Positions 1-64,000 of a stretch of 64,000 nucleotides of DNA are shown here, in pieces; the first letter of the stretch is position 1, and each line of letters begins with the position of its first letter. This DNA is from an uncultured Acidobacteriota bacterium (GTDB lineage: Bacteria > Acidobacteriota > Thermoanaerobaculia > UBA5066): positions 896,001 through 960,000 of the forward strand of contig CAVZYA010000002.1 in the NCBI GenBank assembly GCA_963779415.1. Direction: 5' to 3'. The notes beneath the pieces were generated by a model. It saw only the letters and a program-made list of their open reading frames with translations. It searched no databases and was not told the origin of the DNA. The position numbers were made by a program, and so were the translations under genes.

Positions 1-140
1 TTCTGGGGCGGCCGACGCTCTCGCCGACGATCGGGCTCGTGACCGCAGGCGTCCTCGGCCTGATCGGAACCCTCGCCGGCTATTTCCCGGCACGGCGCGC
101 CGCGTCCATCGATCCGGCGGCGACGCTCCGGTACGAATAG
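1..140 (+). CDS. ABC transporter permease (MacB/FtsX-type), C-terminal fragment, truncated by window start
   Basis: Frame from nt 3 reads ...LIGTLAGYFPARRAASIDPAATLRYE*, the typical P-A-R-R-A-x-x-x-D-P-x-x-x-L-R-x-E end of MacB-family permeases; stop TAG at 138-140. Confidence 0.88.
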   Translation, partial: LGRPTLSPTIGLVTAGVLGLIGTLAGYFPARRAASIDPAATLRYE

Positions 141-149
141 GAGACCCGC

Positions 150-869
150 GTGGCGAAAGACGTCACCCCGGCCCGACCGCACGAAGGCCCGATCATCCGG
201 ATGGAGGAGATCCGGAAGGTCTACGACACGGGAAAAGTGCGGGTCGAGGCGTTGAAGGGGATCGACCTGGTCGTGAACAAGGGAGAGTTCGTGGCGGTCG
301 TGGGGCCGTCGGGCTCGGGAAAGTCGACGCTCATGAACCTCATCGGCTGCCTCGACACGCCGACCGAGGGGGACTACTTCCTCGCGGGGGAGAAGGTGGC
401 GGGCCTCTCGCGCGACCAGCTCGCCGACGTGAGGAACCGCCGGGTCGGCTTCGTCTTCCAGTCCTTCAACCTGCTGCCGCAGATCTCTTCGCTCGAGAAC
501 GTCGAGATGCCGCTCCTCTTCGGGGGCGTTCCGCCGAAGAAGCGGAGGGAGCGGGCGGCCGAGATGCTCTCGAAGGTGGGCCTCGCCGACCGGATGGACC
601 ACAAGCCGACGGAGCTGTCCGGAGGCCAGATGCAGCGCGTCGCGATCGCGCGCGCCATGGCGATGAACCCCGACATCCTCCTCGCCGACGAGCCGACCGG
701 AAACCTCGACTCGACGTCGGGCGGCGACATCATGAGCGTCTTTTCGGACCTCTGGAAAACGGGAAGCACGCTCATCGTCATCACGCACGACGCGACCCTC
801 GCGCGGCGCGCCTCGCGGATCGTCGAGATCCGGGACGGGAGGATAGAGAGGGGGGACCGGGGGGAATAG
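150..869 (+). CDS. ABC transporter ATP-binding protein (MacB/LolD-like)
   Basis: Walker A GPSGSGKST, signature LSGGQMQR, Walker B ILLADEPTGNLD, H-loop ITHD. Confidence 0.95.
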   Translation: MAKDVTPARPHEGPIIRMEEIRKVYDTGKVRVEALKGIDLVVNKGEFVAVVGPSGSGKSTLMNLIGCLDTPTEGDYFLAGEKVAGLSRDQLADVRNRRVGFVFQSFNLLPQISSLENVEMPLLFGGVPPKKRRERAAEMLSKVGLADRMDHKPTELSGGQMQRVAIARAMAMNPDILLADEPTGNLDSTSGGDIMSVFSDLWKTGSTLIVITHDATLARRASRIVEIRDGRIERGDRGE

Positions 870-875
870 GGGGTC

Positions 876-895
876 CGGGGGGCCAAAGCCCCCCG
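876..895 (+). terminator. GC-rich hairpin (possible terminator or REP-like palindrome)
   Basis: CGGGGGGC-CAAA-GCCCCCCG, a perfect 8-bp stem right after the ABC ATPase stop; no U-tract. Confidence 0.45.
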
Positions 896-899
896 CCAA

Positions 900-1988
900 T
901 TGAGTTCTCCTCTTCGCATCCGTAGAATACGAAAGCAGGAGACACCCGAGATCCGACCCGACGCCATCCCGCTCACCCTGCCGGAATCCGGGCTCGGCGC
1001 TCTCTTTGGTGTTCACGACGAAAATCTCCGGCTCCTCGAAGAGTCTTTCGGCGTCGCGATCACGGCGCGGGGCAGCGAAGTCTTCGTCGCCGGGGACGCC
1101 GAGCCGGCTGCCGCGGCGGCCCGTCTTCTCTCCGAGTTCGGAAAGCTGATCGAGCGCGGCTTCGTCCCGAAGAAGCACGACCTCGCGACCGCCATCCGGA
1201 TCCTGAAGGAGGACCCGGCAGCTTCGCTCGTCGACTTCTTCGAGAACCGGGCGCTCGGGCCGGCGCTACGCCAGGTCGTGACGCCCCGAAACGTTCGGCA
1301 GCAGGAGTACATCGCGGCCATCGCGGAGAACGATCTCGTCTTCGCCATCGGCCCGGCGGGAACGGGGAAGACCTACCTCGCCGTCGCCATGGCCGCCGCC
1401 GCCCTTCTCGAAAAGCGGGTCAAGCGGATCGTCCTCTGCCGCCCGGCGGTCGAGGCGGGCGAAAAGCTCGGCTTCCTTCCCGGCGACCTCGCCGAGAAGG
1501 TGAACCCGTATCTCCGCCCCCTCTACGACGCTCTCTACGACATCCTCGGCTACGACAAGGTCGGCCGGATGCTGGAGCGGAACATCATCGAGGTGGCGCC
1601 GCTCGCCTTCATGCGCGGCCGGACGCTGAACGACGCCTTCGTCATCCTGGACGAGGCGCAGAACACGACCTCTGAGCAGATGAAGATGTTCCTGACGCGG
1701 ATCGGCTTCGGAACGAAGGCGGTCGTGACGGGGGACATCACGCAGATCGACCTCCCGGCCGGGAAGGTCTCGGGGCTGAAGGAGGCCGCGCAGGTCCTCG
1801 CCGGGGTCGAAGCGATGCGCTTCATCCGGTTCGACCAGCGCGACGTCGTCCGGCACCGGATCGTGCAGGCGATCGTGAATGCCTACGAGATCTGGGAGGC
1901 CAGCCGCCCCGAAGCGGAGCCGAACGGCAACGGCCACGGTGCGGCGAATGGAAACGGAAACGGGAAGAAGAACGGGCATACGGAGTAG
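900..1988 (+). CDS. phoH: PhoH family ATPase with N-terminal KH-like domain
   Basis: GPAGTGKTYLAV, RPAVEAGEKLGFLPG, PLAFMRGRT, DEAQN, GDITQIDL; start codon uncertain. Confidence 0.95.
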   Translation: MSSPLRIRRIRKQETPEIRPDAIPLTLPESGLGALFGVHDENLRLLEESFGVAITARGSEVFVAGDAEPAAAAARLLSEFGKLIERGFVPKKHDLATAIRILKEDPAASLVDFFENRALGPALRQVVTPRNVRQQEYIAAIAENDLVFAIGPAGTGKTYLAVAMAAAALLEKRVKRIVLCRPAVEAGEKLGFLPGDLAEKVNPYLRPLYDALYDILGYDKVGRMLERNIIEVAPLAFMRGRTLNDAFVILDEAQNTTSEQMKMFLTRIGFGTKAVVTGDITQIDLPAGKVSGLKEAAQVLAGVEAMRFIRFDQRDVVRHRIVQAIVNAYEIWEASRPEAEPNGNGHGAANGNGNGKKNGHTE

Positions 1989-2439
1989 GCGGACGACCCC
2001 GTCCGCCCTTTCGATCCAGCGCTGGCTCTCGCGGCTCCTCCCCGAAGCCGGCGTCGAAGGTGCCGAGGTGACGGTCCTTCTCTGCGGGGACGTCCGGATG
2101 CGCCGGCTGAACCGCGAATGGCGTGGCGAGGACCTGCCGACGGACGTCCTCTCGTTCTCTCCGCTCCCCGATCCGCCCCGCCCCCCCCGGCGGCTCGCGC
2201 AGGGCGGCACGCTCGGCGAGATCGTCGTCGACGTCCCGTACGCGGCCCGGCAGGCGAGGCGCCGCGGGCACTCCCTCTCGCGAGAGGTGCAGATCCTTCT
2301 TGCGCACGGCGTCCTTCATCTCCTCGGCTTCGACCACGAGCGGGACGGCGGGACGATGTTCCGGCGGCAAGCACGGCTCGTCCGGGCCGCATTCGGACCC
2401 GGGCCCGACGGCGTCCCGCGGGAGGAGGCACGGCGATGA
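1948..2439 (+). CDS. ybeY: rRNA maturation endoribonuclease YbeY
   Basis: LNREWRGEDLPTDVLSF, LGEIVV, HGVLHLLGFDHE (H3xH5xH motif); canonical phoH-ybeY-era synteny; start uncertain (ATG 1948 overlaps the phoH end). Confidence 0.9.
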   Translation: METETGRRTGIRSRRTTPSALSIQRWLSRLLPEAGVEGAEVTVLLCGDVRMRRLNREWRGEDLPTDVLSFSPLPDPPRPPRRLAQGGTLGEIVVDVPYAARQARRRGHSLSREVQILLAHGVLHLLGFDHERDGGTMFRRQARLVRAAFGPGPDGVPREEARR

Positions 2440-3332
2440 AGACGGAGCGGCGCCGCTCGGGGACGGTCGCCATCGCGGGACGCCCGAACGCCGGAAAGTC
2501 GACGCTCGTCAACGCCCTCGTGGGGAGGAAGGTCGCCATCGTCTCGGACAAGCCGCAGACGACGCGCCGCCGCGTCCTCGGCATCCGGTCGACCTCCGAG
2601 GGACAGATCGTCTTCGTCGACACGCCGGGGCTCCACAAGCCGCTCCACCGGCTGAACAAGTTGATGATGGACGAGGCGCTCGAGGCGATCCGGGAGGTGG
2701 ACCTACGCGTTCTCGTCGTGGACGTCTCGGTCCCGGAGGGAAACGGGGACCGCTGGACGGCCGAGCTCTTCGCGAAAGGGCCGCGTCCGAACATCGTCCT
2801 TCTGAACAAGATCGACGGCCTCGCCGAGAAGACGGCGCTCCTTCCCCGGATGGCGTCGCTCGCGGCGTCTTCCGCCTTCGAGGAGATCGTGCCGGTCTCG
2901 GCGCTGACGGGCGAAGGGCTCGCGGAGCTTCCGGCGCTTTTTCTTCGCTATCTCCCCGAGGGGGACGATCTCTACCCGCCGGAGACGCTGACGACGACCG
3001 ACGAAAAGACGCGCTGGGCGGAGATCATCCGGGAGAAGTTCCTCGAGAGGGCCCGCGAAGAGATCCCTTACGGGCTCGGCGTCGTCGTGGATGACGTCGG
3101 GCGGGACGAGGCGAAGAACCTGACGGTCGTGATGGCGACGGTCGTCGTGGACAAGGAAAGCCACCGGAGAATCGTGATCGGAGCCGGGGGGCGTGCCCTG
3201 CGCGATTCCGGAGCGGCGGCCCGGCGCGAACTGGAGCAGACTTTCGGCGGCCGTTTCTTCCTCGACCTGACCGTCGCGGCCCGCCCCGGATGGCGGGAAG
3301 ACGCCCGGTTCGTGGCCTCGCTGACGAGCTGA
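2436..3332 (+). CDS. era: GTPase Era
   Basis: GRPNAGKSTL, KPQTTR, DTPG, NKID and C-terminal KH (EEIPY, IVIGAGG); ATGA overlap with the ybeY stop. Confidence 0.95.
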   Translation: MKTERRRSGTVAIAGRPNAGKSTLVNALVGRKVAIVSDKPQTTRRRVLGIRSTSEGQIVFVDTPGLHKPLHRLNKLMMDEALEAIREVDLRVLVVDVSVPEGNGDRWTAELFAKGPRPNIVLLNKIDGLAEKTALLPRMASLAASSAFEEIVPVSALTGEGLAELPALFLRYLPEGDDLYPPETLTTTDEKTRWAEIIREKFLERAREEIPYGLGVVVDDVGRDEAKNLTVVMATVVVDKESHRRIVIGAGGRALRDSGAAARRELEQTFGGRFFLDLTVAARPGWREDARFVASLTS

Positions 3333-3402
3333 CCCGGACCGGACTTGACGTCTCTCGCCCCCCGGACTAAGTTGAAGGTGCCCTCCCCGAGGGCACAGGC
3401 AG

Positions 3403-3801
3403 ATGACACCGATGGGAGTCTCCCGACCGGATAGGCGTCGTTCTCCGCGCGTTTTGGCCGACGAAGCCAGCCGTGGCCAGCTCAAGGCCACGATTCCGGT
3501 CACGATCCGGAATCTCTCGGCCGAGGGTCTCCTCATGGAGCTTCACTCCCCGCTCCGTCCGGGGATGACCTACGACCTCGAGGCACATTTCCCACGCACG
3601 GCGTTTGCCTCCATCGTCAGGATAACCCGCTGCCGGACAGCCGGATACACGGACGACGGCCGCGGCGGGCGATGCCTTCTCTTCTGCGCCGGGGCCGAGT
3701 TCGTAGGTCTCTCGCCCGCGCAATGCGAGACCGTCGCGCGGGTCCTGGATTCGGGCGGAGGGGCCGGCGAAGGCGCGCCGGCGTTTCTTCAGCGCGGCTG
3801 A
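3403..3801 (+). CDS. PilZ domain protein (c-di-GMP binding)
   Basis: DRRRSPR (RxxxR) and NLSAEG ((D/N)xSxxG) motifs; C-terminal GAEF beta-strand. Confidence 0.75.
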   Translation: MTPMGVSRPDRRRSPRVLADEASRGQLKATIPVTIRNLSAEGLLMELHSPLRPGMTYDLEAHFPRTAFASIVRITRCRTAGYTDDGRGGRCLLFCAGAEFVGLSPAQCETVARVLDSGGGAGEGAPAFLQRG

Positions 3802-3813
3802 GATCGACGGCGT

Positions 3814-5136
3814 TCAGCCGCCTGGCGTTCCCTCCTCGGAGAGGATCCTCCGAAGAGAGTCCCAACGGCGCTGCATCTCTTCCGCCCGGGCCTGAAGCGA
3901 ATCCTCGCGGCATCGGCTCTCGGCGAGAGCGCTTCGAAGCAACGAGATCTCCTCTTCGAGAGCCGTAAGGCGGGCTCCGAACCGGACTTCCGCTTCATCG
4001 TGCCCGGTTTCTGCAGTGGGGAGGGGAGGCGGGGATGGCAGCTCCGTGGTTCCCGCCGGCCCTGACGGCTCAACGGCGACGGCTTCGGGAGTCGACGCCG
4101 GCAGCTCTTCCGGCGGGAAAAGCGGAGGGAGCGATCTCGGCGTCGGGATCGCACGCGTCGTCGCGAGATCGGCCTCGGTCGGCAGCTCGCTCGTCGCGAG
4201 CGATGAGTCGAGCGGGGGCTCATCGTCGAAGCCGGGCCCGGCGTCGTCCGACGTCGGCTCCCAACCTTCGGAATCCTCTTCGAGGCCGAGGACTTCGAAC
4301 GCCATGGAAGGAGGAAGCCCGGGCGAGACCGGGAGAAGCTCGGCCTCGGCGGCGGCCGGTTCGGTCCCGGCGGAGACCGGCTCCAGCTCCGGCTCCTCGA
4401 ATACGGCCGACGGCTCGTGAAGGACCGGGGGTGCCATCTCGGCCTGGGCGAAGACCATCTCCGGCGCCTCCGACGCGAGAGCCGGCGCGACCTCCGTGGC
4501 GGCGACGAGCGCCGCGGCCGCGGTCTCGTTCACGCCTGGATCCCCTTTCTGGAGGCGGCGGAGGAGATCCACGAACGTCAACTTCGAGACGAGGCGGAAC
4601 GTCTCGACGATTCCGGCCCCTTCCGTAGCGGACGCCTCGACGAAAGGGTAGGCGGCCAGGTCGAGCGATTCCTGCAGCGTGGCGACGGAAAGGGAGGCCG
4701 GAAGGTCTCGCTTGTTGTACTGGATGACGATGGGAATCCCCTCGAGGGAGGTCCTTTCCCCACGAAGGTTCTCGCGAAGGTTCTGGAACGACTCGAGATT
4801 GTGGGAGAGCATCGCCGGTTGCGAGTCGACGACGAAGACGACGCCGTCCACGCCGCGCAGGACGATCTTTCTCGTCTCGTTGTAGAAGACCTGCCCGGGC
4901 ACGGTGCAGAGCTGGAACCGGACCGTGTACCCCTTGATATTCCCGAGCTCCACCGGGAGGAGGTCGAAGTAGATCGTCCGGTCCTGCGCGGTCGAGAGCG
5001 AGAGGAGTTTCCCCTTCGCGGCGTGGTCGAGCTTCGCGTGCAGGGTGCGGAGGTTCGTCGTCTTTCCGCCGAGGGCGGGGCCGTAGTAGACGATCTTCGC
5101 GGTCAGCTCCCGCGTCGTGTGGTTGAAGAGGGCCAC
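3814..5136 (-). CDS. mglA: MglA-family small GTPase with long acidic/Pro-rich linker and C-terminal coiled coil
   Basis: KIVYYGPALGGKTTNL, DRTIYFDLLP, TVPGQVFYN, GVDGVVFVVDSQ, QYNKRDL in the first ~190 aa; then an E/P/A-rich region and a heptad-like tail. Confidence 0.85.
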   Translation of the reverse strand: MALFNHTTRELTAKIVYYGPALGGKTTNLRTLHAKLDHAAKGKLLSLSTAQDRTIYFDLLPVELGNIKGYTVRFQLCTVPGQVFYNETRKIVLRGVDGVVFVVDSQPAMLSHNLESFQNLRENLRGERTSLEGIPIVIQYNKRDLPASLSVATLQESLDLAAYPFVEASATEGAGIVETFRLVSKLTFVDLLRRLQKGDPGVNETAAAALVAATEVAPALASEAPEMVFAQAEMAPPVLHEPSAVFEEPELEPVSAGTEPAAAEAELLPVSPGLPPSMAFEVLGLEEDSEGWEPTSDDAGPGFDDEPPLDSSLATSELPTEADLATTRAIPTPRSLPPLFPPEELPASTPEAVAVEPSGPAGTTELPSPPPLPTAETGHDEAEVRFGARLTALEEEISLLRSALAESRCREDSLQARAEEMQRRWDSLRRILSEEGTPGG

Positions 5137-5169
5137 GCGCCCTCAGTATAGGACGGGTAACCTAGGGGG

Positions 5170-6021
5170 ATGGGACGGGAACCCCGGGAACGCCTTCGGT
5201 CGACGACCCTCGCGGGTCTCCCCGTCTCCGGGGTTTCGGTCGCCGGGCGCGAGAGCTGGTTTCACTTCCCGACGCTCCGGCTCGCGTTCGATCTCGGGCG
5301 CGCCCCGACCGAGCTCGTGCCGGTCTCCAATCTCTTCCTCTCGCACGCCCATCTCGACCACGCGGCGGGGCTGGCCTGGTGGTGCTCGCAGCGGCGGCTC
5401 CAGCGGATGCCCGGGGGCATCGCGCGGACGCATGCCGATGCCGTTCCACTCTGGCGCGAGATCCTCGCCCTTCATGAGCGGCTCGAAGGGGTCGTGTACG
5501 ACGCGCGCGTCGAGGGGATGGAGCCTGGTGTCCCGCTCTTTCTCCGACGAGACCTGTTCGTGACGGCTTTTCCGGTCGATCACCGCGTCCCGACGCTCGG
5601 GTTCCTCGCGTCGGAGGTGAAGCGAAAGCTCCTTCCCGCGTTCGAAGGGCACGGATCGGAGGAGGTCCGGGAGGCGGCGGCGCGCGGCGAGGCGGTCGCG
5701 CGCGAGGTCGCGACCCCCCTCGTCGCCTATTCGGGGGATACGGCCGAGGGCTTCTTCGACCTCGCCCCGCCGGAAGTCTTCCGGGCGAAGCTGCTTCTTC
5801 TCGAATGCTCTTTCGTCGAGGAGCGGGACCGTGACCGATCTCGCGCCTGGAAGCACCTCCACCTGGCCGAGATCGCGGAACGGGCGGAGCGGTTCGAGAA
5901 CGAGGTTCTCGTCCTGACCCACCTCACGGTCCGGACGACGCCGGAAGCAATCCGGAGAGAGATCGCCCGCCGCCTCCCCGCCCGCCTCGCCGCGCGGACG
6001 GTGGCGTTCCTGCCGGAGTGA
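5170..6021 (+). CDS. MBL-fold metallo-hydrolase, RNase Z-like
   Basis: SHAHLDH (HxHxDH), DHRVPTLG, YSGDT, LLECSF, LTH motifs. Confidence 0.8.
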   Translation: MGREPRERLRSTTLAGLPVSGVSVAGRESWFHFPTLRLAFDLGRAPTELVPVSNLFLSHAHLDHAAGLAWWCSQRRLQRMPGGIARTHADAVPLWREILALHERLEGVVYDARVEGMEPGVPLFLRRDLFVTAFPVDHRVPTLGFLASEVKRKLLPAFEGHGSEEVREAAARGEAVAREVATPLVAYSGDTAEGFFDLAPPEVFRAKLLLLECSFVEERDRDRSRAWKHLHLAEIAERAERFENEVLVLTHLTVRTTPEAIRREIARRLPARLAARTVAFLPE

Positions 6022-6034
6022 GCCCGGTCGCGCT

Positions 6035-6430
6035 CTAGAGGTCGTAGTAGAGCTCGATCTCGTACGGGTGTGGGCGGTTCCGGACCTCGCGATCCTCCTC
6101 CCGCTTCTTCGCGATCCAGCGCGGGATCAGCTCCTCGGGGAAGGGGTCGAGGACGCCGGTCGCGAGGTCGGGGACGAGGACGAGATCTCCCGACTTGACG
6201 GATCGGAGCCCGACGGAGGAGCCGTCGATCCCGACGCCGTCCTCCATCAGGACGGGCGTGAACCGCTCGGCCGGAAGGGTGACGTGCCGCCAGCGCCCGG
6301 CGAGGTCGCAGAACTTGAGATCGACTATCGTGACCCGGCGCTCGCGCGCGAACGCGGCGGCTTCCTCGAAGCAGTGGATCCTGGCAGCACGCTCCGCCTC
6401 GAGCCTACCGGCCGCTCCAGGGTCGGGCAT
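6035..6430 (-). pseudogene. glnA: Internally deleted glutamine synthetase type I (N-terminal domain fused in frame to C-terminal tail); pseudogene or mini-protein
   Basis: N-terminal GS motifs VDLKFCDLAGRWRHVT, GIDGSSV, DLVLVPDLAT..DPF are joined directly to C-terminal GS-like FPEELI..WIAKKREE..VRNRPHPYEIELYYDL; the catalytic domain is absent. Confidence 0.85.
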
Positions 6431-6523
6431 CGGCCGTTTGCGTCAGCGGGATCGGGGCGGGGGCATCACCATAGGACCGAGCGTCGAGGCTCCGATCACA
6501 GAGGCCGGGCACCGCGACGTCGA

Positions 6524-6551
6524 TTGCGGAGGCGATCACGCTCTGTATAAT
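6524..6551 (+). promoter_or_regulatory. Putative sigma70-type promoter
   Basis: TTGCGG-16 nt-TATAAT about 35 nt upstream of the 6586 ORF. Confidence 0.5.
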
Positions 6552-6585
6552 CCACGCCCGTGTCCGAGTCGTCGGAGGACGCTCT

Positions 6586-7110
6586 TTGGCTGTGAACAGG
6601 CGAACGTCATCCCGTCTCTCGTTGGTTCTCGTGGTGGCCCTCGGGGCCGCGTGCGGATCTGTCGGCTGTGGAAGAAGCCCCGCCGAGACGGCACGGCCCG
6701 AGCCTCCCCGCATCCCGCCCCCTCTTCCTCAGGCGGGCTTCCGGGCCGAGATCTCCGTCGCGAAACCTCCTACGAAGCTCAAGGCGAACGAATCAGTCGT
6801 CCTGGACGTGACGGTGAAGAACCTCGGCGACACGCCCTGGCCACACCAGGGGGGGCCGGGAGCCGCCAACGGCGTTCTCCTCTCCTACCACTGGCTGCAG
6901 CCCGGCGCTCCGCTTCCGGTCGCGGATGGCGTCCGGACGAACCTCCCCGCCGACCTCGCCCCGGGCGCCACGGTCGCGCTTCGCGCTACGGTCAAGGCAC
7001 CCGACAAGTCAGGCACCTACATCCTGGAGTTCGACATGGTCCAGGAGGCGGTCACCTGGTTCAAGGCGCAGGGCTCGAAGACCGTTCGCTGCGACGTCAC
7101 GGTCGAGTAG
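6586..7110 (+). CDS. Putative lipoprotein with Ig-like domain
   Basis: Signal peptide with Cys (VVALGAAC); beta-rich domain VTVKNLGDTPW..LSYHW..DLAPG..APDKSGTYILEFDMVQEAVTWF. Confidence 0.7.
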   Translation: MAVNRRTSSRLSLVLVVALGAACGSVGCGRSPAETARPEPPRIPPPLPQAGFRAEISVAKPPTKLKANESVVLDVTVKNLGDTPWPHQGGPGAANGVLLSYHWLQPGAPLPVADGVRTNLPADLAPGATVALRATVKAPDKSGTYILEFDMVQEAVTWFKAQGSKTVRCDVTVE

Positions 7111-7160
7111 CCGGAGGGGAGCGCCGCGCTCTCGCCCGCCGGGCCTGAGGGCGGTCCATG

Positions 7161-8099
7161 TCAGGCGGCGAGCGCGCGCGTCGGGCGCGCGAGAATCACG
7201 GCAGAGTCGAACCTTCCGGTGATGCGAATGGTCGCCGCGAGGACCTCGCCGCCGATCCCCGCCAGGGTTCTGACGAGCGGACGAGTCACGCCGATCCTCT
7301 GCCTGAGGTAATCCGGTTCGAAATCGGGGTCTCCGATCCGTTCGACGACGGAGAGACCCGCCGAATTCAGGAGCTTCTCGGCGGAGGAAGGGGAGAAGTA
7401 GTTGAGGTGCGGAGGCCAGGTCCCCATCTGGTAGAGCTGACGAAGGGTGCCCGGGGCCCCGAGGCGGCTGAGAACCGTTGCGGCGCCAAAAAGGAGGCCC
7501 GCGACAGGCACTTTCATGACGACGATCTCGAGTTCCTTTCCGCACGCGCTCACGATGCTCCGAAGGCCGGCCTGGAGCTGTTCGGGCGGAAAATGCTCGA
7601 GGACGTCCAGGAAGCTGATGACGCGTGGGCGGAACGAGAGCCGCGACAGAACCTCGGCTCCGTCCTCCTTCTCCGGGAGGCGATGGGCTTCGATCCCGGA
7701 TTCTCTCAGGCGTTCCACGGAGACGTCCGACGTGTCCACGCCGGCGACGGGAGCGACTCCCGCTGATTGGCAGGCGTCCAGAAACCATCCCCTCCCGGCG
7801 CCGTAGTCGACGACGCCGGAGAGGTTCGGGACGTGCCGTCGAAGGAGCTCGATGAGGCGTCCCGCTTGCCGGACTCTCGTCGCCCGAAGTGCTTCGAGAA
7901 AGGCGCCGTCGTCGTATTGCCGGTGGTAATCGATGCCGGGGCCTCTCCCCCGTTCGTGAATCGCGACGCGATGGCGGCAGGCGCGACATCGGACGACGAC
8001 GAGGCCGCGAGGCGGGATCGATCGGCCGAGGCTCCTCCCGTCGCAGATCGGGCACCGTCCGGAAGGACCGGGCTCCGGGCGGCTCGTTCCCTCCGGCAC
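7161..8099 (-). CDS. Class I SAM-dependent methyltransferase with N-terminal Zn-ribbon
   Basis: CPIC..CRAC, VVDYGAGRGWFL (motif I), DVLEH, PPHLNYFS; start taken as GTG 8099 just after the GT2 stop. Confidence 0.85.
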   Translation of the reverse strand: MPEGTSRPEPGPSGRCPICDGRSLGRSIPPRGLVVVRCRACRHRVAIHERGRGPGIDYHRQYDDGAFLEALRATRVRQAGRLIELLRRHVPNLSGVVDYGAGRGWFLDACQSAGVAPVAGVDTSDVSVERLRESGIEAHRLPEKEDGAEVLSRLSFRPRVISFLDVLEHFPPEQLQAGLRSIVSACGKELEIVVMKVPVAGLLFGAATVLSRLGAPGTLRQLYQMGTWPPHLNYFSPSSAEKLLNSAGLSVVERIGDPDFEPDYLRQRIGVTRPLVRTLAGIGGEVLAATIRITGRFDSAVILARPTRALAA

Positions 8100-8107
8100 G
8101 GCGCGCG

Positions 8108-9100
8108 TCAACGTTGCGGCCGGCCGGGCTCGTTCTGTATGTCGAGAACGATCGCCTGCAGAAGGAGCTGGAACGCGAGGATGATCGCGAGCGTCCCGAT
8201 CATGACGGTACCCGTCGAGGCCACGACCTTCGTGACGACCGAAAGGTACCAGTGGTAGGCGGACCAGAGGACGCCGAAGACCATGAGGGGAACGCCGGCC
8301 GAGATGAAGACGGAGACGACGGTGAAATCGCGGAGGAAGTAGGCGAATCCGATCCGGCTCACCATCCGCCCGAAGAGCCGCCACGAGAACTCGAAGAGAG
8401 AGCGCCCCGGGCTCAGGGAGCTGATCTCGTCGCCGTAGCGAGGGTGCATCGCCACGTCGACGACGACGCCCCCGGCGCGATACGACTCGCAGAGCAGGCT
8501 GATCTCGAAGAAGTAGCGGTCGGCGAGCCGGGGGCGCCGGATCTCCCGGAGGAGATCGCCCGTGATGGCGATGTAGCCGTTGCAGGGATCGAAGAGGCTC
8601 CAGTAGCCCGAGGCCGCCTTCACGAGAAAGGAAAGGGCGAGGTTGCCGATTCTCCGGAGCGGGGGCATGGCGCTGATGACGGCGAGGTCCGCGAAGCGGT
8701 TTCCCTTGGCGAAGTCCGCCCGGCCCTCGAGGAGAGGAGCGACGAAGGTGGGAATCAGCGAGGGGTCCATCTGGCCGTCGCTGTCGATCTTCACCACGAT
8801 GTCGGCTCCGAGCTGGAGGGCACGGTCGTAGCCGGTCTTCATCGCGCCGCCGACGCCGCGATTGGTCTCGTGGGTCACGAGGAGAACGCGAGGGTCTCCG
8901 ATCCCGGAGACGGCGGCGCCCACGGCGTCCGGGGACGCATCGTCCACGACGATCACGTGTCGGACGCTCGCGGGGATCTGTTCGATCACGGTTCGGATCG
9001 AGGAGACGGCCCGGTAGGCGGGAAGGACGACCGCGATCACCGGAACGTGGTCCGGCGGGCCCTCGAGGACCCTGCTGTCGTACGCGCGACGTCCGTACAT
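8108..9100 (-). CDS. Glycosyltransferase family 2 (polyprenol-phosphate glycosyltransferase-like) with two C-terminal TM helices
   Basis: VVLPAY, VVDDASPD, NRGVGGA, KIDSDGQMDP, KGNRF; hydrophobic C-terminus. Confidence 0.9.
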   Translation of the reverse strand: MYGRRAYDSRVLEGPPDHVPVIAVVLPAYRAVSSIRTVIEQIPASVRHVIVVDDASPDAVGAAVSGIGDPRVLLVTHETNRGVGGAMKTGYDRALQLGADIVVKIDSDGQMDPSLIPTFVAPLLEGRADFAKGNRFADLAVISAMPPLRRIGNLALSFLVKAASGYWSLFDPCNGYIAITGDLLREIRRPRLADRYFFEISLLCESYRAGGVVVDVAMHPRYGDEISSLSPGRSLFEFSWRLFGRMVSRIGFAYFLRDFTVVSVFISAGVPLMVFGVLWSAYHWYLSVVTKVVASTGTVMIGTLAIILAFQLLLQAIVLDIQNEPGRPQR

Positions 9101-9205
9101 TTCCGAGAGGATACCGCGGGCTCGATGGCGCCAGCGGGGCCGGAGTTCCGAATGCCCCTCACGTCCTAGAATGCCCGCGCGCCGGGTCAGCGAAAGGGGG
9201 CAAAG

Positions 9206-9418
9206 GTGATGAGCAGGATCTACAAGAAGCTCGAGGTCGTGGGAACGTCTCCGGTCAGCTTCGCCGAGGCGGTGAAGGGCGCCGTTGCGGAGGCGGCGAA
9301 GACCGTCCGCCAGATGGACTGGTTCGAGGTCATCGAGGAACGCGGGCGGATCGAGAACGGGGCCGTCGCCGAGTTCCAGGTGACGATCAAGATCGGGTTC
9401 CGGCTGGACCGTCCGTGA
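9206..9418 (+). CDS. Dodecin (flavin-binding protein)
   Basis: YKKLEVVGTSPVSFAEAV..WFEVIEERGRI..EFQVTIKIGF, about 70 aa. Confidence 0.92.
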   Translation: MMSRIYKKLEVVGTSPVSFAEAVKGAVAEAAKTVRQMDWFEVIEERGRIENGAVAEFQVTIKIGFRLDRP

Positions 9419-9457
9419 TCCGGTCGAAACGTCGGCGGCGCTCTACCGGTCCGCCTC

Positions 9458-10546
9458 TCAGCGGAAGAGCTTCCGGCGGTTCCGGATGTAGTCGCGGAAG
9501 ATGAAGGTGCCGAGGTCGGTGGGGGAGGCGTAGTAGGCGCGGCCCCGGGCCACCTTCGTCAGCGTATCGACGAAGTCGACGAGCGCCGGGTCGGTCGCGA
9601 TCATGAAGGTCGTCAGCTGGATGCCGTCGCGCCGGCAGCGCTCGGCTTCCTCGAGCGTCCGGTTCACGATCTTGAGGTCCAGCCCGAAAGGATTCTTGTA
9701 GAGGCGCCCCCCTTCGGCGATGCACGAGGGCTTCCCGTCCGTGATCAGGAAGATCTGGCGGTTTCGGGACTTCCGCCGGGAGAGGATCTGCCGCGAGAGC
9801 GCGAGCCCGGCCTTCGTGTTCGTGTGGTACGGCCCGACCTGTGCGCGCGAGAGGTGCTCGATCGGAACCGGCCGCGCCTCGTCGCCGAAGAGGACGACGT
9901 CGATCGTGTCCTTCGGGTACTTCCGGAGGATCAGCTCGGTCAGGGCGAGGGCGACCTTCTTCGCGGGGGTGAAGCGGTCCTCGCCGTAGAGGATCATCGA
10001 GTGGGAGATGTCGATCGCGATCGCGGTCGCGCAGGCCGACTGGTGCTCGACCTCCCAGACCTCGAGGTCGTCGGCCGTCAGGGCCAGCTCCTCGGGATCG
10101 CGGCGCGCGGCGTTCGCGACGGAGCGGAGCCCGTCGAGGCGCGACAGCTCGTCTCCGAACTCCCACGGGCGCGTCTCGGGGAGCGTTTCCGTTCCGGTAC
10201 CGGCCCGCGGGACGGAGTGGAGCCCCGGCCCCGATTTGCCGAGAGACGAGAAGATCTCCTCCAGCGCCGAACGCCGGATCCGGCGCTCCCCGGGGCCGGT
10301 GAGGACGAGGTTCCCCGTGCCGTCCTTCCCGACGAGTCCCTGCTTCTCCAGCTCCTCCCGAAAGGCGTCGAGATCGATCGACGCATCGATGAAACCGCGT
10401 TTCTGAAGCTCCTTCAGCCAGGCGAGCGCCTCTTCGACGTCCCCGCCCGAGCGCGTGACGAGGTCGAGAAAGAGCCGGAGCAGCTCCTCGTACGTCAGGA
10501 GCGCCTGCAGGAGTTCGAGCGGCAGCTCGCCGTAACGGTAGTCCAT
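9458..10546 (-). CDS. VWA domain protein (partner of AAA+ chelatase/MoxR-like ATPase)
   Basis: MIDAS DISHS, TNT, ITDGKPS. Confidence 0.88.
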   Translation of the reverse strand: MDYRYGELPLELLQALLTYEELLRLFLDLVTRSGGDVEEALAWLKELQKRGFIDASIDLDAFREELEKQGLVGKDGTGNLVLTGPGERRIRRSALEEIFSSLGKSGPGLHSVPRAGTGTETLPETRPWEFGDELSRLDGLRSVANAARRDPEELALTADDLEVWEVEHQSACATAIAIDISHSMILYGEDRFTPAKKVALALTELILRKYPKDTIDVVLFGDEARPVPIEHLSRAQVGPYHTNTKAGLALSRQILSRRKSRNRQIFLITDGKPSCIAEGGRLYKNPFGLDLKIVNRTLEEAERCRRDGIQLTTFMIATDPALVDFVDTLTKVARGRAYYASPTDLGTFIFRDYIRNRRKLFR

Positions 10547-10599
10547 TCCTCACGGATGTTACGTTCGGGCCGGGAACCCGGACGGGTGGTATTCCGAAC

Positions 10600-12417
10600 T
10601 CAACCTCGAGACGCGGCGTCCCCGAAAGCCGGCGTTCCGGAAGCCTCCGGGGCGGTGACGACGATCGCGACGAGAGGAATGCGCGTCCATTCGCCCCAGA
10701 GCGACAGCTCGAAGGGAAGCTCGCGCTGAATCGTGAACCCCCGGCGGACGAGTTCCTTTCGCGCGGCCCCGGTGTCCTCTGCCCAGACGAGAGTCGCGAG
10801 GGGACGTTTTCCGAACAGGCGCATGGCGGCGTCCCAGCGGGCCTTGTTCGCCGGAGCGTCGAAGATCGACTCCAGGCGCAGCCCGACCTGGGGAAGCCGC
10901 GGGTCGAGGAGTGCCATGATGCCGTTCGACTTGTAGATCACGTCTACCCATCCCGCGAGCGTGGGGAGGAGGTCCCGGATCTCCGGCGGAAGCTGGCGCA
11001 CGAGGTCCCGGTCGCCTCCGGCGTGCCGGATCTCCTCCCAGGCGTATTTCGGCTCGTGGAGAGCGGTCGGACGGCCCGACCAGTCGCCGATCTTCAGGCA
11101 CTTGAGGACGAGGAGCGACTGGGCGCCGTAGAGGACGAGCGGAACGGCGACGGCCGCGAGGCAGAGAGCGCTCCCCTTGCGCGAGGCGGCCTCGACGCCG
11201 TGCGCGGCGAGGAGGACCAGAACGAGCCCGCCGAGGAGCTCCCCGAAAAGACCGTAGCGGGAAATTCCCGTCCCGAAGCCCCAGAGGATCGACCCCGCGA
11301 GCAGGATGATGGCGAAGCTCTTGAGGCGCCGGTTCCTCAAGGGCGTGAATAGGATCAGGAGTGCCCCGAGAGAGGCCAGGGCGAGCCGTCCCGACGTCTG
11401 CTCCAGCTCGCTCAGTCGCTCGGGATGGAGGGCCGACACGACCGGCCACGCGATGGCCTCCAGGGTAGACCGGGGGCCGAAGCGGCCGTCCCGGATGTTT
11501 ATCGCGGGGAAATAGGGCGAACGGAAGATCGCGTTGTAGTGCGGAAAGAGGGGGCTCCCCGTCGTCCAGAGGAGGTAGAGCATGTGGGGGGCGGCGGGAA
11601 GCAGGAAGGCGAGGGCGCCGAGCGCGAAGGGGACCGCGAGCTTCCTCGGGGCGTGACGGCGCGACTTCAGGAAGAGATTGGCGAGGAAGACGGCGCCGAT
11701 TGCGAAGGCAAAGACGAGGTTCGTCAGCTTCAGGGCGACGGCCACCCCGAGAAGAAGGCCGAAGCGGGGAAGCTCGTCGAGGAGGTTCTTCTCGTTCTCT
11801 TCGTCCGGGATGGCGAGGACGGCGGCCTCCAGGAGAAGCGGCAGGCCGTAGAGGTCGACCATGTAGTTGCCGACCTCCCAGAGGATCCCTTCCGTCCCGA
11901 CGATCCAGAGGGTCGCCGCGGCACGGACTCCCGGCGAGGGGATGACTCGCTCGAGAATCCGGTAGAGGACGGCGCCCGTCCAGAGCATGACGAGCAGGCT
12001 GCCGATCGTCCCGAGCCGGTATCCAAGGGCCAGCCTCAAGATCGCCGAGAGGACGTCGGGGGCCGGATTCAGGAACGGATAGTAGTAGGGGTAGAAGTCG
12101 CCGGGAACGTGGAGAAGGCCGCGGAGGGCACGTTCTCCGTGGAGGATGTGGTAGCTGAGATTGTCGAAGCCGACATCGATGTACGGGACGTGAAGGGCCC
12201 AGAAGACCGCCATGGGGACGCCGAAACCGAGCCAGAAAAGGCGTGGAAGCGGCGGGCTCGGCGTCCGCGTCCGGAGGCGGAGATACGCCAGAAGAGCCGC
12301 CACGGCGAACGACGCCGCCCAGGCGAGTGTCTCCGGCAGAACCCAGAATCCCTCTCGCAGAAGGACGAGGGCGTAAAGGAAGGCGAGGAGGTCGCCGATT
12401 TCGAATCGGATCTTCAT
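10600..12417 (-). CDS. Polytopic membrane protein, possible GT-C-fold glycosyltransferase
   Basis: More than 10 hydrophobic segments, D-x-x-x-Y-H (FDNLSYH) in the first loop, ALKLTN, TGSPLFP. Confidence 0.55.
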   Translation of the reverse strand: MKIRFEIGDLLAFLYALVLLREGFWVLPETLAWAASFAVAALLAYLRLRTRTPSPPLPRLFWLGFGVPMAVFWALHVPYIDVGFDNLSYHILHGERALRGLLHVPGDFYPYYYPFLNPAPDVLSAILRLALGYRLGTIGSLLVMLWTGAVLYRILERVIPSPGVRAAATLWIVGTEGILWEVGNYMVDLYGLPLLLEAAVLAIPDEENEKNLLDELPRFGLLLGVAVALKLTNLVFAFAIGAVFLANLFLKSRRHAPRKLAVPFALGALAFLLPAAPHMLYLLWTTGSPLFPHYNAIFRSPYFPAINIRDGRFGPRSTLEAIAWPVVSALHPERLSELEQTSGRLALASLGALLILFTPLRNRRLKSFAIILLAGSILWGFGTGISRYGLFGELLGGLVLVLLAAHGVEAASRKGSALCLAAVAVPLVLYGAQSLLVLKCLKIGDWSGRPTALHEPKYAWEEIRHAGGDRDLVRQLPPEIRDLLPTLAGWVDVIYKSNGIMALLDPRLPQVGLRLESIFDAPANKARWDAAMRLFGKRPLATLVWAEDTGAARKELVRRGFTIQRELPFELSLWGEWTRIPLVAIVVTAPEASGTPAFGDAASRG

Positions 12418-12523
12418 CGGGCCCCCGGAGACGCCCGCTCAACGACCGGCGGCGCATCGGCGGGTATCGACAGTACGAGGGAACCCATAGAGCGCGCGGA
12501 GTATAGGCCGGAACCCAGGGGCG

Positions 12524-14026
12524 TCAGACGACGACGGCCATCTCGAAGAGGTAGTCGACGAACGAGCGAACGGCGCCGTCGTAGCCCGCCATCTTCGGGC
12601 TCGACGACTCGACGATGTAGTACTCGTCCGGCGCGTGTGCCCCGCTCCCGTGCCCGAGGCCGAAGTGTCCCGACGGAAGGGCGAGAGGCAGGGAGGTGAA
12701 GACCCACCCCGGGTACGAGCCGGCGATCCGGGGCGAAAGAAAGGGGTCGAGCCCGGCGCGCCGGTAGACGGTCATCTCGGCGCGGATCAGGGGCGCGTCG
12801 GCCGAGGTCTGCGTCGGGTCGTAGCCCCCGGTCGCGTGAACCTCGATGTCGCCGAAGCCGTGCTTCTGAAGATGCGCCTTCAGCGCCGTAAGCGCCCCTT
12901 CGTAGGTCATGTCGGGGACGAGGCGGAGGTCGAGCTTCGCGACGGCGCGGTGGGGAAGGACGGTCTTTCCCCCCGGCCCGGTGTACCCGGCCACCAGCCC
13001 CTCGATGTTGACCGTGGGGCTGAAGGTGAGCCGCTCGAGCGCCGCCCGCCACGAATCGTCGTGCGCCCACTTCGTGACGCCGGTGAGGCGCTTGACGGTC
13101 GCCTCGGAGAGCCGCGACGCCGCGGCGTCGAGGATCGCCTTGTCCGCCGCCGACGGGGGCTTCGCGGCCGCGGCGAAGCCCTCGATGGCCGGATCTCCGT
13201 CGGGGGTGACGAGCGTCGCGAGCGCCTGGACGAGATGGAAGGCCGGGCTCTCCAGCCAGGCACGGTTCGCGCTGTGGACGTCCTTCGACGGGCCACGCCC
13301 CCACTTCTCGCCGCTCGCCACCAGCTCGAGCTCGACGATCCCCTTCGCGCCGAGGTAGACGACGACCGAACCGTCCGGGTCCTGCGAGGCGGAGGGCATG
13401 AAGACGCCCCGGGTCCCCTTCAAGGCGGCCGCGACGTCCGGCCGGCGGACGACCTCGGCGAAATGGGGCGAGCCGATCTCCTCTTCTCCCTCCGCGACGA
13501 GAACGAGGTTCACGGGGAGCTTCCTGCCGGCCCCGCGGATCGCGTGGAGCGCCGCGAGGAGGGCGGACTCGGGTCCCTTCTGGTTGACCGCGCCGCGCCC
13601 GACGACGACCTTTCCGAAGCCCGGCTTCTCGACGATCCGCGCCTCGAACGGCGGCGAGGACCACTCGGCCGGGTCCGCCTGCTTCACGTCGTACATGAAG
13701 TAGAGGCCGACGGTCCGAGGCGCGCCGGCGTCGAGCGTCGCGAAAACGCCCGGCTGGCCGGAGGTCGCCACGCGCTCCACCTTCTGGAAGCCGGCGTCGC
13801 GCGCGAGGCGCATCATCAGGTCACAACCTTCCGTCATGCCGCGGTTCTCGGCGGCGATGGAGGGCTGGCGGACCCACTCCTGGAGACGCTGGACGGCCTC
13901 GTCGTGACGCCGCCCGATCTCGGCGTAGATCTTCGAGAGGTCGTCGGCGAAGGCGAAGCGGGGGAGGGCAGCGGCGGCCGCCGAGGCAGCGGCAGCCCCG
14001 AGGACTTCGCGTCTTGTCATCGGCAT
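12524..14026 (-). CDS. Tat-exported M20/M25/M40 family metallopeptidase
   Basis: TRREVL twin-arginine signal; MYDVKQ, GRGAVNQKG, EGEEEIGS, GAHAPDEY. Confidence 0.88.
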   Translation of the reverse strand: MPMTRREVLGAAAASAAAAALPRFAFADDLSKIYAEIGRRHDEAVQRLQEWVRQPSIAAENRGMTEGCDLMMRLARDAGFQKVERVATSGQPGVFATLDAGAPRTVGLYFMYDVKQADPAEWSSPPFEARIVEKPGFGKVVVGRGAVNQKGPESALLAALHAIRGAGRKLPVNLVLVAEGEEEIGSPHFAEVVRRPDVAAALKGTRGVFMPSASQDPDGSVVVYLGAKGIVELELVASGEKWGRGPSKDVHSANRAWLESPAFHLVQALATLVTPDGDPAIEGFAAAAKPPSAADKAILDAAASRLSEATVKRLTGVTKWAHDDSWRAALERLTFSPTVNIEGLVAGYTGPGGKTVLPHRAVAKLDLRLVPDMTYEGALTALKAHLQKHGFGDIEVHATGGYDPTQTSADAPLIRAEMTVYRRAGLDPFLSPRIAGSYPGWVFTSLPLALPSGHFGLGHGSGAHAPDEYYIVESSSPKMAGYDGAVRSFVDYLFEMAVVV

Positions 14027-14051
14027 GCGGCGAAGTCTACCGCCCGGACGG

Positions 14052-15620
14052 CTACCCCCGGCTCCGCATCAGGTTGAACTTGGCGAGCTCCGCGTAGGTG
14101 ACGGTCGAGTCGAGGTCCTCGCGGGCGATCCGGAGGCTCTGGACGAGTCCTTCGAGGACCAGCTCCATCAGGAAGGCCCGCTCGAAATGGTCGCGCGGCT
14201 TCGCGTGCCGAAGGACGAGGTCCGAGAGGCCGTCCACCGATTCGAGGGTCTTTAGGTGCTCGGAGAACGGCGTCTCGTCGGAGAGGACGATCTTCGTCTC
14301 CTTCGAGAAATGGCCGACGATCCGGTCGTAAGGCCCCGGTGCCGCCGGCTTCTCGGGGCTCCTCCGCTCGGGGACCTTCTCGAGCGCGACCGGCCCCGCG
14401 TCGTCCTCTTCGAAGTCGTTCCGGCCCCGGCGCGCGCGCTCGGCGCGGCCGCGCGGCCCCTCGACCGGCGGAAACGTCGCCTCGAAGAGCGCCTTCGCCG
14501 CGTCGCCGATCAGCTTCTTCGCGACGATCTCCGCCCCCTGCTGCTCCCCTTCGAAGACCATCTCGACCTTCCCCGTGATCGCGGGGAGCGTCGCGAAGAG
14601 GTCGACGAGGCGCGGGGCGACGACGGTTTCGCCGGTCTTCAGCGCGCGCCGCTCCAGGTTCGAGACGAGAAGCTCGCGGGAGGCGATCGGCATCCGGGCC
14701 GAGACGCCCGAGGACTGATCCACGAGATCGCTCCGGCGCGCGACGAAGGCGATCTCCTCGATGAGGAGCTTCATCGTGTCGCCGAGGAGGACCGTGACGC
14801 CGTCAAGCCCCCGCTCCGTCCACGACTCCTGCTCCGTGATCGCGGCGGCGACGGAGACGGTCGTCGGGTAATGCGTGAGGATCTGCGAGGCGATCCGGTC
14901 TTTCAGCGGCGTGATGATGTTGCCGCGGTTCGTGTAGTCCTCGGGGTTCGCCGAGAAGACCATCAGGAGATCGAGCGGGATCCGGACGGGGAAGCCGCGG
15001 ATCTGGAGGTCGCGCTCCTCGAGGATGTTGAGGAGGCCGACCTGAATGCGCGGCTGCAGGTCGGGCAGCTCGTTGATGGCGAAGATGCCCCGGTTCGTCC
15101 TCGGGATGATCCCGTAGTGGATCACCTCCTCGTCGGCGAACGACTTCTTGAGCGTCGCGGCCTTGACGGGGTCGACGTCGCCGATGAGGTCGGCGATCGT
15201 CACGTCGGGCGTGGCGAGCTTCTCGCGGTACCGCTCGCTGCGGGGAACCCATTCGACCGGGAGGTCGTCGCCGGCCGACGCGGCGATCCGGCGCCCGTAG
15301 GCCGTGAACGGCTCGAAGGGAGACTCGTTGAGGGGCGACCCGGCCACGGAGGGAATTTCGTCGTCGAGAAGGTTCACGAGCGCGCGAAGGATCCGCGTCT
15401 TGGCCTGTCCGCGCAGTCCGAGGAGGATGATGTCGTGCTTCGCGAGCAGGGCGTTGACGAGGGCGGGAATCACCGTCCGGTCGTAGCCGAGGACGCCCGG
15501 AAAGACGTTCTCGCCCGCTTTCAGCGCGGCGATCAGGTTCTCGCGCAGCTCGTCTCGGACGTTTCGCGGCTGGTATCCGGATTTCTTCAACTCGCCGAGG
15601 GTCGTCGGGCGGTCGCTCAT
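14052..15620 (-). CDS. AAA+ ATPase, magnesium chelatase/MoxR-like
   Basis: GLRGQAKTR, DLIGDVDP, NELPDL, ANPEDYTNRG..PLKDRI. Confidence 0.85.
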   Translation of the reverse strand: MSDRPTTLGELKKSGYQPRNVRDELRENLIAALKAGENVFPGVLGYDRTVIPALVNALLAKHDIILLGLRGQAKTRILRALVNLLDDEIPSVAGSPLNESPFEPFTAYGRRIAASAGDDLPVEWVPRSERYREKLATPDVTIADLIGDVDPVKAATLKKSFADEEVIHYGIIPRTNRGIFAINELPDLQPRIQVGLLNILEERDLQIRGFPVRIPLDLLMVFSANPEDYTNRGNIITPLKDRIASQILTHYPTTVSVAAAITEQESWTERGLDGVTVLLGDTMKLLIEEIAFVARRSDLVDQSSGVSARMPIASRELLVSNLERRALKTGETVVAPRLVDLFATLPAITGKVEMVFEGEQQGAEIVAKKLIGDAAKALFEATFPPVEGPRGRAERARRGRNDFEEDDAGPVALEKVPERRSPEKPAAPGPYDRIVGHFSKETKIVLSDETPFSEHLKTLESVDGLSDLVLRHAKPRDHFERAFLMELVLEGLVQSLRIAREDLDSTVTYAELAKFNLMRSRG

Positions 15621-15654
15621 CGCCTGACTCTACGACGGCGGACGCGCCGGCGGT

Positions 15655-16113
15655 TTACTCGCGCTGCCCGGTTTCTTCCGCCGACGTGTCGGCGGCCGGT
15701 GTCGTCGGCGGAGAAGGAGCCGACCGGGCGACGACGTCCGCCACCCGGAGCGAGGTGGCGACAGGTCCCTGCGGCGTCTCGACGTAACGCGCCACGACGT
15801 AGTCCCGGACCCGAAGCTCCGTCGCGTCGCCCGGCGTCTTGCCCCGGACGAGCTTCGTCGCCGGGGTGAGGATCATCACGACCGTCCGGCGAACCGGCTT
15901 CTGTCCCATTTGGGTTGCCGATGCGACCGATTCACGCACCGCCACGATCCGGAGAGCCGTATCGACGTACGTGACCTCGCCCCCGATCGAATGGGTGGGA
16001 CCGGCCGGTGCCCGCGCGACAAGCGACTCCGGCTGAGCCACTTGGTCGCTCTTCGGCGCGCCGGCGGCAAGGGCGATCGCCGCGATCAGGGCAGGGACGA
16101 AGCGAAGGCTCAC
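15655..16113 (-). CDS. Hypothetical secreted protein (OB-fold-like beta domain)
   Basis: Signal peptide; GEVTYVD..T(K)L..G..ELRVRDYV..Y pattern; co-oriented with the TCS operon. Confidence 0.55.
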   Translation of the reverse strand: MSLRFVPALIAAIALAAGAPKSDQVAQPESLVARAPAGPTHSIGGEVTYVDTALRIVAVRESVASATQMGQKPVRRTVVMILTPATKLVRGKTPGDATELRVRDYVVARYVETPQGPVATSLRVADVVARSAPSPPTTPAADTSAEETGQRE

Positions 16114-16144
16114 GCTTCTTACGACGCAGGAGACGTGCCGGAGG

Positions 16145-17515
16145 TTACAGGGGCTTCTTGATCCCGAACTTCTCGAGCCGGTACTGGAGCGTCCGGTACG
16201 TCAGGCCGAGGAGTCGCGCGGCCTTCGCGATGACCCATCCCGACTTCTCCATGGCCTGCACGATGAGCTGGCGCTCCAGCTCCTCGATGTCGATTCCGTC
16301 GGAGGGGATCTCGAACCCGTACGGCCGCGCCGAGGGTGCGGTCCGGAGGCGGATCTCGACGGGAAGATCCTCGGGCCCCACGGTCGTTCCTTCGCAAAGG
16401 AGAACGGCCCGCTCGACGACGCTCTCGAGCTGCCTCACGTTTCCCGGCCAGGGCGAATGAACGAGGAGATCGAGCGCCTCGGGCGAGACGCCGGAGACGG
16501 CCGTGCCGTGCGCGCCGTTCGCCTTGTCGAGGAAGCGCTTCACGAGCGCCGGAATGTCCGATCCACGCTCGTGGAGCGGCGGCAGGACGATCGGAATGAC
16601 GTTGAGCCGGTAGAAGAGATCCTCGCGGAACTGCCCGGCCGACATCATCGCCTCGAGTTCGCGATTCGTGGCGGCGACGACGCGGACGTCCACCGGAATC
16701 GTCTCCGTCCCGCCGACCCGCTTGACCTCCTTCTCCTGCAGGCTCCGGAGGATCTTTCCCTGCAGCGGAAGCGAGAGGTCGCCGATCTCGTCGAGGAAGA
16801 GGGTGGAGCCGGAGGCCGCCTCGAAGAGGCCGATCTTCCGGGCGTCGGCGCCGGTGAAGGAGCCCCTCTCGTGCCCGAACAGCTCGCTCTCGAGGAGGTT
16901 CTCGGGGATGGCGGCGCAGTTGATGGCGTGGAACGTCCTCGCAGCGCGCGCGGAGCGCGAGTGAATGGCGCGCGCCACCAGCTCCTTGCCCGTGCCCGAC
17001 TCGCCCCGGATCAGGACGGTGGAGTTCGTCGGGGCGATCTTCTCGACGAGGCGGAAGATCTCGCGCATCGCCGTGCTCTCGCCCACGATCGCCTCGAGGC
17101 CGTCTTCCTTCAGCCGTCGCTCGAGGCGGAGCGCCTTCTCGGCGAGGCGGAAGGCCTCGAGGGCCCGCTCGACACGGAAGAGAAGCTCGTCGGCGACGAC
17201 CGGCTTCGACATGTAGTCGAAGGCACCGAGCTTGTGCGCCTCCCGCGCGCGCTCGACCGAGCCGTGGGCCGTGATGAGGATCACCTTCGGTGGGAGAGGC
17301 CCCTCCTGCAGCGCCCGGACGACGTCGATCCCGGAGAGGCCGGGCATCTTCAGGTCCGTCAGGACGACCTCGGGCCGGGCGTCGGCGGCCTTCGCCAGCG
17401 CCTCGCGCCCGTCTGCGGCGACCGTCACGCGGTACCCCTCGTCCGTCAGGAGGGCATGAAGCGACTCGCGCTGGTGCTTTTCGTCGTCGACGACGAGGAT
17501 GGAGGCGTCGGGCAC
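16145..17515 (-). CDS. Sigma54-dependent response regulator (NtrC family)
   Basis: Receiver (VVDDE, DLKMP, KP), [32 protein letters not shown]-terminal HTH. Confidence 0.95.
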
Positions 17516-17524
17516 GGGCCGATG

Positions 17525-18976
17525 CTAGCGCAGCGACGAGGGGCCCTGAGCCGGGGCCGGCAGGGTGATCGTGAACCGGGCGCCGCTTCCGCCGTCCGTC
17601 CGGGAGCCGGCCTCGACCCGCCCTCCGTGCTCCTCGACGATCCGCTTCACCATGGCGAGGCCGAGGCCCACCCCTCCTTCGCGCCGCGAGAAGTAGGGCT
17701 CGAAGAGGCGAGGGAGATCGGCCGGCGGGAGCCCCGCCCCCGTGTCCTCGACGCTCAGGGCGAGCTCGGGGCCGGCAAGCCCGCTCACGAGAGAGGCCGT
17801 GAGGGTGAGCGTGCCGCCGTTTCGCTCCATCGCCTGGACGGCGTTCTGGAGGAGATTCCAGACCGCCGACTTCAGGAGCGACGCGTCGGCCGGGATCCGC
17901 GGGAGCCCTCCGGCGATCCGGCGCTCCACCGTGACCTTCGCCCGCTCGGCCGTCTCCGCGAGGTCCGCGAGAGTTCCCGTGAGAAGAGCCTCCACGTCGA
18001 CCGGGGCGGGCGTCAGCGTCAGCGGTCGCCCGAACGCGAGGAAGTTGTTGATGAGGGCGGCGAGGCGGTTGATCTCTTCGCGAAGCATCTCGATCCGCTT
18101 CGCGTACTCGCCCGCAGCGCCCTCGTCGGAGGGACGGTGCCGGCGCTTCAGGACGTCGAGGCCGAGCGAGAGGGCGTTGAGCGGGTTCTTGATCTCGTGG
18201 GCGAGGCCCGATGCGAGCTGGCCGATCTCCGCACGCTTCTCGGCGGCGGTGAGGCGGGCTTCCAGGACGTGCCGTTCGCGCAGCCGCTCCGTCATGTGGT
18301 TGAAGGCGTCGGCGAGGCTTCCGATCTCGTCGTCCCGATCCACGGCCACCCGGACGTCGAGGTACCCGTCGGCGACCTCGGCGGCGCCGTCGGCGAGGCG
18401 CTCGATCGGCCGCGTGGCGTTCCGGACGATGACGAGGATAAGGGCGAGTCCCAGCGCGAAGACGCCGAGGAGGGCGAAGAGCCGCCGCCGGAAGTTGTCG
18501 GCCAGCTGGTCCCGGATGTTCTCGAGGTTGTAGTCGATCTTGATCCGCCCGAGGAACCGCCCCTCCACGACGACGGGGATCTCGAGCGTCCGGTTCGTCG
18601 GGCCCTCGCTGACGGAGCCCGAGATCAGGAACGACTTCCCGCTCTTCGCCTTCCTCCTTCCGGACGGCTTCGACGGGAAAGGCTGTCCGAACTCGTCGGT
18701 CACGGTGACGTCGCGGAGCCCCCGCGCCTCGAGCGTTCGCCGGAGGTCGGCGAGGACCTGGTCGTCCTTCCATCCCTTTTCGCCCACCTGCGTCTGGGCG
18801 AGCTCGATCGCCTTGGCGAGCCCCTGGTACGAGGCGTCGGCCTCCTCGAGCGTCTCGTTCCGGGTCCGGAGGTAGAGGAGGGCCTCCGCCGCCGCCGCGA
18901 GGACGAGAATCGCGGCCATCGCGAGGCCGAGCCGGCTGGAGAGTCGGAGGCCGCGGAAGGGCTTCAGCGCGGTCAT
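17525..18976 (-). CDS. HAMP-containing sensor histidine kinase
   Basis: Two TM helices, HAMP (DEIGSLADAFNHM), H-box AHEIKNPL, N-box NLLQNA, DTGAG, GLGL; start ATG 18976 overlaps the LysE stop. Confidence 0.93.
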   Translation of the reverse strand: MTALKPFRGLRLSSRLGLAMAAILVLAAAAEALLYLRTRNETLEEADASYQGLAKAIELAQTQVGEKGWKDDQVLADLRRTLEARGLRDVTVTDEFGQPFPSKPSGRRKAKSGKSFLISGSVSEGPTNRTLEIPVVVEGRFLGRIKIDYNLENIRDQLADNFRRRLFALLGVFALGLALILVIVRNATRPIERLADGAAEVADGYLDVRVAVDRDDEIGSLADAFNHMTERLRERHVLEARLTAAEKRAEIGQLASGLAHEIKNPLNALSLGLDVLKRRHRPSDEGAAGEYAKRIEMLREEINRLAALINNFLAFGRPLTLTPAPVDVEALLTGTLADLAETAERAKVTVERRIAGGLPRIPADASLLKSAVWNLLQNAVQAMERNGGTLTLTASLVSGLAGPELALSVEDTGAGLPPADLPRLFEPYFSRREGGVGLGLAMVKRIVEEHGGRVEAGSRTDGGSGARFTITLPAPAQGPSSLR

Positions 18977-19653
18977 GGTGCGAGGATCGCCTCTACGGAG
19001 CGTACCGTGAAGAAGAGGCCGAAGAGAACGAGGAGGATCCCGGCAACGGCGGTCGAGTGACGCACCCAGACGGTGCGCGCGGAGACCGAGGAGAGAAGCT
19101 CGATGAGAAGCGCGAACCAGGCGAAGACACCGAGGCCGATGCCGACGGCGAAGACGCCGGCGGGAAGCGGTCGCGGCAGGAGGAGCCGGTGGGAGACGAG
19201 GAAGCTGATCAGGAGGGTCCAGTTGACCACGAGCGTCGGGTTCGCGACTCCCTGAAGGACGCCGGTGAGGAGAGGGAAGCGCAAAACACCGCCGGCGGGC
19301 CGGGGAGTCTCGCCCGCGCCGTCGTTGTTGCCGGCCGCGAGGCGTACCGCCGCCTCCTCCCGCGCGCGGTCCCAGAAGAGAATCTTCAGTCCGTAGACGA
19401 CGAGAAAGAGGGCCAGAAAGCCGCGCACCCAGCGGTTCGAGACGACCGCCTCGATGGCCCATCCGAAGCCGAGGCCGATGACGCCGCAGATGAGCGCGTC
19501 CACGGCGGCCCCGCCGAGGGCGGTACGGAAGGCGTCGCGTCTCCGGTCGTGGAGCGTCTTGCGCAGGATGTTGACGTTCAGCGGTCCCGGCGGGATGGCG
19601 CCGAAGAATCCCGCGAGGAATCCGATCAGGAGGGCGAGCGGGAGGCTCTCCAC
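18973..19653 (-). CDS. LysE family transporter
   Basis: IPPGPLNV motif, ANP motif, about 6 TM helices. Confidence 0.8.
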   Translation of the reverse strand: MESLPLALLIGFLAGFFGAIPPGPLNVNILRKTLHDRRRDAFRTALGGAAVDALICGVIGLGFGWAIEAVVSNRWVRGFLALFLVVYGLKILFWDRAREEAAVRLAAGNNDGAGETPRPAGGVLRFPLLTGVLQGVANPTLVVNWTLLISFLVSHRLLLPRPLPAGVFAVGIGLGVFAWFALLIELLSSVSARTVWVRHSTAVAGILLVLFGLFFTVRSVEAILAP

Positions 19654-19712
19654 GGGGCCTCCATCCTCTCATGTCGTTTGCTGCCGCGCCGGGCCCGGCG
19701 TAGAGTGACCGT

Positions 19713-20354
19713 GTGAGGATTCACCGGCTCCTGCCCGCGTTTCTCGTGGCCGCCGCGGCCCTGCCGATCCTGTCGCAGGGGGTCGCGACGCTGGATTTCG
19801 AGCCGCGTGTGGGGGCGATCGGATCGCGAGTCTCCGTCCACTATCCCGCCCCCCCCGGCGTCACTCTCCGCTTCGGTGACCGGTACGTGACGTACGTCCG
19901 CGAGGACGCGGGACATCTGGTCTTCCTCGTTCCGCCGAACACCTACTCTTCGTTCATCGAGCTCCGTTCGGGCGACAAGGTCATCGCGAAGAGCGCCGTG
20001 CCGTTCGTCGTCTCCGGAGCCTCGATCGTTCCGCAGAAGCTGATCGGCCTGAAGGAAGCGATGGAGGTCTTCGCCTTCCAGGACGATCCGACGCCCGAAG
20101 GGGGCAAGAAGCCCGAGACCCCCGTGAGGCCGATTCTAAAGCTCGGGGACAGCGACATCCTGACCATCGGAGAGTCCTCGCCGCAAGGGGCTCCACCTCC
20201 GGCCGTGAACATGGGCGACTCGGTCTCGGCGGGGACCCGGGGGATGGGGCCGGCCGCCTTCCTGATCACCGCCCGCCCCCCGGTCAAGAAAGTCGTTCTC
20301 CCGACGCCGACGCCCACGCCGACGGCACCGCCGCCGACGTCACCGGAAAAGTAG
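19713..20354 (+). CDS. Hypothetical secreted protein (IPT/TIG-like N-domain, Pro/Thr tail)
   Basis: Signal peptide; FEPRVGAIGSRV..LRFGD..LVFLVP; PTPTPTPT tail. Confidence 0.6.
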   Translation: MRIHRLLPAFLVAAAALPILSQGVATLDFEPRVGAIGSRVSVHYPAPPGVTLRFGDRYVTYVREDAGHLVFLVPPNTYSSFIELRSGDKVIAKSAVPFVVSGASIVPQKLIGLKEAMEVFAFQDDPTPEGGKKPETPVRPILKLGDSDILTIGESSPQGAPPPAVNMGDSVSAGTRGMGPAAFLITARPPVKKVVLPTPTPTPTAPPPTSPEK

Positions 20355-20420
20355 GCGACTTCCTTCTGAACGGGAACTTTTTCCGCGCGGCGAGGGTCGA
20401 ACCTTTCGGAGCCTTTCCCT

Positions 20421-21086
20421 TTGACCGCGCGCATCCTCGCCTTCGACGTCGGCCGACCCCACGAAGGGCATGGGAGAATCGTCGCCGTGGTTTCGGCCGG
20501 GCGGCAGACCCCCGAACCGGACGACGCGACCGGAGACGAGCGCGCCGTCGCGCGGTTTCTCACGGGGGACGCGAGCGGCTTCGAGACGATCGTTCGCCGG
20601 TACTCGGGGATGGTCTTCACGCTCGCGGCCCGGCTCGTCGGTCCCCTCGACGCCGAAGACGTCGTCCAGGAGACGTTTCTCCGGGCGTGGCGGGGCCTCT
20701 CCGGGTTCCGGGGCGAGTCGTCCCTGAAGACGTGGCTCTACTCGATCGCCCTCAACCGGGTCCGTGCCCGGCGGGGGACGCTGGCACGGCTCCGAGCGCT
20801 ATTCGGCGCGGGGGAGGCCGGGGGTGACGGGCCGGACTTCTCTCTCGTGGACGGCCTCGCGGACGGAGGTCTCTCACCGGAGGAGAACGCCGTACGGGCC
20901 GAGGAGCGCCGGCGGCTTCGGAAGGCCATTGCTGCCCTTCCGGAGGAGTTCCGGATCGCCGTCGTCCTGCGCGACCTCGAGGGGCTTTCGTACGACGAGG
21001 TCGCGTCCGTACTCGCGGTTCCCGTCGGGACCGTCCGGAGCCGCCTCGCCCGCGGGCGCGCGCTTCTGAAGGAGAGCCTGTCGTGA
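20421..21086 (+). CDS. ECF RNA polymerase sigma factor
   Basis: DAEDVVQETFLRAW, TWLYSIALN, LSYDEVA..VGTVRSRLARGR. Confidence 0.93.
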   Translation: MTARILAFDVGRPHEGHGRIVAVVSAGRQTPEPDDATGDERAVARFLTGDASGFETIVRRYSGMVFTLAARLVGPLDAEDVVQETFLRAWRGLSGFRGESSLKTWLYSIALNRVRARRGTLARLRALFGAGEAGGDGPDFSLVDGLADGGLSPEENAVRAEERRRLRKAIAALPEEFRIAVVLRDLEGLSYDEVASVLAVPVGTVRSRLARGRALLKESLS

Positions 21087-22120
21087 GCGCCCGGCCCGAT
21101 CCCGTCCGCCTCTCCGACGAGGAGCTCGACCTCCTTGTCTCGCGGTCGCTCGATGGAGACCTCTCTCCCGAAGAGATGGGGCAGCTCGAAAGCATCCTCG
21201 CCTCCGACCCGCGCGCGGTGCGGCGGCGCGAGGAGCTTTCCGCCCTCGTCGGGAAGCTGAACGCCCTGCCCGATCCGGCCCCGCCGCTCGGCCTCACCGC
21301 GCGGACGAATGCCTGGACCGCGGAGCGCGCCCGGGGGATCGGCGCCGTTCTGGCATCGCCTCGGCCTCTTCCCGCCCCCCCCGATGTTGCGCGGGATCGG
21401 GGCGCTCTTCGTCATCGTCCTGATCGGGATGACCGTCCTTCGGTCCCAGAGCGTCCGGCAGAAGGCGGCCGAGTCTTCGGAGGCGAAAGACGACGGACGC
21501 GTCGCGATCTTCTTCGGGGAGCGCGGGCCGTCGGCCCCGGCCGCCGGGCCGGCCCCGTCGACGCCGGCATCGCAGGCTCTCGCCGCCCGCCTCGGCGTGC
21601 GAACGAGCCCCTCCGGAAATCGAAGGGCTTCGCGCCGGAGCTGTCGCCGCCCTCCGGTGCCGGGGAGCCGGCCTCCGGGATCGCTTCCGCCGCGCCGCCC
21701 TCCGTCCGCCGGGACGCGCCGATGTTCGCCGATTCGGCCGGAGCCGCCGGAACCGAAGCCTCCGGAGGAGCTCCGGCGCCGGTGCGGGCGGAGGGCTCTC
21801 ATAAGAGCGCCGGGAACGCGATGGCCCTTGCCGGAGGAGTGACGCGCCCTTCGGCGCGAGCGCCCCTCGCGTGGGACGTCACGGTGGCCGAGGCGTTCGC
21901 ACGGGGTTGGGCTCTTCGGCGCGTCGTGGCGCCTCCGCCGTCGGCGGAGACGCCGGCGGTCTCGTATCGCGTCAAGCTCGACGCCGAGGGAAAGGTCGTC
22001 TCCTCACGCGCCGTCGGTGCGACGACGGCCGAGATGGACGCGGCGGTCCGGTCGCTCGTCTTCCGGAAGCTCTCCGCCGAGGCTCCGGAGGAGATCGAGA
22101 TCGCGCTCGCCGCCCGCTGA
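21083..22120 (+). CDS. Anti-sigma factor-like membrane protein (two compensating indels near 21347 and 21590)
   Basis: Coupled to the ECF gene; LVSRSLDGDLSPEE anti-sigma-like N-terminus; the TM segment GIGALFVIVLIGMTVL lies in the alternative frame (ORF 21309..21842). Confidence 0.7.
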   Translation: MSARPDPVRLSDEELDLLVSRSLDGDLSPEEMGQLESILASDPRAVRRREELSALVGKLNALPDPAPPLGLTARTNAWTAERARGIGAVLASPRPLPAPPDVARDRGALRHRPDRDDRPSVPERPAEGGRVFGGERRRTRRDLLRGARAVGPGRRAGPVDAGIAGSRRPPRRANEPLRKSKGFAPELSPPSGAGEPASGIASAAPPSVRRDAPMFADSAGAAGTEASGGAPAPVRAEGSHKSAGNAMALAGGVTRPSARAPLAWDVTVAEAFARGWALRRVVAPPPSAETPAVSYRVKLDAEGKVVSSRAVGATTAEMDAAVRSLVFRKLSAEAPEEIEIALAAR

Positions 22121-22123
22121 CCC

Positions 22124-24248
22124 CTACCGGCTCCGGAGCGCGTCCAGGTAAGCGGCCGCTTCGCGCTCCCGTCCCGCAGCCCGGGCCGTCGCGAGGAACT
22201 CCTCGGCGGCGAGCTTCGATCCGGGGTGCTGGGCGAGGATCGCCCCGAGCGTCTCGAGGGCTCCGTCGAGGTCGCCTTCGAGCCGCTGGCGCCGGGCCAC
22301 GAGGAGCCGGAAGGGGGGCGCGTCGCTTCCCGCGAGCGGGCGGGCCCGGTCGAGCGCCTCCTTCAGAGCCGGAAGATCGCCGGCATCGGCGGCGAAAGTT
22401 CCGAGGAGGAGCCACGCGTCGGCGCGCCCCGGCTCGAGTGCGACTCCTCGATGCGCGAGCGCGAGCGCCTCGGCCCTCTGCCCTTCGGCCCCCCGCGCCT
22501 CGGCGAGGAGGAGAAGGAGATCGGCCTCCTCCGGCGCGGACGCGACGGCCGCCTCCAGCTCGCGGGCCGCCCCGGCGGCATCTCCCTCCGCGAGAAGGAG
22601 CTTTCCGAGCCGGTATCGCGTCGGGAAGTAGAGAGGCGAGATCGCGAGAGCCCTGCGGTAAGCCTCGACCGCCGCGGCGGGGTGGCCGAGGGTCTCTTCC
22701 GCCTGCCCGAGCGAGTCGTGCGCGGATCGCGAGTCGGGGTCGAGGGCGATCGACTTCAGAGAGAAGCTCACGCGCCTCCACCGTCCGTCCCTCCTTCATC
22801 CGGAACCGCGCGAGAAGCTCCCACGGAAGGCCCGAGCGCGGGTCCGCGAGGGCGGCTTTCATGAAGGCCCCTTCCGCCTCGGCCGTTCGGCCCAGCTCGG
22901 CGAGGGAGTTTCCTTCCAGAGAAAGCTCCTCCGCGAAGTCGTGCGACGGCCGATGCGTCCGGAGATGCGAGGCGCCGAGGACGAGAGCCGCTGCGAGCGC
23001 GGCAAGCGCAGCGGCGCGAAGCCCCCGCGTTTCGACCGTCTCGATGAGATGAGCCGCACCGAGTCCGGCCAGGAGCGCGGCCGCGGGGATAGCCGGTATC
23101 CGGTACCGGAGACCCATGAGCGCGACGAGGACCGGGAGCGCTCCGGCCGCGAGAAACGCGAGCGGGAACGCGACCGGGATCCGGTCGCGGAAGGCGTGGA
23201 AGAGGCCGACGGCCCCGAGGGCCGCCATGAGGCCGAAACCGGGGAGGAGACGGAGGAGCGTGGAGCGCTCCCGGAAAAAGGCGAAGCTGTGGTTGTCGCG
23301 CGGCTCCTCGGCCTGCGTCAGCCAGACCGCCTTCGAGAGGACGACCCGCGCGAGCCCCGCCGGATCGGCCGCCGCACGCGCGATCGTCTTCGTCAGGAAC
23401 CAACCCTCCTCTTCTCGCGGCGTCTTCCCGTCCCGGTACGGCGCGGAGACGACACGATCCCATGCGCCGTTCGGCCTCGCGCTCTGGACGCCGCCGCTCG
23501 CGGGGTCGTTCCCGAGAAAGAGGTTGATCGCCCCGTAGGAGCGGACGAAGAGGAAGCGGCCGGACGCGCGTGAAGCGGCGACGACGACCGGGGTGAGAGT
23601 CGCCGCCGCGGCGAGAAGCAGGACACCGGCGGCGGCGAGCCGGCGCGACCGCGAGCGGTCGAACGCGATTGCCCCCGCCGAGGCGAGGGCAAAAAGGAGC
23701 ATCGTGGGGCGCGAGCCCGAAGCGAGGCCGAGAAAGACGCCCGCAAGGGCAGCCGCTCCGAGGGACGGGCTTCGCGCGAGGACGGCGAGCGCGGCGGTCG
23801 CGAGAAAGAGGAGCAGCACCTCTTCCCAGAGGGCGACGTCTACGAAGGCGACCGGCCCCGAGAGCGCGAGGAGAAGGCCCGCGGCAATGCCGGCCCGCCG
23901 CCCGAAGAGGCGGGTCCCGGCGAGGGCGAGGAGGACCGCGGTTCCTCCCGCGAGCGCCGCCTGCGCGAGACGAGCAGCGGCGAGCGATCCGCCCGTGGCT
24001 TTCAGGAGCCCCGCGAGGAGGTACGGATAGACGGGGCCATGGTTCGGTGGCGTCGGCCACCGGAAGTCCCCCGCCGCGAGGCTCCGCGCCCAGACGAGGT
24101 TCTCCCGCGCGTCGAGCTGTGGCATCGCCCACAACCCGAGGGGGGAAAGCTCGTGGGAGACGGCCGCGCGGACGAGAAAGGCGGCCAGGAAGATCGCGAC
24201 GAGGGGGACGAGGCCGGGGCGTGAGGGGTCCTTCGGGGCGGGCGACAT
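22124..24248 (-). CDS. ArnT/PMT-like (GT-C) membrane glycosyltransferase fused to TPR repeats; frameshift near 22760
   Basis: QLDA loop, P-x-Y-P-Y-L-L-A, SRP, NLFLGND, RYR motifs; TPR array continues in ORF 22124..22771 after an extra base in a CT run. Confidence 0.75.
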
Positions 24249-24301
24249 CCGGCGGAAAGGGTAGCCCACAGGGGGCACAATACGGGTCCCCACGGGGACC
24301 G

Positions 24302-24736
24302 ATGAAGAGATCGCTGAAACAGCGCGAATCGGAGAGGGTCCGGCGGGCGGTCGCCTTCGTGAAGAGGCGCCTCCACCTCGACCTCGAGTTCGTCGTCTCG
24401 CCGGCGCCCGAGGGGACGCACGCCGGCATCCTCGACATCGAGCGTTCCTACCGCGGGACCGAGGACCGGAAGGTCTGGCTCATCACCTTCGACGCCTCGG
24501 TCGTCGCGAACGAGACGACGGCGGCGCTCCGGCGGCACGCTTTTCACGAGACGCTTCATGCCCTCACCTGGCCCCTCTTCGACGAGGTCGAAGCGGCCAT
24601 CCGGCGGGTCCCGGAACCGGGCATCCGCAAGGAGCTGACCGACCGCGCCCTCGACGCCCGCGAGAACGTCGTCTACGAGCTGGAGCGGAAGCTCGGCCCG
24701 CTGGCCTTCCCGCACCTCCCCTGGACGGACCCGTGA
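24302..24736 (+). CDS. Hypothetical protein with HExxH zinc-metalloprotease motif
   Basis: AFHETLHAL plus downstream E (RENVVYE); codon usage typical for the genome; ATG 24302. Confidence 0.65.
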   Translation: MKRSLKQRESERVRRAVAFVKRRLHLDLEFVVSPAPEGTHAGILDIERSYRGTEDRKVWLITFDASVVANETTAALRRHAFHETLHALTWPLFDEVEAAIRRVPEPGIRKELTDRALDARENVVYELERKLGPLAFPHLPWTDP

Positions 24737-24768
24737 TCCTTCGCCATAATCCGCGTCCCTTCGGTCGA

Positions 24769-24844
<76 letters not shown>

Positions 24845-24865
24845 CTCTTCCCCTGCGGCACCGGG

Positions 24866-25130
24866 TCAGAGCCGGCGGTAGATGTCGCGGCGGGGGCCGA
24901 TAACCGCCACGGTGACGAAGCGTGCGGCATCGTCGATCCGAAACACGATTCGAAGGTGCCCGACGCGCGCCCTGTAGAGGTCTCGAAACCCCCGTCAGCT
25001 TCTTGACCCCCGAATGGCGGGGCTCCTCGGCGAGCCGGTCGAGCGCGGCCGAAATTCGCGAGCGCTCGGGATCGTGGAGGGAGTTCAGTTCGCGGCGGGC
25101 GGCGGGCAGGAGTGCCAGCCCGTAGCTCAC
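24866..25130 (-). CDS. RelE/ParE family toxin, frameshifted in a G5 run (24989-24993)
   Basis: AARRELNSL..RISAALDRLAEEPR..VKKLTG; removing one G gives FRDLYRARVGHLRIVFRIDDAARFVTVAVIGPRRDIYRRL*. Confidence 0.85.
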
Positions 25131-25375
25131 GGGAGGCGAAGGTCCCGCTTTACCTTCTCTTACGGGATAGGTTTCTCGCGGGGATCGGAGAGGCGCCGCT
25201 GAGCCTCTGCGCCGTCGAGGTAGTCCTCCAGGTCGCGAAGGGCGCGAGCGCCGGCCAGGGGCACGAGCGCGGCGACGGTCTTTCGCCCCTTCTTCACAAG
25301 CACACGCTCTCCGCGCGCGACTCGGGCGACGAGGGCCGGGGGAATCTCAGGGGGTTTCGGAGCGGCACGCGCCAT
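25127..25375 (-). CDS. Phd/YefM-like antitoxin with premature TAA at 25160-25162
   Basis: VARGERVLVKKGRKTVAALVPL..LEDYLD..KPIP*EKVKRDLRLP*; the read-through stop overlaps the toxin GTG (GTGA). Confidence 0.75.
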
Positions 25376-25546
25376 CCACACGATTCTACGCGTTCATTCG
25401 TTCATTCATGCGTTCGAAGGCGGCGGTCGTCAAGCAGCTATCAGACGGCACTACCGAGAACTGACAGCCTGCCGGGATACCTTCGGTCCGCCGGCGCCGC
25501 AGACATGGAGTCTGACCCCAGATCTACTCGGGTTTCGACCCCGGAT

Positions 25547-25876
25547 CTACGACGGGTGGTCGCGCTTCCTCGAGAAGATGATCTCGTCGAGACCGACGAC
25601 GGCATAGGCCGAGATCAAGAGGAGGAAGACTCCCTCCGGCGTGGCGTTGACGACGACCGCTTCCGGTCCCGGGACGTAGGAAGCGACGGTGTCCACCGTC
25701 GTCTGGAGGAGTCCCTCGGCCGCCGTCTCGTCTTCCGCGAGAATCTCCTCGAGCTCGCCCTCCGTGCTGTAGGAAACGGTGTTCCGGTCGTGCCTCAGGA
25801 CGAGGTAACCGCGGCCATGCCGGCGGTATCCCTCGAGCGCCCGGCGCAGAAGCTCGAGTCGAAGCGGGTGCGGCAC
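25547..25876 (-). CDS. Hypothetical protein
   Basis: 109-aa ORF with codon usage typical for the genome and an AGAGG RBS-like sequence at the start. Confidence 0.6.
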   Translation of the reverse strand: MPHPLRLELLRRALEGYRRHGRGYLVLRHDRNTVSYSTEGELEEILAEDETAAEGLLQTTVDTVASYVPGPEAVVVNATPEGVFLLLISAYAVVGLDEIIFSRKRDHPS

Positions 25877-25942
25877 CTCTGGAGATTACCGCCAGGCCGG
25901 GAACGGCCCGGAGCAGCCTGGCGCCGCCTCTGCGTGAACCGG

Positions 25943-26515
25943 TTACTTCATGGCCGGCTTCGGGGCCTCGGCGCGCGGCTCGCTGGAGGGGGGGACGAGC
26001 CCCTTGATCCGCATGTAGGTGACCATGTTGCCGTAGTGCTCCCAGTCGTGGCCGATCAGGAGGCCGACGACGGCGAAGCGGTTCGTCTCCGCTCCGAAGA
26101 GCTTCGTCCGGGTCGCGAGGTCGGAGTCGGTCGTCGCGAACGCCTTGTCGGCCGCGGCGAAGGACTCCTTGAGCGCGGCGACGAGGTCGGCCTTCGAGGT
26201 CTTCGTCTTCTCGATGTCGTGCGGAGCCGGCTTCTCGCCCGCGGCCATCGCGGCGAACATGAAGTTCGCGTCGGCGACGTGGCCGACGAGCTGCCCGAAG
26301 CTCCGGACGTCCGGGGAGGGCTTGAAGGCGTAGTTTTCCTCCGGCATCTTCTCGGCGGCCCGGATGACGAGATCCTTTGCGCGGGTCCAGGGCCCCTTGA
26401 GGCCCGTGACGGCGGGGTTCGGGGAGGGCGCGGTCGGGGCCGCCGCGACGCCGGGACCCTGGGCAGCGGCGGGAAGGGAGAGGGCGGCGGAGAGGATCAG
26501 AACGCGAGCTTTCAT
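25943..26515 (-). CDS. Secreted DinB family protein
   Basis: Signal peptide; AAEKMPEENYAFKP..RSFGQLVGHVA..HDWEHYGNMVTYMRIKGLVPP. Confidence 0.9.
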   Translation of the reverse strand: MKARVLILSAALSLPAAAQGPGVAAAPTAPSPNPAVTGLKGPWTRAKDLVIRAAEKMPEENYAFKPSPDVRSFGQLVGHVADANFMFAAMAAGEKPAPHDIEKTKTSKADLVAALKESFAAADKAFATTDSDLATRTKLFGAETNRFAVVGLLIGHDWEHYGNMVTYMRIKGLVPPSSEPRAEAPKPAMK

Positions 26516-26661
26516 GGGAACCTCCACCCCGGGACGATATCGCGAAGGCGTCTCAACCGTGCTCCTTCGTTCCGGGGCAGGCCGTCCGGTCGGCACCCCG
26601 GCGCTTTGGCGGCCCCGGTGGGGCGAGGGGACCGGCGTTTTTGTCCGAAACCCCGTAGAAT

Positions 26662-26677
26662 CCAACAATCCTGTAGG
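26662..26677. promoter_or_regulatory. Palindromic ACA-N4-TGT site upstream of the NifA-like gene
   Basis: CCAACAatccTGTAGG, similar to the sites at 28244-28290. Confidence 0.5.
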
Positions 26678-26686
26678 ATTCGCCCG

Positions 26687-28243
26687 ATGCCGCGCCCGCG
26701 TCCCGCACCGGCAAACGAAGCCCGCGAGCTGTCCGCGCTTCTCGAGCTGTCCCAGCTCCTCGGGTCGGCGCGGGGCCTGGGGTCGGTCCTCGACGGAGCG
26801 GCCGAAGTGCTCCGGGAGACGTACGACGCCGCTGGAGTGGCCGTGGCGCTCGTCCACGAGCCGGACGGCGATCTTCGGCTCGCCGCGGCCGCGGGCCTTC
26901 CGGCGGCCCGGCGCTCCTCGATGCGGCTGAAGCCGGGCGAGGCGATCACGGGGCGCGTCGTCTCGAGCGGAAAGCCCGTCGTCGTGCCGCAGGTCTCGCG
27001 CGAGCCGCTCCTCCGGACACCGCACGAGATCCTCGCCGCCTCCGACGCCTCGAAGAGGGAGCTGAGCCTCGTCTCGGTGCCGCTCGTCGTCGACCGGAAG
27101 GTGGTCGGCGCCCTCGCCCTCATCCTCCCGCACGAGCCGTCGCGCGACTTTCCGCGGAAAACCTCCTTCCTGAAGGTCGTCGCGTCGCTCTTCGGGCAGG
27201 CGATGCACGTCGACCGGCTCATCGAGGCGGAGCGGCAGCGCCTCCTCGACGAGAACCGGAAGCTGAAGCGGGAGCTGAAGGGGCGGTACGAGCTGAAGAA
27301 CATCGTGGGGCACAGCCGCGCGATGGAAGAGCTCTACGAGCAGGTGGCCCAGGCGGCGCCGAGCGACACGACCGTCCTGATCCGGGGCGAATCGGGGACC
27401 GGAAAGGAGCTGATCGCCCACGCCGTCCACTACAACTCCCCCCGGGCCGCCAAGCCGTTCGTGAAGGTGAGCTGCGCGGCGCTCCCCGAGAGCCTCATCG
27501 AGTCGGAGCTCTTCGGCTACGAGCCGGGCGCTTTCACGGACGCCCGCGCGCAGAAGAAGGGGCGCTTCGAGCTGGCCGACGGCGGGACGCTCTTTCTGGA
27601 CGAGGTGGGGGACCTCTCTCCCGCGACGCAGGTGAAGCTCCTCCGCGTCCTCCAGGAGCGCGAGTTCGAGCGCCTCGGCGGCGTCGCGCCGATCGCCGTC
27701 GACGTGCGGCTCGTCACCGCCACGAACCGCGACCTCGACGCCGCCATGGCGAAGGGGACCTTCCGCGACGACCTCTATTACCGCCTCAACGTCTTCACGA
27801 TCTTCGTGCCGCCTCTCCGGGACCGCCGGCCGGACATTCCGCTCCTCGCGGACCATTTCGTCGAGAAGTACGCGCGCCGGCACCGCCGGGACGTGCGGCG
27901 GATCTCGACACCTGCGATCGACATGCTGATGAGCTACCACTGGCCGGGGAACGTCCGGGAGCTGGAGAACGCGATCGAGCGGGCCGTCCTCGTCTGCGAA
28001 GGGGGCGTCCTTCATGCCCACCACCTCCCTCCGACGCTCCAGACGGCGGAAGTCTCGGGGACCCTTCCGCGGCAGTCGCTCGGCGAGGCGATGGACGCGT
28101 TCGAGAAGGACCTCCTCCTCGACGCGCTGAAGATCGCCCGCGGCAACCGGGCCAAGGCGGCGCGCCTTCTCCGGACGACGGAGAGGATCTTCGGCTACCG
28201 CCTGAAGCGCCACGGGATCGAGGCGGCCCGCTTCCGTCCCTGA
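26687..28243 (+). CDS. NifA-like GAF-AAA+-HTH sigma54 enhancer-binding protein
   Basis: GAF (GEAITGRV..GKPVVVPQVSREP), [51 protein letters not shown]. Confidence 0.92.
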   Translation: MPRPRPAPANEARELSALLELSQLLGSARGLGSVLDGAAEVLRETYDAAGVAVALVHEPDGDLRLAAAAGLPAARRSSMRLKPGEAITGRVVSSGKPVVVPQVSREPLLRTPHEILAASDASKRELSLVSVPLVVDRKVVGALALILPHEPSRDFPRKTSFLKVVASLFGQAMHVDRLIEAERQRLLDENRKLKRELKGRYELKNIVGHSRAMEELYEQVAQAAPSDTTVLIRGESGTGKELIAHAVHYNSPRAAKPFVKVSCAALPESLIESELFGYEPGAFTDARAQKKGRFELADGGTLFLDEVGDLSPATQVKLLRVLQEREFERLGGVAPIAVDVRLVTATNRDLDAAMAKGTFRDDLYYRLNVFTIFVPPLRDRRPDIPLLADHFVEKYARRHRRDVRRISTPAIDMLMSYHWPGNVRELENAIERAVLVCEGGVLHAHHLPPTLQTAEVSGTLPRQSLGEAMDAFEKDLLLDALKIARGNRAKAARLLRTTERIFGYRLKRHGIEAARFRP

Positions 28244-28290
28244 CCGACAATTTCGTAGACTTTGTACATTGGTTGTGACAGAAATGTCGG
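28244..28290. promoter_or_regulatory. Tandem palindromic upstream activator sites for amtB-glnK
   Basis: CCGACAatttCGTAG (28244-28258) and GTGACAgaaaTGTCGG (28275-28290) in an AT-richer intergenic region. Confidence 0.55.
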
Positions 28291-28366
28291 ATCGCCTTTC
28301 GAGGTCCGTCTTCTGTAAACAGTCAGACAGCAATACGTTGCAACTCCCGGCGTGTCTCACATCCAC

Positions 28367-28383
28367 GAGCACGTCGCCTTGCT
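28367..28383 (+). promoter_or_regulatory. Degenerate sigma54 -24/-12-like promoter
   Basis: GAGCACGTCGCCTTGCT resembles TGGCACG-N4-TTGC but has AG for GG and a spacer one base too long; IHF-like CAGCAATACGTTG at 28328-28340. Confidence 0.35.
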
Positions 28384-28395
28384 ATGGCGCGCGGC

Positions 28396-29700
28396 ATGAA
28401 CGGAGCCGACATCGCCTGGGTCCTCGTCGCCACCGCCCTCGTCCTTCTGATGACCCCCGCCCTCGCCTTCTTCTACGGCGGGCTCGTCCGCTCGAAGAAC
28501 GCGCTGAACACGATGATGATGAGCGTCTCGGCGCTGGGCTTCGTCGGCGTGGCGTGGGCCGTCCTCGGCTACTCGCTCGCGTTCGCGCCCGGGTCGGCGG
28601 GGATCGGAGACCTCTCGCACGCCTTCCTGCGCGGGGTCGGCCTCGGCGCGGCGCCCTCGGCGACGACCATCCCCCACCTTCTCTTCATGGCGTTTCAGGG
28701 GACCTTCGCGATCATCACGGCGGCGCTGATCTCGGGCGCCATCGTCGAGCGGAAGCGGTTTTCGGCCTACCTCCTCTTCATCACGCTCTGGTCCCTCTTG
28801 GTCTACGCCCCCGTCGCGCACTGGGTCTGGGGGGGCGGCTTCCTCGCGAAGCTCGGCGCCCTCGACTTCGCCGGCGGGACCGTCGTCCACATCAACGCCG
28901 GAGCGGCCGCCCTCGTCGCGGCGATCCTCCTCGGACCCCGGAAGGACTTCGCGAGGCAGGCGACGCTGCCGCACCACGTCCCGTTCGTCCTCCTCGGCGC
29001 CGGGCTCCTCTGGTTCGGCTGGTTCGGCTTCAACGGGGGGAGCGCTCTCGCCGCGAACGCCTCGGCCGTCCTCGCCTTCGTCAACACGCTCCTCGCCCCG
29101 ATGGCGACCCTCGTCGTCTGGACGCTGCTCGACCTGAAACGGAACGGCCGCGTGACGGCCGTCGGGGCCGCGACGGGCATCGTCGTCGGGCTCGTCGCCG
29201 TGACGCCGGCGGCGGGCTTCGTGTCGCCTCTCTCGGCCGCTCGCCCTCGGCGCCGTCGCCGCCTTCCCGAGCTACTTCGCGATCCTCTACCGGGCCCGGA
29301 CGCGCCTCGACGACTCGCTCGACGTCGTCGCCGCGCACGGTCTCGGCGGCACGGTCGGCGCTCTCCTGACGGGCGTCCTCGCCGAGAAGGCGTGGAACGG
29401 GACGGCGGACGGGCTCCTCTTCGGCAACGTCCGCCAGTTCTTCGTCCAGCTCCTCGCCGTCGCCGTCACGATCGCTTTCAGCGGCGGCGGCGACGTTTCT
29501 CCTCCTCAAGCTCGTGAACCTCGTGATCCCGCTCAAGGTCGGTCTGCGCGACGAGGGGATGGGGCTCGACGTCTCGCAGCACGGCGAGGAGGCGTATGGC
29601 TCCGGCGAGGGCGCCATCCTGATCCTGCCGGGCGCGAGGCGGTCGACGGCCGAGCCGCTCCTCGCCGGCGACGCCGGTCCCCGAAGGAGGCCGCGCGTGA
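28396..29700 (+). CDS. amtB: Ammonium transporter AmtB (three apparent +1 indels near 29239, 29489, 29667)
   Basis: LMTPALAFFYGGLVRSKN, FQGTFAIIT, DFAGGTVVH, LWFGWFGFNGGS, GLVAVTPAAG, DDSLDVVAAHG, EGMGLDVSQHGE. Confidence 0.93.
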
Positions 29701-30059
29701 AGCTCGTCGTCGCCATCGTCCGTCCCGAGAAGCTCAACGACGTCCTCGAGGCGCTCTTCGAGGCCGAGGTCCGGGGCCTCTCCCTCTCCCGCGTGCAGGG
29801 GCACGGCGGCGAGATGGACCGCGTGGAGACCTATCGCGGCACGACCGTGAAGATGGAGCTGTCCGAGAAGGTCCGGCTCGAGATCGGCGTCTCGGACCAC
29901 TTCGTCGAGCCGACCGTCAAGGCGATCCTCTCCTCCGCACGGACCGGCGAGGTCGGAGACGGAAAGATCTTCGTCCTCCCCGTCGAGAAGGTCTTCCGGA
30001 TCCGGTCGGGAGAGGAGGACCAGGCCGCCGTCACGCCGATCGCGAGCGCGGCCGCCTGA
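29697..30059 (+). CDS. glnK: PII nitrogen regulatory protein
   Basis: GGAGG RBS plus GTG; AIVRPEKL, T-loop YRG, ARTGEVGDGKIFV; adjacent to amtB. Confidence 0.9.
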   Translation: MKLVVAIVRPEKLNDVLEALFEAEVRGLSLSRVQGHGGEMDRVETYRGTTVKMELSEKVRLEIGVSDHFVEPTVKAILSSARTGEVGDGKIFVLPVEKVFRIRSGEEDQAAVTPIASAAA

Positions 30060-30109
30060 GACCGGCGTCTTCCGCGACGGGCGATACGCCCGGACCTAGA
30101 ATCCTTGCC

Positions 30110-31383
30110 GTGCCGCTCACGACGTTCGACCTGTCGATCCGGTTCTTCCTGCAGCTCCTCGTCATCCTCGGCGTCTGTCAGGGGACGGCATGGCTTTTCC
30201 GGAAGGTGGGGCAGTCGCAGGTCGTGAGCGAGATGATCGCCGGCGTCTTCCTGGGGCCGTCGCTCTTCGGCTGGCTCTTCCCGGGGGCGAGCGCCTACCT
30301 CTTCCCGAAGGCTTCGATGCCGATCCTCTTCGCCTTCGCGCAGGTCGGCCTCGTCCTCTACATGTTCCTCGTCGGCCTCGAGTTCGACACGGCCCTCCTC
30401 CGGGAGAAGCTCCGGAGCGCGGCTCTCGTCTCGGCGGCCGGGATCAGCGCGCCATTCGCCCTCGGCGGCCTGATCGCGTGGGCGACGCACGCCCGGGCCG
30501 ACCTCGCCCTCTTCGGCGAGGGGGTCTCGATCCCGCAGGCCGTCCTTTACATGGGAGCGGCGATGTCAATCACCGCCTTCCCGATGCTGGCGCGGATCAT
30601 CCACGAGCAGGGACTCTCCCGGACGACGCTCGGGACGCTGGCGCTCGCGGCCGGCTCGCTGGACGACGCGGCGGCGTGGTGCCTCCTGGCGTCGTCCTCG
30701 CCGCCTTCAGCGGGAACGTCTCGATCGCGATCCTCGCCATCGGCGGCGGCGGGCTCTTCCTCGTCTTCTGCCTCGTCGTCCTCCGCCGCCTCCTCGTGCC
30801 GCTCGGCGCGCACGTGGAGCGGGAGAAAGGGATGAGCCCGACCCTCTTTTCGTGGGTCCTGATGATCCTGATGCTCGGAGCCTTCATCACCGATTCGCTC
30901 CGGATCTACGCGGTCTTCGGCGCGTTTCTGACCGGGGCCGCGATGCCGAAGGGGCTCTTCGCCGAAGAGCTGCGGAAGCGGATGCACCCCCTCACGGTCT
31001 CGTTCATCCTTCCGCTCTTCTTCGTCTACTCGGGGCTCAACACGAGAATCGGCCTCGTCTCCACGCCGGCGCTCGCCGCTCTCGCCCTCGTCGTACTTTT
31101 CGCCGCGATCTTCGGCAAGGGGGTCGCCTGCTGGGGGGCGGCGCGCCTCGCCGGGTCGACGCCGAAGGACGCCCTCGGCGTCGGGGTGCTGATGAACGCC
31201 CGCGGACTGATGGAGCTGATCATCCTGAACATCGGCCTCGAGCGGGGGATCATCCAGCCGACCCTCTTCACGATCATGGTCCTGATGGCCGTCGTGACGA
31301 CGCTCATGGCGACGCCGATCTTCGAGCGGATCCACGGCGCGAAGGAAGGCCGGCTCGGGGCGGGCACTCTCGACTTCTCGTGA
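30110..31383 (+). CDS. Cation:proton antiporter (CPA2/CHX-like); -1 indel near 30690
   Basis: QSQVVSEMIAGVFLGPS, SITAFPMLARI, DDAAAW, GVLMNARGLMELIILNIG. Confidence 0.9.
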
Positions 31384-32537
31384 GCGGAGGCGCCGGCCCC
31401 CCGGCCGGGTCGCCGCGCGAGGTCCATCTCGGGAAGCTCGCCGTCGTCTTCCTGAAGCTCGGCACGGTCGCGTTTGGCGGACCGGCGGCGCACATCGCCA
31501 TGATGGAGGACGAGTTCGTCCGCCGCCGGGCCTGGCTTTCGAGGCAGGAGTTTCTCGACCTCGTGGGCGCGGCGAGCCTGATCCCCGGTCCCAGCTCGAC
31601 CGAGGTCGCCATCTACGTCGGTTACCGGCGTGCGGGGTGGCGCGGGCTGCTCATCGCCGGCGTCTGCTTCATTCTCCCGGCGGCACTTCTCGTCACCGCG
31701 CTGGCATGGGCCTACGTGCAGCTCGGAAACCTGCCTCGGGTCGGCGCCGTCCTCTACGGCGTCAAGGCGGTGGTCATCGCCATCATCGCGCAGGCGCTCC
31801 TCGGCCTGGCGCGGACGGCCTTCAAGACCAGGACACTCGCGGCGCTGGGCGCGATCGCCTTTTCTGCGTGCCTCTTCGGGGTGAATCCTCTCGGTGTGCT
31901 CGTCGGCTCCGGGCTCGCGAGCGGGCTTCTCCGCGGGCTGGCGCGACCGGACAGGCGACGTGGGGCGGCCTTTCTCCTGAGCGCAGGCGGGATTGCCGGC
32001 GCTTCTTCCATCCCCGTTCCCGTGACCCTCACGAAGCTCTTTTTCATCTTTCTGAAGATCGGCGCCGTCGTCTTCGGAAGCGGGTACGTCCTTCTGGCCT
32101 TTCTCAGAGCCGACTTCGTGGAGGGGACACGCTGGCTGACCGAGGCCCGGCTTCTGGATGCCGTCGCGGTCGGGCAGGTCACGCCGGGACCTGTCTTCAC
32201 GACCGCGACCTTCATCGGCTACCTCCTCGCGGGGCTTCCCGGGGCGGCCGTGGCGACCGTTGCGATCTTCCTTCCGTCCTTCTTCCTGGTGGCCCTGAGC
32301 GGTCCCCTCGTCCCGCGGCTTCGTACGTCGCCGATGGCGGCGGCCATTCTCGACGGCGTGAATGCGGGAGCCGTGGCGGTAATCCTCGTCGTCGGTCTGC
32401 AGCTCGGGCGGACGGCCCTCGTCGACGGGACGACGATCGCCCTGGCGGCGGCCGGGTTCCTCGTCCTCGTGGTCCTCAGGCCCAATTCCGCCTGGCTGGT
32501 CCTGGCCGGCGCTCTTGTGGGATGGTTGAGGGGCTGA
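31380..32537 (+). CDS. chrA: Chromate efflux transporter
   Basis: AFGGPAAHIAMMEDE, IPGPSSTE, FGSGYVL, GQVTPGPVFTTATFIG (two CHR domains). Confidence 0.92.
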   Translation: MSGGAGPPAGSPREVHLGKLAVVFLKLGTVAFGGPAAHIAMMEDEFVRRRAWLSRQEFLDLVGAASLIPGPSSTEVAIYVGYRRAGWRGLLIAGVCFILPAALLVTALAWAYVQLGNLPRVGAVLYGVKAVVIAIIAQALLGLARTAFKTRTLAALGAIAFSACLFGVNPLGVLVGSGLASGLLRGLARPDRRRGAAFLLSAGGIAGASSIPVPVTLTKLFFIFLKIGAVVFGSGYVLLAFLRADFVEGTRWLTEARLLDAVAVGQVTPGPVFTTATFIGYLLAGLPGAAVATVAIFLPSFFLVALSGPLVPRLRTSPMAAAILDGVNAGAVAVILVVGLQLGRTALVDGTTIALAAAGFLVLVVLRPNSAWLVLAGALVGWLRG

Positions 32538-32549
32538 AGGAGGTCCGAA

Positions 32550-33023
32550 ATGATGAGAGACGTGGGGGCGAAGGCGGCGGCGGTTTCCGACCGGCCTCTC
32601 GCGGGCATTCTCCTGATCCGGCTGGCGGTCGGTCTGATCTTCTTCACCCAGGGGATCCTGAAGTTCACCGACCCGAACATGGGGATCGTCCGCTTCACCC
32701 GCATCGGTTTTCCGGTCCCCGGCTTTACGGCAGAGTTCGTCGGCGCCTTCGAGATCGTCTGCGGGCTTCTCGTTCTTCTCGGCCTTCGGACGCGGGTGGC
32801 GGCGCTGCCGCTTTTGATCGTCATTTCGACCGCGATCGCCACGACGAAGATCCCGGAGCTCTTTCGGACGGGTCAGGGCTTCTGGTACATGGTGAGCGAT
32901 GCGCGGACCGACTTCGCGATGTTCTGCTCCCTGCTTTTCCTGCTCCTTGCGGGGGGCGGGAGCTGGTCGCTGGATGCCCTTGGCCGTCGCCGCGAGGAGA
33001 GCCAGGGCTCGACCACGTCGTAG
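32550..33023 (+). CDS. DoxX family membrane protein
   Basis: IRLAVGLIF..GILKF..FEIVCGLLVLLGLRTR..GGGSWSLD. Confidence 0.88.
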   Translation: MMRDVGAKAAAVSDRPLAGILLIRLAVGLIFFTQGILKFTDPNMGIVRFTRIGFPVPGFTAEFVGAFEIVCGLLVLLGLRTRVAALPLLIVISTAIATTKIPELFRTGQGFWYMVSDARTDFAMFCSLLFLLLAGGGSWSLDALGRRREESQGSTTS

Positions 33024-33045
33024 AGGAAGCCCGGGTCGGTCTCCG

Positions 33046-33121
33046 AGAAAGAAAAATGCCCTCCCGCCGTCCGGAGGTTTGGCCCGCGTGGGGCGGGCAG
33101 GGGGGTGGACGGCGGGAGGGC
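33046..33121 (-). terminator. Intrinsic terminator-like inverted repeat downstream of the PFOR/DHOD-like operon
   Basis: Perfect 15-bp IR GCCCTCCCGCCGTCC (33058-33072) / GGACGGCGGGAGGGC (33107-33121) with a 34-nt loop, followed on the minus strand by ATTTTTCTTTC. Confidence 0.65.
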
Positions 33122-33144
33122 GGGGGGGCGTCAGGAACCGCGCG

Positions 33145-34152
33145 TCAGGACATGGCCTCCACCTTGAATGACTGGAGGATCCGCATGTAGTTCGCGCGCT
33201 CGAAGGACGAGGGGTCCGGGCTCTTGAGAAGGCTCATCGAGCCCTTCATCTGGGAGACCGATTCGTATTCGTGCTTCTGCATCCAGGCGGTGAAGTCGTT
33301 CCTCACGACGGCGAGCTGTTTCGGTCCGCGCCGGAGGATGGCCGAGACCATCTGAACGGCATCCGCGCCCGTCATGACCGCCTTCACGGCGTCGAGCCCG
33401 GTGTGGACCCCTCCCGAGACGGCGAGGCTCGCCCGGAGACGGCCGGCGAGGATGGCGAGCCACCGGAGGCGCAGGAGCAGCTCCGAGGAGTCGGAGAGGG
33501 AGAGGGAGGGGACGACCTCCAGCTCCTCGGGGTCGAGATCGGGCTGGTAGAAGCGGTTGAAGAGGACGAGCCCGTCCACCTTCAGCCGGTCCAGCTCGCT
33601 CGCGAAGTGGCCGAGGGAGGAGAAGAAGGGCGCGAGCTTGACCGCGAGAGGGATCTTCACGCCGTTCTTGACGGCGTGGACCATCTCGAGGATCCGGCGC
33701 TCGACGAGGCTTCCCGCTTCCCACGATTTCGCGGCGAGGTAGTAGACGTTCAGCTCGAGGGCGTCGGCGCCGGCCTGCTCGATCTTCTGGGCGTACTCGA
33801 GCCAGCCGCCGAGCGTGACGCCGTTGAGCGACGCGATGACGGGGAGCTTGACGGCCGACTTGATCTTCTGGATCTGCTCGAGGTACTGCTCCGGCCCGAG
33901 GCGGTACTCCTCGGGCTCGGGGAAATACGAAAGCGCCTCGGCGAACGCCGCGGCGTGAATCTCCATCGCCTCGATCGTCCCGATCTGCTCCCGGGTGATC
34001 TGCTCCTCGAAGAGCGAGTGCATGACGATGGCCGAAGCGCCCGCGTCCTCGAGCCGCCGCACCGTGTCGAGGTCGTCGACCATCGGCGAGGCGCCGGGCA
34101 TGAACGGGTGGGGGAGCTTGAGGCCGAGATACGTGGTCGAGAGATCCATCAT
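33145..34152 (-). CDS. Dihydroorotate dehydrogenase-like FMN protein
   Basis: DLSTTYLGLKL, SLFEEQI, AGADALELN, VKLAP, LFNRFYQPD, SGGVH..GADAVQ. Confidence 0.9.
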   Translation of the reverse strand: MMDLSTTYLGLKLPHPFMPGASPMVDDLDTVRRLEDAGASAIVMHSLFEEQITREQIGTIEAMEIHAAAFAEALSYFPEPEEYRLGPEQYLEQIQKIKSAVKLPVIASLNGVTLGGWLEYAQKIEQAGADALELNVYYLAAKSWEAGSLVERRILEMVHAVKNGVKIPLAVKLAPFFSSLGHFASELDRLKVDGLVLFNRFYQPDLDPEELEVVPSLSLSDSSELLLRLRWLAILAGRLRASLAVSGGVHTGLDAVKAVMTGADAVQMVSAILRRGPKQLAVVRNDFTAWMQKHEYESVSQMKGSMSLLKSPDPSSFERANYMRILQSFKVEAMS

Positions 34153-34159
34153 CCCCTCC

Positions 34160-37100
34160 TCACGCCTTCGGAGCCACCGGGGCCGCAGAGGCCGGGGCGG
34201 ACGGGGGCGTGATGCCCGCCTTCGTCATCGTGATCCTGGCCAGGTTCTCGTAGATGGCGAAGCGCTCGCGCACATCGCGCTCGGCCTTGTGAAGGAGCAT
34301 GCGGAACCGGACCGGGTCCTGCTGCTCGACCATCCGGAAGCGCGCCTCGTTTCGCATGAACTGCGCGAGCGAGGCCTTGATCGACGTGGAGTCCATGACG
34401 AGCGGCGTCTCGCCCGTCGGAATCCGCCGCGGGTCGAAGCGGTAGAGCGGCCAGTAGCCCGAGTCGACGGCCAGCTTCTGCTGGTCGAGGCTGAACGACA
34501 GGTCGTAGCCGTGGGCGATGCAGGGGCTGTATGCGATGAGCATCGAGGGGCCGGACCAGGAGTCGGCCTCGAGGAATGCTTTCACTGTCTGGTTGTCCTT
34601 GGAGCCGAAGGCGAGGTGTGCGACGTAGACGTGGCCGTACGTCATCGCGAGCATCCCGAGGTCCTTTTTCGGAACCCCCTTGCCGTTCGCGGCGAACTTC
34701 GCCGCAGCCCCCATCGGCGTCGCTTTCGACGCCTGGCCGCCCGTGTTCGAGTAGACCTCGGTGTCGAGGACGAGGACGTTGACGTCCTTGTTGGAGGCGA
34801 GGACGTGGTCGAGGCCGCCGTAGCCGATGTCGTAGGCCCAGCCGTCGCCGCCGACGATCCAGACGCTCTTCTTGACGAGGAAATCGGCGAGCTGGTCGAG
34901 GATCTTTCCGGCCTCGGCCTCCTTCCCGCCGATCCCCTTCAGCTTCGTCCGAAGGGCCGCGACGCGCTGGCGCTGGGCCGCGATGCCGGCCTCGCCCGTC
35001 ATGTCGGCCCCGAGGATCTCCGAGACGAGCGTCTCGCCGAGAGAGGCCGAGAGCGTCTTCAAGAGGTGCGTCGCGTAGTCCTTCTGCGAGTCGATCGCGA
35101 GGCGGTACCCGAAGCCGAACTCGGCGTTGTCCTCGAAGAGCGAGTTGTTCCAGGCCGGCCCCCGCCCGTCGCGGTTCGTCGCGTACGGGGTCGTCGGGAG
35201 GTTCCCGCCGTAGATCGAGGAGCAGCCCGTGGCGTTCGCGATGATCGTCCGGTCGCCGAAGAGCTGCGTCAGGAGCTTGACGTACGGCGTCTCGCCGCAG
35301 CCGGAGCAGGCGCCCGAGAACTCGAAGAGCGGCTCGAGGAACTGCGTCCCCTTCACGTCCATCCGGACCGTGTCGCGCGGCGCCTCGGGGAGGTCGAGGA
35401 AGAAGGCGAAGTTCGCGGCCTCGGCCTCGCGGAGCGGGCGCTGCGGGTGCATGTCGAGAGACTTGTGCTTCGGGTTCGACTTGTCCTTCGCGGGGCAGAC
35501 GGCGACGCAGAGAGTGCAGCCCGTGCAGTCCTCCGGGGCGACCTGGACCGTGTACTTCTGTCCCTTGTACTCCGGCCCCTTGAAGTCCATCGACTTGAAG
35601 GTGGCCGGGGCCTTCCCGAGACGGGCCGGGTCGTAGACCTTCACGCGGATCGCCGCGTGGGGGCAGACCATCGCGCACTTGTTGCACTGGATGCAGATCT
35701 TCTCGTCCCAGACGGGGATGTCGAGGGCGATGTTCCGCTTCTCCCACCTCGCGGTCGCGAGGGGCCACGTCCCGTCGGGAGGAAAGGCGCTGACCGGAAG
35801 GAGGTCCCCCTTGCCCGCCAGCATGACCGCCGAGACGCGCTTGACGAAGTCGGGCGCGGCATCGGAGACGATCGGGGGGCGACGCCGCGTCGCCGTGACC
35901 TTCGGGGGGACCGGCAGCTCGAAAAGGTGCTCGAGGGTGCCGTCGATCGCCGCGAAGTTCTTCTTGACGATCTCGGGTCCCTTCCGGCCGTACGTCTTCT
36001 CGACGGCCTTCTTGATCTCGGCGATCGCGTCCTCGCGCGGAAGGACGCCCGAGATCGCGAAGAAGCAGGTCTGCATGATCGTGTTGATCCGCGCCCCCAT
36101 GCCGAGCTCGCGGGCCACCTTGTAGGCGTCGATGCCAAAGACCCGGAGCTTCCGCTCGACGATCGTCTCCTGCATCTCGCGGGGGAGAGCGTCCCAGACC
36201 TCCTCCTTCTCCCGACCGACGTTCAGAAGGACGGTGCCCCCCGGTGCCGCGTACTCGAGGACGTCGTACTTGTCGAGGAACGACTCCTGGTGGCAGGCGA
36301 CGAACTTCGCCTTCGTGATGAGGTAGGTCGAGCGGATCGGCTTCGCCGAGAAGCGGAGGTGCGAGATCGTGACCGCGCCCGACTTCTTCGAGTCGTAGAC
36401 GAAATAGCCCTGCGCCTCTTTCCCGGTCTCCTCCCCGATGATCTTGATCGAGTTCTTGTTCGCGCTGACGGTGCCGTCGGCCCCGAGGCCGTAGAAGACG
36501 GCGCGCGAGACCTCGTCGGCCTCCGTGTCCACGTCGGGATCCCACGGGAGGGACGTGTGGGTGACGTCGTCCACGATGCCGACCGTGAAGTGGTTCTTCG
36601 GGGCGCTCTTGCCGAGCTCGTCGAAGACCGCCTTCACCATGGCGGGAGTGAACTCCTTCGACGAGAGGCCGTAGCGCCCGCCGACCACGACCGGGTCCTT
36701 CGCGAACCGGGTCAGGCCGGCGCTCTTCGCCTCCACGAGGCCCGTCACGACGTCCATGTAGAGCGGGTCGCCGATGGCGCCCGGCTCCTTCGTCCGGTCG
36801 AGGACGGCGATCGACTTCACGGTCTTCGGAAGCGCCGCGAGGAAGGCCGGGATGTCGAACGGGCGGTAGAGGCGGACCTTGACGATCCCCACCTTCTCGC
36901 CGCGGGCGACCATCCACTCCACGGCCTCGTGCGCCGCCTCGGCGCCCGAGCCCATCAGGACGACGACCCGCTCGGCCTCCGGGTGCCCCACGTAATCGAA
37001 GAGGCGGTAGGCGCGTCCGGTCCGCTTCGCGAAGCGGTCCATCTCCTGCTGGACGATCCCGGCGCAGGCGCGCGTACCAGCGGTTGCAGGCCTCGCGGGC

Positions 37101-37784
37101 CTGGAAAAACGCGTCGGGGTTCTGCGCCGAGCCGCGGAGGACCGGACGGTCGGGCGAAAGGGCCCGCCCCTTGTGCGCGGCGATCGCCTCGGGATCGAGA
37201 AGGGCACGAAGATCCTCGTCCGCGAGCTCCTCGATCTTGGAGACCTCGTGGGAGGTCCGGAAGCCGTCGAAGAAGTGGAGGAACGGGACGCGCGACTTCA
37301 GGGTCGCCATCTGCCCGATGGCGGCGAAGTCGTGCGCCTCCTGAACGGAGTTCGAGCTGAGCATGGCGAAGCCGGTCTGCCGGCAGGCCATGACGTCCGA
37401 GTGGTCCCCGAAGATCGAGAGGGCGTGCGTGGCGACGGTGCGGGCCGCCACGTGCATGCAGTAGGAGGTCAGCTCCCCCGCGATCTTGTACATGTTGGGG
37501 ATCATCAGGAGGAGGCCCTGCGCGGCGGTGAACGTCGTGGCCAGCGCCCCGGCCTGGAGCGCGCCGTGGACGGCGCCCGCGGCGCCCCCCTCCGACTGCA
37601 TCTCGACGACCTCGGGAACGTTCCCCCAGATGTTCTTCATCCCCTTGGAGGACCACTCGTCGGCCCACTCGCCCATGTTCGAGGAGGGGGTGATCGGATA
37701 GATGGCGATGACCTCGTTCGTCCGGTGGGCGACCGAGGCGACGGCTTCATTCCCGTCAAGGGCGATCGAACGGCGTTCTGTCAT
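34160..37784 (-). CDS. nifJ: Pyruvate:ferredoxin (flavodoxin) oxidoreductase; +1 indel near 37071
   Basis: YPITPSS, MQSEGGAAG, DGFRTSHE, two CxxCxxCxxxCP motifs, GACSGCGETPY, GGDGWAYDIG. Confidence 0.96.
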
Positions 37785-37969
37785 AAAGGACCCCCCGTAA
37801 CGGACGGATCATTCGACGGAGCCCTCGTGCCGGCCATGATCCGAATGAATCAGTGAAGAATCAGGAGTTTACGGGTCCGCGGACGCACGGCGGAATCCCG
37901 CAGGATCCGCCGTTCGTATAAGCTTTCTGCATTCGGCGCTTCCTCTCCGGGGGAGCGCGGAGGTTTTCG

Positions 37970-38830
37970 ATGAACCAACTGAAGACACTGATCCTTCTGG
38001 CGGCCCTGACGGCCCTGCTCCTCTGGCTCGGCCAGCTCATCGGCGGCCAGCAGGGAATGATGATCGCGCTCGTGATGGCGCTCGTCATGAACTTCGGGAG
38101 CTACTGGTTTTCGGACAAGATCGTCCTCGCGATGTACGGAGCTCAGCCGGTGTCCGAGGCCGACGCGCCCGAGCTCTTCACGATCGTCCGGAATCTCGCC
38201 CAGAAGACCGGCATTCCGATGCCGAAGGTCTACATCATTCCCGAAGAGGCTCCGAACGCCTTCGCGACCGGCCGGAACCCCGACCACGCGGCCGTTGCCG
38301 CGACGCAGGGGCTCCTTCGCCTGATGAGTCGCGAGGAGATCGAAGGGGTCCTCGCCCACGAGCTGGGGCACGTGAAGCACCGTGACACTCTCATCATGGC
38401 GGTGGCCGCGACGATGGCCGGCGCCCTGTCGCAGCTCGCAACGATGGCGCTCTGGTTCGGCGGAGGACGTGGCAGCAATGACCGCGAGGGGGGGAACCCG
38501 ATCGCAGGCCTCATCGGCATCCTCGTCGCGCCCTTCGCCGCGATGCTCATCCAGATGGCCATCTCGCGGTCGCGCGAGTTCCTCGCGGACGAGGCGAGCG
38601 CGCAGATCACCGGGAACCCGATGGAGCTCGCGGGCGCCCTGAAGAAACTCGAGGCGTGGAAGGCCGAGGTGCCGATGACGCACGGCTCGCCCGCCACCGC
38701 GCACCTCTTCATCGTGAACCCGTTCTCGGGCGGTGCGATCGCCGGCCTCTTCTCCACCCACCCCTCGACGCAGCAGCGGATCGAGCGGCTGGAGGCGATG
38801 GCGCGAACCGGAGGAATCCGGCCGGCGTAA
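37970..38830 (+). CDS. htpX: Zinc metalloprotease HtpX
   Basis: [32 protein letters not shown]. Confidence 0.95.
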
Positions 38831-39856
38831 GTGTCTGCCAACGTCATCCTCTTCCCCTTTGCCGAGTACTGGTGGGTCTATGGGCTCTTCCTTCTCGTCG
38901 TTCTTGCCATGCTCGCGCTCGACCTCGGCGTGTTCCACCGGAAGACGCACGCTGTCTCCTTCCGCGAGGCGGCGGTCTGGAGCGTCGTCTGGGTCGCCCT
39001 CTCGCTCGCCGTCGGCGCGGCAATCTGGAAGTACGCCGAGTGGCGGTTTCCCCAGGTGCCGCGCCTCACGTCGCTTCCGGGATTCGTCCCCGAAACGGCG
39101 GCCTGGCAGACCTTCCTCGAATACCTGACGGGCTACGTCGTCGAGAAGTCGCTCTCCGTCGACAACGTGTTCATCTTTGCCGTCGTTTTCGGCTTCTTCG
39201 CGATCCCCGCGGAGCTGCAGCACCGGGTCCTGTTCTGGGGGATCCTCGGCGCCCTCGTCTTCCGGGCGGCCTTCATCGCTCTTGGTGCGGTTCTCCTGTC
39301 GATCCACTGGGTCCTCTGGGTGTTCGGCGGCTTGCTCGTCCTGACGGGGCTGAAGATCCTCGTCGCCCCCGACAAGCCGATCGACCCCGGGCGGAACCTC
39401 GTCATCCGGCTCGTGAAGAAGCTCGTCCCGGTGACGCACGAGCTGAAGGGCCCCGCTTTCTTCATCCGGGAGGCCGGGCGCCTCGTTGCGACGCCGCTCT
39501 TCCTGACCCTCTTCTTCATCGAGTTCACGGACGTCGTCTTCGCGATCGACTCGGTCCCGGCCATCTTCGCCATCACGGACGAGCCCCTCATCGTCTTCAC
39601 GTCGAACATCTGCGCCATCCTCGGCCTCCGCGCGATGTTCTTCCTGCTGTCGGGGGCGGTCGGAAAGTTCCACCTTCTGAAGTACGGCCTCGGAACGGTT
39701 CTCGTCTTCGTCGGCCTGAAGATGGCGTGGCTGAACGAGGCCTTCGGCGGGAAGTTCCCGGTGACCTGGTCGCTCGGCATCATCGCCGTCCTGATCGGCG
39801 GGGCGATCGCGGCGTCGTTTCTCTTCCCGAAGCGCAACGCCGGAACGTCCGGCTAG
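38831..39856 (+). CDS. TerC/Alx family metal homeostasis membrane protein
   Basis: EKSLSVDNVF, QHRVLFWGILGA, EFTDVVFAIDSVPAI, SNICAILGLR. Confidence 0.93.
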   Translation: MSANVILFPFAEYWWVYGLFLLVVLAMLALDLGVFHRKTHAVSFREAAVWSVVWVALSLAVGAAIWKYAEWRFPQVPRLTSLPGFVPETAAWQTFLEYLTGYVVEKSLSVDNVFIFAVVFGFFAIPAELQHRVLFWGILGALVFRAAFIALGAVLLSIHWVLWVFGGLLVLTGLKILVAPDKPIDPGRNLVIRLVKKLVPVTHELKGPAFFIREAGRLVATPLFLTLFFIEFTDVVFAIDSVPAIFAITDEPLIVFTSNICAILGLRAMFFLLSGAVGKFHLLKYGLGTVLVFVGLKMAWLNEAFGGKFPVTWSLGIIAVLIGGAIAASFLFPKRNAGTSG

Positions 39857-40530
39857 TCCGGGAGGACGACCTCCGTCCGGCGGTTCCGCGCGCGCCCGTC
39901 GGGGGTGTCGTTCGGTGCGATCCCGAACTCCTTCCCGAAGCCGCGTGTCTTGAGACGCGAGCGGGGAACGCCGCGGCTTTCGAGATACGTCACGACGGCG
40001 ACGGCCCTCGCGAGAGAGAGCCGGTCGTTCAGCTCGTCGCTTCCGGTCGAGTCGGTGAAGCCGCAGACGATGGCTTCCGTCTTCGGAAAGTACGTGGTCA
40101 GGATCTCCGCCTGCTTGTCGAGGACGGGGAAGGCTTCCTCCTTCAGCTCCGCCTTTCCGGAGTCGAAGGAGACCTTCTCGGCGTACTCGAAGACGAGAAG
40201 GCGCGTGAGGCCGAGCCGGCGGGCGAGCGGGGAGGGACCGTCGCTCCCGAGCCGGAAGACGACCTCGGCCTTCTCGGGCGAGAGGATCCGGACCCGCTTC
40301 TCGACGGTCTCGAGGTCGCCCCGGACGGCCACGAGGGCGGCGAGGTCGGCGTAGGTCTCGAGGCTCACGGTGCGAGGCGCCGGGCCGAGGCTCTTTCCGC
40401 GCAGCTTCACCTCGGCGCCCGCCGGATCGCTCGTCACGTCCACCGCCATCCGCATGGCGACTTTCTTCTCGGCACAGGCGACGAGCGCCGCTGCGAGAAG
40501 GACGAGAGCGGAGAGGGCGACTCGCCGCAC
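39853..40530 (-). CDS. Lipoprotein with PEGA and OmpA-like peptidoglycan-binding domains
   Basis: Lipobox LVAC; VTSDPAGAEV; FDSGKAEL, GFTDSTG..NDRLSLARA, NRRTE. Confidence 0.88.
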   Translation of the reverse strand: MRRVALSALVLLAAALVACAEKKVAMRMAVDVTSDPAGAEVKLRGKSLGPAPRTVSLETYADLAALVAVRGDLETVEKRVRILSPEKAEVVFRLGSDGPSPLARRLGLTRLLVFEYAEKVSFDSGKAELKEEAFPVLDKQAEILTTYFPKTEAIVCGFTDSTGSDELNDRLSLARAVAVVTYLESRGVPRSRLKTRGFGKEFGIAPNDTPDGRARNRRTEVVLPD

Positions 40531-40556
40531 GGGAGGAGTATAGGAGCGTCCCCCGG

Positions 40557-42158
40557 TCAGAAGCTGACGGAGGCGGCGAAGCGCCCCTCGACGGGCTTGC
40601 CATCCGCGGCCATCGCCGGCTTGTAACGCGCCTTCCGGACGGCGGCGAGGACGACGGCGTCGCACTCGGAGATACCGGACGAGGAGATCACCTTCGCGCT
40701 CGCAAGCGATCCTCCCTCGGCCACGACGAGGGAGAGGCCGACGGTCTTACCCGCGCAGGGGGCCACGAGCAGGCCCGGCAGCGTCAGGACGGGGGGCTCC
40801 TCGAAGTCCGGCGGGTACTTCGCGCGACGCTCCTCGGCGGGAGGCGCTGTCGCGGAGGGGCGCGCCGCGGCGCGCCGGGCCGGTACGGTGGCGAAGAGCG
40901 CCGGCACCGCTCCTCCCGCGACGGTCGACGTGGCCGCGGGGGCGGGCGCCGCCTGCGGTGCTGCCGTCGCCGTCGCCGAAGGGGTCGACGCGGCAGGTGT
41001 CGGGATCCGGAGACGGCTTTCGGGAACCGGAGGGGTCTCGGCGGATGTGGGCGCGACGCGTCCGCTCCTCCGGATGAAGGAGAAGATGACGACGACCGCG
41101 ATGGCGGCGAGGGCGAGGGAGAGAAGCCGCGCCCGTCTCCGGAAGAACGGAGCTTCGAAGGTGCCGGCGGCGCCCGCGGGGACGCTTGCGCTCGCGGAAG
41201 GAGGGATGCCGGCGACGACCGGTGCGGGCGCGGGCGCCGGCGCGGGGGCCGAGACGGGGACGGGTAGAAAGCCGGTCGAAGGCTCACGGCCGGAGACGCC
41301 GTTTTCGGGGTACGCCCGCGCGAGAAAGCCTTCGAGGGCCGCTTTCATCTCGCGGGCGTCGGCATAGCGGGCCGAGCGGTCGCGCGCGAGGACCTTCAGG
41401 ACGATCCGCTCCATCTCCGGGTCGATCCCCGGGACGCGCTTCGAGAGGGGCTCGACCTCCTCGGAGATCCTCCGGAGGGCTGTCGCGACGGGCTCCTCGG
41501 AGTCGAAGGGGACCGAATCGGTGAGCGCTTCGTAGAGGGTGATTCCGAGGGAATAGAGATCGCTCCGGCGGTCGACGGGCTCCCCGCGGAGCTGCTCGGG
41601 AGAGAGATAGCCGGGGGAGCCGAGGACGAAGCCGGTCACCGTCCGCGCGATCCCGCCGCTGACCTTGGCGATTCCGAAATCCGAGAGGATCGGGCGGCCG
41701 CCCGGATCGAGCAGGACGTTCCCCGGCTTGATGTCCCGGTGGACGACGCCGCGCCCGTGGGCGTAGTCGAGCGCGTCGAGGAGCGGCACCGCGAGGCGCG
41801 CGACCTCCTCCTCGTGAAGCCGGCCGTGCCGTTCGAGCTTCAGGGCGAGGGAGGGCCCGTCGACGAAGCTCATCGTGTACCAGAGGAGATCGCCCGCGCT
41901 CCCGAAGTCGTGGACCCGGATGATGGACGGATGCTCGAGGGAGGCGACGATCCGCGCTTCCTGGATGAAGCGCTCCATGAACCCCGCCGTCGCCGCGCGG
42001 GTCTCGTTCAGGACCTTGAGCGCCTCGAACCGCTCGAGGTTGCGGTTTCGGACCTTGTAGACGGACGCGAACCCGCCGACCCCGAGGAGCCCGAGAACCT
42101 CGTAGCGCTCTCCGAGGAGATCCTGGACCTGCCGTCCCCGCGCGTCGATCGGCTGCAC
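40557..42158 (-). CDS. Hanks-type Ser/Thr kinase with TM helix and TonB-C-like periplasmic domain
   Basis: LGVGGFASVY, ALK, HRDIKPGN, DFGIAK, YLSPEQ, DLYSLG; TM; C-terminal CDAVVLAAVRKARYKPAMAADGKPV. Confidence 0.9.
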   Translation of the reverse strand: MQPIDARGRQVQDLLGERYEVLGLLGVGGFASVYKVRNRNLERFEALKVLNETRAATAGFMERFIQEARIVASLEHPSIIRVHDFGSAGDLLWYTMSFVDGPSLALKLERHGRLHEEEVARLAVPLLDALDYAHGRGVVHRDIKPGNVLLDPGGRPILSDFGIAKVSGGIARTVTGFVLGSPGYLSPEQLRGEPVDRRSDLYSLGITLYEALTDSVPFDSEEPVATALRRISEEVEPLSKRVPGIDPEMERIVLKVLARDRSARYADAREMKAALEGFLARAYPENGVSGREPSTGFLPVPVSAPAPAPAPAPVVAGIPPSASASVPAGAAGTFEAPFFRRRARLLSLALAAIAVVVIFSFIRRSGRVAPTSAETPPVPESRLRIPTPAASTPSATATAAPQAAPAPAATSTVAGGAVPALFATVPARRAAARPSATAPPAEERRAKYPPDFEEPPVLTLPGLLVAPCAGKTVGLSLVVAEGGSLASAKVISSSGISECDAVVLAAVRKARYKPAMAADGKPVEGRFAASVSF

Positions 42159-42217
42159 GGGGGCATCCTATCGCCGGCAGGCGGCGGGCCGACCGGACCC
42201 GCCCCGGCGCGTCGCCT

Positions 42218-42490
42218 TCACCGCCGCCGGCGGGCTCGCTCGTAGATCTCGCGGCGGTGGCCGACCATCACGACGAGGACGACGATCTCGCTCTCGCAGA
42301 TCTCGTAGACGATCCGGTAGTCCCCGACGCGAAATGACCACCACGGGGAGAGCTCGCCGTGAAGCGGCTTCCCGGCCCGGGGCTCTTCAGCGAGCCGTTC
42401 GAGCGCTTTTCGGGCCCGCCGGGCGACGCCGGCGGGGAGCTCGATGAGGTCTCGCGCGGCTCCCGGAAGGTAGAGCAACCGGTAGGACAT
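42218..42490 (-). CDS. RelE/ParE family toxin
   Basis: GKPLHGEL..SFRVGDYRIVYEI..VGHRREIY. Confidence 0.92.
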   Translation of the reverse strand: MSYRLLYLPGAARDLIELPAGVARRARKALERLAEEPRAGKPLHGELSPWWSFRVGDYRIVYEICESEIVVLVVMVGHRREIYERARRRR

Positions 42491-42746
42491 CGGGACCCCA
42501 GACCTCCTCGTGGCTCAGGAACCGCCCTGTGGCCCGCTCGCGCCGGGCGCGGGCGATCTTCTTCATCGCGGAAGCATCGGAGAGGATGGAGACAGTCTCG
42601 AGAAGGCTCTCCCACTCCTCGACGGGGACGAGGACGCCGGCCGGAAGCCCGTTCCGGGTGATTCGTACGGTTTCGCCCCGCTCCTCGACTCCCCGAAGGA
42701 GCGTCAGCAGCGTGTTCCTGGCCTGTGAGGCCGTCACCGTGTTCAT
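42387..42746 (-). CDS. Phd/YefM family antitoxin
   Basis: MNTVTASQARNTL..GETVRITRNGLPAGVLVPVEEWESLLETVSIL..SHEEVW; as read, the frame runs about 100 nt into the toxin gene. Confidence 0.85.
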   Translation of the reverse strand: MNTVTASQARNTLLTLLRGVEERGETVRITRNGLPAGVLVPVEEWESLLETVSILSDASAMKKIARARRERATGRFLSHEEVWGPDVLPVALPSGSRARPHRAPRRRRPAGPKSARTAR

Positions 42747-42770
42747 GACGATGGCCATTATAACGGCTAT
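42739..42770 (-). promoter_or_regulatory. TA promoter/operator
   Basis: Minus strand ATAGCCGT-TATA-ATGGCCAT-CGTC-ATGAACAC: TATAAT -10 box embedded in 12-bp-period repeats including the palindrome ATGGCCAT. Confidence 0.55.
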
Positions 42771-42857
42771 GGGCGGCGGCAGAGGGCCCTCGGTGCCGTC
42801 TCCGACTCCTCGGGAAAGACGGCGCCGGTGTGGTCCAGAATCAGACGGGAGGTCTCC

Positions 42858-44201
42858 ATGGACTACCCGATCTGGGACGTGGCGGTCGGCGGCGGCGTGC
42901 TGATCGGAACGATCGCCATCCTCCACGTCGTCGTCTCCCATTTCGCCGTCGGCGGAGGCCTCGTGATGGCCTGGGCGGAGGGTCTTCTCGTCCGAAGCCC
43001 CGACCCGGCGCTCCGGGCGCTGCTGAAGCGCTCGTCGCTGATGCTGATCCTCGTCTCGACCGTCTTCGGCGCGATCAGCGGCGTCGGCATCTGGTTCGTC
43101 ATCGGCCTCGTCCACCCGGCGGCCACGTCCGCCCTCATCCACACGTTCGTCTGGGGATGGGCGATCGAATGGGCCTTCTTCCTTCTCGAGGTGATCACGG
43201 CCCTCGCCTGGTACGCGACGTGGGACCGCGTCCGCCCGCGGACGCACCTTCTGCTCATCGTCCTCTACGCCTTCGCCGCCTACATGTCCCTCGTCATCAT
43301 CCAGGGAATCCTCGGATTCATGCTCACGCCGGGCCGGTGGCTCGAGACCCGCGGCTTCTGGGACGGCTTTTTCAACCCGACATACCTCCCCGGTCTTCTC
43401 TTCCGGACGGGCGTCTGCCTCCTCCTGGCCGGGACCTATCTGACGCTCGCCGCGCTGCGCGAGAAGGATCGCGAGGCGCGCGGCCGCCTCGTCCGGTTCC
43501 TCGCCCGGATCGAGGTCGCCGGGGTCCTTCTCGCGACCGCCGGCCTCTACGCCTGGAAGGGGGCTCTCCCGGAGGACGTGAAGGCGATCTTCCTCGGCGC
43601 GAAGCCTCTGGTGGTCTCGGTGGCGATGGGGTGGCGGCACCTCTTCTTCGCCGTCGCGGCCTCGGCGCTCCTCGCCCTCCTCGCGGCTACCTTCCCGCGC
43701 GCCGTCCGGTGGCCGCAGGCGGTCCTCGCCCTCATCGCGGCGTTCGGCCTCCTCGGCGGATACGAGCGGGTCCGCGAGGGGGCGCGTAAGCCGTTCGTCA
43801 TCCGCAACTACATGTTCGCAAACGGCGTCCTCGTCTCCGAGATCCCGCGGCTCAACAAGGACGGCATCCTCTCGAAGGCGCGGTGGGCCGCCCACGAGGC
43901 CGGGCGGGACCCCGTCTCGCTCGGCCGCGCGGTCTTTCGGGCCGAGTGCGCCTCGTGTCACACGTTGGACGGATACCTCTCGATCCGGCAGAGGACGGCC
44001 GCCGCCGACTCCGATTTCCTGACTCTCTTCCTGACGTCGCTGCGCGACGACGGGGTGAACTGGACGTCCCGGCCCCCCGGAAAGCCGGATTTTCCCTACA
44101 TGCCCCCCTTCGTCGGAACCGACGGTGAGCTCCAGGCGCTCGTCTCGTATCTCGACTCCCTGAAGACGGTGAAGACCGCGGAGGCGACCCGTGCAGAGTG
44201 A
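42858..44201 (+). CDS. Cytochrome bd subunit I (CydA)-like membrane protein with C-terminal c-type heme
   Basis: LHVVVSHFAVGGG, GAISGVGIWF, WAIEWAFFLLE, FMLTPG, REGARKPFVI, CASCH and a distal MPPF. Confidence 0.8.
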   Translation: MDYPIWDVAVGGGVLIGTIAILHVVVSHFAVGGGLVMAWAEGLLVRSPDPALRALLKRSSLMLILVSTVFGAISGVGIWFVIGLVHPAATSALIHTFVWGWAIEWAFFLLEVITALAWYATWDRVRPRTHLLLIVLYAFAAYMSLVIIQGILGFMLTPGRWLETRGFWDGFFNPTYLPGLLFRTGVCLLLAGTYLTLAALREKDREARGRLVRFLARIEVAGVLLATAGLYAWKGALPEDVKAIFLGAKPLVVSVAMGWRHLFFAVAASALLALLAATFPRAVRWPQAVLALIAAFGLLGGYERVREGARKPFVIRNYMFANGVLVSEIPRLNKDGILSKARWAAHEAGRDPVSLGRAVFRAECASCHTLDGYLSIRQRTAAADSDFLTLFLTSLRDDGVNWTSRPPGKPDFPYMPPFVGTDGELQALVSYLDSLKTVKTAEATRAE

Positions 44202-45279
44202 CCTGATCCCGGCTCTCGACCCCTCTCCGGTCCCCGGACCCCCCGCCCTTCTCGTCGTCCTCTGGATCGTGACCTTCTTCCTTCACCTCCTCTTCGTGAA
44301 CGCCGCCCTCGGCGGGGCGATCTTCGCCGCGGTCCTTCCGGCGTCCCTCTGCCCCGCTTCGCGCCGGGCCCTCACGCTCTTCGTCGCCGAGATCAACTCG
44401 TGGGCGGTCTCCCTCGCGATCACCTTCGCGATCGCGCCGCTTCTCTTCGTGCAGACCCTCTACGGCCGATTCTTCTACACGGCCACGGTCCTCATCGCCC
44501 CGGTCTGGCTCGGGCTCCTGGTTCTTCTCATGCTCGCGTACTACCTCAACTGGGCGGCCAAGTTCCGGCTCCGGGCGGGAAAGGACGCGACGCTCTTCCT
44601 CGCCGCGACGGCGCTTCTCTACCTCGTCATCGCGGCGATCCAGACCGGAGTCCACCTGATCTCGGTCCAGCCGTCGCTCTGGAGCGTCTTCCTCGCCCGT
44701 CCGGCGCTCGTCCTCTGGGACCCGACGTTCCTCCCGCGCTTTCTCCACTTCGTCCTCGCCGCGGTGACGATGGCGGCGATCCTCCCGGCGGCCTTCCCGA
44801 AGGCGCTGGGCCAAGCCGCGCCGGAATCGGCTCGCTGCGGGCTCCTCGTCGCCCTCGTCGCCACCGGCGCGCAGTTTCCCGTCGGCCTCTGGCTCCTCGG
44901 GGTCCTCCCCAGGTCCGTAATCATCGGGCTCATGACGGGGGGGATTGCGAAGATGGCGCCCCTCAGCCTCGGGATCCTGCTGGGCCTCGCGCTCCTCGGC
45001 CTCCTCGTCCGGGCGGCCACGGCGCCGGGAAACGTCCGTCTCGCGAGGGTCGTCCTCGGGCACTTCGCGGCGGCGGCGTTCTTCATGGTCGTCACGCGCC
45101 ACCAGGTCCGGGACCTCTACCTCGCCGCAGCGCGGGCGAACGAGCGGCTCGTCGTGGCGCCCCAGTGGGGCGTCCTCGCACTCTTCCTCGTCACCTTCGT
45201 CCTCTGCGCGGGCCTCTCCGTCTGGGCCCTCGTCCGCGCGGCCACGGACCGCCCGGGGCCGGGAGAGACGGCAGCCTAG
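44191..45279 (+). CDS. Membrane partner, divergent CydA-like paralog
   Basis: FLHLLFVNAALGG, IAPLLFVQTLYG, PRFLHFVLAAV; overlaps the previous gene's stop. Confidence 0.65.
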   Translation: MQSDLIPALDPSPVPGPPALLVVLWIVTFFLHLLFVNAALGGAIFAAVLPASLCPASRRALTLFVAEINSWAVSLAITFAIAPLLFVQTLYGRFFYTATVLIAPVWLGLLVLLMLAYYLNWAAKFRLRAGKDATLFLAATALLYLVIAAIQTGVHLISVQPSLWSVFLARPALVLWDPTFLPRFLHFVLAAVTMAAILPAAFPKALGQAAPESARCGLLVALVATGAQFPVGLWLLGVLPRSVIIGLMTGGIAKMAPLSLGILLGLALLGLLVRAATAPGNVRLARVVLGHFAAAAFFMVVTRHQVRDLYLAAARANERLVVAPQWGVLALFLVTFVLCAGLSVWALVRAATDRPGPGETAA

Positions 45280-46160
45280 GCAGGAGCTGTCAGCCCTGCC
45301 AGTCGTTCGACGATGGGCGGAATCAGGGACGTGGCCAGGTGCCGGTGGGAGCCTCCCCCGAGGACGACCTCCAGTTTCCCGCCGCAGACCTCGTCCGCCA
45401 GCCCCGTCATCAGATCGGCGATCTTCCAGTAGCAGGGCCCGGTCAAGCCGATGTCCCCGTAGTCGCCTTGATGCGTGTCGAAGCCGAAGTACCAGAAGAG
45501 AAGGTCGGGCCTGAAATCGCGGACCCGGTGCGCGGCGTGCCGCTCGACCAGATTGACGTAGACGTCGTTTTGGGATCGTCCGTCTCGACTGCCCTCCCAC
45601 GGGCCAGGACAGGCTACGTCCACCTTCGTCCCGTCCGGGGACTCGTAGTCCGTGCCGCAGAAACAGATCTGGAGGACGTCGGGGTCCCCGCGAAGGAGCT
45701 CCCGCGTGCCGTCGCCGTGGTGGGCGTCCGTGTCGACGATTGCGAACCTCCGGAGGCTGCGCCGCTCCCGAAGGTTGACGATGCTGAGAACGACGTCGTT
45801 GAAGCAGCAGAAGCCTCCGAAGTCGTCCCGCCCCGAATGATGCCCGCCGGCGCCGATGAAGACGAAGGCGTTGGAGATTTCCCCGTCGGCGATCTTCTCG
45901 CCGGCGTTCACGACACCCCCCGCGGAGTGCCACGCGGTGGAGCAGAGGGGATCCCTTCCCACGCGCTCCAGAAGGCCGGGCGTATGGACCTTCAGGAGCA
46001 ACTCCTCGGGAACGGGCTCCGGTTCGAACAATACGGCGCGACCGCTCCCGAGAATCCCGTCCAGGGCCTTCGGAAAGTCGGCCAGCCGGGATCCCACGGT
46101 CAGGTAGCTGCGCCGGGAGTAGGACGGGTGATAGAAAACTCCGGTCCTTCCCTTCGCCAT
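45276..46160 (-). CDS. Histone deacetylase-family (AcuC/APAH-like) amidohydrolase
   Basis: GGHH, GFCCFND, DTDAHHGDGT, GFDTHQGD. Confidence 0.88.
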   Translation of the reverse strand: MAKGRTGVFYHPSYSRRSYLTVGSRLADFPKALDGILGSGRAVLFEPEPVPEELLLKVHTPGLLERVGRDPLCSTAWHSAGGVVNAGEKIADGEISNAFVFIGAGGHHSGRDDFGGFCCFNDVVLSIVNLRERRSLRRFAIVDTDAHHGDGTRELLRGDPDVLQICFCGTDYESPDGTKVDVACPGPWEGSRDGRSQNDVYVNLVERHAAHRVRDFRPDLLFWYFGFDTHQGDYGDIGLTGPCYWKIADLMTGLADEVCGGKLEVVLGGGSHRHLATSLIPPIVERLAGLTAPA

Positions 46161-46188
46161 GACGGCACCTGCCCCGTGAGATCGTCGG

Positions 46189-49100
46189 TCAGTCGAACCG
46201 GACGCTGACCAGCTTCGATACGCCAGGCTCTTCCTGGGTGACGCCGTAGAGCGCCTGCGCGGTCTCCATCGTCCTCTTGTTGTGCGTGATCAGGATGAAC
46301 TGCGTCTCCTCGGAAAGCTCCACGAGGAGCGACGTGAAGCGGTCGATGTTTGCTTCGTCGAGCGGGGCGTCGACCTCGTCGAGGATGCAGAATGGGGACG
46401 GCTTGTACTTGAAGATCGAGACGAGGAGGGCGATCGCCGTGAGCGCCTTCTCGCCGCCGGAGAGGAGGCCGATCGTCTGGTTCCGCTTCCCCGGGGGCTG
46501 CGCCATGATCTCCAGCCCCGACTCGAGAGGATCGTCCTCGTCGAGCAGGTGCATCGACGCGGTCCCCCCTCGAAAGAGCCGCTGGAAGACCAGGGCGAAG
46601 TTCGCGTTGATGGCGGTGAAGGCCTCGGCGAACCGGTCGGAGGAGGTGAGGTTGATCGTCCGGATCGTCTCGAGGATCTGCTCGAGCGACTTCTCGAGGT
46701 CGAGCTTCTGCGTCGTCAGCTCCTGCAGGCGCTTCGACTCGATCTCGTACTCCTCGAGCGCCGCGTGGTTGACGGGACCGAGACGCTCGAGGGCGAGCGT
46801 CTTCTCGACGACCTCCTCGGCGAGCGCGGCCTCGTCGGGAGGCGGCTCTTCAGGAGCCGTTTCAACGGGAGGGAGTTCTTCGGGAAGACAGCCGAACTCC
46901 GTCCGGCACGACTCGACGAGGTAGTCACGGTCGGCCTTCCTGCGTTCGAGGGCCAGCTCGGCCTCGAAGCGGGACCGGCGCGCCGCGTCGACGGCTTCCC
47001 GGCCGGCGTGCTCGCGCCCTTCCAGCTCCTCGCGACCGATGCGGCGTTCCTCGAGGACCCGCTCGGCCTCCGCGCGAAGCCCCTCCGCGAGACGGGTGGC
47101 CTCGACGGCGGCTGCTCTCGCGGAGGCGGCCGCCTCACCCGCGGCGGAGGCCGCCCCGGCCCGGCGGCCGTTCTCCTCGAGGCCCTGCGTCAGTTCGGCG
47201 ACGCGACGCGCCGCGTCGCCGGCCCGAGTCGCGGCCGAGGCGGCGGCGTCCACGGCCGCCCGGCGGCGCTCGAGAAGGACGTCGCGCGCCGTTCGCGCGC
47301 CGGCATCCCCCTCGGCGGCCAGAAGGCGCGATGCGCGGAGGGCATCGACGCCTCTCTCCAGCTCCGTGATCGTCCGCTCGAGCGTCTGAAGGTCCGCCGT
47401 CCGCTCCTCCGCGAGGCGCGCCGCCTCGGCCCGCATCCCGCCGGCGGCGGCGAGGTCGGCGAGAAGGGCGGCGTGCTCCTCGGAGAGGACGGAAGCTTCC
47501 TGCGCGGCACGGCGCCTCTCGTCCGTGGCGGCCGCGGCCCGCGCCTCGGCCTCGGAGGAGTCGCGCTCGCGGCCCCGCACATCGCCGAGCGCCCGGTCGG
47601 CGCCGGTCGCGTACTGGCTCGCGGCGGCGGTGGTGGCGTCGATCTCGAGGTCGAAGCTGTCGATGCGGCGGACGAGGTCGGCGCGCTCCTCCCCGAGCGC
47701 CTTCAGGTCGCGCCGGACGATGAAGAGCCCTTCGCCCGGGACCTCGGTCCCGGCCGCCTCGACGACGGAGCCGCGGACGACGACGCCGTCGCGGCTGACG
47801 ATCGTCCGTTCGGGATGGAGAGACGCGAGGGCGAGGGCGTCGTCGTCGCTCTCGACGAAGACCGCATCGGGAAGGGCCGAGGAGAGCGGCTCGTTCCCCG
47901 CGCGCGGCGAGAGGAAGTCCCGCGTCACGCCGAGGACGCGCGGATCGTGAGGCGTCAGCGGGAAGGGCGTGGCGGGAAGAGGGAGGAGGAATCGCGCCGT
48001 GCCGAGCTTCTCGTTCCGGACGGCGGCGACGGCGCGTCCGAGCGCGTCGCGGCTCCCGAGGACGGGCGCCTCGAGGGCGGCGCCGAGGGCGGCGTCGAGA
48101 GCCGCCTCGAATCCGGAGCGCGCCTCGAACCGATCGGCGAGGACGCCGTCCGGAGAGAGGCCGGCGGCCGCGAGGGCGCGCCTTGCGGCCTCGCCTCCCG
48201 CCTCGCGCTCGGCGAGGGTCGTCTCGAGAGCCGCGCTCCGGAGGGCGATCCCGTGCTGGCGGCCGAGGAGCCGCTCCCGCTCCTCCTTCAGCGAGCCGAG
48301 CCGCTCCTCGGCTGCGCGGCGCCCCTCATCGAGAGCGTCCAGCTCGGCCCGGGCCTTCTCGAGCGCGTCGCGCGCGGCGTCGCGCTGGGCCTCGGCCTCG
48401 CGAACGGCCGCCTCGCGCCCTTCGAGGGCCTCTCGTGCGCGCTCGATCCGTTCCTCGAGCTTCGTCCGGGCGAAGGAGAGCCGCTCGGCGAGGAGGACGG
48501 CGTCGCGCTCGCGGTTCGAGGCGTCCGCGGCGCGAGCGCCGGTGGCGAGGAGATCGCGCCGCGCCCCCTCCCGCCTCGAGACGAGGTCGGCTTCCCGCCG
48601 GCTGACGTCCTCGAGAAGGGAAGAGGCGCTTCGGACCCGCTCTTCGGCGGCGACGAGCTCACTCTCCACGGAGAGGCGAACCGTCTCCGCCCGCCCGGAT
48701 TCGTCTACGGCGCGCAGGTGATCTCCCTGCGCCTCCACGCGCTGGGCTTCGAGCAGCTCTCCCCGGGCCGTGGCCTCCTCCGCTTCGCGCGAGGCGGCGG
48801 CGACCGCGGCCTCCGCGGCCAGAAGCGCCTCCCGCGCCCGGGCGAGGGCGTCGCTCCGCTCGCGCCGGAGATCCTCGTCCAGGTCCGAGAGCCGGCGGGC
48901 CTCGGCGAGGGCGGCGTCGAGACGCCCGGCTTCGGCGAGAGCCGCCGCTTCAGCATCGGTGGCGGCGCGGAGGACCCCCTCCGCCTCGGAGAGGCCGGCC
49001 GCGAAGCGGTCCGCCCGAAGACGCGAGAGCCGCTTCTTCAGACCGGCGAGGACCGCGGCCTGCTCCTTCCACCGCGCGGCGCGCGAGGCCTGCCGCTTCA

Positions 49101-49719
49101 GGGAGGCGCAGGTCCGGTCGATCTCGCCGACGACGTCGGAGAGACGCAGGAGGTTCGCGCGCGTCTCCTCCATCTTCAGCTCGGCCTGCCGTTTCCGGAT
49201 CTTGTACTTCGAGACGCCGGCCGCCTCCTCGATCAGGCGCCGTCGGTCCTGGGGCTTCGTCGAGAGGATCAGCTCGATCTTCTGCTGCTCGATGATCGAA
49301 TAGGCACGGACGCCGAGACCCGTCCCGAGAAGGAGGTCCTGGACGTCGCGCAGCCGGCACTTCCTTCCGTTCAGGACGTAGTCGCTCTCGCCGTCGCGGG
49401 TGACGCGGCGGGCGATCGTCACCTCGCCGCCGGTGTCGGCCCAGTGGTCGGTGCCGCGCGACTCCAGGGTCAGCATCACCTCGGCCATTCCGATCGGCTT
49501 TCGCCGGGAGGCGCCGTGGAAGATCACGTCCTCCATCGTCGTCCCGCGGAGGCTCTTGGCCGACTGCTCGCCGAGGACCCACTGGACGGCGTCCGCGATG
49601 TTCGACTTGCCGGAGCCGTTCGGCCCCACGATGGCGGTGATCCGGCCGGGAAGCGTCAGAGCCGTCCGGTCGACGAACGACTTGAAGCCCTGGATCTCGA
49701 GTTTCTTCAGACGGAACAT
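46189..49719 (-). CDS. smc: Chromosome segregation protein SMC
   Basis: GFKSF, GPNGSGKSN, long coiled coils with hinge, LGPVN, LSGGEK, FCILDEVDAPLD, ITH. Confidence 0.96.
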   Translation of the reverse strand: MFRLKKLEIQGFKSFVDRTALTLPGRITAIVGPNGSGKSNIADAVQWVLGEQSAKSLRGTTMEDVIFHGASRRKPIGMAEVMLTLESRGTDHWADTGGEVTIARRVTRDGESDYVLNGRKCRLRDVQDLLLGTGLGVRAYSIIEQQKIELILSTKPQDRRRLIEEAAGVSKYKIRKRQAELKMEETRANLLRLSDVVGEIDRTCASLKRQASRAARWKEQAAVLAGLKKRLSRLRADRFAAGLSEAEGVLRAATDAEAAALAEAGRLDAALAEARRLSDLDEDLRRERSDALARAREALLAAEAAVAAASREAEEATARGELLEAQRVEAQGDHLRAVDESGRAETVRLSVESELVAAEERVRSASSLLEDVSRREADLVSRREGARRDLLATGARAADASNRERDAVLLAERLSFARTKLEERIERAREALEGREAAVREAEAQRDAARDALEKARAELDALDEGRRAAEERLGSLKEERERLLGRQHGIALRSAALETTLAEREAGGEAARRALAAAGLSPDGVLADRFEARSGFEAALDAALGAALEAPVLGSRDALGRAVAAVRNEKLGTARFLLPLPATPFPLTPHDPRVLGVTRDFLSPRAGNEPLSSALPDAVFVESDDDALALASLHPERTIVSRDGVVVRGSVVEAAGTEVPGEGLFIVRRDLKALGEERADLVRRIDSFDLEIDATTAAASQYATGADRALGDVRGRERDSSEAEARAAAATDERRRAAQEASVLSEEHAALLADLAAAGGMRAEAARLAEERTADLQTLERTITELERGVDALRASRLLAAEGDAGARTARDVLLERRRAAVDAAASAATRAGDAARRVAELTQGLEENGRRAGAASAAGEAAASARAAAVEATRLAEGLRAEAERVLEERRIGREELEGREHAGREAVDAARRSRFEAELALERRKADRDYLVESCRTEFGCLPEELPPVETAPEEPPPDEAALAEEVVEKTLALERLGPVNHAALEEYEIESKRLQELTTQKLDLEKSLEQILETIRTINLTSSDRFAEAFTAINANFALVFQRLFRGGTASMHLLDEDDPLESGLEIMAQPPGKRNQTIGLLSGGEKALTAIALLVSIFKYKPSPFCILDEVDAPLDEANIDRFTSLLVELSEETQFILITHNKRTMETAQALYGVTQEEPGVSKLVSVRFD

Positions 49720-49763
49720 TCAGGGATGCCGCCGGGCGGCGCGAGACGCTAGCACGCCTCCCG

Positions 49764-50405
49764 TCACGAGAGAAGTGTCTCGTCGAGAAGCGTCTTCAGA
49801 AGTCCGCCGCGCGAGCGGACTCCCAGCTTCGTGAAGACGTGCTTGAGGTGGTCCTTCACCGTCCACTCGGTGATGAAGAGCTCACGCGCGATCTCCGCGT
49901 TCCGGAGCCCGCGGAGAAGGGCGGTGACGACCTCGGCCTCGCGTCCGGAGAGGCCGAGGGCGCAGAGGTGCGGGCGGAGGTCGGCGGGGCGAAGAGGCCC
50001 TTCCGGCCGCCCCGGGTTCCCATCCATCTCGCAGCGGGCCGACAGCTCGAGAAGCTGGGAGAGAAACGGCTCGAGAAGAGCGAAGCGGAGCCGCTCGGGC
50101 TCCGTCCAGGGGCGCGGGGCGCGGCGGAGAAGGACGAGCTTCCCTTCGACGAGGGCCGGGCAGCAGAACGCGAGCTCCAGGCGGCGGGCCGGGTCCGCCG
50201 GAGGGGCGGGGCCCCGGACGGCGCGGGCTGCGGAGAGGCGCTGGCGGTGGAAGCGCCGGCGGTACCGGAGCCCCTGCGGGCGGAAGACCACCTCCACCTC
50301 CACGGCGTCCGGGTCGAGAACCGACCGGACCGATTCCAGGACGCGGGTCAGGTTCCCGTCGTGCGGGGATCGGAACGGAGGGGGCGGGGCGGAGGAGCGT
50401 GCCAC
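49764..50405 (-). CDS. LuxR-family HTH transcriptional regulator
   Basis: LSGREAEVV..GLRNAEIARELFITEWTVKDHLKHVFTKLGVRSR; start GTG 50405 chosen after TACAAT and AGGAAG. Confidence 0.82.
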   Translation of the reverse strand: MARSSAPPPPFRSPHDGNLTRVLESVRSVLDPDAVEVEVVFRPQGLRYRRRFHRQRLSAARAVRGPAPPADPARRLELAFCCPALVEGKLVLLRRAPRPWTEPERLRFALLEPFLSQLLELSARCEMDGNPGRPEGPLRPADLRPHLCALGLSGREAEVVTALLRGLRNAEIARELFITEWTVKDHLKHVFTKLGVRSRGGLLKTLLDETLLS

Positions 50406-50539
50406 GTGTCTTCCTGCCCCCGGATTGTACGGAGGGATCGACCGTTCAAATCCTGACGCCGGCGGACGCACAGGACGGGGGGCGTGCTAGGATCCTGCTG
50501 TTCAACAGACGGACCGGCGTTCCCCGGAGGCTTACTTCC

Positions 50540-52480
50540 ATGCTGAGCTTCGAGGTCCGGAAGACCGGCGGCGAGTCGGAAGTCCGGAAAGTTCATCGCG
50601 ATGTCATTCACATTGGCGCTTCGTCGGGCAACGACCTCGTCGTGCGCGCCCGGGGTGTTCTCGGACGGCACGCCCGGATCTCGGTGGTCGGTGACGAGCT
50701 TCGGCTCGACGTTCTCGGTACGGCTCCCGGCTCCGACGTCACCCTCAACGGCTCGGTCGTCCGCTCCGCCTCGCTCGCGTCCGGCGACCGGATCTCGATC
50801 GGCGAAGCGACGATCACGCTCCTGAACGGACCGGCCCCGAACCCGAACCGGATCTCGGCCCCGCCTCCGCGCGGCCGCGACGCCTTCTCGATGGCGGCAG
50901 CGGCGCTGGGCGGGGGGAATGCGGCGGCCGCGCCGTCTCCGGCGGCCCCCGCGACTCCGGCGGCCCGGCCGGCTCCGGCTCCTCCGCCGGCGCCTCGCCC
51001 GTCCAACCACGTCGCCGATCTCGTCCCGCACCGGGTGGAGGAGGAGCGTGCCGCCGCACCGGCCCGGCCCGCGGATCTCTGGACGGGCATCTTCCTTCGG
51101 CTCTCTCACGGCGGCTCGTACGAGGAGATGCTTCAGGAGCTCGCGTCCTTCGTCGCCGGCAGCTCTCCCGTTCACTCGATCGCGTTCACCTCGCTCGAGG
51201 AGCCGGGGGCCGGCGAGGCCCTCGCGGCGCTCTGGAAAGGGACGCTCCCGAAGCTCTCCCCAAAGACGATCTCGGATCTCCGCGAGCGAGGGGCCCCCGT
51301 CGAAGCGTTCGAGGCGGGGACGCGGATCCGTGCCTTCCCGGTCACGCCTCCCGGAGGCGAGAGTGTCGCGGCCATTCTCGTCCCGTCCGAGACGGCCTCG
51401 GACCCGCATTGGGGCGAGTTCATCGCCCACCTCGCGGCGACGCTCGGCTTCGTCCACGCGTATCGGAGCGAACCGACCTTCGGCGAACGGGGAAGCCTTT
51501 CCGCCGCGGCGCCGGTGGCGGCGTCCGTCGGAGACCCGCTCGCTCTTCTCGTCGGCGGATCGCTCGCGATGCAGAACCTGAAGGCTTCGCTCTCGCGCGT
51601 GGCGGCCGCGCGCGCGCCGGTCCTCCTCATCGGAGACGTCGGGACGGGCAAGACGCTTGCCGCCGAGACGCTGCACTCGCTCTCCCCGCGCCGCTCCCGC
51701 CCGCTGGTCCGGATTGCCGCGACGGCCGCGACGCCGCAGTCGCTCGAGGAGGATCTTCTCGGCGGGCCCGCGTCGTCGGACCGGCGCCGGCGCGGCGGCC
51801 GCCTCTTCGAAGCCGAAGGAGGGACGCTCCTCGTCGAGGAGGTCGGCGACCTTCCGGCGCCAACCCAGGCTCTCTTCTTCCGGCTCCTCGAAGCACGCGA
51901 GGTGACGGCGTCCGGTGGGCGGACCGTCCCCGTGGACGTGCGCGTCATCGGCACCTCGTCCCGCCCCCTGACCCGGGCCGTCGAGGACGGCCACTTCCGC
52001 GACGACCTCTATTTCCGCCTCTCGGCCCTGACGCTCCGGATCCCGCCCCTGAAGGATCGTAAGGAGGACCTCCCGGCGCTCCTCGACGCCTTCGCGGCGC
52101 GGCACGGCGGCCCGACGGCAGAGCAGTTCGACGTGGAAGCGATGAACGCCCTTCTCGGCTACGGCTATCCGGGAAACATCCGCGAGCTGGAGAACGAGAT
52201 GCGGCGTCTCGCGGCCCAGATGGGACCGGGGCCCGTGACGCTGGCCCATCTCGACCAGAAGTTCTCCGGCGAGCACGTCGAGCTGGCGCTGAAGGAGAGC
52301 GACGACCTCAAGGAGATCGTGGAAAAAGTCGAGCGGCAGGTCATCGAGCGCGTCATGCGGAAAGTGCGCGGGAACCAGTCGCTCGGCGCGCGCCTCCTCA
52401 ACATTTCGCGCGGCAGCCTCATCGCGAAGATGAAGCAGTACGACATAAAGGATTTCCGCTACCTGAGAAGGAACGAGTAG
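50540..52480 (+). CDS. FHA-domain, degenerate sigma54-type AAA+ and Fis-HTH regulator
   Basis: IHIGASSGNDLVV..HARI..LNG..LASGDRISIG; GDVGTGKT; FRDDLYFRL; YPGNIRELEN; GNQSLGARLLNISR; no GAFTGA loop. Confidence 0.85.
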   Translation: MLSFEVRKTGGESEVRKVHRDVIHIGASSGNDLVVRARGVLGRHARISVVGDELRLDVLGTAPGSDVTLNGSVVRSASLASGDRISIGEATITLLNGPAPNPNRISAPPPRGRDAFSMAAAALGGGNAAAAPSPAAPATPAARPAPAPPPAPRPSNHVADLVPHRVEEERAAAPARPADLWTGIFLRLSHGGSYEEMLQELASFVAGSSPVHSIAFTSLEEPGAGEALAALWKGTLPKLSPKTISDLRERGAPVEAFEAGTRIRAFPVTPPGGESVAAILVPSETASDPHWGEFIAHLAATLGFVHAYRSEPTFGERGSLSAAAPVAASVGDPLALLVGGSLAMQNLKASLSRVAAARAPVLLIGDVGTGKTLAAETLHSLSPRRSRPLVRIAATAATPQSLEEDLLGGPASSDRRRRGGRLFEAEGGTLLVEEVGDLPAPTQALFFRLLEAREVTASGGRTVPVDVRVIGTSSRPLTRAVEDGHFRDDLYFRLSALTLRIPPLKDRKEDLPALLDAFAARHGGPTAEQFDVEAMNALLGYGYPGNIRELENEMRRLAAQMGPGPVTLAHLDQKFSGEHVELALKESDDLKEIVEKVERQVIERVMRKVRGNQSLGARLLNISRGSLIAKMKQYDIKDFRYLRRNE

Positions 52481-52502
52481 CGGCCCGGTCTAGACTTCCT
52501 TC

Positions 52503-53882
52503 GTGCCGGACCGGGAAGCCCGCGCGTTCCGCGGGCGCCTCACCGCAATCCTCGTCGTTCTCGGCCTCCTGACGGCGGGCTCGGTGGCGCTTTTCGGCCA
52601 TCTCCTCTTCAAGTCGCTCTCGCGCGACGTCGTCAACGACGCGCTGCTCCTCTCGCGCCTCGACGCCGAGAGGATCGCCCGTGGCGTGGCCGAGAAGTCC
52701 GCGGGCGACCCCTACATCCTCAAGCTGAAGCAGACGGAGATCGACCGCTATCTCCGGCAGGGGCTGGCCGAGCGGCAGATCCTGACGGAAGTCCAGATAG
52801 TGGACGTCCGGAAGAACGAGGTCATCTACTCCTACGGCTCCACGCTCAAGGTTCCGGAGACGACGCCGTCGGGCGTCGAAGGAGGATCGTCGGTCCCGGT
52901 CGAGCCGGTCCTTCCGCTGCCGCGAACCTATTCCCTCGAGACGCCGACGTCGAACCCCTACGACATCGAGGTCCCGATCGGCGACTTCGCGGTGCTCCGG
53001 TTCGGCGTCTCGCGCAAGGAGCTGGCCCGGCGGGTGGAGAGGCTCCGGAACGAGCTTTATCTCCGGACCGCGGCGGCCGCGGTCGTCTCGCTTCTCGGGA
53101 TCGCGGCCGCGTCCGCCGCCGTCGCGATCCTCTACCGGAGGACGCGGCGGGCGGAGGAGGCCCGCCAGGAGGCGGAACGACGCGCCGAGCTGGGCGAAGT
53201 GGCCGCGGGGCTCGCGCACGAGATCCGGAATCCGCTGAACGCCATGAGCCTCAACCTCGAGCTTCTCGAGGAGCAGCTCGGGAAGGCCCCCTCCGGAAGC
53301 GCCGTGGCGAGGGTCTCCTCGGCTTCCGCGGCCGAGCTCGCGGAAGCGGCGCGGCTCGAGACGTCGCGCCTCTCGCGCCTCCTGACGGATTTTCTCTCCT
53401 ACGCGCGCCCCACTCCCATCAGCGCGGTCCCGTCCGACCTGAACGAGCCGGCCGGAGAGGCCGTCGCCTTCCTGACGGCCGAGGCGACGAAGCGGGGGAT
53501 CGTCCTCGACTTCACGCCGCATCCCGGCGGGGCGCCCGCCCTTCTCGACGCGGCGCGCGTCAAGCAGGTCGTCCTGAACCTCGTCGGCAACGCGCTCGAC
53601 GCGGTGGAGGACGAGAGGGCCGCAGCACGCGAGGTCCACGTCCGCGTCGACGCGGAGGGGTCGAGCTGGAGGCTCACCGTCACCGACCTCGGGCCGGGCG
53701 TCCCCGACGACAAGAAGGACGAGCTCTTCCGCCTCTTCGAGTCGACGAAGCCCGCAGGGACCGGCCTCGGCCTTCCGATCGCCGATCGGATCGTCCGCGC
53801 CCACGGCGGCACGCTGACCCTCCACTCCGAAAAAGGCCAGCCGACCCGCGCCGTCGCGACGTTCCCGAAGCTGGCGAGTTGA
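52503..53882 (+). CDS. Sensor histidine kinase
   Basis: Two TM helices, AHEIRNPL, NLVGNA, DLGPG, GTGLGL. Confidence 0.92.
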   Translation: MPDREARAFRGRLTAILVVLGLLTAGSVALFGHLLFKSLSRDVVNDALLLSRLDAERIARGVAEKSAGDPYILKLKQTEIDRYLRQGLAERQILTEVQIVDVRKNEVIYSYGSTLKVPETTPSGVEGGSSVPVEPVLPLPRTYSLETPTSNPYDIEVPIGDFAVLRFGVSRKELARRVERLRNELYLRTAAAAVVSLLGIAAASAAVAILYRRTRRAEEARQEAERRAELGEVAAGLAHEIRNPLNAMSLNLELLEEQLGKAPSGSAVARVSSASAAELAEAARLETSRLSRLLTDFLSYARPTPISAVPSDLNEPAGEAVAFLTAEATKRGIVLDFTPHPGGAPALLDAARVKQVVLNLVGNALDAVEDERAAAREVHVRVDAEGSSWRLTVTDLGPGVPDDKKDELFRLFESTKPAGTGLGLPIADRIVRAHGGTLTLHSEKGQPTRAVATFPKLAS

Positions 53883-54049
53883 GCCGAGAACTACGTCAGA
53901 AAATAGACGGAGGCGATCGTGGCGAGCGACATCGCGATGGGGACCCAGGCACCCGGCCTGTGGAGCGAAAGCTCGTTCGCATCCCTCCGAAATATTGGGA
54001 ATGTCCGCGAGCAGATCGTAGAAATGAGACCTGACCCCGTTGCCTGCAA

Positions 54050-54511
54050 CTACCAGCAAGCCAGCGATTCAACGCCTCGTGAGCTGGACACAACCCGGGC
54101 ATTCGAGCATGGCTTCACTGCGAACACCTCCGGTGGGTCGCCGAGAAAAGGCGTCCAGGTAGAGTCCCAGCGGAGGAAGAACACGAAACCGGCGTCGACA
54201 CGAAGAAAGCCGGTGGCTAACGTGACATCCTCGACACCCGGGTCGCTTTCCTCATATGCCGCGAAGAACGGGGCGCCCGCACGAAAGGCAGAAACGACAC
54301 ATGCATCAACCGTGGAGCGGTCCCCGTTAAAGGCTGCCGTTCCGCAGTTGGTTGCGTTCGGCCCAGCCAGGCTCCGCAGAACGAACGGAAAACCGAGACG
54401 AAGGGAGTTCGGGACAGCCTGACCCATGGGCGTACGAGCTGATGCGCAGGCTGTGATCAGAGGGGCAGCGACGCAAACGAGGGTGAGTAGAAGGGCGCGA
54501 CCACGGTTCAC
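54050..54511 (-). CDS. Hypothetical lipoprotein in a lower-GC islet
   Basis: Signal with LITAC lipobox, several further Cys; atypical A/T-ending codons. Confidence 0.6.
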   Translation of the reverse strand: MNRGRALLLTLVCVAAPLITACASARTPMGQAVPNSLRLGFPFVLRSLAGPNATNCGTAAFNGDRSTVDACVVSAFRAGAPFFAAYEESDPGVEDVTLATGFLRVDAGFVFFLRWDSTWTPFLGDPPEVFAVKPCSNARVVSSSRGVESLACW

Positions 54512-54639
54512 TGCTTTTGCGGCCTAACCAGTAGTAGACGGCATGGGGAGTGGATACATCCAGGAATTCCTGGGCCGATTTTCGCGCCTCTGGGCAGAGA
54601 TAGCCAGAAAGGCATGGTCAGCGATAGGCAGGTTTTCGC

Positions 54640-55104
54640 TCATCCAACAAGGATCTTCACCCCCGTCAGATCGCCCTCGCCCCGCTGGAACGCGAGGATG
54701 CGGTCGACGAGCGTCCTGACGGGCCCGGGGAAGCCGAGGAGAAGCTCGCCTTGCGGGTTGAGAAGGACCTGCTCCGTCGTCCCGGTCGCCAGAAGCTCGC
54801 GTGAGGGGAGGCGCCGGACGTCGTAATCCATGACGAGCTTCGCCGTCTCGGGGGGAAGGAGCGCGGCCGAAACCTCGAGTGTGTCGTCGAGGCGCGCCGG
54901 GCGCTTCACGACCGCGTCGAAGCGGACGATCGGCACCTTGTACCCGAGCGCGAGCGCCTCGGCCGGCGTCAGGCCCGCCGCGGCGCAGAGTGCGTTTCGC
55001 GCGACCTCGAAATAGGCGAGGTAGTGGCCGTGCCAGACGACGCCATAAGAATCGACCTCGGGAAACCGGACGTCGAAGGAGACGGTGAAACGGCGGGAGG
55101 TCAT
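54640..55104 (-). CDS. Acyl-CoA/ACP thioesterase (4HBT/YbgC hot-dog fold)
   Basis: VRFPEVDSYGVVWHGHYLAYFEVAR. Confidence 0.9.
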   Translation of the reverse strand: MTSRRFTVSFDVRFPEVDSYGVVWHGHYLAYFEVARNALCAAAGLTPAEALALGYKVPIVRFDAVVKRPARLDDTLEVSAALLPPETAKLVMDYDVRRLPSRELLATGTTEQVLLNPQGELLLGFPGPVRTLVDRILAFQRGEGDLTGVKILVG

Positions 55105-56204
55105 GGGCGCTTGAGGACGGTGCAGAGGACGTTCCCCCCCGCGCCGAAGGCGTTGACGAGGACGGCGCCCGTCTCCGGACGCTCGGCGATCTCTTCCGCG
55201 GCGAGGGCGAGCTGAATGGCGCCGATGGCGGGGTTCTCTCCGAGAGACTCTTTCACGGCGACCGTTCGCGGCTGTGCCGGAAAGACGATTTCGAGAGCGC
55301 GCGCTTCGGCTCCATCGGTTTCCATCACGCCGTTTCGGGAGAGATGGACGAGGCCGATCTCCGACGGCGCGAGGCCGGCCTCGTCGAGCGCGGCACGCAT
55401 GGCGGCGGAAAGCTCCGCCGGATCGGCCCTCCGGAGCTGGGGGGAGACGGCGGCGGGGCGGATGACGACCGACGCGACGCGCGCCTTTACGGCGGCGCCC
55501 CTCTCGCGCGCCGCCTCTTCGTCCTCGACGAGCAGGAAGGCGGCTCCTTCCCCGAGGACGAATCCGGCCCGGCGTGCGGTCCGGGTCGCGTGAATCCTCT
55601 CGTAGACGAGGTGGTACTCGAGGTTCCACTCGTCGGAGGCTCCGACGAGGATGGCGTCGGCGCGCCGGTCGTCGAGGAGGAGCCGGGCGTAGAGGAGGGC
55701 GTTCTGCGCCGCCGGGTCCTTCTGCGTGATCGTGACGTTCGGCCCGCGGATCTGAAGCTCGATGGCGGTGACGGAGGCGGGGGCGTTCGAGACGGTGTAC
55801 GGAAAGAGGAAGGGAGACGCGGAGTCGGGCCCTTCGAGCGCCATCTGCCTCTCGAAGTCGACGAGCGGCCCGGCTCCCGCCGAGCCCGTGCCGACGAGGA
55901 TTCCGGTCCGCTCTTCCCGTCCGGCCATCGCGTAACCCCCGCTCGCGAGCGCCTGCCGCGCCGCCACCACGGCGTACTGGCTGGCCCGGTCGAGCCGGCG
56001 GGACTTCATCTTCGACATCTCGGGTTCGGTCGTGAACGTCACGATCCGCGCGGCGGGGGAGTGGTCCGGCCGGCTCGCCGGGATGTCGGGGGCTTCGACC
56101 GGGGCGAGAGCGCTTCTCCCCTCCGCGAGGGCAGTGCGCGTCGAGGGAAGGTCACGCCCGAGCGCGGTGACGGCCGAGGCACCGGTGACGACCACGGAGC
56201 GCAT
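55101..56204 (-). CDS. Ketosynthase-like protein lacking catalytic Cys (chain-length-factor-like)
   Basis: VVVTGASAVTALG, SPFLFPYTVSNAPA, GEGAA; TQKDPAA in place of TACSS. Confidence 0.85.
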   Translation of the reverse strand: MRSVVVTGASAVTALGRDLPSTRTALAEGRSALAPVEAPDIPASRPDHSPAARIVTFTTEPEMSKMKSRRLDRASQYAVVAARQALASGGYAMAGREERTGILVGTGSAGAGPLVDFERQMALEGPDSASPFLFPYTVSNAPASVTAIELQIRGPNVTITQKDPAAQNALLYARLLLDDRRADAILVGASDEWNLEYHLVYERIHATRTARRAGFVLGEGAAFLLVEDEEAARERGAAVKARVASVVIRPAAVSPQLRRADPAELSAAMRAALDEAGLAPSEIGLVHLSRNGVMETDGAEARALEIVFPAQPRTVAVKESLGENPAIGAIQLALAAEEIAERPETGAVLVNAFGAGGNVLCTVLKRP

Positions 56205-56206
56205 CG

Positions 56207-57418
56207 TCAGGCGGCCCCGAACGCGACGACGGTGGAGTTCCCTCCGAAGGCGAAGGAGCTGGAGAGGGCGGCGCGGACTCGGACCTCCCGAGCCACGTTC
56301 GGGACGACGTCGAGGTCACATTCGGGATCGGGGTTCTCGTACCGGATCGTGGGGGGGACGATGCCGGTCTCGATCGTCAGAACGGTTGCCACCGCTTCGA
56401 TCGCTCCGGCCGAGCAGAGGCAGTGGCCGAGCATCGACTTGATCGCGGAGACCGGAATCTCCATCGCGCGGCTCCCGAGGGCGCGCTTGAGCGCCTCCGT
56501 CTCGGCCGGGTCGTTCTGGGGGGTCGCCGTCGCGTGAGCATTCACGTAGTCGACGTCGCCGGGGTTCAGCCCCGCGTCGTGAAGACAGGCGCATAGAGTC
56601 CGCGCCCCCGCCTCGCCGGTCGGCTCGGGCTGGGTCATGTGGTGCGCGTCGGAGGTGACGCCGTAGCCGAGGAAGCGCGCGTGGATGGTGGCGCCTCGCC
56701 GCCGCGCCCGGTCTTCTTCCTCGAAAATGAGTATTCCCGCGGCCTCGCCCACCGTCATTCCCTTCCGCTCCCGGTCGAACGGGCGGCACGGCTCCGGGTC
56801 GGTGGCGCGCAGGGCGTTGAAGCCGCCGTGCGTCAGGCGGGCGAGAGTGTCGGCGCCTCCGGTCACGACGACGTCGCAGAGGCCGTGGCGGATCAGGTCG
56901 GCCGCGTAGCCGAGCGAGGTGGCCGACGACGAGCAGGCGGTCGTGATCGTCGAGCGCGGGCCGAGGAGGCGCCACCGCTCGGCGATCCGGTCGGTCGTCT
57001 GGTCGGGAGGATGGTTCAGGACGCGGGTCGGACGCGCGGCGCGCGGCCCTTCGGCGAGGAGGGTCCGGTAGTAGTTCTCGCTGTCGAGAAGGCCGGAGAC
57101 GCCGGCGCCGAGGACGACGCCGATTCTCTTCGGGTCTTCGCGGGAAAGGTCGAGGCCGCTGTCCCGAAGTGCCTCGGCGGCTGCGGCGAGGCCGATGACA
57201 TCCGTCCGCGAGAGGCGCCGCCGGACGGAGGGCGTCACGCCCGGATCGGGGAGCGACTTCACTTCGGCCGCCAGTTTCGTCCGGAAAGCCGAGGCGTCGA
57301 AGAGCGCGATGGGGCCGATGCCGCTCCGGCCGGCCACGAGGCCGTCCCATGTCGCGCGGAGGTCGTTTCCGAGCGACGAGACCGCCCCGAGGCCGGTGAC
57401 GGCGACGCGTCGGCTCAC
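56207..57418 (-). CDS. fabF: Beta-ketoacyl-ACP synthase (FabF-like)
   Basis: TTACSSS, CRPFD, DAHH, NAHATAT, KSMLGH, FAFGGNS. Confidence 0.88.
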   Translation of the reverse strand: MSRRVAVTGLGAVSSLGNDLRATWDGLVAGRSGIGPIALFDASAFRTKLAAEVKSLPDPGVTPSVRRRLSRTDVIGLAAAAEALRDSGLDLSREDPKRIGVVLGAGVSGLLDSENYYRTLLAEGPRAARPTRVLNHPPDQTTDRIAERWRLLGPRSTITTACSSSATSLGYAADLIRHGLCDVVVTGGADTLARLTHGGFNALRATDPEPCRPFDRERKGMTVGEAAGILIFEEEDRARRRGATIHARFLGYGVTSDAHHMTQPEPTGEAGARTLCACLHDAGLNPGDVDYVNAHATATPQNDPAETEALKRALGSRAMEIPVSAIKSMLGHCLCSAGAIEAVATVLTIETGIVPPTIRYENPDPECDLDVVPNVAREVRVRAALSSSFAFGGNSTVVAFGAA

Positions 57419-59550
57419 GGGCCGGATTTCGGCGCCGGCTTCTCGAAAGCCTTCGCGTCCGCGCCGGCGTTCACGCGGACCTCCTCGATCCGGAGCGTCT
57501 GGACCTTCTGCCCGTTCTGCGAGATCTCCTGCAGGAACGGGACCGTCAGCCCCTCGACGGGGCGGAAGTCGGAATAGTCGACGACGACGGTCGACGGCCC
57601 TGCCGGACCGGACCCGGCGTACGACGCGCGGAGGAGCCGTCCGCTCCCGGGGTCGAGGAACCACCGGACGTCGACCCCCTCGTACGAGAGGTCGAGGATC
57701 TCGGCCGCCACTTCTCCGATCTTCTCGGTGCCGGAGGCGGAGGCCGAGAGCTTCGGGTCCTCCCCCTTCTGTCCGAGATAGAAGGGACTGCGGCGGACCT
57801 GCTTCAGCATCTCGTCGCGCTGGGAGACGGGGAGGTCCTGCGTTCCCATCGGGGTGACGACGAAAGCGCCGGCGGGGGTCGCGATCTGCGTCAGGTTCCC
57901 CATCGGCGTCTGCATCTCCTGGCGGATCCGGTCCGGGAAAACGAGGAGCGATGTAACGCCCAGCTCCATCTCGCCGCCGGGGGTCTTCATGACGGCCTTC
58001 CCCTTCGTCGTGAGGTCCTTCACGGCGCCGAGGCGCCCGGCGCCTCCCATCGCGGCGACGCTCCTCGCAAATAGCGCCTTGCCGGCCGTGCGGGAAGCGT
58101 CCGTCGCGGCCGCCTTCTTCTCTCCGGGAGGGGGCGGAATCGTGATGTCGACCTTCGTCACCGGGCCGAACACCGTGAGCGGGCGGTCGAAGTCGGCGCT
58201 CCTGCCGACGACGAGGAGCGCGAGGTCCGCGCGCCGGACGTACCTCTTCGCGACCCGCTGGACGTCCTCCGCCGTCACTTTCTCGACGGCGGTCCGGTAG
58301 CGGTCGAGGAAGTCGGGCGGGTAGCCGTAGAACTCGTTCAGGACCTGCTCGCGGAGGACCTTTTCCTTCGAGTCGAAGCGGAAGATGAAGGAGTTGAGGA
58401 TCGCGTCCTTCGCCTTCTTCATCTCATCCCCGGAGGGGGGCTTCGCGGCGATCGCGTCGATCTCGACGAAAAGGGCATCGATTCCCGCGGCTGTCGTCGC
58501 GCTCTTCGTGCCGAGAAAGACGTCGAAGAGGCCGGGATAGTCCCAGTTCGACCGGACGCCGCCGGAGACGGCGTACGCGAGGCCCTTCTCCGAGCGGACG
58601 TGGCTGAAGAGGCGTGACGAGAAGCCGCCGCCGAAGATCTCGTTCATCACCTCGAGGGCGAAGTAGTCGGGATTCTTCCGTTCGATCCCGAGGGCGACGA
58701 GATGGATGCTCGACTGGTTCACGTCGTCCTTCTCGACGAGGAAGACGCCGGGGGCGGGGGCCGTCCGGTACCCGGCCGGAGGGTCGGCGACGGCGGGGCC
58801 TTTCGCCCAGCCGCCGAAGGCCTTCCGGAGCTTCGCCTCCATCTCTTTCGCGTCGAAGTCCCCGACGACGCCCATGACGATCCGGTCGGGATGGACGTAC
58901 TTCCGATGCCACGCGAAGAGGTCCTCCCGCGTGATCGCCGCGACCGTCGCGTATTCCGGGATGCGGGCGTAGGGACTCCCGGCGCCGTAGCCGAGCTTCC
59001 TCGCCTCGCGGCTCGCGATCTCCATCGGCTCGTCGTTCCGGCGCGCGATCGCCGTCCGCATCTGGTTCGTCGCGAGGACGAGCTTCTCCTCGCGGAACTC
59101 GGGGGCTTCGAGGAGGTCGGCGAAGACGGAGAAGACGGCGTCGAAATCCCCCTTCAGGCAGGAGAGGGAGATGCTCGCAGCAGCCGTCCCGACGCCGGTC
59201 TCGACCTTCGCCGCCCGGGCCTCGAGGAAGTCGTCCAGCTCGTCGCCGGTCTTCGTCTTCGTCCCGCCCGTCCGCCAGCTCTGTCCGACGACGGAGCCGA
59301 GGCCCGCTTTTTCCGCCGGGTCGTTCCGGGTGCCGCCCCGGATGACGGCATAGGCGTCGATGAGCGGCAGCTCGTGATCCTCCATCAGGAGAAGAACCAT
59401 TCCGTTCGGGAGGGCGACCCGGACGGGCTTCGCGATCGTGAAGGACTTGAGCGGCGGGGTGGGGATCTCCTTCCACTCCTTCGCCTGCGCCAGAAGGAGG
59501 GCCGGGGAGAGGAGGAGCGCGACGGCAGCGGCAGCGAGGAGCTTCTTCAT
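57415..59550 (-). CDS. Secreted M16 family peptidase, non-catalytic subunit with C-terminal extension
   Basis: Signal peptide; LPNGMVL..DHELP; no HxxEH; SRLFSHVRSEKGLAY; extra ~240-aa C-terminal domain. Confidence 0.85.
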   Translation of the reverse strand: MKKLLAAAAVALLLSPALLLAQAKEWKEIPTPPLKSFTIAKPVRVALPNGMVLLLMEDHELPLIDAYAVIRGGTRNDPAEKAGLGSVVGQSWRTGGTKTKTGDELDDFLEARAAKVETGVGTAAASISLSCLKGDFDAVFSVFADLLEAPEFREEKLVLATNQMRTAIARRNDEPMEIASREARKLGYGAGSPYARIPEYATVAAITREDLFAWHRKYVHPDRIVMGVVGDFDAKEMEAKLRKAFGGWAKGPAVADPPAGYRTAPAPGVFLVEKDDVNQSSIHLVALGIERKNPDYFALEVMNEIFGGGFSSRLFSHVRSEKGLAYAVSGGVRSNWDYPGLFDVFLGTKSATTAAGIDALFVEIDAIAAKPPSGDEMKKAKDAILNSFIFRFDSKEKVLREQVLNEFYGYPPDFLDRYRTAVEKVTAEDVQRVAKRYVRRADLALLVVGRSADFDRPLTVFGPVTKVDITIPPPPGEKKAAATDASRTAGKALFARSVAAMGGAGRLGAVKDLTTKGKAVMKTPGGEMELGVTSLLVFPDRIRQEMQTPMGNLTQIATPAGAFVVTPMGTQDLPVSQRDEMLKQVRRSPFYLGQKGEDPKLSASASGTEKIGEVAAEILDLSYEGVDVRWFLDPGSGRLLRASYAGSGPAGPSTVVVDYSDFRPVEGLTVPFLQEISQNGQKVQTLRIEEVRVNAGADAKAFEKPAPKSGP

Positions 59551-59558
59551 CGACGGCC

Positions 59559-61103
59559 TCACGACTTCTTCTCCTCTTTCTTTTCCTCTCTCGCGGGGGT
59601 CTCGGCTTTCGTCTCGATCCGCCCGACGGTCCGGTTCCTCTCGACGAAGATCCGGCTCGCCACCCGGCGGATGTCGGCCTTCGAGACCTTGTCGATCTTC
59701 TCCACCGCGCGGAAGAGCTCGCGCCAGTCGCCGTACCGTGTCTGGTAGCTTCCGAGCTCGTTCGCGAGCCCCTGGTTGTCCGCGAGCTTCCGGATCAGGT
59801 TCGCCTTCGCCCGGGTCTTGACCATCGCGAGCTCGGCGTCCGTGACGTCCTCGTTCTTCAACCGCTCCAGTTCGGCGCGGATGGCGTCCCGGACCTCGTC
59901 ATTCGTCCTGCCGGGGAGGGGGACGCCGTACGCGATGAAGAGGTTCGGGTACTTGTCGCCCGGGAAGTCGGGGAAGCCCTCCGCGACGGCCGCGACCTTC
60001 TTGTCGCGGACGAGACTCCGGTAGAGGCGCGAGGTCCGTCCGGAGGTGAGGAGGTCGCCGATCACGTCGTAGACGGCGCCGTCCGGATCGAGCGCGCCCG
60101 GCTTGTGATACCCCTCCATGTAGAACGGCTGGGAGGGGTCGACGAGGACGACTTCCTTCTCGGCGATCTGCGGAGGCTCCTCGGTCCGGATCTCGGGGGG
60201 CCGGGGCGCCTTCGGCAGTCGGCCGAAGTACTTCTCGATCACCGGGAGAGCCTCGGCGGCCTTCACGTCACCGACCACGGTCACGACCATGTTCGAGGGG
60301 ACGTAGTACTTCCTGAAGAACGCCGCCGCGTCGGTCGCGGTGAAGCTCTTCAGGTCGGACGGCCAGCCCAGGACGGGGTTGCCGTAGGGGTGCGCAACGA
60401 AGGCGACCGCGAGGAACTGCTCGACGAGGCGGCCGATCGGGCTCGAGTCGGTCCGCATCCGTCGCTCCTCGGTCACGACATCCCGCTCCTTGTAGAACTC
60501 GCGGAAGACAGGGGTCAGGAAGCGTCCCGACTCGAGGTAGGCCCAGAGCTCGAAGCGGTTCTCCGGCATGGAGAAGAAGTAGCCCGTCTCGTCCGAGGTC
60601 GTGAAGGCGTTCAGTCCCTCGCCTCCCGCGCGCTCGACGATCTCGCCGAACTCGTTGTTCACGACGTAGCCGTCCGCCTCGGCCATGGCGTCCCTCCACG
60701 CCTTCTCCAGCTCGGCGACCTTCTTCTCGTCGCGCCCGGTGGGCCGGCGCCGTTCGGCGTCGTAGGCGAGAAAGGCGGCTTCGACCTTCTCGAGGGCCTT
60801 CTTTTCGGCCGGGTAGTCCTTCGTGCCGATCCTGTCGGTCCCCTTGAAGGCCATGTGCTCGAACATGTGGGCGAGGCCGGTCTGCCCCACCTGCTCCTGC
60901 GCGCCCCCCGCGTTGACGTCCGTGAAGAAGGAGAAGACGGGGGCGACGGGGCGCTCGCAGACGATGACCGTGAGGCCGTTTTCGAGCGTCTTCGTCGTCA
61001 CCCTCTTCTCGAAGCTCGTGAGGTCCTGCGCCGCAGCGCCCATGGCGCCGAAGAGCAGAAGGGCGACGGCCGGAAGGGGGGTCAGACGTTGGATCTGTCT
61101 CAT
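59559..61103 (-). CDS. Secreted M16 (pitrilysin-like) zinc peptidase, catalytic subunit
   Basis: GLAHMFEHMAFKGT (HxxEH), NAFT, ERDVVTEERR, YYVPSN. Confidence 0.92.
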   Translation of the reverse strand: MRQIQRLTPLPAVALLLFGAMGAAAQDLTSFEKRVTTKTLENGLTVIVCERPVAPVFSFFTDVNAGGAQEQVGQTGLAHMFEHMAFKGTDRIGTKDYPAEKKALEKVEAAFLAYDAERRRPTGRDEKKVAELEKAWRDAMAEADGYVVNNEFGEIVERAGGEGLNAFTTSDETGYFFSMPENRFELWAYLESGRFLTPVFREFYKERDVVTEERRMRTDSSPIGRLVEQFLAVAFVAHPYGNPVLGWPSDLKSFTATDAAAFFRKYYVPSNMVVTVVGDVKAAEALPVIEKYFGRLPKAPRPPEIRTEEPPQIAEKEVVLVDPSQPFYMEGYHKPGALDPDGAVYDVIGDLLTSGRTSRLYRSLVRDKKVAAVAEGFPDFPGDKYPNLFIAYGVPLPGRTNDEVRDAIRAELERLKNEDVTDAELAMVKTRAKANLIRKLADNQGLANELGSYQTRYGDWRELFRAVEKIDKVSKADIRRVASRIFVERNRTVGRIETKAETPAREEKKEEKKS

Positions 61104-61233
61104 GCGGTTCTCCCTCGACCTTCCGAGTATGTCCGAAACGGGCCCTTCCGTCCCGAGCCCGTGGCGTCGGGGAGAAGGGCGGCCGTCCATGCCAGGACGG
61201 TCCGGTCCGGGTTCGCGCTAGCCTTGTCGGCGG

Positions 61234-62538
61234 ATGTCGTCGTCCGCCACGCCGCTCCCGGAGACTCCCCGTGTCCGGCACGCGCTCCGGTCCCTGCGCC
61301 ACCGGAACTACCGGCTCTTCTTCGGGGGGCAGCTGATCTCCCTGATCGGGACCTGGATGCAGAACGTGGCCCAGTCGTGGCTCGTCTACCGCCTGACGGG
61401 CTCGGAGGCGCTCCTCGGGCTGGTCGGCTTCGCCGGTCTGATCCCGATCTTTCTTCTCGCGCCGTTCGGAGGCGCGATCGCGGACCGGGCCGACCGGCGC
61501 CGCGTCCTCATCGCGACGCAGACGGCGTCCCTCCTCGCGGCGCTCGTCCTCGCGCTCCTGACGCTTCTGGGGGCGGTCGCCGTCTGGCACGTCGTCTGCA
61601 CGGCCGTGGCGCTCGGGATCGTGAACGCCGTGGACATCCCGACGCGGCAGGCCTTCGTCCCGAGCCTCGTCGGCGAGGAGGACCTCGTCAACGCGATCGC
61701 GCTGAACTCGACGATGTTCAACGGGGCAAGGATCGTCGGACCGGCCGTGGCCGGGGTCGTCCTGGCGGCGGTGGGAGAGGGATGGTGCTTCGCCGCGAAC
61801 GCCGCGAGCTTCCTCGCGGTCATCGTGGGGCTCGTCCTGATCTCCGTCCCCGCCCACGCGCCGGAACGGCGGACCCTCTCCACGATGGCGCACATCGCGG
61901 AAGGCTTCCGGTACGCGTGGAGCAACGTTCCGATCCGGGTCCTTCTCCTCCTGCTCGGCGTCGTCAGCCTGACGGGGATGCCCTACACGATCCTGATGCC
62001 GGTCTTCGCGGACCGGATCCTCCACGGCGGGGCGCGCTCCCTCGGCGTCCTGATGGCCGCCTCCGGATGCGGCGCGCTCGGAGGGGCGCTCCTCCTCGCC
62101 TCGCGGCGGGAGATCCGCGGGCTCGGCCTCTGGATCGCGCTCGCCGCGGCCGGCTTCGGCGCCAGCCTCGTCCTCTTCTCCCTCTCGCGGACGCTCTGGC
62201 TCTCGGTCGGCCTCCTCGTCCCCGCCGGCTTCGCGATGATCGTGCAGATGGCCTCCTCGAACACGCTCGTCCAGTCCATGGTCCCGGACAAGCTGCGGGG
62301 CCGCGTGATGTCGGTCTACTCGATGATGTTTTTGGGGATGGCGCCGTTCGGATCCCTTCTGGCCGGAGTCCTCGCCGAGCGCGTCGGCGCCCCGACGACC
62401 GTCGCGGCGGGAGGAGCCGTCTGCATGGCGGCGGCGGCGCTCTTCGGGCGGCGCCTCCCCACCATCCGGGAGGAGGGACGGCGCCTCGTCGCGGCGAGCC
62501 GGAGGGAGCGCCCCTCGTCGCATAATTCCCCGTCATGA
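61234..62538 (+). CDS. MFS transporter (MFS_3/EntS-like)
   Basis: LRHRNYRLFFGGQLISLIGTWMQ, GGAIADRADRRR, LRGRVMS. Confidence 0.9.
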   Translation: MSSSATPLPETPRVRHALRSLRHRNYRLFFGGQLISLIGTWMQNVAQSWLVYRLTGSEALLGLVGFAGLIPIFLLAPFGGAIADRADRRRVLIATQTASLLAALVLALLTLLGAVAVWHVVCTAVALGIVNAVDIPTRQAFVPSLVGEEDLVNAIALNSTMFNGARIVGPAVAGVVLAAVGEGWCFAANAASFLAVIVGLVLISVPAHAPERRTLSTMAHIAEGFRYAWSNVPIRVLLLLLGVVSLTGMPYTILMPVFADRILHGGARSLGVLMAASGCGALGGALLLASRREIRGLGLWIALAAAGFGASLVLFSLSRTLWLSVGLLVPAGFAMIVQMASSNTLVQSMVPDKLRGRVMSVYSMMFLGMAPFGSLLAGVLAERVGAPTTVAAGGAVCMAAAALFGRRLPTIREEGRRLVAASRRERPSSHNSPS

Positions 62539-62960
62539 CGCGGGTCGACTGGCACCGGTACTTCATGAACATCGCCCGGGAGGTGGCGCAACGGGCCACC
62601 TGCCCGCGAAAGCACGTCGGGGCCGTTATCGTCCGCGACAAGCGGATCCTCTCGACCGGCTACAACGGATCGCTGCGTGGGCTGCCGCACTGCGACGAGG
62701 TCGGGTGCCTGATGGAGGACGGCCACTGCACGGCGACCGTCCACGCCGAGGCGAACGCCATTCTCCAGGCGGCGATGAACGGCGTCCGGATCGAGGGAGG
62801 CGAGATCTACACGACGGCCTCGCCCTGCTGGAACTGCTTCAAGCTGATCGCGAACGCGGGCCTCGTGGCGATCTACTTCGGCGAGTTCTACCGGGAGGAA
62901 CGGATCCACGACTACGCGGAGAAGGCGGGAATCGAACTCGTCGATCTCGGAAGGGTCTGA
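62535..62960 (+). CDS. dCMP deaminase family protein
   Basis: RATC..VGAVIV..TGYNG, HAEANA, PCWNC. Confidence 0.92.
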   Translation: MTRVDWHRYFMNIAREVAQRATCPRKHVGAVIVRDKRILSTGYNGSLRGLPHCDEVGCLMEDGHCTATVHAEANAILQAAMNGVRIEGGEIYTTASPCWNCFKLIANAGLVAIYFGEFYREERIHDYAEKAGIELVDLGRV

Positions 62961-62963
62961 GGG

Positions 62964-64000
62964 CTATTTCGTCGCGTCGGGGCGGGAGCCCAGCGTCACC
63001 TCGATCGGCTTTTCGACGACCTGGCCGTTTTCGGTCCGCTTCACGACGAAGAGGACCTTCTGCCCCGGCTTGAGCGCCTGCAGCGCATAGGTGTAGTCGT
63101 AGAGGTTCCGGATCTCCTTGTCGCCCACCTTGACGAGGAGGTCGCCTGTCTCGATTCCGGCTTTCTCGGCGGGTGAGCCCGCGGTCACGCCGGAGAACCT
63201 CACGCCGGCTTTCTCCTCGGAGAAGTCGGGAATCCCTCCGACCCAGACCCGGAGCCCGCGTCCGGACCGTGGAGGGGCCTCGTCCTTGACAGGGGTGAAG
63301 GCGATCTTTTCTGGCGCGTCGGCCATCCCCTCGATCACGGGGGCGACGAAGGAGACGACGCGGACGATCCCGCCGGCGTCGATCTTGTCGGCCGTGTCCC
63401 CAGGCTTGTGGTAGTCGGCGTGCGCGCCGGTGAAGAGGAAGAGGACCGGAATCTTCGCGGCGTAGAAGGGGCCGTGATCCGAGGGGCCGAAGCCTCCCGA
63501 CTGCAAGGAGAGCTTGAGCTTCGCCTCCTCGTTCGAACGGTCGACGAGGGGCTTCCATGCCGGGGAGGTCCCGAGCCCCTGAAGATCGAGCTTGTTGTCG
63601 CGGAGGCGCCCGACCATGTCGAGGTTGACCATCGCCACGAGGGAGCTCGCGGGAGCCGTCGGGTTCTTCGTGAAGTGGAGCGATCCGAGCGTTCCCTCCT
63701 CCTCCGCGCCGAACGAGACGAAGAGGATCGAGCGGGAGAGCCCGGCGCGCCGCGTGGAGAAGAGACGCGCCAGCTCGAGCATGGCGGCCGTCCCCGAGGC
63801 GTTGTCGTCGGCGCCGGGGTGGATGCGTGGCTCCCCGCTCCGGTCCAGGGAACTTCCGCCCCCCATCCCCAAATGGTCGTAATGCGCGCCGACGACGACG
63901 AACTCGTCCTTCTTCGGTCCGTTCGGATTCCGGAGCATGGCGACGACGTTCCGGGTGGTGACGCGGCGCGGTGAGACGTCCGCGACGAGCGAGACCTTCG
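62964..64000 (-). CDS. M28 family aminopeptidase with C-terminal PDZ domain; 5' end beyond window
   Basis: GAHYDHLG, GADDNASG, AEEEG, NLDMVG, SDH, DYHKPGD; PDZ (GGIPDF..GSPAEKAGI..GD). Confidence 0.92.
   Translation of the reverse strand, partial: KVSLVADVSPRRVTTRNVVAMLRNPNGPKKDEFVVVGAHYDHLGMGGGSSLDRSGEPRIHPGADDNASGTAAMLELARLFSTRRAGLSRSILFVSFGAEEEGTLGSLHFTKNPTAPASSLVAMVNLDMVGRLRDNKLDLQGLGTSPAWKPLVDRSNEEAKLKLSLQSGGFGPSDHGPFYAAKIPVLFLFTGAHADYHKPGDTADKIDAGGIVRVVSFVAPVIEGMADAPEKIAFTPVKDEAPPRSGRGLRVWVGGIPDFSEEKAGVRFSGVTAGSPAEKAGIETGDLLVKVGDKEIRNLYDYTYALQALKPGQKVLFVVKRTENGQVVEKPIEVTLGSRPDATK

Follow-up and report, generated by a model that had tools for sequence, protein, structure and literature searches.

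What is a 131-codon open reading frame (ORF) that begins like a type I glutamine synthetase (GS), ends like one and is missing everything between? The ORF lies in a stretch of 64,000 nucleotides (the window, G000:C2:896001-960000) of an uncultured acidobacterial genome, G000, which is assembled in 3 contigs of 4.36 Mb. The original prediction for this locus had offered three answers, namely a recent deletion pseudogene, an assembly collapse, and a dominant-negative or assembly modulator of GS. We find that the first is upheld by full-length orthologues in relatives, a clean loss of 1071 nt between repeats, a lost start and independent decay in congeners: the ORF is very probably what remains of a dispensable third type I GS paralogue, either a recently formed pseudogene or at best a remnant that is still translated but has no function. 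The window features discussed below are listed in Table 1.

Table 1. Features of the window at the locus of the short GS-like ORF and nitrogen-related genes, with positions counted from the first nucleotide of the window
Feature	Position	Strand	Remarks
Short ORF	6035..6430	-	131 codons plus stop, ATG start; probable remnant of a third type I GS paralogue
Codons 1-100	6131..6430	-	16-codon leader and GS beta-grasp without its last strand (Pfam profile 2-70 versus 2-81; models)
Codons 101-131	6038..6130	-	extreme C-terminal helix and tail of GS (2bvc_A 451-486; 91% nt identity to the G007 tail)
Deletion junction zone	6127..6149	-	23 nt (ORF nt 282-304) matching both ends of the missing 1071 nt
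Codons 17-18, AGG ATC	6377..6382	-	ATG TTY, the orthologues' start, behind a GGAGG-like site in five aligned relatives
VWA-domain gene	9458..10546	-	in G007, G002 and G003 separated from the GS start by at most about 35 nt
Metallo-beta-lactamase-fold (MBL) gene	5170..6021	+	convergent with the short ORF; conserved far boundary of the variable locus
Block of about 3 kb	6441..9457	.	found only in G000; between the short ORF and its usual upstream neighbour, the VWA gene
Sigma-54 activator with GAF domain	25112-28243		
Ammonium transporter	from 28384		
P-II	29700-30014		

Domain content of the short ORF

The ORF had been described as an intact 131-residue frame on the reverse strand in which a GS N-terminal domain is joined to the extreme C-terminus, and Pfam searches and comparison with a solved structure bear this description out. 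The Gln-synt_N profile (PF03951) matches residues 33-100 over its positions 2-70 of 82, with an E-value of 2.8e-18 and 65.7 bits (cut-off 33.4), and the Gln-synt_C profile (PF00120) of the catalytic domain matches residues 96-128 only, over its very last positions, 312-344 of 344, with an E-value of 0.19 and 11.2 bits, below the cut-off of 24. The GlnA equivalog model TIGR00653 likewise gives 69.2 bits, to be set against a cut-off of 429.15. On the 486 residues of the solved GS 2bvc_A, residues 26-98 of the ORF align to 19-92 and residues 97-131 to 451-486. To judge from these alignments, the fusion of an N-domain to the extreme C-terminal GS tail is a fact and not chance, and the ORF, with scores far under the family cut-offs, cannot be an enzyme. 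Its codon composition is gene-like, with a third-position G+C of 0.89. Among known proteins, those that it resembles are the type I synthetases (GlnA; PF03951 plus PF00120, TIGR00653; structures 2bvc and 1f52), from a gene of which it descends; its N part is 75% and its tail 92% identical to the intact orthologue in the related genome G007. It differs from them in being without 357 codons, a loss that covers the final strand of the beta-grasp and all of the catalytic domain.

The original prediction had held that the catalytic part is gone but both assembly elements remain. This is right for the tail helix, which is kept; the N-domain is incomplete. The N-terminal profile is covered over positions 2-81 of its 82 in the G007 protein and over 1-81 in other intact proteins, and the match to the ORF, well above the cut-off as it is, stops at 70. 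AlphaFold models, which are supporting evidence only as they were built on different alignments and as AlphaFold does not gauge stability, give a mean pLDDT of 59.6 for the ORF (25-row alignment), with residues 69-98 below 50, and of 78.9 for residues 1-131 of the G007 protein (13-row alignment), where a hairpin is formed by residues 83-94 and 102-111. The strand at 102-111 of this control is the one that was deleted. On the profile coverage and the models together, the last beta-grasp strand is missing from the ORF.

Full-length orthologues and the deletion

We searched for relatives of the ORF in 41 genomes of the same order, G000 included. In 13 of these, all of the same family, a strong match to the N part (49-75% identity) is accompanied by a separate match to the tail about 1.1 kb off. 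With the 488-residue G007 protein as query, 12 of the 13 orthologous loci give one single-frame match over 472-488 residues; the thirteenth, in G002, is split over frames. The conserved GS blocks, including the catalytic ones, are kept throughout the aligned orthologues, and the intact G007 protein scores 353 bits on Gln-synt_C. The other two families of the order, in a tally that includes the unpublished genomes G030 and G025, show paralogue-level matches only (31-34%). A full-length glnA elsewhere in the genome had been suggested as something to look for, and G000 has two other full-length GS genes, near 320860-322299 of C1 and near 1371378-1372658 of C2, with Pfam domains complete where tested. 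The nearer of these is only 39% identical to the ORF in the N-domain, so that neither can have been copied recently to give the ORF. It is instead orthologous to the intact GSI paralogue that stands beside the same neighbours within the genus: both ends of the G007 gene are matched at 86-88% nucleotide identity, and the VWA and MBL genes are shared.

The outline of the loss is sharp. In blastn comparisons, nucleotides 1-304 of the ORF align to nucleotides 1-304 of the 1467-nt G007 gene (86% identity) and nucleotides 282-394 to 1353-1465 (88%), so that relative to its orthologue the window gene lacks exactly 1071 nt (357 codons), and a stretch of 23 nt matches both ends of the missing segment. 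In the intact gene this stretch is an imperfect direct repeat: the two G007 sites agree at 16 of 23 nt; the first, which follows the N-domain, encodes DPFPEE and the second, which precedes the tail, DVFPAD, both in a common codon phase. Because both copies share this phase the frame was kept after the deletion, and the peptide that spans the junction contains VLDPFPEELIPRW. The junction had been predicted near 6141-6144, which falls within the zone of overlap, and a microhomology had been proposed there between DPF and GVF; this comes close, the repeat being of the form D-x-F-P-x-(E/D), with DPFPEE against DVFPAD. We propose that an ancestral gene of about 472-488 codons lost the 1071 nt in one event, with the break between these two short imperfect repeats, which, being in phase, would make the product in-frame by construction. 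The event would have removed the last beta-grasp strand along with the whole catalytic domain, probably through replication slippage or another form of illegitimate recombination. With 12 of 13 orthologous loci intact and an essential part absent here, the gene has one of the marks of a pseudogene.

One further sequence touches on the junction: a 199-nt record (record 10) of the dataset X2 fits positions 6085-6143 and then continues unlike the window, and it might stem from an undeleted allele with a C-side repeat that reads like that of the window. Patterns for the peptide FPEELIPRWI had no match in the metagenome_contigs and genome_contigs collections.

Translation start and leader

An alignment of the 5' ends at the DNA level places an ATG TTY behind a purine-rich, GGAGG-like site in all five relatives compared (G007, G002, G003, G024 and G019), and the database orthologues start with MF, i.e. 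at this point. The corresponding codons of the window have changed, and the start codon itself has become AGG. The frame stays open only because of an upstream in-frame ATG at 6428-6430, which opens the ORF in the window and before which no Shine-Dalgarno-like site is visible. Thus the translation signals used by the orthologues are lost, and an upstream in-frame ATG persists, at which translation could still begin. A scan of positions 5800-7200 with promoter consensuses, all for sigma-70-type sites, and terminator consensuses found none.

The upstream ATG is itself the end of a 13-nt motif, CAAACGGCC(C/G)ATG, at 6428-6440 on the reverse strand, which is found about 50 nt before the GS start in all six aligned sequences from two genera (L007, L008, L009, L010 and L028 in the relatives, with one mismatch in G003). 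A frame of 8 codons begins at its ATG in G024, G019 and G002 and is closed by TAA or TAG ahead of the GS start; the frame runs through into GS in G007 and G000. On this pattern of conservation the motif may be a leader ORF or an operator.

Decay of the gene within the genus

The eight genomes of the genus display the third GS paralogue in a range of conditions: 1) in G007 the gene is intact. 2) In G002 it is full length but in several frames, as is the VWA gene, which is also split. We considered G002 as a second pseudogene and rejected it, as the neighbouring VWA gene is likewise multi-frame and assembly indels are equally likely in this 65%-complete assembly (L008 / L027). 3) In G000 it carries the 1071-nt deletion. 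4) In G003 a stub of about 50 codons is left (L028 9337-9486), 64% identical to G007, in which the conserved cysteine of DLKFCDL has become arginine; it lacks what corresponds to G007 coordinates 8076-9527, which is a different, independent deletion with other end points. 5) In G005 the MBL gene abuts the VWA gene and there is no GS. 6) In G004 no GS is found within 1.5 kb of the VWA gene, and the genome (86% complete) has only a paralogue-level match. 7) From G001 (75% complete) and G006 (87% complete) no VWA locus could be recovered. Comparison of these loci indicates that the third GS paralogue is evidently dispensable in the genus, and G000 would rely on its two other full-length GS genes.

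The surroundings of the gene have been no more stable. In the window the stop of the short ORF lies 13 nt from that of the MBL gene, and on the other side homology to G007 ends at 6440 and resumes at 9458, with 3017 nt in between. This block contains, by Pfam, an Ig-like 174-aa ORF (+), a 407-aa methyltransferase (-), a 330-aa family 2 glycosyltransferase (-) and a 70-aa ORF, and is absent from the loci of G007, G003, G002 and G005. A repeat search around it recovered no flanking repeats that would account for an insertion, and Rfam had no match on 5000-10800 at E-values up to 1. The block would have come to separate the remnant from the VWA gene behind which the orthologues sit. Between GS and the MBL gene, a pair of HlyD-family and AcrB-family efflux genes is present in G007 (L026 9479-13800) and G003 (L028 4920-9388); the interval holds other genes in G002 and none in G000 and G005. 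Going by gene order in these genomes, the locus is a hot spot of variation within the genus. Two records of the soil metagenome X1 (records 3 and 4) turn unlike the window just past the end of the MBL gene and past the stop of the short ORF; the X1 population may have other DNA between the two.

Age of the deletion and changes since

Over the 115 retained codons counted from the orthologues' start, G000 and G007 differ with a dS of 0.371 and a dN of 0.044, a ratio of 0.118 that mostly reflects the time before the deletion and therefore neither discriminates between the readings nor speaks of constraint since that event; in the same columns the intact orthologues of G007 and G019 give a dN/dS of 0.162. 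Nor is the lineage comparison lopsided, with 4 amino-acid changes on the G000 and 3 on the G007 branch (G024 excluded). The retained parts are 90% and 91% identical in nucleotides to G007, similar to the flanking intact genes (VWA 87.5%, MBL 82%), and the deletion is therefore young relative to the split of G000 and G007.

A view of the time after the deletion is afforded by the soil metagenome X1 (Logan contigs), in which a 285-nt contig aligns end to end with positions 6106-6390 at 97% identity, with 9 differences and no gap. Its depth is 3.7, and only 25 of its letters lie beyond the junction on the tail side, fewer than the 31 set for a bridging contig; it carries the junction in that there is no difference at all within 6106-6139. 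Six of the differences are nonsynonymous (R17M, I18F, C20R, I35M, L38F and D95H) and 3 synonymous, on 209.2 and 72.8 sites respectively, giving a ratio of about 0.7 in what is a small sample of n=9 from one low-depth contig. For this one contig, 6 or more nonsynonymous changes among 9 would have a probability of 0.011 if the ratio were 0.118; a ratio of 1.0 is compatible with the count. With the orthologues as outgroup, M17R, F18I and M35I are changes of the G000 lineage, L38F and D95H of the X1 lineage; the columns of F18, M35, L38 and D95 show no or almost no variation. As the X1 contig still reads ATG TTC at codons 17-18, the start was lost after the deletion.

The original prediction had also pointed to the lack of stops and frameshifts in the ORF, which is uninformative. 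The window has 69% G+C, and 64% of its six-frame positions lie in open stretches of at least 131 aa; the opposite strand has two spurious ORFs, of 160 and 317 aa, that overlap the short ORF, and a single-base change in the ORF would give rise to a stop in only 2.9% of cases.

Search for a conserved short form

A functional short protein might be sought in other organisms, and we looked for it among proteins of 72-230 aa in a collection of 5.8 billion sequences. Only the window's own protein among the 25 matches in this length range spans the whole query. The other 24 short homologues are 12 fragments of the N side and 12 of the tail side, and none (0/24) joins both parts. A degenerate DNA pattern for the junction peptide had no match in 241 million metagenome records and the genome collection, from which the window's own genome was possibly excluded, and a shorter junction pattern had none in both collections either. 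Literature listings and the opening parts of abstracts mention no bacterial mini-GS or glnA remnant of such kind. The original prediction had itself named full-length glnA genes at this locus in relatives, with no conserved short form, among the findings that would refute it; this is what the relatives present.

Alternative readings

The rival that fares best, though we consider it very unlikely, is a functional mini-protein of 131 aa, read from the upstream ATG, whose partial beta-grasp and helix modulate or poison the assembly of the GS dodecamer as a dominant-negative microprotein. It draws on the open frame with its in-frame ATG, on the preservation of the tail that aligns to the last 36 residues of GSI, at 91% nucleotide identity to G007, and on a junction that is apparently undisrupted in a second strain about 3% diverged (X1), and G000 does have two full-length synthetases as possible targets. 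Against it, the last strand of the domain is missing, and the model is of low confidence over residues 69-98. The start used by the orthologues is gone and the upstream ATG has no visible ribosome-binding site of the Shine-Dalgarno type; the changes since the deletion, 6 nonsynonymous to 3 synonymous, include invariant positions; and the N-domain is only 39% identical to that of the nearer GS of the same cell. No short form is conserved (0/24, and no pattern match in two collections), all 13 orthologous loci in relatives are full length, and congeners have lost the gene outright. With the beta-grasp incomplete and the openness of the frame uninformative, the idea of a dominant-negative or assembly modulator finds no support.

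A version of this idea, to which we give slightly less credence still, would make it a novelty: the deletion allele would be kept in the soil population (in G000 and perhaps X1) and translated into a protein of about 115-131 aa whose partial beta-grasp and C-terminal helix enter the dodecamers of the two remaining GS paralogues and damp GS activity, as a newly born dominant-negative microprotein. If it were true that the product acts on GS assembly, it would offer a rare view of a regulator at birth.

The least credible reading is an assembly artefact, in which the true gene is full length and 1071 nt between the repeats went missing at the hands of the assembler or polisher. There may be indel problems elsewhere in the assembly, as each of the two ammonium transporter genes is spread over two frames, and none of the 5 DNA runs listed contains more than 0.11 of the sampled words, with no RNA run among the matches. 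But imperfect repeats of at most 23 nt are much shorter than a collapse would need in an assembly of 3 contigs, an independent contig from X1 crosses the junction without a gap at 97% identity, the same copy has both an altered start codon and rearranged DNA upstream, neither of which would result from a collapse, and the same gene has suffered other deletions in congeners. The pseudogene thus stays as the preferred reading, with a product that would be functionless.

Relation to known pseudogenes and GS regulators

Bacterial pseudogenes can arise by deletion between short direct repeats, and the remnant resembles these. It shares with them an internal loss bounded by a short imperfect repeat, intact orthologues in relatives and, within the genus, beside the same neighbours, a lost start and parallel loss in related genomes, and constraint on it may be relaxed; it is different in that its repeats stand in the same codon phase, whereby the frame of the product stays open and gives the impression of a two-part protein made by design. 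Small regulators of GS are also known, such as the cyanobacterial inactivating factors IF7 and IF17 and sP26 of Methanosarcina, as are truncated dominant-negative 'microproteins'. IF7, IF17 and sP26 are conserved genes not known to be related in sequence to GS, and the likeness lies only in the idea of a small protein that could bind GS, whereas the ORF of the window is a unique GS fragment without conserved short relatives.

The remnant matters little beyond annotation, where it should be flagged as a GS remnant and not as a 'glutamine synthetase beta-grasp domain-containing protein' to which a role is ascribed. It does illustrate that in genomes of high G+C an in-frame deletion between phase-sharing repeats leaves a tidy ORF that can mimic a mini-protein, and that openness alone is no evidence of function. 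It also shows the third GS paralogue of an acidobacterial family to be dispensable in one genus, whose genomes have it whole, with an internal deletion, as a stub or not at all.

Nitrogen-related genes in the window

A nitrogen-control locus had been predicted about 20 kb from the ORF. The genes are there, 19-24 kb off (Table 1); nothing ties them to the ORF. The ammonium transporter among them (28414-29485) is split over two frames: its profile positions 1-277 end at 29238 and 278-362 resume at 29240, at a site that is not a homopolymer. A second ammonium transporter of the genome, at G000:C1:470377-471677, is split as well, between profile positions 60 and 83. The two splits could mean that the nitrogen uptake genes are truly decaying, or that the assembly contains indel errors.
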